Source: Bacilli bacterium (GTDB taxonomy: Bacteria > Bacillota_I > Bacilli_A > RF39 > UBA660). From it: a stretch of 60,033 nucleotides of DNA. The notes beneath the pieces are model-generated. The model ran no database searches. It saw nothing but the letters and a program-made list of their open reading frames with translations, and was not told where the DNA came from. Positions within the stretch are counted from its first letter, which is position 1; the number at the start of each line of letters is the position of its first letter. Made by a program: the position numbers and the translations under genes. This document shows positions 1 through 60,033 of the stretch, in pieces. Location of the stretch: assembly GCA_030531695.1 (NCBI GenBank), contig JAUNMV010000003.1:1-60033 (forward strand), written 5' to 3'.

Positions 1-936
1 GAACAGCCTACTGAAGAAGTTGTCGAAGATGTTCAAGAAGAACAACCTACTGAAGAAGTAGTTGAAGATAATAATGATGAAGAAACAGAAGAAGAGAATT
101 TACCTCTTTCTGATGAAATTATAGAAATACCAACATTTGGTGGTACTGAAGAAACAGTTACTGAAGATATTCAAGAAGAACAACCTACGAATGAACAGTC
201 TGAACTTGAGGATATGTTTAATGGTAATGTATTAGTTAATGATGAAGGCGTTGAACAACAAGAAGAATATAGTATCTATGATTTTAGAAATAATCAAGAT
301 ATGCAATTTGATGAAAATTATGAACCTATTATCAAACCTAATGAAGAAATTCAAATTGTACCTGATAATGACGAAGAAGAAACAGTTGAACATTATAAAG
401 ATGTAATAGATTCTCCTAATCCAGATTATGATATTAATTCTGAAATAGTTGGAATTAAAGAAGAAGATACTGAAGATGAAGATGAAATTACTAGAACAGT
501 TGAATATGATAATAATGTAATAGAGATTAATGATACTTCATATGAATTAAGTGATGAAGAAAGAATTGAAGAAGAAGAACAGGAAGAATTAGAAAAAGAA
601 AAACAAGAAGAAGTTTACGAAGATATAAATGAAGAATATAATCCTGATATGATTCCTCAAGATGATGATTCTAATGAAGTTAATTTAAATGAAGATATAG
701 TTATCGATAGCGGAGACTTAGAGAATACTGAAAGTGATACAAGAAAAGCTATTGGAGCTGACTTCGTAGATGCTGATGGTCCTCTACTTGAAGAAATTCC
801 AAGATTGGGTACTGAAAAAGAAGATGACTTTGTTGAAATAGAGATTGAATCTGATGAAGATAATGATGGTACTGATGAAGATCCATTCGAAGATACATTA
901 GAATTTGATCCAGAAGCTTTTAAAGATAATAAATAG
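1..936 (+). CDS. 5'-truncated, extremely acidic (Asp/Glu-rich) low-complexity protein of unknown function
   Basis: Frame 1 is open from base 1 (EQPTEEVVEDVQEEQPTEEVVED...). It is the same frame as the listed 214..936 ORF, so the gene enters from upstream of the window. Degenerate EEQPTEEV-type repeats. Stop TAG at 934-936, followed by a hairpin. Confidence 0.6.
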   Translation, partial: EQPTEEVVEDVQEEQPTEEVVEDNNDEETEEENLPLSDEIIEIPTFGGTEETVTEDIQEEQPTNEQSELEDMFNGNVLVNDEGVEQQEEYSIYDFRNNQDMQFDENYEPIIKPNEEIQIVPDNDEEETVEHYKDVIDSPNPDYDINSEIVGIKEEDTEDEDEITRTVEYDNNVIEINDTSYELSDEERIEEEEQEELEKEKQEEVYEDINEEYNPDMIPQDDDSNEVNLNEDIVIDSGDLENTESDTRKAIGADFVDADGPLLEEIPRLGTEKEDDFVEIEIESDEDNDGTDEDPFEDTLEFDPEAFKDNK

Positions 937-968
937 ACTTATCTAATGATAAGTCTTTTCTTTTGCAT
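935..968 (+). terminator. Rho-independent terminator after the acidic protein gene
   Basis: AGACTTATC-TAAT-GATAAGTCT stem-loop followed by TTTCTTTT. Confidence 0.6.
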
Positions 969-981
969 AAAAAAGAATTAG

Positions 982-1659
982 TTAAATATCTTTAACTAAC
1001 TCTACTATTTCATTATTTATATCTTCAACTGTTCTTATTGTGTCACCTTTAACACATTCTATTCTATCCCAGTTATATAATTCGCTTAATTCTATATATG
1101 CTTCTTCAGCTTGTTTTAGGTGTTCAGGAGACTTTTCATGTTCATCTAAGAATTGTCTATTCTTTTTTAATTCTAATGATTTTTCATATGGCATATGTAG
1201 GAATATTGTTTTATCTGGTTTTGGTAGACCTAATAACCAATACTCTAATTTATCTATCCATTGGTACATATTAAATCTTTCATCTTTATCATGAATTTTA
1301 CTACCTTGATGAGCTAAATTAGATGTTGTATATCTATCAAGTATTACATAATAGTTATCTTTCAAATATTCTTCTATTTTTGGCATATTGTATTTTCTAT
1401 CAGCTGCATAATATAGACATACTACATGAGGATCTACATTTACGGCACCTTCACTAAAATAACTATCACATATTTCTGGTTTTCCTAAGTATGCTCCCCC
1501 CACTATCTTACCTGTAGGTGTTTCATACATTGGAAATCCAAATCTAATACATTTATGTCCTAACTCCTTTAATTTAGTTTCTAGTAATCTAGATTGTGTT
1601 TCTTTACCTGAACAATCTGTTCCTTCAATTACTATTATCTTACCTGTTGAATCATTCAT
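982..1659 (-). CDS. tmk: Thymidylate kinase-like (dTMP kinase family) protein
   Basis: P-loop IVIEGTDCSGKETQ and DRYTTSNLAHQG (DRY..S..A.QG) motifs typical of dTMP kinases. GGAGAGGAGAG RBS upstream. Confidence 0.75.
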   Translation of the reverse strand: MNDSTGKIIVIEGTDCSGKETQSRLLETKLKELGHKCIRFGFPMYETPTGKIVGGAYLGKPEICDSYFSEGAVNVDPHVVCLYYAADRKYNMPKIEEYLKDNYYVILDRYTTSNLAHQGSKIHDKDERFNMYQWIDKLEYWLLGLPKPDKTIFLHMPYEKSLELKKNRQFLDEHEKSPEHLKQAEEAYIELSELYNWDRIECVKGDTIRTVEDINNEIVELVKDI

Positions 1660-1727
1660 CTTATCTCTCCTCTATAATATAATATCAATAATTACTTTTA
1701 TTTACAAGCTTTTAATTTTTCTCTATT

Positions 1728-3167
1728 TTATAACTCTTCTATTTTTTCTTCATTATTTATATTTATCTTTTGAGATAATTGAACTTTAAAGGTAGAACCT
1801 ACTCCTATAGTAGATTGAACATCTATTTGTCCATTCATCATTTCTACTAATGTTTTTGTGATTACTAGTCCTAATCCTGTTCCTTGAATATCAGTATCTT
1901 TATCTTCTTCTAATCTATTAAATTTAGTAAATAACTCTGGTATTCTTTCTTCTGATATACCTCTACCTGTATCTCTTACTTGTATTGTAAGATTACAAAT
2001 GTTATTTTTGTTTATACAATCTACTTTTAATTCTACTTCTCCCTGATCTGTATATTTAATGGCATTTGTTACTAGATTATTGATTATTTCAATTATATGT
2101 ATTCTATCTCCTATTAATTCATTTGGAATATCAGGTGATATATTAACTATAAAATTAATATCTTTATCTTCTATTCTTCTTCTGTCTGCTTTTACTAATT
2201 TTTCTAATTCTTGTTTTAAGTTATAATTTACTTCTACAATTTCCATTTTATTATTTTGAATCATATTAATATCTAATATATTACCTATTATTTCTAATAA
2301 TCTATCAGATGCCTCCATAATATACTTGGCATCCTCTTTTAGTTCTGGATTGGCATCTTCAGAATGACTTTCTATATCTTCACTTAGACCTACTATAGCA
2401 TTTAATGGAGTTCTTATTTCATGGGACATACTGGCCAAGAAGTCATCTTTTGATTTTACTGTACGTTCTTCTGCGATATATTTTAATAATGTCAATTCAT
2501 CGATAGTTTTTATATCAGGATTTTCTATTGTATGATACATCAAGTAAATAATGAAACCAAATACTGCATTTGAAAGTAAAAGTTCTGGATGTGATTGTTG
2601 AATTATTCCTAGAAGAAGTAATAATATTATTAATACAATTATTGGGATATATACTTTTCTTCGTATCTTTTTCAAATGTGTTAATACAATAATAATCATA
2701 AAAGTAACATATGAACCTAATGTTGCGAATAATACATCAACTGCTGGTCCAGTTATATACTTTGATTCATTAGCTGATATAAATTCCATTGGAAGTATAA
2801 GCATTAAAATACATACAATTAAATTTATTATTATAAATACATAATATGCCGGTCTAAACTTTTTTATATTTTCTTCTTCTGATGTTCCTTCTTTAAATAA
2901 AGTTATAACTATTGTATACATGAAAAAAATCATAAGCCACAATATTATGCAAGTAAAAAATATCTTTGGAATAATCGTATTAAATGGTGGTATTGAATTA
3001 AATGGAACTATTAATAATTCTGTAACCATAGATAATATTGTTACTATTAAAAGTTTTTTATAAATTCTATTTTCTATTCTATTTACTTTGTTTTTTTTAT
3101 AAAATATAAATGTTGTTACTACAGTGTATAATAATGCTGAAACAGTTAAAAATATTGTTCCTTTCAT
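1728..3167 (-). CDS. Membrane sensor histidine kinase with a multi-TM N-terminal domain; orphan, no adjacent response regulator
   Basis: H-box SHEIRTPLNAI, N-box NLVTNAIKYT, G1 DTGRGI and G2 GTGLGL. About six hydrophobic segments in the N-terminal 210 aa. Confidence 0.85.
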   Translation of the reverse strand: MKGTIFLTVSALLYTVVTTFIFYKKNKVNRIENRIYKKLLIVTILSMVTELLIVPFNSIPPFNTIIPKIFFTCIILWLMIFFMYTIVITLFKEGTSEEENIKKFRPAYYVFIIINLIVCILMLILPMEFISANESKYITGPAVDVLFATLGSYVTFMIIIVLTHLKKIRRKVYIPIIVLIILLLLLGIIQQSHPELLLSNAVFGFIIYLMYHTIENPDIKTIDELTLLKYIAEERTVKSKDDFLASMSHEIRTPLNAIVGLSEDIESHSEDANPELKEDAKYIMEASDRLLEIIGNILDINMIQNNKMEIVEVNYNLKQELEKLVKADRRRIEDKDINFIVNISPDIPNELIGDRIHIIEIINNLVTNAIKYTDQGEVELKVDCINKNNICNLTIQVRDTGRGISEERIPELFTKFNRLEEDKDTDIQGTGLGLVITKTLVEMMNGQIDVQSTIGVGSTFKVQLSQKININNEEKIEEL

Positions 3168-3227
3168 TTATATCACATCCTATCTTATTTAATTATATCA
3201 CTATTTAAACACTAAAAAAACTGCTTA

Positions 3228-3812
3228 TTAGGCAGTTATATTATTATTTTCATCAAATGGTACTAGTAAGCATTTACGTGAAGCTAGATAATCACACATA
3301 TGAACAAAGTTTTGATACTTTGTAGTTGGTCTTTCTAATACTTCATTACCATCATAATCAGTTGTCCATGGACCCATATGAGTCTTTATTACATCACCCA
3401 TAAATGTTATTTCTTCAGGAGTTAATTCAGATAATTCATCTTTTTTCTCTTCTAAATATTTAGCCATTAATATTGGATGATCAAATCTAGTATACTTTTC
3501 TTTTGGATTACCTAGTTTTAATCCATCATGTACTAGTAAAGATACTAACATTAAGTCTTTTTCATCGTCTGTATATTTATCACCTATTACTGGGTCATTT
3601 AGTAATTCATACCCTATTCTCATAGCAGCTTTAGAATGTCTTAATAGACCGCCTTCACCTTGCGCATATTCTGGATGATATTTACCTGTTGAAGCTGCAG
3701 CTACTGTGAACCAATACTCAGGTAATAATTTTACTATTTTAAGACAAGCAGTTTTAATTCTATCGTTTTTAATTAATTCTAATTCATTCTTTATAGTTTC
3801 TTCTATATTCAT
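3228..3812 (-). CDS. HD-domain phosphohydrolase family protein
   Basis: GKYHP...LLRHS...LLVHDGLK pattern (H..HD metal site). ATGA overlap with the upstream hemW stop. Confidence 0.65.
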   Translation of the reverse strand: MNIEETIKNELELIKNDRIKTACLKIVKLLPEYWFTVAAASTGKYHPEYAQGEGGLLRHSKAAMRIGYELLNDPVIGDKYTDDEKDLMLVSLLVHDGLKLGNPKEKYTRFDHPILMAKYLEEKKDELSELTPEEITFMGDVIKTHMGPWTTDYDGNEVLERPTTKYQNFVHMCDYLASRKCLLVPFDENNNITA

Positions 3813-4927
3813 TATCTTGTTACCTCACAATCTAATAATCCTACTATTACGCTATTACTAATATACCACAAGTTCTTAGGAATTACTAATCTATTATCAT
3901 TAAGTTCTAATAATTTTTTATCTAATAGTTTATTATAATCATATAAATCTATTAATTCTTTATTATATTTTTCTTTAAATTCTTTTAGATTTATTCCATC
4001 ACTTGTACGGAGATTCATTATAATTTCATAATATATCTTATCATTAGGTTCTAATATTTCTATTCCATTATCAGACATGTAATCACTATTTAAATATTTT
4101 GTGATGGACTTAGTTTTATTATATCTAACATTACCTTCATATCCTGCGGCACCTAAACCAAATCCATAATATTCTTTATTCTTCCAATACTTCATATTAT
4201 GTTTTGATCTATATTCTTTATTCTTAGAAAAGTTACTTATTTCATAATGATCATATTCTTTTAACTTAGTACATATTAAATCATACATTTCTCTATCTAG
4301 ATCTTCATCAATATATTTAGTATTATTAATACTTAGTTTTGTATGTTCTTCTAATATAAGTGAATATGTTGATATATGCGTTATATCTAGAGATTTTATA
4401 AAGTCTATATCTCTTTCTAATACTTCTAATGTCTCGTTAGGTAAAGCATACATTAAGTCAACATTTATATTATCTATACCTATATTATGACAATATTTAA
4501 TTGTATTTATTACTTTATTTTTATCTAGATCTCTTTCTAATAGTTTTAAATTATCTTTATTTATTGATTCTAAGCCAAAACTTATTCTATTTACATTATT
4601 AGATTTAAATAAATCTAGTTTTTCTTCTGTTATTGAGTCAAAATTACATTCTATTGTATATTCTACTAGATTAGTATTTAATTTAGATATTATATTAAAT
4701 AATTTAGTTAATTGTTTTATATTTAAACTACTAGGAGTACCTCCTCCTATATATATTGTATCTATTATTTCTCCATTATAGGAATCTTCTATTTCTCTTT
4801 CTAATTCTTCTAAGTATTTATCTACTAGTTCTTCATTATAATATACTTTACAAAAATCACAGTATGAACATATCTTATTACAAAAAGGTATATGTATATA
4901 GCAACCAATTGTATTACTTTTAGCCAT
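3812..4927 (-). CDS. hemW: Radical SAM family heme chaperone HemW (HemN-like, oxygen-independent coproporphyrinogen oxidase family)
   Basis: YIHIPFCNKICSYCDF CxxxCxxC radical SAM motif. Conserved lepA-hemW (hemN) synteny. Confidence 0.85.
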   Translation of the reverse strand: MAKSNTIGCYIHIPFCNKICSYCDFCKVYYNEELVDKYLEELEREIEDSYNGEIIDTIYIGGGTPSSLNIKQLTKLFNIISKLNTNLVEYTIECNFDSITEEKLDLFKSNNVNRISFGLESINKDNLKLLERDLDKNKVINTIKYCHNIGIDNINVDLMYALPNETLEVLERDIDFIKSLDITHISTYSLILEEHTKLSINNTKYIDEDLDREMYDLICTKLKEYDHYEISNFSKNKEYRSKHNMKYWKNKEYYGFGLGAAGYEGNVRYNKTKSITKYLNSDYMSDNGIEILEPNDKIYYEIIMNLRTSDGINLKEFKEKYNKELIDLYDYNKLLDKKLLELNDNRLVIPKNLWYISNSVIVGLLDCEVTR

Positions 4928-6726
4928 TATTTTTCTCCTCCAGTAGATAGAATTGATAAGAAAGCTTCTTGTGGTACTTCTACTGAACCAATTTGCTTCA
5001 TACGTTTTTTACCAGCTTTTTGTTTCTCTAATAGTTTTCTCTTACGAGTTACATCTCCACCATAACATTTAGCAAGTACATCTTTTCTCATAGCTCTTAT
5101 TGTTTCTCTGGCGATTACATGTTGACCTATAGCAGCTTGTACTGGTACTTCAAACATTTGACGAGGAATTATTTCTTTTAGTTTTTCTACTACTGCTCTA
5201 CCTCTTTGATATGCAAAGTCTTTATGTACTATAACACTTAAAGCATCTACGATATCTCCATTTAATAAGATATCCATCTTTACTAGATTACTTTCTCTAT
5301 AACCTATTATTTCATAATCAAATGAGGCATATCCTTTTGTACAACTTTTTAATCTATCAAAGAAATCATATACTATCTCTGATAATGGTATTTCATAGTT
5401 AATTGTTACTCTGGTTGTATCTAAATAATCTATATTTATAAATGTACCTCTACTATCTTGACATAATTCCATTAATGGACCTATATAATCAGATGGAGTA
5501 AATATACTGCATTTAACATATGGTTCTAATGTTGATTTAATTACTTCTCTTCTAGGCATTTTAGCTGGAGAATCTACCATTACTTTTGTACCATCTGTTA
5601 GTACTACTTCGTATACTACTGATGGTGAAGTAGCAATTAAATCTATATGGAATTCTCTTTCTATTCTTTCTTCTACTATTTCCATATGGAGTAAACCTAA
5701 GAAACCACATCTAAAACCAAAGCCTAAAGCTTTTGATGTTTCTGGTTCAAATGTAAGGGCTGCATCATTTAGTTTTAATTTTTCTAAAGCTTCTCTTAAG
5801 TCTTCAAATTTATTTGATTCTATAGGATAGATACCACAATATACGCTAGGTTTCATAGGTTTATATCCTGGTAATCTATTAGTAGCTGGTTTGGTACTTG
5901 ATGTAATAGTATCTCCTACATGTACATCTGTTATACTTTTAATTGATGCAAATAGATAACCTACTTCTCCAGCATTTAATTCTTGAACTGGTACTTCTTT
6001 AGGCGTATTAATAGCTAATCCTACTACTTCATACTCAGCACCTGTTTCCATCATTTTTATAGAGTCTCCTACTTTTACTTTACCTTCTACTACTCTAATT
6101 GATGTAATAACTCCTCTATATGGATCAAATAAACTATCGAATATTAGTGCTTGTAGTGGTTTTTCTTTATCTCCTGTAGGTGATGGAATATCATTAATAA
6201 TGTGTTCTAATAAACTTTCTATACCTACTCCAGTTTTAGCTGAAGTTAGTACTACTTCATCTTTCGAAAAACCTATATTTTCTAATTCTGTTAATACTTT
6301 TTCTACATCTGCGCTAGGTAGATCTATCTTATTAATTACTGGTATTATTTTTAAATTATTATCTAAAGCTAGATATAAATTAGCTAGAGTTTGGGCTTCT
6401 ATTCCTTGCGCTGCATCTACTACTAGTAATGCTCCTTCACAAGCAGCAAGGGAGCGTGATACTTCATATGAGAAGTCTACATGTCCTGGAGTATCTATTA
6501 AATGTAGGTAGTATTCTTCTCCTTTAAAATTATATTTTAATTGTACCGCATTTAATTTAATAGTAATTCCACGTTCTCTTTCAATATCCATAGAGTCTAG
6601 TGTTTGTTCTTTTAATTCTCTTTTATCTAGAGCTCCTGTTATTTCTAATATTCTATCTGCTAGGGTACTTTTCCCATGATCTATATGTGCAATTATACAA
6701 AAATTTCTGATATTTTCTTGTTTCAT
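4927..6726 (-). CDS. lepA: Translation elongation factor 4 (LepA)
   Basis: [21 protein letters not shown]1 motif, [13 protein letters not shown] and the characteristic LepA C-terminal domain. Start moved to MKQENIRNF, which is preceded by GAGGTG; the listed upstream ATG has no RBS. Confidence 0.95.
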
Positions 6727-6754
6727 AGGACACCTCATTTCACTCATAAATTAT

Positions 6755-6786
6755 AACAAAAAAAGATAAATATTTCTACTTATCTT
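6755..6786 (-). terminator. Rho-independent terminator of the small-paralog cluster, just upstream of lepA
   Basis: Minus strand: AAGATAA-loop-TTATCTT followed by TTTTTGTT. Overlaps the stop of the 6776..7009 ORF. Confidence 0.45.
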
Positions 6787-7009
6787 TTTTCTTTACTAGA
6801 GTTTTTGGACATTCCACTTTTGCAGTAACAACAACATTAATAGGATTTTTATCCCAGTAATGATTATTTAATTTCATTTCGTCCTCGATTGAATGATTAA
6901 CACTGCCATCGACTACTTTATTTTCTATTGATGAATTATTAGGCTCTATGTAACGATTTTTTAATACCTCTCCATTTATTATCATATAATCCATCCAAGT
7001 ATCGTACAT
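6776..7009 (-). CDS. Small protein, paralog C of a tandem triplet; the zinc-ribbon cysteines are lost
   Basis: Own GGAGGT RBS. Shares N-terminal WMDY..ING..L.NRYIEPNNS and C-terminal KTLVKKK with its two neighbours. Confidence 0.55.
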   Translation of the reverse strand: MYDTWMDYMIINGEVLKNRYIEPNNSSIENKVVDGSVNHSIEDEMKLNNHYWDKNPINVVVTAKVECPKTLVKKKDK

Positions 7010-7024
7010 TTCTAATACCTCCTA

Positions 7025-7249
7025 CTATAAAGGATAAATAATTCTATTTTCTTTTTTCTTTATTAATGTTTTAGATTTATGATTTATAAAAGATGGAATA
7101 AACTTTTTATTACATATACAGCAATAATCTCCATCATTAATAAATTTTGTGTTTTTTAACTCACCACAATTTTCACAAACTTCACTATTATTAGGCAATA
7201 TATATCTATTTGTTAATACTTTTCCATTTATTGTGACATTTTTGTACAT
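7025..7249 (-). CDS. Small zinc-ribbon protein, paralog B of a tandem triplet
   Basis: AGGAGT RBS. INGKVLTNRYILPNNS, CENC...CCIC and KTLIKKK. Confidence 0.55.
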   Translation of the reverse strand: MYKNVTINGKVLTNRYILPNNSEVCENCGELKNTKFINDGDYCCICNKKFIPSFINHKSKTLIKKKENRIIYPL

Positions 7250-7277
7250 TTCTTATACTCCTTCTTATAAAAGATAA

Positions 7278-7466
7278 TTATTTCTTCTTAATTAATGTTT
7301 TTGCTGCTTCACTAAGATTTACTTTAATTTTACAATTAGGACATTCTCCCTCAGCTGTAAGTTTTCTTTTACAAACAGGACATTCTTCTTTTACATCTGG
7401 CTCTATGTAATCATATGCTGGTTTAGAACCATCTATTGATTTAAACTCCATCCAATCATCAAACAT
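7278..7466 (-). CDS. Small zinc-ribbon protein, paralog A of a tandem triplet
   Basis: GAAGGAGGA RBS. CPVC-x10-CPNC four-Cys knuckle. C-terminal AKTLIKKK. Confidence 0.6.
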   Translation of the reverse strand: MFDDWMEFKSIDGSKPAYDYIEPDVKEECPVCKRKLTAEGECPNCKIKVNLSEAAKTLIKKK

Positions 7467-7535
7467 TTATGATAATCCTCCTTCAAATTAATTGCTATGA
7501 TTTTATCATATTTTTTGATGAAATTCAATATATTA

Positions 7536-8813
7536 TTATTTATTTGGATGCATTGTACATACTGATATATTATCGAAGTCTATTTTCTTTATAACATCTT
7601 TTAATTTCTTATAACTAATGTTTTTATATTGATCTATTTTATCATTAATTATTTCTTTATTGTATAACATATCACTAAATGCATTATCTACAATAAATTC
7701 TACGTCATCTGAACCTCTAACTATATTAGATATCCATACTTTTTTAACTCTTTCAAATGTTTCTTCATCTATATATTCATCATGATTTTTCAATACTTCT
7801 TTTATTTCTTTTATTAGTTTGTCTGGTTCAGGAGATTCTGCCATTAGATAGAATGTACTAAAGTCATCTGTTGTTTCCCATTCTGTATACATATCTGTCA
7901 TTATTTTATTTTCTACTACTTTCTCTCTAAATAAAGAACTATCTCCAAATAACATTCTACTAATCATAGATAAATATAATTTAATTTGATATTCATTATT
8001 TATATTTAAATCTTTTTTAAATATTTTTAATCCTACAGCTACTTTAGGTACTTCTACTGTAGACTTAAATGAATCAGTTTTTATTCTTACTTCTAATGGT
8101 TCTTCTATATGTTTTATTTTTGGATAATCTCTATTTTCTTTTAATTCTAATTCTTCATATATAATTTTAGAAGCATCTTTATGATTAAAGTTACCTACTA
8201 TAATAATAAACATATTATTAGGACTATAGAAGTTATTATAGCAAGTATATAAATCTTCTTTAGTAATTTTATATATTTCTTTTACTGATCCACCTATATC
8301 TATTCTACGAGGTAATTTATGATATATATTTTTTCTTAAGCGCATCTCTAATTGGAAATCAGGCATATCATTATACATGTTTAATTCTTGTTCAATTATG
8401 CCTTTTTCTTTTTCTACGTTTTCATCTGTATAATATGGTGCATTTACAAATTGTATTAAATATCTTAAGTTTTCTTCAAACTTCTTAGTTCCATAACAAA
8501 TGTATTGAGTAAAATCAAATGATGTTGAGGCATTAGATCCTGTACCACTTTTTGAATAAAATGTGAAAGGATCTACTCCGTCTTCTTGTTCAAACATTTT
8601 ATGTTCTAGGAAATGAGCTATTCCATCTGGTACTTTTATTTCTTGTTTAGCATCATTTGGAGTAAAAGATGTGATTTCAGAACCAAAACGAGTTGCGTAT
8701 GTTATAAAGTAATTATTTTTATCTGGCATTGGTACCATTACTACTTCAAGACCATTTTCTAGAGTCTCTCTGTAGTAGGTTATATCAATACCTTTATATT
8801 CCATCTTCTTCAT
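7536..8813 (-). CDS. M16 family (insulinase/pitrilysin-like) zinc peptidase, catalytic subunit type
   Basis: Inverted zinc motif HFLEH (HxxEH) near the N-terminus. 20-nt overlap with the upstream M16 paralog. Confidence 0.8.
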   Translation of the reverse strand: MKKMEYKGIDITYYRETLENGLEVVMVPMPDKNNYFITYATRFGSEITSFTPNDAKQEIKVPDGIAHFLEHKMFEQEDGVDPFTFYSKSGTGSNASTSFDFTQYICYGTKKFEENLRYLIQFVNAPYYTDENVEKEKGIIEQELNMYNDMPDFQLEMRLRKNIYHKLPRRIDIGGSVKEIYKITKEDLYTCYNNFYSPNNMFIIIVGNFNHKDASKIIYEELELKENRDYPKIKHIEEPLEVRIKTDSFKSTVEVPKVAVGLKIFKKDLNINNEYQIKLYLSMISRMLFGDSSLFREKVVENKIMTDMYTEWETTDDFSTFYLMAESPEPDKLIKEIKEVLKNHDEYIDEETFERVKKVWISNIVRGSDDVEFIVDNAFSDMLYNKEIINDKIDQYKNISYKKLKDVIKKIDFDNISVCTMHPNK

Positions 8814-10074
8814 CTTTATCCCCCTCTAATTCAAATACTGTATCCATATGAATCTTTCTAGCTACTTTAACTAATTCACTCTTAGTTACTTTCATTATAT
8901 TTTTACGTTTAACATCTAAATCGTCTGAGTCTAGATACATTTTACTTAGATATAAATCTATTACTGCATTAGGATCTTCTTCTAATTCATCAAAAGCTGT
9001 TTCAAAGTATTGTTTAGCAATATTTATTTCCTCATCAGTAAATTTACCTTTTTTCATATCTAATAATATTTTTTCAATTAATTTTAATGTCTTATGATAG
9101 TTTTCTCTATTTATACCTGTTCTAATAATTAGGATATTATCTAGTCTTTTAGGTTTAGAATAAATTGAATAGCAAAGTGAATTCTTTTCTCTTACTATTT
9201 TAAATAATTTAGAGTCTGGTCCTCCTCCAAATATTACATTTAATACAGGTAGAACATAATCTCTTTCATATTTATTTAATTTTGATAATCTACAAATAAT
9301 ATTTAATCTTGACTGAGTTGTTTCTATTGTTTCTTTACTAAATAATCTTCTAGCACGAGGACGTTTATTAGGTAAGAAATAATCTTTATCTGGTTTCTTT
9401 AATATTCTTAATTTAAAATACTTTTTAATTTCATTAACAACCATTTCTTCATTAATATCACCAATTACAGCAATATCTACAAAGTCTTTATTAATCATAT
9501 CTAAATAGTATTTATATAGACTTTCTCCATCTATACTATTTATATCTTCTAAATATCCCATCATTCTATATGATACTGGAGAGTTAGGATCAAATGATTC
9601 CATAGCTCTTACTAAACTATAGGTATTTGGATCTTCTTTAATACTTGTTAATTCTGTTTTTGTTTTATTCATTACAATATCTATATTTTTTTCTCTAAAC
9701 TTTTTATCTTCTACATCAGGATTAAATAATACTTCATTTAAAAACTCTAGTGATTTTTTAAAATTACCTTCTTCTGTATATTTATCATTTAATATATTTA
9801 ATGTAAAAATAGTATTTACATATTTACCATTTCTACTATTATCTACTGATAGTCTTGCTGAATATAAATCATGTGCTTCAATAGTCATTTTTCTTTTACT
9901 ATTATACTTATTAGTAGATTGTACTAATAGAGATGCTAAAACATTTCTAATAGTTATTTCATCTTTTTTTATTTTTCTTTTAAACATAACTCTAATTGTA
10001 ATAGTTTTATACTTATCTGTTTTAATTAGATGTATGTTATATGAACCCATATCTTTATTTGTATACTTCATCAA
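8794..10074 (-). CDS. M16 family peptidase-like protein, non-catalytic partner type (no HxxEH)
   Basis: Length and domain layout match M16B pairs (YmfF/YmfH-like) and it is adjacent to the HxxEH-bearing paralog. GGGGTGA RBS. Confidence 0.7.
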   Translation of the reverse strand: MMKYTNKDMGSYNIHLIKTDKYKTITIRVMFKRKIKKDEITIRNVLASLLVQSTNKYNSKRKMTIEAHDLYSARLSVDNSRNGKYVNTIFTLNILNDKYTEEGNFKKSLEFLNEVLFNPDVEDKKFREKNIDIVMNKTKTELTSIKEDPNTYSLVRAMESFDPNSPVSYRMMGYLEDINSIDGESLYKYYLDMINKDFVDIAVIGDINEEMVVNEIKKYFKLRILKKPDKDYFLPNKRPRARRLFSKETIETTQSRLNIICRLSKLNKYERDYVLPVLNVIFGGGPDSKLFKIVREKNSLCYSIYSKPKRLDNILIIRTGINRENYHKTLKLIEKILLDMKKGKFTDEEINIAKQYFETAFDELEEDPNAVIDLYLSKMYLDSDDLDVKRKNIMKVTKSELVKVARKIHMDTVFELEGDKDEEDGI

Positions 10075-10149
10075 ATCACCCCACTAATACTATTATGCGT
10101 AAATATTTTTAATTTATAATACCTACATGTTTTATTATATCGCATTAAA

Positions 10150-10178
10150 GTAAAAAGGAGAAGATTATTCTTCTCCTT
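10150..10178 (-). terminator. Rho-independent terminator after ftsK
   Basis: AAGGAGAAG-ATTATT-CTTCTCCTT stem, followed on the minus strand by TTTTTAC. Overlaps the ftsK stop. Confidence 0.55.
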
Positions 10179-12438
10179 GTCCTTCTACTTGATTTGATTC
10201 TTCAGCATCTTCTGCGAATGATACTAATACTGCACGAGGTTTTGAATTTCCTGTAGGTGGACCAATTATTCCATTTTCTTCTAATTGATCTATCATTGTA
10301 GCTGCTTTATTAAATCCTATTTTAAATTTTCTTTGAATTAGTGATACTGAAGCTTGTTGTTTACGTATTACAAATTCTACTATTTGATCATATAAATCAT
10401 CACCAGCATCTACTGGAGTATCATCTTCGGATGTAGATGATTGATTACTACTTTCTTTAGGTGCTGCATCAAGATTTAAGAACTCTTCATCGAATAAGTC
10501 TCCTTCTTGTTGTTTAGATGTAAAGTCTATTAACTTACCTATTTCTTCATCTGAAACAAATGAACCTTGAGTACGTGTAGGATTATTTTGACCTATTGGT
10601 AAATATAACATATCACCTTTACCTAATAGTTTTTCTGCTCCTATTTGATCTAAGATTGTACGTGAATCAATTCCTGAACCAACAGCAAATGAAATACGTG
10701 ATGGGATATTTGCTTTAATTAAACCAGTGATGACTTCTGTAGATGGTCTTTGTGTTGCTACTATTAAGTGAATTCCTGCAGCACGAGCTTTTTGTGTAAT
10801 ACGTAGAATTGAATCTTCTACTTCTTTTGCTGCTACCATCATTAAGTCAGATAACTCGTCTATTATAATTACAAGATATGGCATCTTATCTAATTTTTCT
10901 GAGTCTGGTTTACCTTTATTATATTTTTCTACATATTCGTTATATCCTTCAATATTTTTAGTAGTTGTATTACTAAATACTTGATATCTTTTTTCCATTT
11001 CAGCAACACTCTTTTGTAGAGCTATGTTTGCTTGTTTTGGATCAGTTACTACTGGACACATTAGATGTGGTATTCCATTATATACTGATAATTCAACTAC
11101 TTTTGGATCTACTAATATTAATTTTACTTCATCTGGTCTAGCTCTCATTAATATTGAACATATGATACCATTTACACATACTGATTTACCTGAACCAGTA
11201 GTACCTGCAATAAGTAAGTGTGGCATCTTATTAATTGGACATGTTTGTATTTCTCCCATTATTGTCTTACCTAATGGTACTAATAATTTATTAGGAGAAT
11301 TTTGAATTTCTGCACTAGCCATTATTTCATAGAATGAAACTGGATTAGATTTTTCATTAGCAAACTCAATACCTACTGTTTTCTTACCTGGTATTGGTGC
11401 TTCAATTCTTACATCTTTTTTAGCTAAAGCTAGGGCTATTTCTCTATTAATAGAAGTTATCTTATTAACTCTAGTACCTGATGCTACTTCTAATTCATAT
11501 TGTGATACAGCTGGTCCTATATGTACTTCTACTACTTTAGCAGTTATTCCAAAGTCTTTTAATACTTGTTCTAGTGCTTTTACATTATCATTAACTTGAG
11601 CATTATCACTCGCGTTATTTACTGGTTTTGGTTTATTTAATAAATCTAGTGAAGGTAATCTATAGAATGAATTTACTTGATTCTTTTCTTTTGGCTCTTC
11701 TGTTGGTTCATTCTCTTCTACCGGTTTCTTCTTTAAATCATCTATTGTTGTAATTTTAACTTGTTCATTACTATTATGAATAATTGGTTTTTTATCATCG
11801 AATGGTAATTTAGAATCATCTTCTGGATTATCATTACTATCTGGATCTTTTTCTTTATTTCTAATAATACGTACATTATCTTTAATAAAGTCTACTATAG
11901 AGAAACTTGTAAATAGACAAATACCTATTATCATTAATACCCATGAGACTATTTGCATACCTGTATATGAGAATAGTTTGGCAAATAAAGATGAGAATGC
12001 TCCACCTATGATTCCTCCACCTACTCCTAACCAATCATTAATTTTACCTGTCTCCATTAATTCTTTCATTGCAATCATTAATTGATTAATTGTATCTCTT
12101 AATATTGCCATCATATTAGATTTATTTAACTCTACAAATCTTTCATGCATTAGTACAAGTAAACCTGTAGTAAATAAATAGATACCTATCATCTTTTGAG
12201 TAAAGAATTCTGGCCATTGTTTCTTAAATAATACGAAACCACCTATTATTAGAAATACTACTAATAATGGTATATATAATGAACCTACTAAGAATAGAGA
12301 AAATGAAGTAATTGCTCTACCTACTGGTCCTAATTTACCTAATCCTAATATAGATGCAAGTATTAATAAGATTCCATATATTTGTACATCTACTTCTATT
12401 TCTTTCTTAGCTTGTTTTCTTCTTTTTCTTTTTCCCAT
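10165..12438 (-). CDS. ftsK: DNA translocase FtsK/SpoIIIE
   Basis: N-terminal TM segments, a proline/acidic linker, Walker A GTTGSGKSV, IIIDELSDLMM, and a C-terminal gamma winged-helix (LIQRKFKIGFNKAATMIDQLE). Start set at ATG 12438 (MGKRKRRK); the listed start at 12471 is a TTG. Confidence 0.9.
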   Translation of the reverse strand: MGKRKRRKQAKKEIEVDVQIYGILLILASILGLGKLGPVGRAITSFSLFLVGSLYIPLLVVFLIIGGFVLFKKQWPEFFTQKMIGIYLFTTGLLVLMHERFVELNKSNMMAILRDTINQLMIAMKELMETGKINDWLGVGGGIIGGAFSSLFAKLFSYTGMQIVSWVLMIIGICLFTSFSIVDFIKDNVRIIRNKEKDPDSNDNPEDDSKLPFDDKKPIIHNSNEQVKITTIDDLKKKPVEENEPTEEPKEKNQVNSFYRLPSLDLLNKPKPVNNASDNAQVNDNVKALEQVLKDFGITAKVVEVHIGPAVSQYELEVASGTRVNKITSINREIALALAKKDVRIEAPIPGKKTVGIEFANEKSNPVSFYEIMASAEIQNSPNKLLVPLGKTIMGEIQTCPINKMPHLLIAGTTGSGKSVCVNGIICSILMRARPDEVKLILVDPKVVELSVYNGIPHLMCPVVTDPKQANIALQKSVAEMEKRYQVFSNTTTKNIEGYNEYVEKYNKGKPDSEKLDKMPYLVIIIDELSDLMMVAAKEVEDSILRITQKARAAGIHLIVATQRPSTEVITGLIKANIPSRISFAVGSGIDSRTILDQIGAEKLLGKGDMLYLPIGQNNPTRTQGSFVSDEEIGKLIDFTSKQQEGDLFDEEFLNLDAAPKESSNQSSTSEDDTPVDAGDDLYDQIVEFVIRKQQASVSLIQRKFKIGFNKAATMIDQLEENGIIGPPTGNSKPRAVLVSFAEDAEESNQVEGQGEE

Positions 12439-12518
12439 AATAATTACCCCATCTTTATGATAATACTTCAATATAATTATACAACATATTTTTATAAAAA
12501 CAAAAAGAAAAGTAAGTT

Positions 12519-14669
12519 TTAACCTGCTCTTCTTAATTTGTTTTTCACTTCACTAAAATCATTGTTACTATATAAATCATTTTTATATTGATTTCTCTTT
12601 ATAATAAAGTAAAATTTACTTGTAGTATCATATACTTCATTATTATTATAATCTACTACTCTTAATAAATTAGGTAGTTCTGTCGGTTTAACCGGATATT
12701 CTTTTAATGAATCTACTCCTATTACTCTTAAGTTGTGAGCATCGAAATTTCTTAGTTTGTATGCTGATTCTAGAAACCCTGGACCCGTAATTAGCAAATT
12801 AGAAAATAGTGCTTCTTCTACTATTTCATTATATCTTAGGCATGAACTACCAGTCTCTTTTAAGGCATCACATTGAATTACTTTTAATTGTTCTGTTTCT
12901 GCTAATAAGTTATTTCCTGCTTTTACCATATTATTAGCATTAAAAACTTGTAAATCATAGGCTTCACTTAATAAATTATTTCCTGCTATTTCTAAGTGTG
13001 GAGCATCAAACCTTTTTATTTTTGCCATTTTTAAACAATCATTTCCTACATATCTAAGATTTGAAAGATCTGCTTCTCTAAGGTTCTTAGCACAAGTTAG
13101 TAATCCATCTGTTGCTCTTTCTAAATTATGTAAATCTACTACTTCTATTGCTTTATCGTTAGTCATAAATCCACTATCTGTTACTCTTATATTGGAAGCA
13201 TCTAATATTTTTACTTGAGCATTTGTTAAGAAACCTTCTTTTGTTATTTCTAACTTTTTTAGAATTGCCGTTTCTAAATTTTCATCTGATGTTAAGAAAT
13301 AATTTCCTACAGATAATAAATTTGAATACTCAACTTTTGGTATACTTCTATTTCTACTAAAATAGTAACTTCCTATTCTTTCTACCGCTTGTAATTCTGC
13401 TCTTTTACAAACAACATTATTATTTAAACAATAGTTACCTACTTTCTTTACTTTATTAGCTATCAACTCTTCAAGACATCTGTTTTCTGATAAAAAGAAG
13501 CTATCTATTTCTTCTGCATTGTCTAATAATAAGGTCTTCATAAACTTATTTTTAAGACAAAATTCACTATTAATAATTTTAGCATTTTGTATAGACATTC
13601 TTTCCATATATATATTTGAGTGGAAAAATCTAGGAGGTATTACTTCGATATTATCATTGTAATAAGCTTTAATTAAATTTTGATCATCTATTACTATATT
13701 AAATGAATTGTTATCTTCTCCTTTAAATTTTATATTTCTCTCATCTTTATTTATTCTAGTTACTTCTATATTTTTAATATCATGTACTGTATCTGGGAAT
13801 CCATCTTTGAAGTAGTCATCATAAGTAGTTATTTTTTTATCTTTAAAATCTATTAGAAAGTAATCTACTATAAAGTATCTACCATCTTTTTGATAATCTC
13901 TTACTACTTCTCCATTATCAATAATTAAATTATCTATACAATAATACACATCATTTATTTCATAATTATACTTATAATACTTTTCATCTACTTTTTTATA
14001 TCCTGGAAGATATATAGAAACATTATCTTGTTTTATATTATAGTTATATTTTTTTTCAAAGCTTCTAGTTAAACCTGGAATAATCTTTTCTAAGTTATTT
14101 CCAAATGTTGCATCTGGATTTTCTACTGTATGGTTATATCTATTTTTTATTGATAGCGTATTTACTAAACCTCTAGAAAATTGAATACTTATTACACTAG
14201 TACCATATAAATCTTCTCTTTGTGGAGCATCAAAATCTTCTCTTACTATATAATCTACATTTTTTTTAACGGCAAAGAATACATAATCTGTATCTAATCT
14301 TCCTCCTTGAGTAAATGTACATAGTTCTTCTCCCTTTTGATAATACTTTTTAAAATATTGAATATCTGATTCACTTTCACATTCATAAAAATAGTAACCT
14401 GCTTCATCAAGTAATTCTTCCGGAGTTTTGCCTGTATCAATCAATACTTCGTTATTTTTGCTATATAAGCTATTTATATATTCTCTAAACTCTTCTATTG
14501 AATCATACTTTTCTAGGTCATCATAAAGATATCTATTAGGTTCAAAGTGACTTTCTAGTATTTCCAGTAATTTACCTTTTTCTTCCAAAATTGTAGAAAA
14601 AAATGTTCTACATAGATGAGCCATTCTTTCACCATAATTCTTTTTTATTTGTTGTAGCTCAAAGTTCAT
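12519..14669 (-). CDS. Large cytoplasmic protein: unknown N-terminal domain of about 370 aa plus C-terminal BspA-type leucine-rich repeats
   Basis: No signal peptide. The C-terminal half has repeats of about 22-24 aa with the pattern (V/I)G(N/S)Y(C/F/Y)L..N..L...L..L, e.g. VGNYCLNNN, IGSYYFSRN, VGNYFLTSD, VGNDCLKMA, AGNNLLSEA. AGGTGAT RBS. Confidence 0.6.
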   Translation of the reverse strand: MNFELQQIKKNYGERMAHLCRTFFSTILEEKGKLLEILESHFEPNRYLYDDLEKYDSIEEFREYINSLYSKNNEVLIDTGKTPEELLDEAGYYFYECESESDIQYFKKYYQKGEELCTFTQGGRLDTDYVFFAVKKNVDYIVREDFDAPQREDLYGTSVISIQFSRGLVNTLSIKNRYNHTVENPDATFGNNLEKIIPGLTRSFEKKYNYNIKQDNVSIYLPGYKKVDEKYYKYNYEINDVYYCIDNLIIDNGEVVRDYQKDGRYFIVDYFLIDFKDKKITTYDDYFKDGFPDTVHDIKNIEVTRINKDERNIKFKGEDNNSFNIVIDDQNLIKAYYNDNIEVIPPRFFHSNIYMERMSIQNAKIINSEFCLKNKFMKTLLLDNAEEIDSFFLSENRCLEELIANKVKKVGNYCLNNNVVCKRAELQAVERIGSYYFSRNRSIPKVEYSNLLSVGNYFLTSDENLETAILKKLEITKEGFLTNAQVKILDASNIRVTDSGFMTNDKAIEVVDLHNLERATDGLLTCAKNLREADLSNLRYVGNDCLKMAKIKRFDAPHLEIAGNNLLSEAYDLQVFNANNMVKAGNNLLAETEQLKVIQCDALKETGSSCLRYNEIVEEALFSNLLITGPGFLESAYKLRNFDAHNLRVIGVDSLKEYPVKPTELPNLLRVVDYNNNEVYDTTSKFYFIIKRNQYKNDLYSNNDFSEVKNKLRRAG

Positions 14670-14677
14670 CTAATCAC

Positions 14678-14944
14678 CTACCCATAATATCTTTCTAAAG
14701 ATAGTTCATTTTTATCTGTTATTACTTTAATTAGATCGTCTTCTTCTTTTCTTGTATCTTCTTTAATAGGCCCATAAGCATAACAATTTACTTCATTTAG
14801 AACACTTTCAGGTAGATAGATAATATTACCTACTTGTACTTCTTCATCTATGTAGAATCTTATATTAACTATATATATTTTATTATGATCATCTCTTAAT
14901 GTATAATCGTTAAATTCTTTATCTATTACTTCTAGTTTTACCAT
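14678..14944 (-). CDS. Hypothetical small cytoplasmic protein (88 aa)
   Basis: AGGTGAT RBS. Tight spacing between neighbouring minus-strand genes. Confidence 0.5.
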   Translation of the reverse strand: MVKLEVIDKEFNDYTLRDDHNKIYIVNIRFYIDEEVQVGNIIYLPESVLNEVNCYAYGPIKEDTRKEEDDLIKVITDKNELSLERYYG

Positions 14945-14955
14945 TATATCACCTA

Positions 14956-15339
14956 CTAATCTGCATAGAAGTTTTTTACTTTTCCATCTATTTCGAATCT
15001 AAATACATCTTTAGTCCACTCTACTACTTTTATTTTATTTTGTTTACTTTTATATTTACAATCGAAATAAATAGTATCTTTATTATCATAGGAATATGTA
15101 CATTCATTTTCATCATCAAAGAAATAACTAGTTGGTTCACTATCACAATCATATAATGAATATCTACCATTAGTATCAAATGTTAGACAAGCATATTCAT
15201 CGTGTTCTTCTTGATACATAATACCTAAATATTTAGCATCGTGATAATTACTTCTTTTTATATTATTAAAAATTACTACTAATCCTATAATTATTAAGGA
15301 TATTATGATAATTATTAGCATTAATCTTTTACTTTTCAT
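14956..15339 (-). CDS. Hypothetical N-terminally membrane-anchored Cys-containing protein (127 aa)
   Basis: N-terminal KSKRLMLIIIIISLIIIGLVVIF anchor. AGGAAGTG RBS. Confidence 0.5.
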   Translation of the reverse strand: MKSKRLMLIIIIISLIIIGLVVIFNNIKRSNYHDAKYLGIMYQEEHDEYACLTFDTNGRYSLYDCDSEPTSYFFDDENECTYSYDNKDTIYFDCKYKSKQNKIKVVEWTKDVFRFEIDGKVKNFYAD

Positions 15340-15371
15340 ACTACACTTCCTATTCTATAGATATTATAGCA

Positions 15372-15399
15372 CAAAAAAAGAGCATATTACTATGCTCTT
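15372..15399 (-). terminator. Rho-independent terminator after efp
   Basis: AAGAGCATA-TTAC-TATGCTCTT stem with a T-run on the minus strand. Overlaps the efp stop. Confidence 0.6.
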
Positions 15400-15947
15400 G
15401 ATACATATTTACCATCTGCAGTAGAAACAATGATAGTTTCTCCTTCTTCGATAAATAATGGTACACGTACGTTTAATCCTGTTTCACATTCAGCATCTTT
15501 TAAGGCATTGTTTGTAGTATTACCTTTAACAGCTGGTTCTGTATGAGTTACTACTAAGTTAACTTTATCTGGTAAGTCTAATCCTAGAACTTCTCCTTCA
15601 TATGAAGTTATATATACTTCTAGGTTTTCTTTTAAGAATTTAACTCCATCTCCAACTTGTGATGCTTGTAATTCTAATTGTTCATATGATTCCATATTCA
15701 TGAAATAATATACATCATTCATGTTATATAAATATTGCATTAATTGTTTTTCAATTCTTGCTGTTGCTACTTTAACACCTGCATTAAAAGTTTGTTCAAA
15801 AATAGCTCCAGTTCTTAAGTTTTTAAGTTTAGCTTTTACAATAGCTGCACCTTTTCCAGGTTTAACGTGTTGAGTTTCTAAAACTACATAAATAGCTCCT
15901 TCATACTCAATTGTGATTCCATTTTTTAAATCATTTGTACTAATCAT
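15390..15947 (-). CDS. efp: Translation elongation factor P
   Basis: MISTNDLKNGITIEYEGAIYVVLETQHVKPGKGAAIVKAKLKNLRTG is canonical EF-P, including the KPGKG loop. Confidence 0.95.
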   Translation of the reverse strand: MISTNDLKNGITIEYEGAIYVVLETQHVKPGKGAAIVKAKLKNLRTGAIFEQTFNAGVKVATARIEKQLMQYLYNMNDVYYFMNMESYEQLELQASQVGDGVKFLKENLEVYITSYEGEVLGLDLPDKVNLVVTHTEPAVKGNTTNNALKDAECETGLNVRVPLFIEEGETIIVSTADGKYVSRA

Positions 15948-15970
15948 TTTTACACTCCCTTACTCTTCTA

Positions 15971-15999
15971 AGAAAAAAATAAGTTTTTTATACTTATTT
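15971..15999 (-). terminator. Rho-independent terminator after rpmG
   Basis: Minus strand: AATAAGT-loop-ACTTATT followed by TTTTTTCTT. Confidence 0.45.
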
Positions 16000-16164
16000 T
16001 TACTTTTTCTCCTTATGTACTGTATGTTTTCTACATCTAGGACAGTATCTATTTAATTCAAGACGTTCTGTAGTATTTCTTACATTTCTTTCATCTCTGT
16101 AATTTTCTTCTTTACATTCACTACAAACTAGAGTTTTCATTTGTCTGTTTCCTACTTTAGCCAT
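16000..16164 (-). CDS. rpmG: 50S ribosomal protein L33 (54 aa; absent from the ORF track because it is shorter than 60 aa)
   Basis: Manual translation: MAKVGNRQMKTLVCSECKEENYRDERNVRNTTERLELNRYCPRCRKHTVHKEKK. CxxC...CxxC zinc ribbon and ERLEL..YCPRCRKHT, both typical of L33. GGGAGG RBS 8 nt upstream. An extended -10 (TGGTATAAT) lies at about 16191-16199 on the minus strand. Confidence 0.9.
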   Translation of the reverse strand: MAKVGNRQMKTLVCSECKEENYRDERNVRNTTERLELNRYCPRCRKHTVHKEKK

Positions 16165-16300
16165 TTTCTATGCCTCCCTTACATCTAATGGTATTATACC
16201 AAAATTTTTATAAAACGCAAAAGAAATTTAGTTCTTTTACAAAAGACTTTATTATTTTAGCACATATTTTCGTATTTATCAACTAAATTAGTTCTTATTT

Positions 16301-16329
16301 TTGACAAATAAAGCTTTTTTTAGTATAAT
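16301..16329 (+). promoter_or_regulatory. Consensus sigma-A promoter, TTGACA-17 nt-TATAAT
   Basis: TTGACA at 16301-16306, a 17-nt spacer, then TATAAT at 16324-16329. GGGGG RBS and ATG at 16355 lie downstream. Confidence 0.65.
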
Positions 16330-16354
16330 ATGCGACAGTTTATGGGGGTATTTT

Positions 16355-16870
16355 ATGAATACTAATTATGTTAAAAAACTAAGAGTTTGGAAGAAAGCCT
16401 ATGAATTAGGTGAAGAAAAAAACATTAAATTAATGGAAAAAGTTGCTTTATGTGATGATAAAGGCTTAGTAAATAAATCTAGACACTATCAAAAGTTAGA
16501 ATTCATGAATAATATAGAAAGAAAGACTATTAGAGATAATCTTACTAGGTTATTTGAAAGAGATCCTAATAGTTTAACTAATAAAATGATAAAACTACTA
16601 GAAAATGAATATTTATTAGATGATGATAAATATAATTTATTAGTATTAAAGAACGAATTAGAATCTAATGAATTTGAAATATCCTTACTTAGAGAACATA
16701 TAAATAATTATAGAAAAACTGATACCATATCTTTAATGGAACTTAGAAAAGAATTAATACTAAAAACTATTAGAAGAAATAATATAACTAAGAGTATTAG
16801 AAGAATAGAACCTAAAGTTAATGCTTTTAGAAATACATTTTCTGATTATATGAAAAGAATAGATAATTAA
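16355..16870 (+). CDS. Hypothetical, probably helical or coiled-coil protein (171 aa)
   Basis: The in-frame ATG at 16355 is preceded by an RBS. The listed start at 16301 is the TTG of the -35 box. A hairpin terminator overlaps the stop. Confidence 0.6.
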   Translation: MNTNYVKKLRVWKKAYELGEEKNIKLMEKVALCDDKGLVNKSRHYQKLEFMNNIERKTIRDNLTRLFERDPNSLTNKMIKLLENEYLLDDDKYNLLVLKNELESNEFEISLLREHINNYRKTDTISLMELRKELILKTIRRNNITKSIRRIEPKVNAFRNTFSDYMKRIDN

Positions 16871-16884
16871 TCTATTCTTTTTTA
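16856..16884 (+). terminator. Rho-independent terminator
   Basis: AGAATAGAT-AATTA-ATCTATTCT followed by TTTTTT. Confidence 0.55.
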
Positions 16885-18948
16885 TATTCCATAATAATTA
16901 TAATATGTACTCATTACTTCTCTTACTATTCTATATGATACAAGTGAAGTAAATTCATATGAAGGATTAGGATGAGATACATTAGGTGAAGATACTTCTA
17001 TACTTACTTTAGGATTATCATATGGAGCATATCCTACAAATGATGTAGTTATTGTTTCTGTATCAATTACTCCGTTACCATCTGTATCTATAAAACTCTG
17101 TGATGTACCTGTTTTACCCGCTCCTCTTAGATGTTCTTCCATATATCCTCTACCATATCCATTTGAAGCATTTAATACTGCCCAGAATCCATATCTTACT
17201 CTATCCATATTTTCTCTTGATGTATTTATTGTATTTAATACATTAGGCTCATAAGTGAATATTACTTTACCTAATTCATTAGAGTCAGTTGACTCTCTTA
17301 CTTCTTTTAAAAGATGAGTTTGCATTCTATTTCCACCATTAGCTATAGTAGATACGTATTGAGATAGTTGAAGAGGTGTAAATGACTCATATTGACCTAT
17401 TACATAATCTAATAGATTACCTGCAGCTTTATCTTTTTTAGCTCCATATCCACTACTTTCTACTGGTAAATCTATTCCTGTTTTTACACCTAAACCAAAG
17501 GAATGATACATTGTTCTATAAGTATCAAATGCCGATTGATTAAAATTCAACTTCATATTTCTATGATATTCTTGTCCATTTACTCTTATTGCTGCTTTAA
17601 ATTGATATACGTTACTTGATTGGGCAAGAGCTGTTATATCATCAATTACTCCTAAGTTATGATATGAACTCTTTTCTGCTACTCCGGCAACTTTTATAGG
17701 TTCATCCATTACTCTTTCTCCAAAGTGTACTGCTCCTGTATTATAAGCAACTAACATAGAAGCACCTTTAACTACACTTCCTGGAGTAATAGGATTAGTA
17801 AGAATACTTCTTACATTATCTACTATTACACCATCAACAAGTTTTTTTGAGGCCATTACTAATATTTCTCCTGTATTAGGATCTTGTAGTATAACACTAG
17901 AATGATCATAATACTCACTATTAGCTTCTCCCTTACATCTCCAAATATTATTTTCTATTATTCTTTCTACTTCTTGTTGAAGATGAATATCAATACTTAA
18001 AACTATATCATTACCTCTTTTTCCTTCTTTAATCAACTTAGTTTCAGTAGATGATACTACTTCATATTCAGGTTTTTCTCCTTTTAAATAATTCTCATAT
18101 TCTTTTTCTATATAACTTAATCCTACTCTATCATTTAGAGAATAACCTAAACTTAAATAATAATCTTTTTCTTCTGCAGGTATACCTTGTTTAGTAGAAG
18201 ATACTGTACCTAATATAGATTTTAAAGTATCTCCATAAGGATAAGTTCTTTCCCAACTAACACTAGTATTAAATCCATAAAGAGAAGCATTATTCTCACT
18301 AACATAAGCATATTCTTCATCACTAACATTTGATTTAATTATCTTTTCTGAATAAGCATATCCACTATTCATTAAATAAAATATTTGTGCTACATGTAAG
18401 TCTTCTTCACTTAGTTTAGATAATTCTTTATCAGTTATTCTTTCTACTTTTAACTCATATATATCATTACTTGTAAGTTTCTTTTGTGCAAGTAATTCAT
18501 ATTCTTTTTCTTTAATCAACTTATTACAATATTCAGGATAAGCTGCGATATAATACTCCTTTTTAGATCTTTCTGTTAATTTAGAAATATCTATATATAC
18601 ATGTCTAGATAGAGTTCTTGCAGCTTCTAACATTTGTTTAGTAGATACATCTTTTCTTTTAGAATAAGTAATTGTTTTTACCGCAATATTATCTACTATA
18701 ACATTATAATTTCTATCTAGTATTCTACCTCTCGGAGCTGACTCTCCACTAGTTTTAACATAAGTTAAGACATCAATCTTATCATTATATTTATCATTTT
18801 CAATTATCATAACATTAAATAATTTAGCTAATAAAATTATAAAAATAATAATTATAAATATGAGGAAAACAATAAATCTATTTTTTACTACATAGTCATA
18901 ATTAATACTTCTAGTTTTCTTAGGCATTACTTTTTTCTTTTTACGCAT
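16882..18948 (-). CDS. Class B penicillin-binding protein (PBP2/FtsI-type transpeptidase)
   Basis: N-terminal TM anchor. SVVK (SxxK), SSN and KTGT motifs in the expected order. GGGAGGT RBS. Confidence 0.85.
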   Translation of the reverse strand: MRKKKKVMPKKTRSINYDYVVKNRFIVFLIFIIIIFIILLAKLFNVMIIENDKYNDKIDVLTYVKTSGESAPRGRILDRNYNVIVDNIAVKTITYSKRKDVSTKQMLEAARTLSRHVYIDISKLTERSKKEYYIAAYPEYCNKLIKEKEYELLAQKKLTSNDIYELKVERITDKELSKLSEEDLHVAQIFYLMNSGYAYSEKIIKSNVSDEEYAYVSENNASLYGFNTSVSWERTYPYGDTLKSILGTVSSTKQGIPAEEKDYYLSLGYSLNDRVGLSYIEKEYENYLKGEKPEYEVVSSTETKLIKEGKRGNDIVLSIDIHLQQEVERIIENNIWRCKGEANSEYYDHSSVILQDPNTGEILVMASKKLVDGVIVDNVRSILTNPITPGSVVKGASMLVAYNTGAVHFGERVMDEPIKVAGVAEKSSYHNLGVIDDITALAQSSNVYQFKAAIRVNGQEYHRNMKLNFNQSAFDTYRTMYHSFGLGVKTGIDLPVESSGYGAKKDKAAGNLLDYVIGQYESFTPLQLSQYVSTIANGGNRMQTHLLKEVRESTDSNELGKVIFTYEPNVLNTINTSRENMDRVRYGFWAVLNASNGYGRGYMEEHLRGAGKTGTSQSFIDTDGNGVIDTETITTSFVGYAPYDNPKVSIEVSSPNVSHPNPSYEFTSLVSYRIVREVMSTYYNYYGI

Positions 18949-19020
18949 AATAATACCTCCCTTTATTAGTTTATCACATAAAATTACTTCTAATTCATAA
19001 ATTTAACTAGAGGTGATAAT

Positions 19021-19272
19021 TTGTATAAGGATTTAGTACTTAAATATATTCATTTATTAACTCCTAATCATATAGATGAATATGCAAGAAATAATAATAT
19101 TATACTTTCTAAAGAAGAAAATTTAATAATTTATAGATTTATCTTAGAAAATTATAAAGATTTATTAGATAATAAAGAATCAATAAATAAACTTAAACCT
19201 TTAATAAGAGATGATTTATATAAATCTATAGAAAAAATATATTATAAAAACAAGGCTAAATATATTGATTAG
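19021..19272 (+). CDS. Small hypothetical protein (83 aa, TTG start), possibly YqfT/DUF2624-like
   Basis: AGAGGTGA RBS before the TTG. Convergent 4-nt overlap with nfo. The family assignment rests only on recollection of the nfo-yqfT neighbourhood in Bacillus. Confidence 0.4.
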   Translation: MYKDLVLKYIHLLTPNHIDEYARNNNIILSKEENLIIYRFILENYKDLLDNKESINKLKPLIRDDLYKSIEKIYYKNKAKYID

Positions 19273-20153
19273 CCTTGTTTTATTTTATTAATTAAATCTT
19301 TATCAAATTCTTTATTTCTTATCATTTCTATTTCATATTTATATGGAGGATAATCTTTATCTACATATTGTGTTTCTAATATCTTTGGAATACTCTCTAA
19401 CTTTTCATTATATATAATATCTATTAAAGTATTAAAACCTATAGTACCAAATCCTATATTTTCATGTCTATCTTTATGAGTATTAATTTCATTCTTACTG
19501 TCATTAATATGAATACATCCTACTCTATTAAGACCTATTTCTTTATCAAATAAATTTAAGTATTCATTAAATTTAGTTAAGTCTACTCCTGAATCATTTA
19601 AGTGACATGTATCTAGACATACTCCTAAATTATCTTTATATTTGCAATTATCAATTATATATTTTAGTTGTTTTATATCTGTACCTAATTCTGTACCTTT
19701 ACCGGCCATTGTCTCTAGTAAAATAACTACATTAGTCTTAGTATTTTCTAGTATCATATCTAATCCTTTTATAACACTATCTAATCCTGTATCTATTCCA
19801 TTACCTACATGACTTCCTGGATGTAGTACTAATTTATTTATGCCTAATGCCTCACATCTATGTATCTCTTCTTGTAGAAATCTTACTGAGAACATAAATT
19901 TCTCTTTATCAGGATTACCTAAATTTATAATATATGGAGCATGTACTACAACTTTTGAATAATCAAAATTAATTTCTTGCATCTTAGTCATTGCTTCTAA
20001 AGTAAGACCATCTTCAATGTTAGATCTATTTGTATTTTGAGGAGCACCTGTATAAAACATAAATGTATTTGCTCCATAAGATAATGCTTCTTCTAAGCTA
20101 CCTTTAAGTTGAGTATTTTTATTAAATCCCACATGAGAACCTATTATTAACAT
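19269..20153 (-). CDS. nfo: Endonuclease IV (deoxyribonuclease IV)
   Basis: IGSHVG, HAPYIINLGN, LETMAGKGTELG and CLDTCH motifs of the Nfo TIM-barrel. Start set at MLIIGSHV, preceded by GGTGAT. Confidence 0.9.
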   Translation of the reverse strand: MLIIGSHVGFNKNTQLKGSLEEALSYGANTFMFYTGAPQNTNRSNIEDGLTLEAMTKMQEINFDYSKVVVHAPYIINLGNPDKEKFMFSVRFLQEEIHRCEALGINKLVLHPGSHVGNGIDTGLDSVIKGLDMILENTKTNVVILLETMAGKGTELGTDIKQLKYIIDNCKYKDNLGVCLDTCHLNDSGVDLTKFNEYLNLFDKEIGLNRVGCIHINDSKNEINTHKDRHENIGFGTIGFNTLIDIIYNEKLESIPKILETQYVDKDYPPYKYEIEMIRNKEFDKDLINKIKQG

Positions 20154-20173
20154 TTTAATCACCAATGTCATTA

Positions 20174-20203
20174 TAACAAAAAAAGATGACTTTCGTCATC
20201 TTT
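20174..20203 (-). terminator. Rho-independent terminator after the 249-aa pilin gene
   Basis: AAAGATGAC-TTTC-GTCATCTTT with a TTTTTTT run on the minus strand. Confidence 0.65.
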
Positions 20204-20213
20204 ATATATCTTA

Positions 20214-20963
20214 TTAAGAATTTTCTTCACAAAGATATTTTTGAACAGCATCACTATTATCAGTACCATTGATGAATACTTTTAATACTTGTGTAGAACC
20301 AGTTCCTAAGTTACCACCAGCAGTAGTATTGTTGTCAGCTGTAGCTAAGATACTCTTACCAGTTGTAGTAGAAACATCAGCTCTTCTGATATCTTTGTCA
20401 GTTTTCCAAGCGTTAATACCATGAACTCCATCTGTTAAAACGATTGAGAATGTAGTTTTAGCATTTCCAGTTGAACCAGTTCCAGCACCAGATCCTGTTA
20501 CGTTAATTCTAACAACACCAGTTACAGCTCTATTAGCCCAAGAAGAAGTTCCTCCTTGTTGTAATAGATATGGATATGGTCTATAAGTTTTACCATCTAA
20601 GTTTGGTGTTACAGTTGTATCTTTTTTAGGAGAACCATATTTGTTTCCTTGTTTTGCACTATCTATTAATACATAGTAGTTTCCATCATTTAATCCTGAT
20701 GGTACAGTTGCAGGAGCATTATCTGCACTTCCTGTTCTACAATAGAATGAGTCAGATAACCACATTGTTCTAACTGCTGAAATATAGTTTTGTGCTGTGT
20801 TCATGAATGTATCTCTACGAGTATTTTCAATTGTTCTTGAAATTGCTGGAATAGCAACCATCATTAAGATACCCATGATTGTAATAACTGCTAATAACTC
20901 GATTAATGTAAATCCGCCTTGTTTTCCTTTCTTATTATTTTTTCTCTTTGCATTTTTTGCCAT
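20214..20963 (-). CDS. Type IV pilin-like protein (prepilin-type N-terminal cleavage/methylation domain), candidate major pilin
   Basis: Basic leader MAKNAKRKNNKKGKQG, then FTLIELLAVITIMGILMMVAIPA (Gly at -1, Phe at +1, Glu at +5). Gly/Thr/Ser-rich globular part with two Cys. Local G+C is visibly higher than in the neighbours. Confidence 0.8.
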   Translation of the reverse strand: MAKNAKRKNNKKGKQGGFTLIELLAVITIMGILMMVAIPAISRTIENTRRDTFMNTAQNYISAVRTMWLSDSFYCRTGSADNAPATVPSGLNDGNYYVLIDSAKQGNKYGSPKKDTTVTPNLDGKTYRPYPYLLQQGGTSSWANRAVTGVVRINVTGSGAGTGSTGNAKTTFSIVLTDGVHGINAWKTDKDIRRADVSTTTGKSILATADNNTTAGGNLGTGSTQVLKVFINGTDNSDAVQKYLCEENS

Positions 20964-21072
20964 AATAATTCACTCTCTTCCTTTCTATTATTATTACATT
21001 TTAAATATAGCATATTGAAATTTATTTTTCAATACATTTTTTTTACATTTACACTGATATACAAATTTGACA

Positions 21073-21693
21073 TTATGCTGTATATCTTTTATCTACTGGA
21101 CAGTTAAATGTAGACCCATCTTCATTAGTAATTTGGATAGAAGTTGGTGTCGTATCATTAACCTTTATTGGTTCAGTAGTTATACCTGTTTGTGCATAAT
21201 CAATTGGTGAATCATCCTTTATACGACTAAATCTTGTCAATGGGATACCTGAAAATCTTGTTTTAGAATAAATATATTCTACTAATTGTACATGATACTC
21301 ATACTTTACAGTTGATCCTCCGCCTATTCTTCTAATAACTACAAAATTATTCAATTCTGTGTCATAAGTTTTTGTTTGTGGTTCTTTATCTTTTCCAGTA
21401 TAAGTATAAGAACCTCCGTATGGAGCATTTTTAAATTCACCTGATCCTAAGTATTTCATATTCATAATAATACAATGATCAGCCGCAGGTTTAACAATAG
21501 AAGTATCACTTCTAAACTTATATTCTGCTGTTGTAACTAATTTTTCTGCATCTCTTGCATATGTATTTAATTTAGTACTTTGTAAAATACCAATTATATT
21601 AGGAGCTGCTATCATTGTAAGTAATCCTAATATAACTAAAGCTGCTAATAATTCTACTAATGTAAAACCTTTTTTCTTTTGTTTTAATTTCAC
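21073..21693 (-). CDS. Type IV pilin-like / pseudopilin protein (206 aa)
   Basis: MKLKQKKKG|FTLVELLAALVILGLLTMIAAP class III signal. GTG start after AGGGTGA. Confidence 0.75.
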   Translation of the reverse strand: MKLKQKKKGFTLVELLAALVILGLLTMIAAPNIIGILQSTKLNTYARDAEKLVTTAEYKFRSDTSIVKPAADHCIIMNMKYLGSGEFKNAPYGGSYTYTGKDKEPQTKTYDTELNNFVVIRRIGGGSTVKYEYHVQLVEYIYSKTRFSGIPLTRFSRIKDDSPIDYAQTGITTEPIKVNDTTPTSIQITNEDGSTFNCPVDKRYTA

Positions 21694-21749
21694 TTTCTCA
21701 CCCTACTTTCTATTTTAATTATAGATAAAGTTTATAAAAAATAAAAGTA

Positions 21750-22815
21750 TCAGTTTAAAATTTGATGTAAATTAATTACTTCTTTTTTTACACTATCATT
21801 ATCATTATTTATTAAATTATCATATCTAAATATACTAAAGCCTTTATAATTTGACATATTTCTAGATATTATTATTTCTCTTTTTATAATATCATTATTA
21901 TTAATCCATTCTTCACTACCACTTAAAGCATACTTATCAAGGTTACCTGACTTATAGAGTGATAAAGCTACTATTAAATCTATATTCTTATTTTTAATAA
22001 TACTATTCCATTCATTTACTACTTTGTAAAAAGGCATCTTTTCATTATAGAACCCATAATATAGTTGAGGCATTATAAAATCTACATATTCATTACTATC
22101 TAACCATTTATAAATATCTGCATATAACTTCTCATAATTATTATTTATATTACCATCTGGACTTACTCCAAATAATATATTTTTATATTTACAGGTTTTA
22201 TGTACTCTACTTATCATTTTATTTATTATATTTAAATGATAAATTTTAGAATCAATATAACCATTCTCTTCTATATACTTTGTATAATCTAAATAATCTA
22301 TATCAGGTGATGGATAAAAGTAATCATCAAATAATATTCCATATACTTTATAATTATCAATTATCTCTTCTACTCCATTTACTATTAGATCTTCTACTTC
22401 TTGTTTACTAGGATTATAAAATATCCCATTATTAATATATAGATAATCCGTATTTAGGTATTTATAAGCTGGATTATTTATACTAATAGAATTTATATCT
22501 ATTGTAGTTCTTACTCTATAAGGATTTATCCAACAAATAATTTTTATATTATATTTAGAAGATACTTCTATAAAGTAATCTAATACATCAAAATATTCTT
22601 CTCCTTCTTCTATATTTAAATTCATACTAGTTGGATAAATACTAGATTTATATATTGAATCACTATTAGATCTTACTTGTAGTATTACAGTATTTAGTTT
22701 ATTATTATAATTCTATATAACTTATAAAGATACATCTTAATTCTTCTTTAGATGTAGTTTTAAATCCACATAAAAAAAATACTATTAGTATAGTTATTAA
22801 AATTATTTTTTTCAT
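21750..22815 (-). pseudogene. Disrupted glycosyl hydrolase-like family 10 (GHL10/DUF187, YngK-like) lipoprotein gene
   Basis: A 36-codon ORF (22705..22815) encodes the signal peptide MKKIILITILIVFFLCGF...EELRCIFISYIEL and then hits TAA TAA TAA. The catalytic-domain frame (NYNNKLNTVILQVRSNSDSIYKSSIYPTS-MNLNIEEGEE...) is open from 22712 in a different frame. Confidence 0.55.
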
Positions 22816-22859
22816 TTAATCACCAACTATATAGTAATTTAATAGTATTAAATAATTTG

Positions 22860-23501
22860 TCAGATATTGTCTTTTTTTATTAAGAATAGATTATTATTCT
22901 TATAGAATGCATAGAAGATATCATCTATTTGCATATTATCTTTTTCTAATTCATTTTTTAACCATTTAGTAGATTTACCTATTTGTATTAATGTATCTTC
23001 TTGTATAACACCATCTACTATTACTGGAAGAGGATATGTTCTAGTTTTATCATCACTTACTTTAAATATAGATAATTTACCATTAGTTTCTAGTATGGCA
23101 TAATCTACTTCTTCTATTGACTTTATACCTTTACTTCTTAATTCTACTAATAAATCTTCTAAGTTATATCTTTGTTTTTCCATTTCTTCTAAATCTATTA
23201 TTCCTTTATTTATAATTATAGATATATTTCCATCTATTACTTTTCTAAACTTATCTGACTTTAATTCTAATATACTGGATATTATTTGTAGTGTTACTAA
23301 TACAGATATTGGTACTAAAGAATAGAATATTGATTTATCATAGTTTTCTATACCGATAGATGCGATTTGAGCTATGAAAATAGATACAACAAGATCCATT
23401 ATAGATAATTCTCCTACTTCTCTTTTACCCATTAATCTATAAAGTACTGCGATTAATATATAGAAAAAACTACTTCTTAAAAAGATAGTAAAATAATTCA
23501 T
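22860..23501 (-). CDS. DUF421 (YetF-like) membrane protein
   Basis: YRLMGKREVGELSIMDLVVSIFIAQIA motif typical of the DUF421 family. Start set at MNYFTIF, preceded by GGTGAT. Confidence 0.7.
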   Translation of the reverse strand: MNYFTIFLRSSFFYILIAVLYRLMGKREVGELSIMDLVVSIFIAQIASIGIENYDKSIFYSLVPISVLVTLQIISSILELKSDKFRKVIDGNISIIINKGIIDLEEMEKQRYNLEDLLVELRSKGIKSIEEVDYAILETNGKLSIFKVSDDKTRTYPLPVIVDGVIQEDTLIQIGKSTKWLKNELEKDNMQIDDIFYAFYKNNNLFLIKKDNI

Positions 23502-23567
23502 ATTATCACCAATATTATTATGAGTATAAAATATTTTTTTAATCATAGAATTAATTAGAGGTGAATT

Positions 23568-23936
23568 ATGAAATCAATAAAAAAATATTTAACTACTCTA
23601 CTAAGTATATTATTATCAGTTTTATTAATCACTTTAATACTAACTACATTTTATTATTATGATTTAATATCTACAGATACTTATAAATTTTTAAAAATAG
23701 GTACTTTATTAATTACTCTATTATTAAATGGTGTTGTTATAGGGAAGAACTCTATTAAGAATGGTTATCTTGATGGAATTAAATTAGGATTATTACTAAT
23801 TATATTTTGTACCTTAGTAACTATTATGAATAAAAGTATAAGTATAAAACTTATTCTTTATAATATAATTATTCTTATTACTACTACTTTTGGAAGTATA
23901 ATAGGTATTAATACAAAGAAAATAGAAAAGGATTAA
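23568..23936 (+). CDS. Small polytopic membrane protein (4 predicted TM segments)
   Basis: AGAGGTGA RBS and four hydrophobic stretches. Confidence 0.55.
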   Translation: MKSIKKYLTTLLSILLSVLLITLILTTFYYYDLISTDTYKFLKIGTLLITLLLNGVVIGKNSIKNGYLDGIKLGLLLIIFCTLVTIMNKSISIKLILYNIIILITTTFGSIIGINTKKIEKD

Positions 23937-23990
23937 CTTTTCTATTTTATATATATGTAGTATTATTATAAGTATGTTTAAGGAGTTAAT

Positions 23991-24452
23991 ATGAATATTG
24001 GATTTACTATAGGAAAATTTGCACCTCTTCATTTAGGACATGATGAACTTATTAGAAAAGGAATAAAAGAAAATGATAAGTTTTATATCTTAATAAATGA
24101 TACTGACGTAATAGATATAGACTTAGATAGAAGAGCTAAATGGTTAAATGATTTATATCCAGAAGCCATAATTATAAAAGGATATAATCCACCTAAGAGA
24201 TATGGTATGGATAAAGAAAGTATAGAGATACAAATAAATTATTTAAAAGAAGTGTTTAAAGATATACCAGTAACTAGATTCTATTCTGGAGAAGATTATG
24301 GTTATTATGTAGCAATGTATATGAATGTAGAATTTATTAAAGTAAATAAGAATATTCCTGTTAGTGCGACTAATATTCGAAAAGATTTTGATAATAATAA
24401 ACAATATATTTCAAAAGAAGTATTATTTGATATAGAAAATAAAAAGAATTAG
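23991..24452 (+). CDS. Cytidylyltransferase-like / NadR-type nucleotide adenylyltransferase domain protein
   Basis: N-terminal GKFAPLHLGH (the (H/T)xGH nucleotidyltransferase motif). C-terminal VSATNIRK (ISSTxxR-like motif). AAGGAG RBS. Confidence 0.6.
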   Translation: MNIGFTIGKFAPLHLGHDELIRKGIKENDKFYILINDTDVIDIDLDRRAKWLNDLYPEAIIIKGYNPPKRYGMDKESIEIQINYLKEVFKDIPVTRFYSGEDYGYYVAMYMNVEFIKVNKNIPVSATNIRKDFDNNKQYISKEVLFDIENKKN

Positions 24453-24454
24453 AT

Positions 24455-25123
24455 CTAACTTTCTAATTCTTTTTCTATTAATTTTAATTCTTTCTTAAGT
24501 TGATATCTTCTTAGTCTGAAACGTTTTGGTAGAAACTCTAACATTATTTCTCTAGTCTTATGTTCTCTTTCATAATACTCTAAGAATAAATCTCCTTTTT
24601 TTATTAAGTAGATTGGTCCAAAGAACATTTGTCTTTTTGTATATGATCTATGTCCTCTCTTAAATACTATTACTTGATAGATGAATTTTCCTTCTTTTAC
24701 AAATTCTTCATCATCTATATAGAATCCATTTTTACATAGGAATTTTTTTACATCTTCTTGATAGTTATTTGGACTTAATATTAAAGTTTGTATCTTTTTT
24801 AATTTCTTTAGATTATTTTTAAATATACCAATCATATTTCTACCGCCCATACCGGCTATAATTACTGTATCTATATCATCAGTATATGTATCCAACCCAT
24901 TTCCTAATCTAACTTCTATTTTTCCTTCTAAATTTTCTCTTTTAATATTACCTTTAGCTTGTTCTAGAGGACCTTCTGCTATATCTGATGCTATAGCTCT
25001 AATTCCTCTATTACTAGTTTCAAGATAGATATCTAGAAATGCATGATCACAGCCAACATCTAATACTGTTGAGTTGTCACTCACTAAATCACCAATTAAT
25101 TTTAATCTTGAATTTATTCTCAT
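24455..25123 (-). CDS. trmK: tRNA (adenine22-N1)-methyltransferase TrmK
   Basis: SRLKLIGDLV...VLDVGCDHAFLDIYL...AGMGG pattern as in YqfN/TrmK. Conserved position downstream of sigA. Confidence 0.8.
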   Translation of the reverse strand: MRINSRLKLIGDLVSDNSTVLDVGCDHAFLDIYLETSNRGIRAIASDIAEGPLEQAKGNIKRENLEGKIEVRLGNGLDTYTDDIDTVIIAGMGGRNMIGIFKNNLKKLKKIQTLILSPNNYQEDVKKFLCKNGFYIDDEEFVKEGKFIYQVIVFKRGHRSYTKRQMFFGPIYLIKKGDLFLEYYEREHKTREIMLEFLPKRFRLRRYQLKKELKLIEKELES

Positions 25124-26214
25124 TAATCAGTTAAGAAGTCTTTTAATTTTCTAGAACGAGATGGATGTCTTAATTTTCTTAAAGCTTTTGCTTCAATTTG
25201 TCTGATACGTTCACGAGTAACACCAAAGATTTGTCCAACTTCTTCTAGTGTTCTACATTGTCCATCATCAAGACCAAATCTTAATCTTAGTACTTTTTCT
25301 TCTCTTTCAGTTAAAGTTCCTAAAACTCCATTTAGTTCTTCTTTTAACATTTCTACTGTTGCATATTCTTCTGGTCCCATTGTCATTGTATCTTTAATGA
25401 AATCTCCTAAATGTGAATCATCTTCTTCACCTATTGGAGTTTCTAGAGATACTGGATCTTGAGATATTTTATATACTTCACGAACTTTTTCAACTGTAAT
25501 ACCTAATTTCTTAGCTATTTCTTCATCAGTTGGTTCTCTATTTAACTCTTGAGTTAATTGTCTTTGTACTCTAGCAAGTTTATTTATTGTTTCAACCATG
25601 TGTACTGGTACACGGATTGTTCTTGCTTGATCTGCTATTGCTCTTGTAATAGCTTGTCTAATCCACCATGTTGCATATGTAGAAAATTTATATCCTTTAG
25701 ATGGATCAAACTTATCTACTGCTTTCATTAATCCAATATTTCCCTCTTGGATTAAATCTAGGAATAACATTCCACGTCCAACATATCTTTTAGCTATTGA
25801 TACAACTAAACGTAAGTTAGATTCAGCAAGCATTCTTTTTGCTTCTTCATCTCCTTCTTCTGCACGTTTAGCATATTCAAATTCTTCATCTGATGTTAAT
25901 AAGTTAATACGTCCAATTTCTTTTAAATACATTCTAACTGGATCATTGATTTTTACATCTTTTGATAGAGTTAATTCTTCTACTTCACTTTCAGTAGTTA
26001 TTTCTTCTCCACTAGCATCATCACTACCATCTTCTGATACGATTTCAATACCAGCTTCCATAAGGGAGTTATATAGGTCATCTAATGAATCAGAGTCCAT
26101 ATCTAGACCTTTTAACTCTTCAACTAGTTGTTCATAAGTTATGAACCCTTGCTTCTTACCTAAGTCAATTAACTTGGCTTTTCTTTCATCTAATGTTTTA
26201 ATTTCTCCAACCAT
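25123..26214 (-). CDS. sigA: Primary RNA polymerase sigma factor RpoD/SigA
   Basis: Acidic region 1, region 2 ([34 protein letters not shown]), and regions 3 and 4 ([30 protein letters not shown]). Confidence 0.95.
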
Positions 26215-26216
26215 AT

Positions 26217-27944
26217 CTATTCTCCTAACCTAAGCTTTCTAATTCTTTCGACAATTTTAGCTTGTTCTAAAGGATCGACTTCTTTCTTCATTAAATTGGT
26301 AAGCCTATTAATTTCTTGCTTTCTACCATACTCTCTTATTACTTTGAAATATAAGAAAAGTTCGTCCTTTGTGGTTTTCTCTAAGTAATCACCAGCTATA
26401 ATTTCATTATATAGAGTTAGAATGTTTTCTTTATCTTGTATATAAGTATAAAAATCAGCTATATTAACTGACCCGTATTTATTATAATAATAAATTATTT
26501 CGCTCGTTAGTGAGCGCATTGCTTCTGTAGGGAATACTAAATGTTCTCTTTCGACTTGTGTTATTGCAAAGTCGTTATAAAACATAAAGTATATTACCTG
26601 TTCCATAGCTTTTATATACTTATCTTTATTACTACTTTTCTTGTGTGGAATAGTAATATCTGCTACTTGTTTTACCTCTTTCTTTGTATTTAGGGCATTT
26701 AAGCGCATTTCGAGTGTATTATACCCTATATCAAATTCTTTTGCAAGTCTTTTAAGTATTACTTCTATTCTTATTGGGTCTGTTAATTTAGAAGCTTCTT
26801 CAATTACTTTATTAATGTAATTTGATGTTTCTTCATCACTTCTAAAATTAACACTTTCTTTTAATTTATTTATCTTAAAATCACTAAAGTTTAAAGCATT
26901 TTCTAACAATCCAATAAACTTATCTTTACCATTTTTTATAATATAGCTATCTGGATCTTCTGGATTAGGTAAAGGTATTACTTTAGGTTCTAATCCTTCT
27001 TTAAGAAGTGTTTCTCCTATACTTAAAGTTGCATGTACTCCAGGATCATCTCCATCTAAACATAATATTATATTTGGAGATAATCTCTTTAATAGTGATA
27101 TTTGTTCTTTAGTAAGAGCAGTACCCATAAGAGCTACTGTATTTCTAATACCTATAGTAGATGCTCTTATAACATCCATAAATCCTTCCATTACTATAAC
27201 ACTATTTTTACTTCTACATTCATCTCTTGCTATATGATAGTGATATAACATTTCTCCTTTTTTAAATATCTCTGTCTCTTTAGTATTAAGATATTTATTC
27301 ATATCTACATCTTTATATATACGTCCACTAAATCCTACTGTTTGACCAGAGACATCATATAATGGAAACATTATTCTATCTATATATATATCATGATCAT
27401 CACTAGATAATCCTATTCTATTTAGAGTTGCTAAATCATAATTTTTACTTGTAAGTAATTTAGTTAAGTCATCCCGACTCTCTAGAGATAAACCTATTTC
27501 AAATTCTTTAATGACATTATCATCTATTCCTCTTTTTTTAAGGTACTCTTTAGCTTTCTTACCTACTGGAGATGATAAGTTATTTTGAAAATATTTTACT
27601 GAGAAATTATAGGCATCATATAACTTATCATACTTAGATACTTTCTTTTCAATATGAATACCACTAGTATTAATACCTACTTTATCTCCTAATTGTTTAA
27701 GTGCTGTTTTAAAATCTATGTGTTCATAATTCATTAAAAACGTAAAAACATTCCCAGTTGCGTGACATGAAAAACATGTATAAATTTGTTTCTCACGTGA
27801 TACACACATAGATGGATTAGAATCATCATGGAATGGACATACTCCAAATAGATTCTTTCCTCTTGCAACTAAGGGAATGCGTTCACCTATGATGTCTACA
27901 ATATCTACTTTAGCACGAATCTCATTAGCTAAATCATTATTCAT
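26217..27944 (-). CDS. dnaG: DNA primase DnaG
   Basis: Zinc finger [11 protein letters not shown]...CFSCH, a TOPRIM domain (MEGFMDV, DGDDPG) and dnaG-sigA synteny. Start set at MNNDLAN, preceded by GGGGTGA. Confidence 0.95.
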
Positions 27945-27977
27945 AAACATCACCCCACTACTCGATATATTATATCA

Positions 27978-28997
27978 CTAAATTAAAGATTTTCTAGTAA
28001 AAGCTTTAACATCTTTATTAATATAAACATCTATAACACCTTTATTAACTATTTTTATGAATCCTAGTCCTGAAATTACTAAGTCTTCATCATATTTAAT
28101 ATTATATGTAGTCTTATTTAAGTCTTTTAATTCTTCATTATTCATTAAGTTTAATAATCTTTTTACTTTTAAATCATTAGATACAAATACTGTAAAACTA
28201 TTTTTATCTCCTTCTACATAATCTATTCTTACTAAATCCTCTATTATAATAGATTGATTTTTTCTTAATTGATATGTACGAGGTTTAATCTCTTTCTTAG
28301 GAGATATCTTCTTTGTCATCTTCTCATCTACATGATTTAGAATAGAACCACTATCTACTAAACCTGGAGTATCAATAATATTTAAATATTCATTTATTTC
28401 AATATTTACCATATTTAGAGTTGTTGAAGGAAGTGGTGACATTGTAAGCTCTTGATCAGTTTCTGAATAGTTTTTAATTAACTTATTAATTAGTGAAGAT
28501 TTACCTGCATTAGTATGACCAACTACATAAACATTCTTACTTGTTTGATATAGTTTAATCTTCTTCATTAAGTAATCTATATTATAATTTTTACTACAAC
28601 TAATTACTATTACTTCTTCTACTTTTACATTCATACCATTTAAGTATTCAATAAGTTTCTTTTCTTTAACTGATTTTGGTAAAGCATCTTTCTTATTAAG
28701 TACTAAAATCATTTTATTAGGAAGTAGTGTTCTAATTTCTTTAAAATCTTCTTCTAGATTTAATAAATCAGTAATATATAAAACTAAGTCTTTAGTTTTA
28801 CCTACTCCTTTTAAGATATCGATATATTCTTGATTAGATTTAGTAACCACTTGATATTCTCCATAGTTTTTCATCCTAAAACATCTTTGACAAATATCGT
28901 TTTCTAAACTAGTAATATATCCTTCTTGTAATATATTTTGATCTTGTAAAGTAACTCCACATCCTAAACATTTTTTAGGACCATTATCGTTATTCAT
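27978..28997 (-). CDS. yqeH: Ribosome biogenesis GTPase YqeH
   Basis: N-terminal CLGC...CQRCFRMKNYGE zinc motif. Circularly permuted GTPase motifs (NKKD before GHTNAGKSS, DTPG). Confidence 0.85.
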   Translation of the reverse strand: MNNDNGPKKCLGCGVTLQDQNILQEGYITSLENDICQRCFRMKNYGEYQVVTKSNQEYIDILKGVGKTKDLVLYITDLLNLEEDFKEIRTLLPNKMILVLNKKDALPKSVKEKKLIEYLNGMNVKVEEVIVISCSKNYNIDYLMKKIKLYQTSKNVYVVGHTNAGKSSLINKLIKNYSETDQELTMSPLPSTTLNMVNIEINEYLNIIDTPGLVDSGSILNHVDEKMTKKISPKKEIKPRTYQLRKNQSIIIEDLVRIDYVEGDKNSFTVFVSNDLKVKRLLNLMNNEELKDLNKTTYNIKYDEDLVISGLGFIKIVNKGVIDVYINKDVKAFTRKSLI

Positions 28998-29508
28998 AAT
29001 ATTTACCTCTTTCAAATACTCCTCTTTTTTGGTATCTCTTTAGTATAAATTTTTCTATTTTTCTATTTAATCCTGTTATTTTTAAATCAGCTTTTCCTAA
29101 TGGATCAACTAATATTGTTTTAATTCTAAATCTTTTACCCGCTATAATATCAGTAACTATTTGGTCACCAATCATTACCATTTCATTCTTTTTAAATTTA
29201 TAATTTTGTTTTATTTTTCTTAATCCACGAGTTGAAGGTTTCATACTCCATGAAACTCCTCCTACTCCTAAATCTTTCATGTATGGTGCTATTCTACTTT
29301 TAGTATTATTACTACTAATAAAAATACAGAAATCATCTTGTAATTTTTTTAATAGTTCTTTAGTTTCATCTGGACATTTTAGATTGGTTATAAGACCTAA
29401 TGTATTATCAAGGTCAAAAACTAAACATTTGATACCTTCTTCTTTTAATTTGTTGTAATTAATAGAATAAATATCTTTATAATACTTATTCGGTTTAAAG
29501 TAGCCCAT
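28990..29508 (-). CDS. yqeG: YqeG-family HAD phosphatase (HAD-IIIA)
   Basis: DLDNTL motif and GDQIVTDI. Conserved yqeG-yqeH pairing. Confidence 0.8.
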   Translation of the reverse strand: MGYFKPNKYYKDIYSINYNKLKEEGIKCLVFDLDNTLGLITNLKCPDETKELLKKLQDDFCIFISSNNTKSRIAPYMKDLGVGGVSWSMKPSTRGLRKIKQNYKFKKNEMVMIGDQIVTDIIAGKRFRIKTILVDPLGKADLKITGLNRKIEKFILKRYQKRGVFERGKYYE

Positions 29509-29543
29509 AACATCACCTGTTTATAATTATATAATAATTGCTT

Positions 29544-30242
29544 TTATTTATCAATTTTTTTGTTTTTAATAAATTCTTTTAACAGTTTAGTTAGCGCTCT
29601 TTTTTCTATTCTAGAAACATAACTTCTACTTATACCTAATGTATTAGCTATATCTTTTTGTGTTTCTTCTTCTTTATTATCTAAACCATATCTTCTACTT
29701 ATTATTTTCTTTTCTCTATTATTTAATACTTTCATATATTTTTTTAATAGTTTTATATTATCCTTTAATTCTATTTCATCTGTAAAATCATTATCTTCTA
29801 CTTTTAGTATATCTATTATTGATATTTCATTACCATCTTTGTCATAACCTATATAGTCATTTAAACTTACATCTTTTAAATGTTTATTATTAGTTCTAAA
29901 ATACATAAGTATTTCATTTTCTATACATCTTGCACAATATGTAGTAATTTTTACTCCTCTTTCTTTAGAGTATGAATCTACTCCTTTAATTAATCCTATT
30001 GTACCTATACTAATTAGATCATCATTATCTTGATAGTCCTTATCAAACTTTTTAACTATATGAGCTACTAATCTTAAATTATGTTCTATTAGTTTATTAC
30101 GAGATAATTTATCTCCTTCTAACATTTTATTAATATATTTTTCTTCATCTTCACTACTAAGTGGGTCTAGAAAAACATCATTTGAGTATGATCCAGTAAA
30201 ACAAAATAAATTTTTTAAAACTTCTAATATATTAAAAAACAT
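29544..30242 (-). CDS. sigK: Sporulation sigma factor SigK precursor (pro-sigma-K), uninterrupted
   Basis: IEHNLRLVAHIVKKF, DLISIGTIGLIKGVDSYS, CARCIENEILMY, DVSLNDYIGYDKDGNEISIIDILK and GISRSYVSRIEKRAL match B. subtilis SigK more closely than SigE. An N-terminal hydrophobic pro-segment of about 19 aa ends at ...FTGS/YSNDVF. Confidence 0.8.
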   Translation of the reverse strand: MFFNILEVLKNLFCFTGSYSNDVFLDPLSSEDEEKYINKMLEGDKLSRNKLIEHNLRLVAHIVKKFDKDYQDNDDLISIGTIGLIKGVDSYSKERGVKITTYCARCIENEILMYFRTNNKHLKDVSLNDYIGYDKDGNEISIIDILKVEDNDFTDEIELKDNIKLLKKYMKVLNNREKKIISRRYGLDNKEEETQKDIANTLGISRSYVSRIEKRALTKLLKEFIKNKKIDK

Positions 30243-30288
30243 ATAACCTCCTAAGAAATTATATGTATTAATCTTTTTGTTTAATATA

Positions 30289-30317
30289 TTGAATTTATGT
30301 TCGATATATCATATAAT
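30289..30317 (+). promoter_or_regulatory. Near-consensus sigma-A promoter, TTGAAT-17 nt-TATAAT, divergent from sigK
   Basis: TTGAAT at 30289-30294, a 17-nt spacer, then TATAAT at 30312-30317. Points toward the sORF at 30384. Confidence 0.5.
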
Positions 30318-30383
30318 AATAAATCGGAATACTTAATAAGTTGGGTGGAGCCAATCTTCTTAGTAAAGAAGGGAGGCGATGAT

Positions 30384-30467
30384 GTGACTAAGAAGGATTT
30401 TTTAATTCTATCTTTAGTAATAATTATCTTCCTTTTATTATTATTACTATTCATAGTTTTAATATAA
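30384..30467 (+). CDS. Candidate 27-aa hydrophobic peptide (MTKKDFLILSLVIIIFLLLLLLFIVLI), GTG start
   Basis: GAAGGGAGG Shine-Dalgarno 7 nt upstream of the GTG, about 65 nt downstream of a near-consensus promoter. Single TM-like segment. No homology-based support is possible here. Confidence 0.3.
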   Translation: MTKKDFLILSLVIIIFLLLLLLFIVLI

Positions 30468-30502
30468 AAGAAAACCACCTAACTCAGCAATGATTTAGGT
30501 GG
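30462..30502 (-). terminator. Rho-independent terminator of the Flg_new paralog pair
   Basis: CCACCTAA-12 nt loop-TTAGGTGG, followed on the minus strand by TTTTCTTTT. Confidence 0.55.
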
Positions 30503-30604
30503 TGCAACTAATATAAGGCAACACTCAACATGCGATTATTAAGTGTTCCTTTTTTTATGAGATTAACTCATCTATGTATATAATAACATATTGTTTATAA
30601 ATTA

Positions 30605-31798
30605 TCAATTTTCTATCCAATTAGCAGTATATGTTCTATTACCTGTCATTCCCGGTGTAATTTCTACATAAGTTTCACGATTTGTATAATTATATGGTTC
30701 CCATTCTGTTGGTTTAGATCCTTTTTCTACTTGTACTTTACTTATGTAAATTCCATTGCTTGTATTAAGACTTATTGATGGATAAATATGTATACTTGTT
30801 CCAGTACTTGATTTATATGTATATGTTGCAATTAATCTTTTTCTTGTTGTGGATATTTTTGTTAAATTGTGTGTCGTTGAAGTCGCATTATTTAGATAAA
30901 AAACACGCGTATTAAATGTAGTTGCAGTATCTGCCCATATATCCATACTTATAGTATAAGTTTCATCTTCTTCATAATTTTGAGTGTTATATATATTAGG
31001 CCATATATTTGCTGTATTATAGCTTGGCTTTCTTTTATATACTATTTCATCATCTATCTCTAGTCTTTCTGTAGCGCCTGTGTTATATCCATTTGTACTT
31101 ACATCATATATATTCTTACCACCTGTCCATCCTCCAAAGTCATAACCTTCTTTTGTTGGAGTTGGAAGTATAGCTCCACTTCTTACTGTATAAGTAGTTG
31201 GATAATTCGATATAGTTCCTCCATCTAAATTATATGTAATTGTATATGTGCCACTTTCTCTAGTTTTAGCATTATTATCTGCTTGTACGTAGTTAGCTAT
31301 AAATTTTAAATTAAATGAAGTATCTGCCTCTGTTGGTAAATCATTTATATTTACATCTTCTTTAAATTTTACTGTTATAAATAATGTTTCAGTTGAATTA
31401 GCAGGTAATGAATCATATTTAGTAAAAGATATTCCATCATCATATAATACATTCCACTCTAAGTAACTTGCTTCATCTGGTAGACCCACTACATTATATG
31501 ACTCTAACATGGCATCTATATTACCAGTATTAACTACATCAACATTAAATGAATAACTATCACCAGGTTTTTCAAAAGTAAAAGTAAAATCTACTTCTTT
31601 AGAATTACTTGAAATAGCTGCATTACTATCTATTTGATATGTACATGTTTCATTTTGAATATTATTAAAGTGTACGTCCCAGACACTTCTTTTTACTATA
31701 CTAGTACCACTTATATATAGATTAGTAGAAAGGTAAGCAAAGCCTATACTAATGAATAGTACTAGTATCAATATTAAGTATTTCTTATTTTTATTCAT
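30605..31798 (-). CDS. Signal-anchored surface protein: conserved N-terminal beta-rich domain, a split Listeria-Bacteroides (Flg_new) repeat and a nested variable domain (paralog 1)
   Basis: N-terminal NKKYLILILVLFISIGFAYL anchor. YTITYNLDGGTISNYPTTYTVRSGAILPTPTKEGYDFGGWTGG is the first half of a Flg_new repeat. About 150 aa are inserted and end in VQVEKGSKPTEWEPY. The repeat is closed by ITPGMTGNRTYTANW. Confidence 0.7.
   Translation of the reverse strand: MNKNKKYLILILVLFISIGFAYLSTNLYISGTSIVKRSVWDVHFNNIQNETCTYQIDSNAAISSNSKEVDFTFTFEKPGDSYSFNVDVVNTGNIDAMLESYNVVGLPDEASYLEWNVLYDDGISFTKYDSLPANSTETLFITVKFKEDVNINDLPTEADTSFNLKFIANYVQADNNAKTRESGTYTITYNLDGGTISNYPTTYTVRSGAILPTPTKEGYDFGGWTGGKNIYDVSTNGYNTGATERLEIDDEIVYKRKPSYNTANIWPNIYNTQNYEEDETYTISMDIWADTATTFNTRVFYLNNATSTTHNLTKISTTRKRLIATYTYKSSTGTSIHIYPSISLNTSNGIYISKVQVEKGSKPTEWEPYNYTNRETYVEITPGMTGNRTYTANWIEN
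31268..31735. repeat. Direct repeat, copy 1 (about 468 bp, apparently identical to 32462..32929)
   Basis: Read directly: the sequences match at a constant offset of 1194 bp, with lower-identity extensions on both sides. Confidence 0.85.
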
Positions 31799-31813
31799 TA
31801 GTATTTCTCCTTT

Positions 31814-32992
31814 CTAAATAGCTTCCCAGTTAGCTTTATATGTTCTATTACCTGACATGCCCGGTAAGATAACTATATCTTTAGTTGGTTCTGATATATA
31901 TGGTTCATATGGAGTAGCATTTTCTCCCTCTTCTACTTGTAAATTAATATTTAAATTATCAAATGTACAGTTATTCCTAAAACCGACAGAAAACCTTCCC
32001 ACTTCTTGATTGAAGGTAATTATGTTATGAGTACTAAAATCCATATTTTCAATTGTTAAAACATTGTACCCCTGGATAGTAGATAGCAACTTATACCATA
32101 CAAAATCAGTATTGAAACTTCCTGAAATGTATTCAGCGCTTGCTACATAAGTACCAGCTGGAATTCTATAATTAATTGGAATACTGCCTATATCACCACC
32201 ATTTGTAGATGGCCCATTTTCAGGATTGCTTATAATTATATTATTGTTGCTTGCTATAAATGTAACATTTTTTTGTGTTTCTGATATTCCGTTTACCGAA
32301 AAGAGATTTTTTCCTACTGTCCATCCTGTAAATGTATAACCTTCTTTAGTTGGATTTGGTATTGTTGCTCCACTTCTTATTGTATATGTAGTTGGATTAT
32401 TAGATATAGTTCCTCCATCTAATAGATACCTAATATTATATGTACCACTTTCTCTTGTTGTAGCATTATTATCTGCTTGTACGTAGTTAGCTATAAATTT
32501 TAAATTAAATGAAGTATCTGCCTCTGTTGGTAAATCATTTATATTTACATCTTCTTTAAATTTTACTGTTATAAATAATGTTTCAGTTGAATTAGCAGGT
32601 AATGAATCATATTTAGTAAAAGATATTCCATCATCATATAATACATTCCACTCTAAGTAACTTGCTTCATCTGGTAGACCCACTACATTATATGACTCTA
32701 ACATGGCATCTATATTACCAGTATTAACTACATCAACATTAAATGAATAACTATCACCAGGTTTTTCAAAAGTAAAAGTAAAATCTACTTCTTTAGAATT
32801 ACTTGAAATAGCTGCATTACTATCTATTTGATATGTACATGTTTCATTTTGAATATTATTAAAGTGTACGTCCCAGACACTTCTTTTTACTATACTAGTA
32901 CCACTTATATATAGATTAGTAGAAAGGTACGCAAAACCTATACTAATAAATAATATTAATATAAATATAATAAATTTATTATTCTTTCTCAT
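31814..32992 (-). CDS. Signal-anchored surface protein, paralog 2: same N-terminal half, different nested domain
   Basis: Residues of about 21-177 are identical to paralog 1. YNIRYLLDGGTISNNPTTYTIRSGATIPNPTKEGYTFTGWTVG. The divergent insert ends in LQVEEGENATPYEPY, then LPGMSGNRTYKANW. Confidence 0.7.
   Translation of the reverse strand: MRKNNKFIIFILILFISIGFAYLSTNLYISGTSIVKRSVWDVHFNNIQNETCTYQIDSNAAISSNSKEVDFTFTFEKPGDSYSFNVDVVNTGNIDAMLESYNVVGLPDEASYLEWNVLYDDGISFTKYDSLPANSTETLFITVKFKEDVNINDLPTEADTSFNLKFIANYVQADNNATTRESGTYNIRYLLDGGTISNNPTTYTIRSGATIPNPTKEGYTFTGWTVGKNLFSVNGISETQKNVTFIASNNNIIISNPENGPSTNGGDIGSIPINYRIPAGTYVASAEYISGSFNTDFVWYKLLSTIQGYNVLTIENMDFSTHNIITFNQEVGRFSVGFRNNCTFDNLNINLQVEEGENATPYEPYISEPTKDIVILPGMSGNRTYKANWEAI
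32462..32929. repeat. Direct repeat, copy 2 (partner of 31268..31735)
   Basis: As for copy 1. Confidence 0.85.
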
Positions 32993-33048
32993 AATATCAG
33001 TCCTTATTCTAATAAAATTTTATCAAAATAAAAGGAGTAATGCAATGA

Positions 33049-33507
33049 CTACTCCTTAACATTAAATAATTTTACTTTTACTATTTTATATAGAAATATA
33101 CCAGTAGATGAACCTAAGGTATCTATAAATACATCTAATATTTTAGCTGTTCTACCACTTATAAATATTTGATGTATTTCATCACTTACTGCATATAACA
33201 TACATAGTATTATACAAACAAGTAGATATTTTAATTCTAGTTTTTTATATTCACTTATAAAGCTTATTAATAATATACCTAATATTAGATATTCAGTAAA
33301 ATGAGCTATTTTTCTTACTGGAAAAACGTATTTATCTATTACTTCTTGTTTTTCTTTATTAGTTAAATTACCCTTATGAAATGTTTTATATATATTTATT
33401 ATTACTCCATCACTTTTTGATGTAGATGTATCTGCATTATCTGATGAAAAAGTAAATATTACTCCCATCCATAAAACTACTAATATTAGTTTTATTATTT
33501 TTTTCAT
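33049..33507 (-). CDS. VanZ-family membrane protein
   Basis: RKIAHFTEYLILGILL...SDEIHQIFISGRTAKILDVFIDTLG is the typical VanZ-like signature. Confidence 0.8.
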   Translation of the reverse strand: MKKIIKLILVVLWMGVIFTFSSDNADTSTSKSDGVIINIYKTFHKGNLTNKEKQEVIDKYVFPVRKIAHFTEYLILGILLISFISEYKKLELKYLLVCIILCMLYAVSDEIHQIFISGRTAKILDVFIDTLGSSTGIFLYKIVKVKLFNVKE

Positions 33508-33896
33508 TCAATCACCCTATTTATATTCTGCCCAAATCTACGATATAAAATCTTTCTAGAATCCTCTTTTGAAATATTGGGATTCATTTCTATATTATGA
33601 TTAAAATATATCATAGTATATAAATCTCTTCTTTTATGATTTAGTATTGAGATTGTTTTTAATTCTTTTAACTTTTTAATACTTGTCTTATAGTCTTCTC
33701 TACCAATTATTTCTTCTTGTATAAAATCTTCTAGATATGTTATATATTCATATATTCTTATAAAATCATATTTTCTTTCAAAGCTATCTGATTCTTTTAG
33801 TGTTGTATTTATATATTTATGCGCACTTGCTTCATACAAATCTTCTAAATATTCATATGTTTTATCATCTGTTTCTTTATACTTTCTACAATACAT
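33504..33896 (-). CDS. Hypothetical cytoplasmic protein (130 aa)
   Basis: AAGGGGGA RBS. 4-nt overlap with the downstream VanZ gene. Confidence 0.5.
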   Translation of the reverse strand: MYCRKYKETDDKTYEYLEDLYEASAHKYINTTLKESDSFERKYDFIRIYEYITYLEDFIQEEIIGREDYKTSIKKLKELKTISILNHKRRDLYTMIYFNHNIEMNPNISKEDSRKILYRRFGQNINRVIE

Positions 33897-33935
33897 ATCT
33901 AGTCCCCCTTAAAAGTAATAGTTATATTTTAACTC

Positions 33936-34877
33936 TTATTGAAGTTTAACACCAGTATTTTCTTTATTTTCTACTATTTTTTCAGTATCAAATGTTATAC
34001 CAAATAAATTTAATCCACCTTTTTCTCCAGTATTATAACTTCTTGAGTTAGAAAAGTAACTCTTATTAAATAATGTATTATCGTCACTAAAGTAAATATT
34101 ATCTTCACTTATACCAGATTTATTAATCTGATCAAATATTTTATCTCCATAATGAATCTTATATTTATTATCTCCTAACTCTTCTATATAATTTTTCCAT
34201 TCTTCATTTAAACCTGTTATATTTCCTTCAGCATCTCTATTATGCATAAAAGGAGGGGCACCGGTATATACCCAATCATCATATGCGATAGCATTTACAT
34301 ATACTTCTATATCATTTAAGTTAGAATTAAAATGTTCTTTCATATAATTAGTCATATCACCTATTATATTTGATCCTGTTCTTTCGGCATTTGAATGAGT
34401 TAAACCTATTATGTTTTTTTTCTTATCGTAATATCTTACTACTGCACAATCAGCAGCTGGATATACTAGTGATACACTTCTATTGTATTTTTCTTTAATA
34501 ATATCTCTTGTTTCTTTTGTCATGAATACTGATGTATAGTTCTTATCTATTAACCAAATTGTTCCATCTTTTTTAGCTTGCTCACTTTCATAATAATTTG
34601 AAAAATCTTCTACTGTTAATTCATGACATTTTGATTCTGGTGGAGCAGGTTGATCTGGCATTAACATATCATCTATTCCAACTTTATGAACATTATTCAT
34701 AATATAATTTAGTCTTGTCGCCCTATCTTTCATTTCTTCTGGGAAGAAATTTGCCTTAGTACTCCATGAAATTATATTTTCATTTGCTAAAGTATCCTTA
34801 TTTAGAGTAAATGGAATAGCTTTATGGTCTTCAAAATATTCTTCATTTACTATTAATCTTTTTACTATTTTTTTCAT
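33936..34877 (-). CDS. Hypothetical protein, possibly a divergent YfiH/PgeF (Cu-oxidase_4, laccase-domain) family member
   Basis: AGGAGGA RBS. PAADCAVVRYYD...IGLTHSNAERTG resembles the ADC.P...aHAGWRGT core. C-terminal YFSNSRSYNTGEKGGLNLFGITF resembles the family C-terminus. The match is weak. Confidence 0.4.
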   Translation of the reverse strand: MKKIVKRLIVNEEYFEDHKAIPFTLNKDTLANENIISWSTKANFFPEEMKDRATRLNYIMNNVHKVGIDDMLMPDQPAPPESKCHELTVEDFSNYYESEQAKKDGTIWLIDKNYTSVFMTKETRDIIKEKYNRSVSLVYPAADCAVVRYYDKKKNIIGLTHSNAERTGSNIIGDMTNYMKEHFNSNLNDIEVYVNAIAYDDWVYTGAPPFMHNRDAEGNITGLNEEWKNYIEELGDNKYKIHYGDKIFDQINKSGISEDNIYFSDDNTLFNKSYFSNSRSYNTGEKGGLNLFGITFDTEKIVENKENTGVKLQ

Positions 34878-34987
34878 GTTATCCTCCTAATATACTTTTA
34901 TTATACATTATTAAACATTAAATTTATATACCTTGCTTGATTAAGATTATTTTTTTAATATATAATTTATAATGGAAGGTGAATAAA

Positions 34988-35890
34988 ATGAAGACAATAG
35001 TTATAGGAGCTGGAAGTGACTTAGGAGTACATATAGATGGTGCTTCTTTAGGTCCTACTCAATTAATGAATGACTTAAAAGGATTTTATCAAGGTGAAAC
35101 ATTATTATTTGAACAAGATGAAGAAATTATTAAAAGCAGAAATTTAAGTGATAGAAGAAAAAATGAATTTGAAGTAGAAAAATTTAATACTCAATTATAT
35201 AATGCAGTAATAGAAAAAGAAGAAAGTGAATACTTTCCTATCGTTATAGGTGGAGATCATTCTGTATCTATTCCATCTGCTTTAGCTAGTATGAAAAACT
35301 ATGAGCAAATTGGTATTATTTGGATAGCTGCTCATCCAGATTATAATACTTTTGAAAGTACTGTAACTGGTAATATTCATGGTCTTTCTCTAGCAGCTAT
35401 AACTGGATATAAATGTAATGAATTAAGATATTATCATGAAGGACCAACTGTTCCTACTTCTAGATGTGTTGTAATAGGAGCTAGAAATATAGATGAGGCT
35501 GAAAAAGATAATATAAAATATTCTGGTATTACTGTATTCACTACTCAAGATATTAAAGAACGTGGTGTTAAAGCTATTATGGATGAGGCATTTAAAATAG
35601 CTGGATTTAAAAATAATGGAGTTCATATAAGTTTTGACTTAGATGTTATGGATCCTGAAGTAGCTCCTGGAGTTAGTGTTCCTGAACTAGATGGATTAAA
35701 TGAAGATGATGCAATGGATTTAAATTCTGAAATAATGAAACATATAGAAGAAGTTGTTTCATATGATTTAATTGAATATAATCCATTAAGAGATATGAAT
35801 AGAAAAACAGAACAAATTGCAATTAACCTTATAGCTCAAGTATTAAAATATGCTGAAGATAAAGGTAAATATAAAACAATAACTTATTAA
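34988..35890 (+). CDS. Arginase/ureohydrolase-family protein (arginase-like)
   Basis: GGDHSVSIP, TGNIHGLSLAAITG and SFDLDVMDP motifs. The expected DAHxD reads AAHPD. Start set at ATG 34988 after GGAAGGTG. Confidence 0.75.
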   Translation: MKTIVIGAGSDLGVHIDGASLGPTQLMNDLKGFYQGETLLFEQDEEIIKSRNLSDRRKNEFEVEKFNTQLYNAVIEKEESEYFPIVIGGDHSVSIPSALASMKNYEQIGIIWIAAHPDYNTFESTVTGNIHGLSLAAITGYKCNELRYYHEGPTVPTSRCVVIGARNIDEAEKDNIKYSGITVFTTQDIKERGVKAIMDEAFKIAGFKNNGVHISFDLDVMDPEVAPGVSVPELDGLNEDDAMDLNSEIMKHIEEVVSYDLIEYNPLRDMNRKTEQIAINLIAQVLKYAEDKGKYKTITY

Positions 35891-35892
35891 AA

Positions 35893-35921
35893 CAAAAAGA
35901 AGGTTTAAACCTTCTTTTTTT
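35893..35921. terminator. Bidirectional hairpin terminator between convergent genes
   Basis: Perfect palindrome AAGAAGGTTT|AAACCTTCTT flanked by an A-run and a T-run. Confidence 0.65.
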
Positions 35922-36438
35922 ATCCTTGAGGATTAAATTCTCCTAAATGAAATCTATAATCAACAGCATCTATTACTTTATTTGTAGTTTCTTCTTTTAA
36001 TTCTATAGATTCTCCTGCCTTTAACTTTTCTATTGTATAGATTGTAGTGTAATCATCACCATTAGAATCACTAAATACTACAAATAATAGTTGATTACTT
36101 ATATCTATACCATTATTTGTAATAGTAAATTTAATTGTAACATTATTTAAATCTTTACTATTACTTTTTAATGTCATATTACTTATTGATAATGAATCAT
36201 TAGTATGAATTTCTTTAATTTTATTTGATGTGTTTTCTCTATTATTATTTGAATCTGTTTTGTAGTATTTATTATTCGCATCATCTTTATTAGAATATGT
36301 TTTTTCTTTTTCTACTACTTCTTTATCTTCTTTTTTAGTTTGATTATTTACAATTACTAGTGTAACTCCACCTATTATCAATAATAATGGGATTACTATT
36401 AAAATTATTTTTATATTTTTCAAGTTATCACCTACCAT
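35920..36438 (-). CDS. Bitopic membrane protein with a predicted beta-sandwich ectodomain, translationally coupled to the 771-aa pilin
   Basis: TM segment IKIILIVIPLLLIIGGVTLVIV. ATG 36438 overlaps the pilin stop (AAATGGTAG). Confidence 0.5.
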   Translation of the reverse strand: MVGDNLKNIKIILIVIPLLLIIGGVTLVIVNNQTKKEDKEVVEKEKTYSNKDDANNKYYKTDSNNNRENTSNKIKEIHTNDSLSISNMTLKSNSKDLNNVTIKFTITNNGIDISNQLLFVVFSDSNGDDYTTIYTIEKLKAGESIELKEETTNKVIDAVDYRFHLGEFNPQG

Positions 36439-38747
36439 TTTGCGAATCCTGCAGTAAACCATCCACTACATTTACTTTCTTTTACTTTTGTATTACCGTT
36501 TAAGTAACATGTAGATGATCCACTTACTACATTTCCTTTTATCCAGTAGTAGTATCCACCTGCTCCTTTTACATATTGCCAATCACCTGTTAATTTCCAT
36601 TTACCACCCCAGGCTCCATCTGGCCATTGACTAAAGTCATTATCTTTACGGACGTTAACGTAATCTACTCCGTCACCTACATATGCTTTAACTGTCTTAT
36701 CTTTCTTTGTAAATTTAATTACTGAATAATATGTTGCATTACTACTAAATTTTTTATCTGTTTCTTCAGAATAATTACTACTTCCTGCAGTACTACTTGT
36801 ATTCCATCCTTTGTATTCAAATAGATCTGAATATGGTTGTTTTGCGGCATTTTTACCTGATGGTCTAGGTGCTTTAGGGGACTTGATATTACATTCTGTT
36901 TGATCTTGATAATAATGACAAGTTTTTTCTTGATCATCTCCCCATTTAGCTTCATTTTTCTTAAATTTAACTTTTACAGTTTTCTTCCATACTGCATATA
37001 ATTTAATATTTTTATTTTCTGTATATGATCCTCCCGGAGAGTACTTCGCACTATGTCCTGTTGATGAAGTATGCCATCCTACGAACTCCCAACCATTTTT
37101 TGTTGGTTTAGTATTACTTAAATTTATATTAGTTCCGTGTGTTTTAGTTTGATTTCCTGGTGCTCCACTACCACCATTGGCATCATAAGATATTGTATAT
37201 TGTTGAACACTCCATTGGGCATAGGCTGTTACTGTACCTGATGTAGCAAGTGTTTGTACTTTTTGTCCTGCAGCATAGTTAGTTCCATTTATCTTCCATC
37301 CTGTAAAGCTATAACCGCTTCTTGTGAAACCATTATTTGATATTGTACAATCACTACCATATGTACAATTAGTATTATTCATAGTTCCAGAACCACCATT
37401 AGCATCATACTTAATTGAATAACTATTACCATGCCATCCTGCATAGGCAGTTAAAGCTTGACTATCTGTTGCGGTTAGATTCTTAACTTTACTTCCGGCA
37501 TTATATTCATTACTGCCGATTTTCCATTTAGTAAAGTAATATCCATTTCTTGTGAACGCATTAGCAGCAAGTGTACAGTCATATCCATAATAACATGTCG
37601 TCCTTGATATATTTCCTGTTCCTCCATTTGAATTATAATCAATATAATAAATTGGAGATATATAAACAATTATATCTACTGATCTGCAGTTTGTTGCTTC
37701 ATCACACATTTTTACTCTACCAAATCTTGCACCTCTGGCAGTTAAAGTTTTATCTGTTTTTGTATTATCTTCACTTTTTCTACTATCACTTAAGTCTTTA
37801 TTTAATGTTGCATTATAAGCTTGATTCCATTGCCATATTTGTTTAGTAATTGCGTTATTATCATTACTATCGCTGAAGTCTAAATAAAATCCATGTGTCT
37901 TCCATCCTGTTAGATTAGCTTCAGCATTTGTTTTAGTTAATAATGGTGTTCCTGTTTTATTGCCACCCTCAAATTTATATATTTTAACTGTTATGTTAGG
38001 TGCTGTATTATCCAATTTAAACTCTTTACTTTGTACTACAGAAGTTGATGCTAAACCTGCTTCATTACTCAACTCTACTGGCGTAACTACCAATTTTATC
38101 TTTCCATTTAATCCAACTGGAGTGTCTACTTTAACTGATAGACTATCTACTACTGAGTTTTTAAATTCATGTGTTGTAGGTGTACCAATTGCCGTTCCAT
38201 CTATATAGAACCATTGATAACTTATCTTAGCATTAGGACTAATTCCTAATAAATCTTTTATTTGAATATATGTGGAAGATTTTTTCTCAAATTTATTATT
38301 ACCATCGGGATTAAATGTTATTTGAGGACCGTCTTCTATAATACTTCCATTACACAAATTAAAATTAATCCTTGATAAATCTGCACTAGTAGGCATAAAT
38401 GTTTCATAATCGTAATTATCATTTATCTTTTTTACTCTTACAAATATTTTATCTACTATTACATCTTGTTTAGAAAAATCCAACTCTTCTATTACTTTAT
38501 TTGATACTAGAGTTGTGTAATATATATCTACACAACCATTTTTTTGATAACCAAATAAATCCATATCTTTAGAATCTGTATAAACTTTGGCACCAGACTC
38601 TATAATATTTTTATATGTATTTAATTTTTTTGAACCAATTTGACTACTAACCGCATTAATTATAGGAAAAGCAATCATAGTAATTATACCTAATATTGTT
38701 ATGGTTACTAAAACTTCTACTAAAGTAAAACCTTTACGATTTCTCAT
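36432..38747 (-). CDS. Giant modular type IV pilin-like protein with four Listeria-Bacteroides (Flg_new) repeats
   Basis: MRNRKG|FTLVEVLVTITILGIITMIAFPI class III signal. Repeats YYIDYNSNGGTG...YAGW, YSIKYDANGGSG...YAQW, YTISYDANGGSG...YAVW, and a fourth, degenerate one. Trp/Gly-rich C-terminal domain. Confidence 0.75.
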   Translation of the reverse strand: MRNRKGFTLVEVLVTITILGIITMIAFPIINAVSSQIGSKKLNTYKNIIESGAKVYTDSKDMDLFGYQKNGCVDIYYTTLVSNKVIEELDFSKQDVIVDKIFVRVKKINDNYDYETFMPTSADLSRINFNLCNGSIIEDGPQITFNPDGNNKFEKKSSTYIQIKDLLGISPNAKISYQWFYIDGTAIGTPTTHEFKNSVVDSLSVKVDTPVGLNGKIKLVVTPVELSNEAGLASTSVVQSKEFKLDNTAPNITVKIYKFEGGNKTGTPLLTKTNAEANLTGWKTHGFYLDFSDSNDNNAITKQIWQWNQAYNATLNKDLSDSRKSEDNTKTDKTLTARGARFGRVKMCDEATNCRSVDIIVYISPIYYIDYNSNGGTGNISRTTCYYGYDCTLAANAFTRNGYYFTKWKIGSNEYNAGSKVKNLTATDSQALTAYAGWHGNSYSIKYDANGGSGTMNNTNCTYGSDCTISNNGFTRSGYSFTGWKINGTNYAAGQKVQTLATSGTVTAYAQWSVQQYTISYDANGGSGAPGNQTKTHGTNINLSNTKPTKNGWEFVGWHTSSTGHSAKYSPGGSYTENKNIKLYAVWKKTVKVKFKKNEAKWGDDQEKTCHYYQDQTECNIKSPKAPRPSGKNAAKQPYSDLFEYKGWNTSSTAGSSNYSEETDKKFSSNATYYSVIKFTKKDKTVKAYVGDGVDYVNVRKDNDFSQWPDGAWGGKWKLTGDWQYVKGAGGYYYWIKGNVVSGSSTCYLNGNTKVKESKCSGWFTAGFAKW

Positions 38748-38823
38748 ATAAACATCACCTTATCATAACTAAATTTTATCAAATAATATATAATTATAAA
38801 ACTAGATATTAAAAAAAAATAAA

Positions 38824-38848
38824 AAGAAGACAATTATTTGTCTTCTTT
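38824..38848 (-). terminator. Rho-independent terminator downstream of the LMW-PTP 3'-end repeat array
   Basis: AAAGAAGACAA-TTAT-TTGTCTTCTTT, followed on the minus strand by TTTATTTTTTTTT. Confidence 0.65.
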
Positions 38849-39148
38849 AATTTTAATTAATAATTTATTACAACCTTCATCTATTTCATTATATACTTTG
38901 TCGAAGTTTCTGGTATACCATGAGAGCTACTATACTTATATATCTACAAAATATTATTTTTTATCTTACTTATTATCTTATTACAACCTTCATCTATTTC
39001 TTTATATACTTTGTCGAAGTTTCTAGTATACCATGAGAGCTACTATACTTATATATCTACAAAATATTATTTTTTATCTTACTTATTATCTTATTACAAC
39101 CTTCATCTATTTCTTTATATACTTTGTCGAAGTTTCTAGTATACCATG
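38836..39148. repeat. Tandem triplication (113-bp period) of the 3' end of the LMW-PTP gene plus a 20-bp junction
   Basis: CAACCTTCATCTATTTC recurs at 38871, 38984 and 39097. Copies 2 and 3 appear identical over 92 bp. Copy 1 diverges at its distal end and runs into the terminator. Junction GAGCTACTATACTTATATAT occurs twice. Confidence 0.85.
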
Positions 39149-39494
39149 GGTCTTCTATATCATAATCAGTTAATTTAAAAATACTTATATTATTACCTAA
39201 TATATTTTTAGATGCTGATACATGATAATCTTCCATACAGATGAAATAATCAAATTTATTTATATCATCTTTTTCTATTCTTTTGGCAGTATGATTACCT
39301 ACTTCTATATTGTTTTTTAATAATACTTTTTTAGCTTCTGGATATATAGGATTACCTTGTTCTTCATAAGATATGGCACGTGATTCTACTATAATATCTT
39401 TTATATTATTATCTTTTAATTTTTGTTTTAAGATATATTCTGCCATTGGTGATCTACATATATTACCTAAACAGATAAAACATATTCTAGTCAT
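39057..39494 (-). CDS. Low-molecular-weight protein tyrosine phosphatase
   Basis: CLGNICRSPMAE (CX5R-S P-loop) at the N-terminus and a DP motif near the C-terminus. 8-nt overlap with addA. Confidence 0.85.
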   Translation of the reverse strand: MTRICFICLGNICRSPMAEYILKQKLKDNNIKDIIVESRAISYEEQGNPIYPEAKKVLLKNNIEVGNHTAKRIEKDDINKFDYFICMEDYHVSASKNILGNNISIFKLTDYDIEDPWYTRNFDKVYKEIDEGCNKIISKIKNNIL

Positions 39495-42400
39495 TTACCC
39501 TCCTATATTTTTCATCTATTATTGAGTATAGGTAGCATTCTACTTCTTTTTTAGTTTTCTCCATAATATATTTTCTATATCCATTAAGTTGTTTATCATA
39601 GTTAGGGTCATCTATATTTTTTAGTTTATAATCTACTATTATACATTTATCTTCTCTTTCTATTAATAAATCTATAATACCGTGTGAATATACATTATCT
39701 TCTAAGTATGTAAATTCATATTCTTTATATAGATTAGATGTTTTATTATTAAGCATTAATTCTGTATTTAAGAAGGCATTAATTTTATCTTCCATTCTTT
39801 TAGATAGATTGTATATTGATAGATTTGGATTATTAAAATCTAGAGTTTCTAATACTTCATGTACTTTAGTACCAAAGTCTAAAAGATCTTGTTCTTCCTT
39901 AGTTACTATATGTAGAGATTCTTTTGAGAAGTGTTTTTCTTCTACTAAGTTATTATCTATTGATATTTCTTTTACTTCTAAGTTTGATGAAGATTTTTCT
40001 AGTTCTTTTGTAGAAGATGTATTATTTTGATAATCTTTTGTTGCTTCTACATTTACTTCTTCTTTATAATCTATGATATTTGAATATATAGATTTAATTA
40101 TATCTAAAAATTTAGTATATTTAGCTCTTTCAAAAGAAGGAACTATATCATCTATAAATGGTACTTCATCTTCTATTGTAGGTGATAAGAATATCATTTT
40201 TTCTTTAGCTCTTGTTACTGCGACATATAATAATCTTATACGTTCTGATATTTCTTCTTTTTTTGTATTTACTTTTAATAATGTTTTTAGAATAGTATCT
40301 TTATAATACTTATCTACTTTAGGTAATATTAGACCATATTTATTATCATAGATTATCTTTTCTTTTAATTCATTAGTATTAAATTTATCTTGGAATCCTG
40401 CAAAATAACAGATTGGGAATTCTAATCCTTTAGATTTATGAATAGTCATTATCTTACAACTATTTGATACATTACTATTAACATTAAATTTTAAATCATA
40501 TTCATTATCAAATATATTGTCTAAGTAATCTACAAAATCATAGATAGTTTTACCTGTTTCTTCATATGATTTAGTTAAGTTATAGAAGTATTCTATTCTT
40601 ACTCTGAAGGCTTTAACGTTTCCTATACTTAATAGTTTTTCTTCATAGTTAAATTCATCTAAGACATAGTTTACGAATTCAGATGTAGACATTATATCCA
40701 TATTCTTTACTAATTCACTACATTTAATAAATAGTTCTGAATTATAGAAATTATTATTTACAAAGTAATCAAATATTTCTTCATCACTTATCTTATATAG
40801 GTAACTACGTGATACTGAAGTAAAACTATATTTAAAGTCTGTTTCATAATCTTTATTCTTTATACATATTAGTAATTTAAATAGATTTCTTAATACTAAG
40901 ACATCTTGATCTTTACGAAGAGATTCTTCTTTTAATATATTTAGAGGTATTCCTAAATACTCAAATATCTTTTTATATAAATCAAAGTTTTTACTTCTAT
41001 CTAGTAATATTACAAAGTCAGAGTATTCTATATCTCTTAATATTCCTTCATCTTTATCAAATACTTGATATTTATTATTTACTTTATTTAGAATATCTTT
41101 ACCAATAATAAATGCTTCTTGTTCATCACGAGTTATATTACTTTTTTTATCTAAATCATATGTTAATAGTTCAAAGTTATAATTTTGATTAGTTGAACCT
41201 TTTTCTTCATATGCTGTATTTCCAAATACCATTCTATGAGATGCTTTATAGTCTGCTCCTCCTATATCATCATCCATAAATAGATCGAATAATAGATTTA
41301 TATTATCAAGTACTTCTCTTCTAGATCTAAAGTTCTTTAATAAATCTATCTTCATACCGGCATCTGTATCTCTATATGAATCATATTTATTTTTAAATAT
41401 ATATGGATTAGCATTTCTAAATCTATAGATAGATTGTTTTATATCTCCTACCATATAGACATTATTATGAGCAATTAGATTAATAAATGTTTCTTGAGTA
41501 TCTGATGTATCTTGATACTCATCTACTAATATTTCATTAAAACTATTAGATAATTCTTCTCTAATATCATCATTTTCTTTAACTACTTTGATTGCAAGTC
41601 TGGCGATATCATTAAAGTTAAATTGTTCTGTTTCAAACTTATATGCTTCTAATCTCTTATCTAATTCTTTTATAATCTCTATTATTACTTTAGAGTTATT
41701 AATAGTAGATAGAACTTCTTCTTTCATTTCATCTATACTTGTATATGTTGCGTAAGACTTTATTTCTTTAATTAGATCAGAGATTACTCCTTTTATTCTT
41801 TTACCTTCTTCTGGAGAATTTTTAGGTACCATAGGTAGTTTTATATCTAAAGAGGTAATTACGTCGTTATAATTTTTTGCATTAATTAATTTATTAATAG
41901 AATCTTCAACTTTAGATATATAATCTCCATCGAAATAATCATTTAAATCTATTAATTGTTTCTTTATTATCTCTATTCTTTCAAATATTAAGTTTAAATA
42001 TTCTTCTATATAACTATCTATTTTATTATTAGTTAATTCTATATTAAAGAAGTTATTTAAATATTCTGTTTTATCATATTTTAATTCTATTTTCTTATAT
42101 ACATTATCAATATATCCTAATAATTCTTTATCATCTTTTAAACAAAAGTCTTCTATTAACTGAGTAAATTCTTTAGTTGGATTTTCATAGTACTCATTCA
42201 TTATACTTTCTAGTATTTCTTTTTTCTTTAGAGATATTATTACTTCATCTGTTATACCTATATTATTAGTTATATTTAATCTTGTATGATATTTTTTTAC
42301 TATAGATAAAGAGAATGAATCGAATGTAGTTATATAAGCTCCATCTATTAAGTTAGCTTCTTCTTTTAGAGATTCTTCTTTTTTTATTTTCTTTCTTATA

Positions 42401-42603
42401 CGTTCTTTCATCTCTGCAGCTGCTGCATTAGTAAATGTAAGTACTAATAGTTCATTAATGTGTACTCCTTGCATTAGTTTTCTTAGTACTCTTTCACTTA
42501 ATACTGCAGTTTTACCTGAACCTGCTCCTGCAGATACAATTATATTTTTACCATCTTCATTTATGGCAAGTAATTGTTCTGGAGACCAATGCATTTTACC
42601 CAT
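39487..42603 (-). CDS. addA: ATP-dependent helicase/nuclease subunit A (AddA), compact form (1038 aa)
   Basis: UvrD-type motifs GAGSGKTAVLSERV, LVDEYQDTS and TIHKSKGLEF. C-terminal PD-(D/E)XK nuclease motif GIIDLLIE...IVDYKL. Confidence 0.85.
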   Translation of the reverse strand: MGKMHWSPEQLLAINEDGKNIIVSAGAGSGKTAVLSERVLRKLMQGVHINELLVLTFTNAAAAEMKERIRKKIKKEESLKEEANLIDGAYITTFDSFSLSIVKKYHTRLNITNNIGITDEVIISLKKKEILESIMNEYYENPTKEFTQLIEDFCLKDDKELLGYIDNVYKKIELKYDKTEYLNNFFNIELTNNKIDSYIEEYLNLIFERIEIIKKQLIDLNDYFDGDYISKVEDSINKLINAKNYNDVITSLDIKLPMVPKNSPEEGKRIKGVISDLIKEIKSYATYTSIDEMKEEVLSTINNSKVIIEIIKELDKRLEAYKFETEQFNFNDIARLAIKVVKENDDIREELSNSFNEILVDEYQDTSDTQETFINLIAHNNVYMVGDIKQSIYRFRNANPYIFKNKYDSYRDTDAGMKIDLLKNFRSRREVLDNINLLFDLFMDDDIGGADYKASHRMVFGNTAYEEKGSTNQNYNFELLTYDLDKKSNITRDEQEAFIIGKDILNKVNNKYQVFDKDEGILRDIEYSDFVILLDRSKNFDLYKKIFEYLGIPLNILKEESLRKDQDVLVLRNLFKLLICIKNKDYETDFKYSFTSVSRSYLYKISDEEIFDYFVNNNFYNSELFIKCSELVKNMDIMSTSEFVNYVLDEFNYEEKLLSIGNVKAFRVRIEYFYNLTKSYEETGKTIYDFVDYLDNIFDNEYDLKFNVNSNVSNSCKIMTIHKSKGLEFPICYFAGFQDKFNTNELKEKIIYDNKYGLILPKVDKYYKDTILKTLLKVNTKKEEISERIRLLYVAVTRAKEKMIFLSPTIEDEVPFIDDIVPSFERAKYTKFLDIIKSIYSNIIDYKEEVNVEATKDYQNNTSSTKELEKSSSNLEVKEISIDNNLVEEKHFSKESLHIVTKEEQDLLDFGTKVHEVLETLDFNNPNLSIYNLSKRMEDKINAFLNTELMLNNKTSNLYKEYEFTYLEDNVYSHGIIDLLIEREDKCIIVDYKLKNIDDPNYDKQLNGYRKYIMEKTKKEVECYLYSIIDEKYRRVND

Positions 42604-44918
42604 TATTCTTCACCCCCTAAGAATGATAAGTCTTCTACTTTAGATAAGTATCTTAAGTCTTTCTCTTTCATAAAGCAGATATCCTTAAAACTACAGAATT
42701 CACATGATTCATTCTTACCATTATATACTACCGGATTAATATTAAATTTAGCATCTAATATCTTATCAGTAGTTTTATCTATATAATTCTTTGTATACTC
42801 TACCATTCCATTTAAGATATCTTCATTAATTATTTTAGTATATGGACCAAATCCTTTTTCATCACTATACTTCATACTCTTTATATATTCACTATTTTCA
42901 TATGTTGAATCAAATCTTTCTATTACTGATACATCTTCTGTAGAATATCCTTGTAGCTTTAATCTATCTTTAGTTTGTTTTAGATAATCTTCCATATTAG
43001 TACATGTAGGATAATTAAATAAGATATTTTGATAATAGATACCTGTGAATACTGGTTTAGTAAAGATATTAGAATATTTAATTAGATATAAATACACGGG
43101 TAATTGCATATGTAGACCATATTTCATAGATTCTATATTTGTATCTATATATCCTGTTTTATAATCTATTACTGAGTAATATATTTCATTCATCTTTTCT
43201 AAATACATTATCTTATCTACAAAACCTTTAAATACTACACTTATCTTTTTATTATCTAATGGTACTTCTAATTTCTTTTCTAAGTATTCATTATCATAAC
43301 CAGTAAGTAGTTGTTGTTTCTTTAAAGATTCTATTAACTCTTTTAAATCTTTCTTTATTTTTACAAGTAATAATCTTTCTTTAAATGATATTTCTCTATT
43401 TTCTAAGTATTTATTAAATTCTTGTTCATAATCAAAGTTTGTTCTTTTATAAATAGATAATATTCTATGATATAGACTACCTAAGAAAGCTGGGAATTTT
43501 TCTTCATAGTCTTCTAATCTTAAAACATTTTGGACATAATATTTAAATCCACATTCAGAATAATTATCCATTGATGAATAAGATATATTTAGTGGTTGTT
43601 TAATACTATTTAGATATATATTATTCTTTATACCAGTAAACTTATTAGAATATGAATTATATCCTATATCATAATGATTATTTAATACTTTTAGAGTATC
43701 ATCTACTGATGAATACTTATAATAATCATCTAATTTTTCTCCTAAACGTAGTTTATTATATAGATTAGAATATTCTAATGTATCTATTTCTTGTTTTATA
43801 ACATTTAAATTATAGTCAGATATTAAACTAGATGGATAGAAACTACTAAAAGGACTTTTTAATTTATATGATATATATAAATTCTTTATATTAGATAAGA
43901 TATATACTAGAGATAATTTATTTCTTTTATTTAATTCATTAGTAGTATATAGATTTATTTCTTCTTTTTCTTTATCAGTTATAAATTCTATATCTTTAAT
44001 ACCTTTAGGTAATATATCTTGATTAAATCCTAAGACAAAGACATATTCATCATCTTTAAATGTACATTTAGTTATATCTTTTACTCTTACTGCGTTAGCT
44101 AATATATCTGATGGTATAGTTGTGTTTTTTAATTTATTTATAAGTATCTTTTTATATGATGGAGAATCTACATTTAATCTAGATAAACTACTTAAGACAT
44201 TAACTAATTTTCTAGTAATTTTTATATTATCTGTATTTTCTAAATCTAATTCGTTAGTATTTAAATAATCTTGTACTACTTTAGTTGAATATATAGAATA
44301 ATTCATATCTAGATTTATTGGGATATTATAATATTTAAATAATCTATCTATTGTATATAAGTAATCATTAGATATATTAGATAGATATATTTTATTTATA
44401 TCTATACCATTATTTAATAATTCTATTACTTTTAAGCAGACATTATTTACTTCATCCTCTAATGTTTCACATTCTACTACATCTATATTTAAATCTACTT
44501 TAGGTATATCTACTTTATAATTAAGAGCTTCTTCTTCATATTTGTCTAAATCATAATAATTTAATACTTTAATATTTTTATCTTTTATATATTCTTTAAA
44601 AGCATTATTTTCTACTAATAGATTATTTTCTAGTAGTTCTTTTTTTATTTCTTTTAGGAAGTTTAATTTTTTTACTTTGTAGTCTTTATCTATATCTATA
44701 ACATATAAGTATTTTAAATATACTTTACATACATCTAAATTATAATTATATTTATCCATTAGATATTGTATTGCGGTTTCATCATAAGAAAAATAATAAT
44801 TATTTATAAATTCTTTTTTATTCATAAATTTAATATTATGTAAATTATCTATTTTTGAATAGCCATCTAGGATATTCATTTTCTCATCATTAGGACAAAT
44901 TATTACTTGATTATTCAT
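42603..44918 (-). CDS. addB: Helicase-nuclease subunit B (AddB/RexB-like), compact form with no recognisable N-terminal Walker A
   Basis: Adjacent to and overlapping addA. Nuclease motif VIDYKTG. Cys cluster C...CEFCSFKDIC (the AddB Fe-S staple). Start set at MNNQVIICP after AAAGGTGA. Confidence 0.7.
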   Translation of the reverse strand: MNNQVIICPNDEKMNILDGYSKIDNLHNIKFMNKKEFINNYYFSYDETAIQYLMDKYNYNLDVCKVYLKYLYVIDIDKDYKVKKLNFLKEIKKELLENNLLVENNAFKEYIKDKNIKVLNYYDLDKYEEEALNYKVDIPKVDLNIDVVECETLEDEVNNVCLKVIELLNNGIDINKIYLSNISNDYLYTIDRLFKYYNIPINLDMNYSIYSTKVVQDYLNTNELDLENTDNIKITRKLVNVLSSLSRLNVDSPSYKKILINKLKNTTIPSDILANAVRVKDITKCTFKDDEYVFVLGFNQDILPKGIKDIEFITDKEKEEINLYTTNELNKRNKLSLVYILSNIKNLYISYKLKSPFSSFYPSSLISDYNLNVIKQEIDTLEYSNLYNKLRLGEKLDDYYKYSSVDDTLKVLNNHYDIGYNSYSNKFTGIKNNIYLNSIKQPLNISYSSMDNYSECGFKYYVQNVLRLEDYEEKFPAFLGSLYHRILSIYKRTNFDYEQEFNKYLENREISFKERLLLVKIKKDLKELIESLKKQQLLTGYDNEYLEKKLEVPLDNKKISVVFKGFVDKIMYLEKMNEIYYSVIDYKTGYIDTNIESMKYGLHMQLPVYLYLIKYSNIFTKPVFTGIYYQNILFNYPTCTNMEDYLKQTKDRLKLQGYSTEDVSVIERFDSTYENSEYIKSMKYSDEKGFGPYTKIINEDILNGMVEYTKNYIDKTTDKILDAKFNINPVVYNGKNESCEFCSFKDICFMKEKDLRYLSKVEDLSFLGGEE

Positions 44919-44949
44919 ATATATCACCTTTAGTTATTATATCATAACA

Positions 44950-44980
44950 AAGAAAAAGTTCATATTTCTATGAACTTTTT
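44950..44980 (-). terminator. Rho-independent terminator after the giant pilin gene
   Basis: AAAAGTTCATA-TTTC-TATGAACTTTT, followed on the minus strand by TCTTTGTT. Confidence 0.6.
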
Positions 44981-47901
44981 TAATCTGGACAATTTCCTGG
45001 GTTTTTATACCAACTTGATTGGATACCCCACCATGTGACACTATGATCTTTTTGACCACTACAGTTACCGGCATTATCACAGGCATAATATCTTACTGTA
45101 CCTCCATGACCATCTGTTGGGTCACATCCAAATGAGATTGACCAACCTGTTGTCCATGCCCAGTCTTTATATTCACGTCTACCACAACCTGCTGGAGCTG
45201 ATGAATAATACCAATAATTCAAATTCATATCTCCACTTACTCCACTTGTGTCATCTGTTGCATAAGTAATTATACCAGCCCAGAATTTTTTACTTCCATT
45301 TGATGACATGTATCCTAAATCCATTGCTTCATATAAATCCCATCTACATCTAGAAGTATTAGCATAATATCCTCTAGCCCATGTATTAGGAGCTGTTTTA
45401 TCTACTTTAAGTTTTAGATATAAGCTATCACTTACATTTCCGGCATTATCTATTGTTCTGAAGTATGTATAGTTCTTTCCATCACCTTCGTATGTCCATG
45501 AAGCTACGTTACCTTCATAATTCCAATTGACATTATCTGAACTCCATTCAGTATGATTTATTCCACTTCCACCTGTATCGTTAGGATATAATTCTCTTTT
45601 GATTCTCTTTGTAGACCATTCACCTGAATTGTATCCACCTACCCATTCGCCTCTACTATTTACTTTATAAATACTATAGCCAATTGTTGGTTTATCTTTA
45701 TCTACATATACATTAATATTACATGTTGTACTGTTTCCAGCGCCATCTTTTAATGTAATTGTATCTTTTTCTTTAGATGTATTATATGTATGATCATATG
45801 CAGGACATCCTGATTCTCCACCATCTGTACATGCGACTGTTATACGTCTATTATCTTTTGTCCATGTAGTTGATTCTCCTGATGTTGCACCACAAGATGG
45901 TTTAGATTTATCTATGTATACATTTACTGGACAGTTTGTAGTCCATCCTACTTTATCTTCTATTGTGACATTAGTTGTTTTCATATCAGAACTAAATGTT
46001 TTTGGAATAGAATTATTTTTACATCCTGATTCATCATCTTTACAATTAATAGTTATATTTCTATTTTGATTTGTCCATGTAGTTGATTCACCTGTATTAC
46101 CATTACATTTAGGTGGTGTTTTATCTACATAAGCATTAACAGTACATGTTTGTGTATTACCTGCGTTATCTTTTATTTCAATTGAACCTACTTTAGTAGA
46201 TGTATTAAAGTTCTTAGAATATTTAGCTTGAACACATTGACTATGACTATCACTACATGCGACAGAGATATTTCTATCTGATGCAGTCCAGTTAGTTGAT
46301 TGATTTTCAATAGCACCACAAGATGGTTTAGTTTTATCTACATAAGTATTTACTGTTTTAGTTAATTTATTACCAGCATTATCTTCTACTGAATAATCCT
46401 TTGTTTTTAATGTAGATGAGATTGTATCACTAAATGGTGATGTCTTACATCCACTTACAGCATCTGTACAACCAATATTAATGATTCTATTAGTATTTAT
46501 CCATGTAGTTGAATCTCCAGATACTGGCATATTTGGTAATGCTCTATCTAGAGGAGCTGTTACTTTAATTGTAGATTGATGGTTAAATTGATCGGTAATC
46601 ACTATTTCTCCATATCTATATCCATCATATTCAATCTTTTCTTTTGATTTACCTGAAGCATTATGTGGACTTAATATTTGTGAAGTTTGAGTAATTGTAT
46701 TTATATTTGGATTAGTTTTTTGTAATCCTATAGCATTCCATTTCCACTCAATCTTAGATACTTCACTTATATCAGAATAATCTAATTCTAAATATACTCC
46801 ATTTGGCCATTTAGCCTTATTCATCCATCCATTTACTGTATCTCCATTTATTGTAAGACTCTTATTTGGAGATGTCTTAGTATTTGATATTTGATTCATT
46901 ACTGAACCAGTTGGAGCTATTTCTCCAGCTTTCTTCTTATAAGCTTTTAATGTTACTACTGGAGGATAGTTATCTATATATACATTAACATTACAGTTTG
47001 TAGAGTTTCCTGCTTTATCTTCAATCTTAATCTTACCTACTTTTACATCACCTTTAAATTCATAAGTATAATTTTCTCTAGTACATCCTGTACCTGTTCC
47101 ATCTGAACAAGCTACTGTTACTGTTCTAGTACCTGTCTTCCATGTAGTTGAATCACCTGTGATTGCCCCACAAGTTGGTGCTTCTGTATCTGTATATACT
47201 TTTGTAAATGATTTAGTTTTTGTTAAACCATGAACATTTGTTGCTGTTACTGTTATTTTAATCTTACCAGGAACATATTCTTTTAAAGATACTGTTTTAT
47301 TTATTTCATATGTCTTTTTAACATTGAAGACATCTGAGGAGTAAATTAATTTACCCTCTTTATACATTGAATATTGATAAGATACAATTCCTTTTTGAAT
47401 TCTGTCATCTCCACCATTACTATCTGTTATAGTTATTGTAGCTTTGGAATTATTAACGACATTTGTATCTGTATTAAATGCAGTAGATATATTTATGGAA
47501 CTAGTTAATGCATTCATATCTGTAGTATAGTTTGGACATTTTAAGTATGCAGTATAGTATATTTCATTTTCATACTTGAAAGCTTTTACATAACTTTCTG
47601 CCCCACTACATGTTTCTTTTTTATAGTCTACTACTTTATCAATGTATTTATTTGATAATAGGGTCTCTAGTTTTATTGTTTTAGTTTGACCACTTACTTT
47701 TGGTTGTTGTTTCTGATTATTCTTTAAGAAACTTTGAGCAGCCATTACCATACTCTCTTCTTGAGACTTATAATATCTTTCTTTGGCTTTAGCAATTATT
47801 CCTTGTACTGCAGTTACTGAAATAATAGATAATATACCTAATATTACTATTACTGCTAATAACTCAACCATAGTGAATGCTTTTTTATTAATTTTCTTCA
47901 T
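44980..47901 (-). CDS. Giant modular type IV pilin-like protein with five Cys-rich HYR-like repeats
   Basis: MKKINKKA|FTMVELLAVIVILGILSIISVTA (Ala at -1, Phe at +1, Glu at +5). Five modules of about 72 aa with the pattern P.CG....ST.W....R.I.V.C.D..SGC...........I.D.AGN...C.VNVY.DK..P. Start set at ATG 47901 after AAGGATGTGA. Confidence 0.75.
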   Translation of the reverse strand: MKKINKKAFTMVELLAVIVILGILSIISVTAVQGIIAKAKERYYKSQEESMVMAAQSFLKNNQKQQPKVSGQTKTIKLETLLSNKYIDKVVDYKKETCSGAESYVKAFKYENEIYYTAYLKCPNYTTDMNALTSSINISTAFNTDTNVVNNSKATITITDSNGGDDRIQKGIVSYQYSMYKEGKLIYSSDVFNVKKTYEINKTVSLKEYVPGKIKITVTATNVHGLTKTKSFTKVYTDTEAPTCGAITGDSTTWKTGTRTVTVACSDGTGTGCTRENYTYEFKGDVKVGKIKIEDKAGNSTNCNVNVYIDNYPPVVTLKAYKKKAGEIAPTGSVMNQISNTKTSPNKSLTINGDTVNGWMNKAKWPNGVYLELDYSDISEVSKIEWKWNAIGLQKTNPNINTITQTSQILSPHNASGKSKEKIEYDGYRYGEIVITDQFNHQSTIKVTAPLDRALPNMPVSGDSTTWINTNRIINIGCTDAVSGCKTSPFSDTISSTLKTKDYSVEDNAGNKLTKTVNTYVDKTKPSCGAIENQSTNWTASDRNISVACSDSHSQCVQAKYSKNFNTSTKVGSIEIKDNAGNTQTCTVNAYVDKTPPKCNGNTGESTTWTNQNRNITINCKDDESGCKNNSIPKTFSSDMKTTNVTIEDKVGWTTNCPVNVYIDKSKPSCGATSGESTTWTKDNRRITVACTDGGESGCPAYDHTYNTSKEKDTITLKDGAGNSTTCNINVYVDKDKPTIGYSIYKVNSRGEWVGGYNSGEWSTKRIKRELYPNDTGGSGINHTEWSSDNVNWNYEGNVASWTYEGDGKNYTYFRTIDNAGNVSDSLYLKLKVDKTAPNTWARGYYANTSRCRWDLYEAMDLGYMSSNGSKKFWAGIITYATDDTSGVSGDMNLNYWYYSSAPAGCGRREYKDWAWTTGWSISFGCDPTDGHGGTVRYYACDNAGNCSGQKDHSVTWWGIQSSWYKNPGNCPD

Positions 47902-47921
47902 TTTAATCACATCCTTACTAA

Positions 47922-48713
47922 TCATAAATCAAGTGATTTTAAATTATTATTTTTTATTTCTTTATCTATGTATTCTTTTATTCTTTGTTCTCTTGTTTCT
48001 TCTAGTTCTACTACTTCTTTATTACTATAGTTAACACCTTGTAACATATTTAGATAACTAGCTATAGAAGAATCAGTCATGTCTTTATCTTCGTATACAT
48101 AGATATTTACTCCACTATAGTTATCTTTATTTTCATATATAGATAAGTAATTATTAAGTATTTTCATACCTATTACTTTAGCTTTATATTGATTAATTTC
48201 TTCATCTTCAACATTTAACTTTTCTATTAATTGTTTTTGTATTTCTTTTAAATCTAGCATGTATTCTAATTGGTAGTATCCTCTTACTACTCCTGTATAT
48301 ACTTTTGCACCATTATCTTTAAAAGTATTATCATTCATTATAAACTGAAAGTTTTCTTTAATCTTTTTTTCTACATTACTAGCATACTTATTTTGTTGTT
48401 TTACATAAGTATCTAGCTTATTATCTTTAATTGCTTGATCATTTGGTTTTTCTCTCATATAGCAATCTGGACCAGTCATCAAATAATTACCATCTATTTT
48501 ATCTACATTAATATATTTTGATAGTGATTCTTTACTAGAACCATTTATTACTAATTGATTAATTTTATTTAATTTCTTTTCTACTGCACTGCTTTTTGAT
48601 GATTTTACAATTATTAGTATTAGTGATGCTATTAATAAAATTGCTGCTGTTACTACTAATATAATAATTAATATTTTATTAATTTTATTTTTATTTTCTC
48701 TTTTCTTTTTCAT
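47922..48713 (-). CDS. Bitopic membrane protein, paralog 2 of a tandem pair upstream of the giant pilin
   Basis: N-terminal TM segment ILIIILVVTAAILLIASLILII. Shares LVINGSSKE..., MTGPDCYM, YQLEYM and YLNMLQGVNY with its neighbour. AAGGAG RBS. Confidence 0.55.
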   Translation of the reverse strand: MKKKRENKNKINKILIIILVVTAAILLIASLILIIVKSSKSSAVEKKLNKINQLVINGSSKESLSKYINVDKIDGNYLMTGPDCYMREKPNDQAIKDNKLDTYVKQQNKYASNVEKKIKENFQFIMNDNTFKDNGAKVYTGVVRGYYQLEYMLDLKEIQKQLIEKLNVEDEEINQYKAKVIGMKILNNYLSIYENKDNYSGVNIYVYEDKDMTDSSIASYLNMLQGVNYSNKEVVELEETREQRIKEYIDKEIKNNNLKSLDL

Positions 48714-48716
48714 AAA

Positions 48717-57929: not shown

Positions 57930-59015
57930 TTATATATTTCTAGATATATTTAATATTATACCAATCTGTACCATACTAATTAATAGAGATGATCCTCCAT
58001 AAGAAAGAAATGGTAATGTTACTCCTGTTACTGGTATTAAACCTACTACTACACATAGATTTAATATAGCTTGTATTATTATTTGGAAGGTTAATCCAAA
58101 CGCTAAGTATTTACCAAAATGATCAAGACTATTACTTGATATTTTTATTCCTCTATATAGAATAATTATAAATAAAGATACTACTATAAATGAACCTAAT
58201 ACTCCAAATTCTTCGGATATTATAGAAAAAATAAAATCTGTTTGTGGTTCTGGTAGATAGAAATGTTTTTGTATAGAGTTTAAATAACCCGTACCGAATA
58301 ATCCCTTAGGTCCTATAGCGTATAGACTTTGTATTATTTGGAATCCTGTACCTAATGGATCATTCCATGGATTTATAAATGACGTAATTCTATTTAATCT
58401 ATATGGAGCAATTAATATTAGTATTATTACTCCTACTACTCCTATTATACCTGATATTATAAAGAATTTTATATCTATACCAGCTATAAATAATAAAGAT
58501 ATTATTGAGACTACTAGTATTAGTCCTGTACCTAAGTCTGGTTGTAACATTATTAAGCCAAATATAAATAAAGTTATAAATAATATAGGAAATACTCCTT
58601 TAATATAACTTTTTATATATGAAGAACTATTTGTAAGATATTTAGATGTAAATATTATAAGACCTAATTTAGCTGCTTCTGATGGTTGTATTCCAAATGG
58701 TCCTATACCAAACCAACTTCTACTACCATTTCGTATTTTACCTACTCCTGGAATTAATACTAATATTAATAAGATTATACATACTAATAATATTTTATTT
58801 GAGTATTTATAATATAAATTATAATCTATTTTAGAAGTAATAAATAATACTAGTAAACCTATTAATAGAAATATAGATTGGTACTTTAGATAATGAAAGC
58901 TATCATTAAATTTATAATCTGCCCAAATAGATGATGATGAATATATCATCATAAGACCAAAGATAGATAATATAAGTACTGATATTAATAATACTATATC
59001 TGTTTTTTTATTCAT
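57930..59015 (-). CDS. FtsW/RodA/SpoVE family peptidoglycan glycosyltransferase (SEDS)
   Basis: Ten-TM profile with the QPSE, PDLGT and LPFLSYGGSS motifs. Confidence 0.85.
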   Translation of the reverse strand: MNKKTDIVLLISVLILSIFGLMMIYSSSSIWADYKFNDSFHYLKYQSIFLLIGLLVLFITSKIDYNLYYKYSNKILLVCIILLILVLIPGVGKIRNGSRSWFGIGPFGIQPSEAAKLGLIIFTSKYLTNSSSYIKSYIKGVFPILFITLFIFGLIMLQPDLGTGLILVVSIISLLFIAGIDIKFFIISGIIGVVGVIILILIAPYRLNRITSFINPWNDPLGTGFQIIQSLYAIGPKGLFGTGYLNSIQKHFYLPEPQTDFIFSIISEEFGVLGSFIVVSLFIIILYRGIKISSNSLDHFGKYLAFGLTFQIIIQAILNLCVVVGLIPVTGVTLPFLSYGGSSLLISMVQIGIILNISRNI

Positions 59016-59094
59016 ATAAACACCTATTTAAGTATATTAATTATATATAAATATATTCTTATATGGTATAATATGCTCTTGTGGAGGTACTTTT

Positions 59095-59973
59095 ATGAAG
59101 AGTTTATACGTTAATAAGAAAAATATATTTAATCTTTCTAATATAGGTATTACTCTATGTACTATATGTTGTTTAACTACAGGTATTATTGCCTATAAAA
59201 ATAGTAAGCCTAAATCTATTGATTTAGATACTCCTATTAGAGGTTGTGATATATCTAGTCATCAAGTTTATACTAATTGGGATGAAATGGATAAGAATTA
59301 TGACTTTGTGATTATTAAAGCTACTAGTGGTAATGAAGTAGATGAAAAGTTTATTGAGAATTATAATAATGCGAAGAAACATAATATGGATATAGGTATA
59401 TATACTTATAATGTTATGAGTACTGTTAATACTAATAATATGGATGAGTTTATTGATGGTACTAATAAGAGATTAGATATATTAATTGATAATTTAAAAG
59501 ATAAGAAAATTAATTATCCAGTATATTTAGATATAGAATTTTCTAAGACTCCTATTAATGAAGCTTTACCTTATGAATATGCGAATAAGTTAATAGATAT
59601 ATTCTATGATAAGATGACTAATAATGGTTATAAAGCTGGTTTATATACTAATATGAATACTTATAATTATTTAAAAGATAATGTAGATAACTTAGAGAAG
59701 TTAGAACTATGGATTGCTGGTGGTAATAATTATGATACTGTTACTACTTTGGAAAAGACTAATAGTGATAATATTAATTATTCTGATAAGATAAAGATGG
59801 TTCAAAGTTATCAATATGTTGTTAATGGTGGTGCTGGTGATAGTACTGGTCATTTAGATGTAGATTATTCATATGTAGATTATTATGATGTGGACTTTGA
59901 TAGTAAGAATGCTTTAATATCTACTGCTTCTTTAGGTTTAGCAGGGTTAATTTTATATAAAAAAAAGCACTAA
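59095..59973 (+). CDS. GH25 muramidase (lysozyme) with an N-terminal membrane anchor and a C-terminal hydrophobic tail
   Basis: GCDISSHQ...DFVIIKATSGNEVDEKF...GIYTY...YLDIE is the GH25 pattern. An extended -10 (TGGTATAAT) and a GGAGGT RBS lie upstream. Confidence 0.75.
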   Translation: MKSLYVNKKNIFNLSNIGITLCTICCLTTGIIAYKNSKPKSIDLDTPIRGCDISSHQVYTNWDEMDKNYDFVIIKATSGNEVDEKFIENYNNAKKHNMDIGIYTYNVMSTVNTNNMDEFIDGTNKRLDILIDNLKDKKINYPVYLDIEFSKTPINEALPYEYANKLIDIFYDKMTNNGYKAGLYTNMNTYNYLKDNVDNLEKLELWIAGGNNYDTVTTLEKTNSDNINYSDKIKMVQSYQYVVNGGAGDSTGHLDVDYSYVDYYDVDFDSKNALISTASLGLAGLILYKKKH

Positions 59974-60033
59974 TAATATGAACTGCACCCCTTAGAGTAG
60001 ACATTAATAAAAAAGCAGTTTGATAAAAGTGAT

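Follow-up and report, generated by a model that had tools for sequence, protein, structure and literature searches.

A large modular pilin-like protein with predicted disulfide-bonded repeat modules in an uncultured gut member of the Bacilli

Results

The window analysed is a stretch of 60,033 nucleotides from an uncultured, small-genome gut member of the Bacilli. It contains a large open reading frame that encodes 981 amino acids from its first ATG (Table 1). The probable start is an internal ATG at 47901, with an AAGGA Shine-Dalgarno sequence 10 nt upstream, which gives 973 amino acids, the length also found in the public gene call (P0001). This agrees with the pilin-like protein of about 970 amino acids at 44980-47901 proposed in an earlier, sequence-only reading of the locus. 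The residues called Cys106 and Cys130 in that reading follow the 981-aa frame and are Cys98 and Cys122 in the 973-aa protein. The ORF encodes 26 cysteines (2.65%), against 0.99% for the remaining ORFs of the window, and the claim that such a load is unusual in an exported Bacillota protein is in line with the literature (Daniels et al., PMC2823432).

Two genes for bitopic proteins lie directly upstream (3-nt gap, 4-nt overlap) and are probably co-transcribed with the large gene from a promoter-like site at 49563-49535. The only similarity of the bitopic proteins to anything outside is a weak match to PDB 4ec6 (E 0.048). They were considered as dedicated partners but not taken as part of the system: a single close relative (L001-L003) also has them beside its large pilins, whereas L084 and every other locus lack them. 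Four pilin-like genes, two of them very large, are found in the 60 kb.

Table 1. Position of the large pilin-like gene, its predicted domains and related genes in the window.
Feature	Position	Strand	Basis
Whole ORF, large modular pilin-like protein	44980..47925	-	ORF list, Pfam/TIGRFAM matches, public gene call
Basic leader MKKINKKA, predicted prepilin-peptidase cleavage before Phe	47878..47901	-	cleavage inferred from motif
Mature N-terminus FTMVELLAVIVILGIL..., with the predicted long alpha-1 helix	47719..47877	-	homologue alignment, AF2 model, N-terminal similarity
Small pilin globular head (predicted), invariant pair Cys106/Cys130 (981-aa numbering)	47497..47718	-	alignment, AF2 model
D1, first predicted beta-sandwich after the pilin module, common to the 771-aa paralogue	47188..47496	-	AF2, paralogue comparison
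Cys module M1, 4 Cys	46969..47187	-	BLASTP, independent profile
W1, Trp-rich 140-aa predicted beta-sandwich, pLDDT >90; in the 771-aa paralogue at 28% identity	46549..46968	-	AF2, BLAST
Cys module M2, Cys2 and Cys3 only	46333..46548	-	BLASTP, profile, Cys covariation
Cys module M3, 4 Cys	46120..46332	-	BLASTP, profile, single-module AF2
Cys module M4, 4 Cys, KVGW replaces AGN	45907..46119	-	BLASTP, profile
Cys module M5, 4 Cys	45694..45906	-	BLASTP, profile
W2, Trp-rich, DNAGN; sub-threshold OmpL47-type beta-barrel match	45388..45693	-	NCBIfam scan
C-terminal Trp/Gly/Cys-rich domain, 6 Cys, DNAGN, proposed ligand-binding tip	44983..45387	-	AF2, BLAST, identity profile
Pair of bitopic paralogues of 263 and 265 aa at 42% identity	47922..49514	-	ORF list, sequence comparison
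Paralogous 771-aa pilin-like protein, N_methyl and 3 Flg_new repeats, shares head, D1 and W1	36432..38747	-	
Genes for two small pilins of 249 and 206 aa, candidate filament subunits	20214..21693	-	

The N-terminus, MKKINKKA|FTMVELLAVIVILGIL, has the signal of the type IV pilin superfamily, which is defined by a short basic leader, G/A at -1, F at +1, E at +5 and about 20 hydrophobic residues; in the target the residue at -1 is Ala, and F1 and E5 lie in the motif FTMVE. The prepilin (class III) N-terminus claimed earlier is confirmed by matches above the cut-offs to PF07963 (N_methyl; 22.5 bits, cut-off 21.2) and TIGR02532 (21.3 bits, cut-off 16.3), and the N-terminal sequence is similar to geopilin and to S. 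sanguinis PilE1. In 42 homologues F1 and E5 (F9 and E13 in the 973-aa numbering) are invariant, while at -1 the target has Ala and at least 90% of the homologues have Gly. In the AF2 model an alpha-1 helix of about 50 residues (12-61) is followed by strands at 73-126, as expected of the helix and small beta-sheet head of a pilin. The invariant Cys pair is predicted to make this a small disulfide-bonded head. The pilin module comprises residues 1-143; the head of 230 amino acids in the sequence-only reading is instead a pilin module of about 135 amino acids and a separate beta-sandwich.

Five repeated modules of 71-73 amino acids, M1-M5, are found at residues 247-319, 460-531, 531-602, 602-673 and 673-744 (nt 45694..47187). 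Their pairwise identity is 31-51% (BLASTP E 4e-14 to 9e-25), and a profile built only from the modules of other proteins picks exactly these five (74-91 bits, i-E 5e-25 to 4e-30), in agreement with the five Cys modules of about 72 amino acids described before. The pattern of three to four Cys then ascribed to every module holds for M1 and M3-M5; M2 lacks Cys1 and Cys4 and thus has two Cys, and M4 has KVGW in place of AGN. The gene shows no sign of recombination at the DNA level. Tandem repeats are absent at that level too, so the duplications that gave rise to M1-M5 are old. A single module was modelled by AF2 as a beta-sandwich of five strands with pLDDT 97.5. Counted over 251 instances of the module, Cys1 and Cys4 are both present in 177, both absent in 26 and discordant in 4, and the almost invariant Cys2 and Cys3 are both present in 238. 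This paired presence and absence together with the near-invariant pair suggests two disulfides per module, Cys1-Cys4 and Cys2-Cys3, so the covariation is consistent with the disulfide-stabilised modules proposed from the sequence.

In the full-length AF2 model (pLDDT 79.6) the 50-residue helix and a small sheet precede a series of beta-sandwiches with pLDDT 85-94, the remaining approximately 840 residues being a predicted rod of about ten such domains. The two Trp-rich modules had been described as interspersed among the repeats. W1 does split M1 from M2-M5, so that the modules are not contiguous, but W2 follows M5. W2 matches the OmpL47-type beta-barrel domain (NF047446) at 32.7 and 31.3 bits (E ~1e-7), below the 40-bit cut-off, and is likely a distant relative. 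The C-terminal domain was modelled poorly by AF2, is the fastest-diverging part of the protein and, in a local BLAST against 224 collected proteins, is confined to the closest orthologues. Scanned against Pfam and NCBIfam, both whole and domain by domain, the protein gave nothing above cut-off except N_methyl/TIGR02532, and neither a DNA-binding nor an enzymatic domain was detected in these scans. More than 85% of the protein is left unannotated by current family libraries.

The modules had been called HYR-like. As a likeness this is only weakly supported, and as a statement of family membership it is not supported. HYR (PF02494) did not match the whole protein at E<=1 or its single modules at E<=10, and in a set of 66 diverse modules 8 had weak HYR matches (best E 0.0054), none significant. 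DUF7743 (PF24893) was matched by 20 of these 66 modules, equally without significance (best E 0.0012). The window protein has no match to DUF7743, and some full-length homologues pass its threshold of 27 bits only as summed weak matches (P0012, 35.4 bits; P0022, 37.9 bits), with 0 individual stretches passing. HYR_4C (PF23237) gave no match in the Pfam scans of the target and is absent among the 25 families listed of the 36 matched by the 66 modules; a weak match was found in the Cys-free homologue P0152 (24.2 bits against 27). HYR and HYR_4C resemble the modules in length (about 70-80 amino acids) and Ig-like fold class, and HYR_4C also in having a conserved Cys pattern, but for HYR the best E value in the family is 0.005 and the modules of the window have no match.

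The D-x-AGN...V-x-V-D-x-x-P ending and beta-sandwich character are shared with the bacterial Ig-like repeats of giant adhesins (Big_13 PF19077, Big_3_2 PF12245, DUF7743 and the SiiE BIg domains 2yn3). These are, however, Cys-free, with SDxxSGV where the modules of the window have CxDxxSGC, and the modules of the window score below the threshold of every family. A profile of the 66 modules found nothing significant among all PDB chains, only resemblance at the level of D-x-AGN to SiiE, R28 and a chitinase FnIII domain. Foldseek matches of the full model (GhpA, TEP1, complement C3, DSCAM) were generic strings of Ig-like domains with TM <0.25 and were set aside as uninformative; the best for a single module was an Ig domain of myelin-associated glycoprotein (E 0.4, TM 0.55), and no solved homologue was found. 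The repeat, with its two predicted disulfides, is without any described family model in Pfam or NCBIfam.

The homologues are from metagenome-assembled genomes (MAGs) of uncultured gut Bacilli and have 1-9 modules. About 75 of the 83 keep the pilin N-terminus, so the pattern that the sequence-only reading had named as counting against it is not the one that the homologues show. The closest homologues are 83-85% identical to the target at the N-terminus but 23-42% at the C-terminus, the typical picture for adhesins whose anchor is conserved and whose tip varies. Among representative proteins 7,052 match the module profile. Many of these are giant, carry Sec-type N-termini and have as many as 38 copies, and relatives of the module without Cys abound in giant proteins. 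The four-Cys form is almost exclusive to pilin-fronted proteins, in which it makes up 495 of 678 modules compared with 60 of 1014 in other proteins.

Discussion

The probable explanation of the gene, on balance, is a modular type IV pilin that is displayed at the tip of a filament as an adhesin stalk. The leader and the FTMVE motif would make the protein a substrate of prepilin peptidase, and the hydrophobic alpha-1 helix with its disulfide-bonded head would constitute the pilin module. This module would join, and most likely cap, a type IV or Com-like filament of small pilins whose machinery would be encoded in another part of the genome. The rod of about ten beta-sandwiches, with five copies of a 72-aa module that according to the covariation would be stapled by two disulfides, may hold the fast-evolving Trp/Cys-rich domain at its end tens of nanometres off the cell, as a gut adhesin, and the disulfides could give a thin stalk mechanical and protease resistance. 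Against this reading stand the Ala at -1 instead of the usual Gly and the lack of machinery in the 60-kb window. Likewise the number of pilin-like genes, with two very large, exceeds the needs of a single tip complex.

The distribution of the genes bears on a second explanation, in which the pilin-like N-terminus is an export signal and membrane anchor only and the protein is a stand-alone, cell-bound stalk that passes through the wall, is never polymerised and replaces LPXTG/sortase display in gut Bacilli. The genes for large pilin-like proteins are spread one by one among housekeeping genes, several per genome fragment, and in the MAG loci examined no pilus machinery was found within 10 kb of them. 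Prepilin peptidase, assembly ATPase, platform protein and thiol oxidase are all absent from the 60-kb window. A search for PilB/T/C/D/M/N/O by motif and phmmer in 1.2 Mb of related loci found machinery adjoining the pilins in cultured Bacillaceae; among the MAGs it found a PilB/ComGA-like ATPase only, and only in L049. A regex scan gave no LPXTG-like sorting signal in the target or the other real ORFs of the window, and the target, with its prepilin-type N-terminus, lacks the features of a sortase-anchored adhesin. The homologous Cys-free repeat moreover builds classical giant surface proteins, many of the Sec type. The spread of the genes away from machinery, their number per fragment, the lack of LPXTG substrates in the window and this use of the Cys-free repeat fit the anchor, which we nevertheless regard as the less probable explanation, though a possible one. 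In pilins Glu5 is needed for filament assembly and not for cleavage or anchoring, and both F1 and E5 are invariant here. The window also encodes small pilins, and their locus is syntenic with the pilin cluster and the ATPase in L049.

A minor pilin or pseudopilin without adhesive function, for instance one that captures DNA for a competence pilus or serves as a structural spacer, with the repeats as a ruler only, is very unlikely. The N-terminus has a weak likeness to the ComGC/GD/GE/GF and GspG models, and Com pili are described in PMC7212644 as the most common type IV filaments of monoderms; the scores are, however, far below the equivalog cut-offs. The scans that found no DNA-binding or enzymatic domain also speak against it, and the fast-diverging tip and variable repeat number are a better fit to variation of a ligand or antigen.

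The architecture had been considered as not of a described type, which is overstated, because pilins with grafted modules have already been surveyed as modular pilins: more than 1,200 proteins with 264 architectures, among them multi-domain pilins as long as 860 aa (Raynaud et al. 2021, PMC8179133). In that survey the term covers a pilin motif or module with at least one domain that is not pilus-specific, and the target has both. The gene is an unannotated instance of this known concept, not a new kind of system. In S. sanguinis the filament presents PilB (vWA module) and PilC (lectin module) as adhesins (PMC8179133), and the target resembles them in its N-terminal class III signal and pilin module, its C-terminal non-pilin modules, its monoderm host and the presumed filament presentation for adhesion. 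PilB (50.5 kDa) and PilC are bimodular with recognisable domains, whereas the target has about ten beta-sandwiches after the pilin module and a repeat without a family model. Unlike theirs, its gene lies outside a pilus operon, and its function is a prediction.

The new details are the 72-aa module and its association with pilins, and the module merits a family model of its own because so much of the target is left unannotated by the libraries. If the favoured reading as a tip-displayed modular pilin is true, pilins of about 1,000 residues, with disulfide-stapled domains in variable number and tips that evolve fast, would be prime candidates for attachment to host or microbe, and the modular pilin idea would extend from a single grafted domain to long stalks. 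The near-exclusive tie between the four-Cys form and the prepilin N-terminus suggests, for Bacillota, a coupling between export by the pilin route and oxidative folding. ComGC of B. subtilis is oxidatively folded through BdbDC. As a speculation, which we consider doubtful, the four-Cys module would mark export-route-specific folding: only proteins of the pilin route would reach oxidative folding in Bacillota, which otherwise keep cysteine out of their exported proteins, the Cys-free Ig-like repeat would have become a mechanically tough double-disulfide variant, and uncultured gut Bacilli would show giant, rapidly varying adhesins mainly by the prepilin route and not by sortase, with these adhesins clustered in a variable slot that lies between rpmF and addB.

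The large minor pilins of the CofB/TcpB type (type IVb) are diderm proteins encoded in pilus operons. Like the target they have beta-rich domains after the pilin module and a proposed location at the filament tip, and CofB is a trimer (PMC8179133); no sequence similarity to the target was found. The Tad-type "pilin-like" proteins of the gut clade TANB77 (PMC11680825) are unrelated, being small (143-236 aa) and encoded beside a CpaF ATPase.

Start of the gene and prepilin N-terminus

The first ATG of the large pilin-like gene lacks a ribosome-binding site and shares nucleotides with the stop codon of the preceding gene. The ATG at 47901 is preceded by AAGGA 10 nt upstream, and an identical protein, P0001, is publicly called as 973 aa. 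The sequence-only reading, which began the gene at 47901, therefore had the right coordinates, while its residue numbering is tied to the 981-aa frame. The predicted precursor starts MKKINKKA, followed after the predicted cleavage site by FTMVELLAVIVILGIL. It passes the curated cut-offs of Pfam N_methyl (22.5 bits; cut-off 21.2) and TIGR02532 (21.3; cut-off 16.3), and its matches among PDB sequences are limited to geopilin and S. sanguinis PilE1, in the N-terminal helix. Across 42 aligned homologues Phe+1 and Glu+5 never vary. The residue at -1 is Ala16 (codon 47878..47880, minus strand), a position occupied by Gly in at least 90% of the same homologues; Ala instead of Gly may alter the efficiency of processing.

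Features of the large pilin-like protein (aa; AF2 rows in 973-aa numbering) and of the window and related loci (nt)
Feature	Position	Strand	Description
Large pilin-like ORF	44980..47925	-	981 aa
Helix	aa 12-61		AF2 model
Small sheet	aa 73-126		AF2; completes pilin module
D1	aa 136-236		AF2; separate beta-sandwich
M1	aa 247-319		regex, MAFFT, HMM
W1	between M1 and M2		AF2; Trp-rich sandwich, 140 aa, pLDDT >90
M2	aa 460-531		regex, MAFFT, HMM; pLDDT 85-91
M3	aa 531-602		regex, MAFFT, HMM; pLDDT 85-91
M4	aa 602-673		regex, MAFFT, HMM; pLDDT 85-91
M5	aa 673-744		regex, MAFFT, HMM; pLDDT 85-91
W2	after M5		AF2; second Trp-rich domain
C-terminal domain	after W2		AF2; modelled poorly, pLDDT 30-50
rpmF (L32)-addB slot, window	44928..49587		variable slot
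rpmF-addB slot, L001	2016..12996		variable slot
rpmF-addB slot, L084	3451..14178		variable slot
Tandem bitopic paralogues	47922..49514	-	263 and 265 aa, 42% identical; N-terminal TM helix
Protein without family	50288..50842	-	184 aa; N-terminal TM helix, beta-rich body
Two adjacent small pilin genes	20214..21693	-	249 and 206 aa; adjoining nfo-PBP-efp
Paralogue of the large pilin-like protein	36432..38747	-	771 aa; canonical prepilin N-terminus RKGFTLVE; three Listeria-Bacteroides (Flg_new) repeats; 12 Cys
Tandem paralogues	30605..32992	-	397 and 392 aa; one Flg_new repeat each
BspA-type protein	12519..14669	-	716 aa; leucine-rich repeats; 12 Cys
Small-pilin locus, L049	1657..6203		six small pilins, ATPase
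Tad-type pilus locus, L034	14172..18756		related low-GC Bacilli MAG

Repeat modules and predicted structure

The five modules (M1-M5) first read from the sequence alone are recovered by regex, MAFFT and HMM, and a profile built from the modules of other proteins only finds exactly these five (74-91 bits). Pairwise identity is 31-51%, and BLASTP E-values run from 4e-14 to 9e-25. No tandem repeat was found at the DNA level within the gene, and the module duplications are therefore ancient. The family consensus is P-x-C...G-x-S-T-x-W-T...R-T-I-x-V-x-C-x-D-x-x-S-G-C...I-T-I-x-D-x-A-G-N...C-x-V-N-V-Y-V-D-K, from which M2, without the first and last Cys, and M4, where VGW replaces AGN, deviate.

The AF2 model (42-sequence alignment, mean pLDDT 79.6) places M1, W1, M2-M5, W2 and the C-terminal domain in this order after D1. 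A single module modelled from 66 sequences has five strands (pLDDT 97.5). With Foldseek the whole model gave only unspecific runs of Ig-like domains (GhpA, TEP1, C3, DSCAM; TM <0.25), and a single module gave nothing significant against PDB, the best match being the Ig domain of the protein MAG (E 0.4, TM 0.55).

No Pfam or NCBIfam model matched the modules of the protein, permissive thresholds included, and W2 reached 31-33 bits with the OmpL47-type barrel domain, under the cut-off of 40. Of 66 diverse modules surveyed, 20 weakly matched DUF7743 (best E 0.0012), 8 weakly matched HYR (best 0.0054), 4 matched Big_3_2 and 2 matched Big_13. The module profile, searched against 1.84 billion representative proteins, matched 7,052 at E<=1e-3 (542 at E<=1e-30), and a single protein can carry as many as 38 copies. 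Many of the best matches are giant proteins with Sec-type N-termini, and those scanned sum to Big_13, Big_3_2 and DUF7743. On these results the module is a branch of its own within the very large bacterial superfamily of Ig-like (D-x-AGN) repeats. The earlier label "HYR-like" is apt for the general fold class but does not amount to demonstrated membership of HYR.

Cysteines

Cys makes up 2.65% of the protein (26 residues, an even number), against a mean of 0.99% in the other ORFs of the window. The remark that this load is unusual is justified, since exported proteins of Firmicutes are generally without Cys (Daniels et al., PMC2823432). In 81 homologues, 251 non-identical module instances were compared: Cys1 and Cys4, the outer two of four conserved positions, were jointly present 177 times, jointly absent 26 times and discordant 4 times (Fisher p = 3e-29, kinship ignored), and Cys2 and Cys3 were both found in 238. 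Because this is the pattern expected for Cys1-Cys4 and Cys2-Cys3 pairs, each module probably holds two disulfides, one joining the first and last strands and one stapling a short loop.

The 224 collected proteins (the top of the ranked list, kinship ignored) contain 1,692 module instances. All four Cys were found in 495 of the 678 from pilin-fronted proteins versus 60 of the 1,014 from the remainder. Most of these 60 belong to N-terminally truncated fragments (e.g. P0109, P0180, P0167 and P0207) that begin, by alignment, within the pilin helix or head. There are few clear exceptions: P0200 has a Sec signal, and a TM anchor is found in P0201 and P0129. Cys-free versions are carried by giant proteins with Sec-type N-termini. 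The pairing of the four-Cys form with the pilin N-terminus is a strong lead that falls short of a proven rule.

Homologues and the rpmF-addB slot

The 83 homologues are 545 to 1,677 aa long; 81 have 1-9 modules and about 75 have N_methyl, so the pilin N-terminus, whose retention had been proposed as a check, is generally kept. The sole source name is 'prepilin-type N-terminal cleavage/methylation domain-containing protein', from a Bacilli MAG, and the genome matches are MAGs of uncultured gut Bacilli, 'Tenericutes' and 'Mycoplasma sp. CAG:877'. The closest homologues are 83-85% identical to the large protein in helix and head, dropping to 42% and 23% in the C-terminal domain, which occurs only in five close orthologues; the remaining members have other Cys/Trp-rich tails. 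Pfam thrombospondin type-1 repeats (TSP_1/TSP1_spondin) match P0045 and P0082, and the C-termini of P0098, P0214, P0223 and P0224 contain W-x-x-W…C motifs, e.g. WGSWNSWG. In these six proteins thrombospondin type-1-like ends, a eukaryote-style adhesion module here on a bacterial pilin, replace the C-terminal domain.

In the window a single large pilin-like gene occupies the slot between rpmF and addB; two relatives (L001 and L084) have three paralogues there. The L001 paralogues have the first ~460 residues in common and then differ. Small ORFs in the slot vary (100, 120, 177 and 258-265 aa). The tandem bitopic pair upstream, without a Pfam or NCBIfam family, is probably co-transcribed with the large gene; in L001 three copies are interleaved with the three large genes. 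Its sole outside similarity is a weak one (E 0.048) to PDB 4ec6, which we take to be the VirB8-like TraM domain of plasmid pIP501. The 184-aa protein lies directly upstream of yceD-rpmF and is kept in L001 (64% identity), L025, L009 and L010.

Assembly or anchoring

The Pfam scan covered every window ORF of at least 110 aa except AddA and AddB, which were recognised by sequence and by annotated relatives in L001. Among the scanned ORFs there was no prepilin peptidase, PilB/T, PilC, PilM/N/O or thiol oxidase. Outside the rpmF-addB slot the large pilin-like genes stand alone among housekeeping genes. This scatter without machinery in the gene context, together with the number of such genes, favours the main rival reading, in which the prepilin N-terminus would be just a signal-anchor for a cell-bound adhesin; we consider it the less likely one. 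The invariant Glu5 points to real assembly and against anchoring alone. A modular type IV pilin inserted in a filament is the best-supported reading, somewhat more likely than not. The pilin module would be processed and inserted, the middle part would form a disulfide-stapled multi-domain stalk, and the variable distal domain would be the putative binding part; with ~840 residues of additional mass the protein would fit only at the tip.

Modular pilins are established: a published survey of >1,200 proteins lists 264 architectures, among them one of 860 aa with 12 repeats (PMC8179133). The protein is therefore not a new kind of system, and the suggestion of an undescribed architecture type is overstated. 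What is new is a module without annotation, with two predicted disulfides; the near-restriction of its four-Cys form to pilin-fronted proteins, with Cys-free relatives in giant Sec-type proteins; and the expansion, in uncultured gut Bacilli, of large pilin-like proteins in a variable slot between rpmF and addB.

Other pilin and repeat-protein genes

Three further pilin genes are found in the window. The 771-aa paralogue has head, D1 and W1 in common with the large protein (27-28% identity). Synteny links the small-pilin locus (pilins-nfo-PBP-efp) to L049, from a related low-GC Erysipelotrichia MAG, in which six small pilins adjoin a divergent PilB/ComGA-like ATPase (397 aa); type IV filament machinery is thus present in at least one MAG with this locus. 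At the matching position the window has a GHL10 gene and the ATPase is absent.

No signal peptide can be recognised at the N-terminus of the 716-aa BspA-type protein. The 397- and 392-aa paralogues are nearly identical over the first ~90 residues (…KKYLILILVLFISIGFAYLSTNLYISGTSIVKRSVWDVHF…), with a hydrophobic N-terminal segment that looks uncleaved and is neither a standard Sec signal nor a prepilin one. The Tad-type locus of L034 encodes TadE-like proteins, a CpaE/TadZ-like ATPase, a CpaF-like ATPase and two TadB/C-like proteins. A gene for a small type IV pilin is found ~4 kb away, and two pilus systems may therefore coexist in this group.
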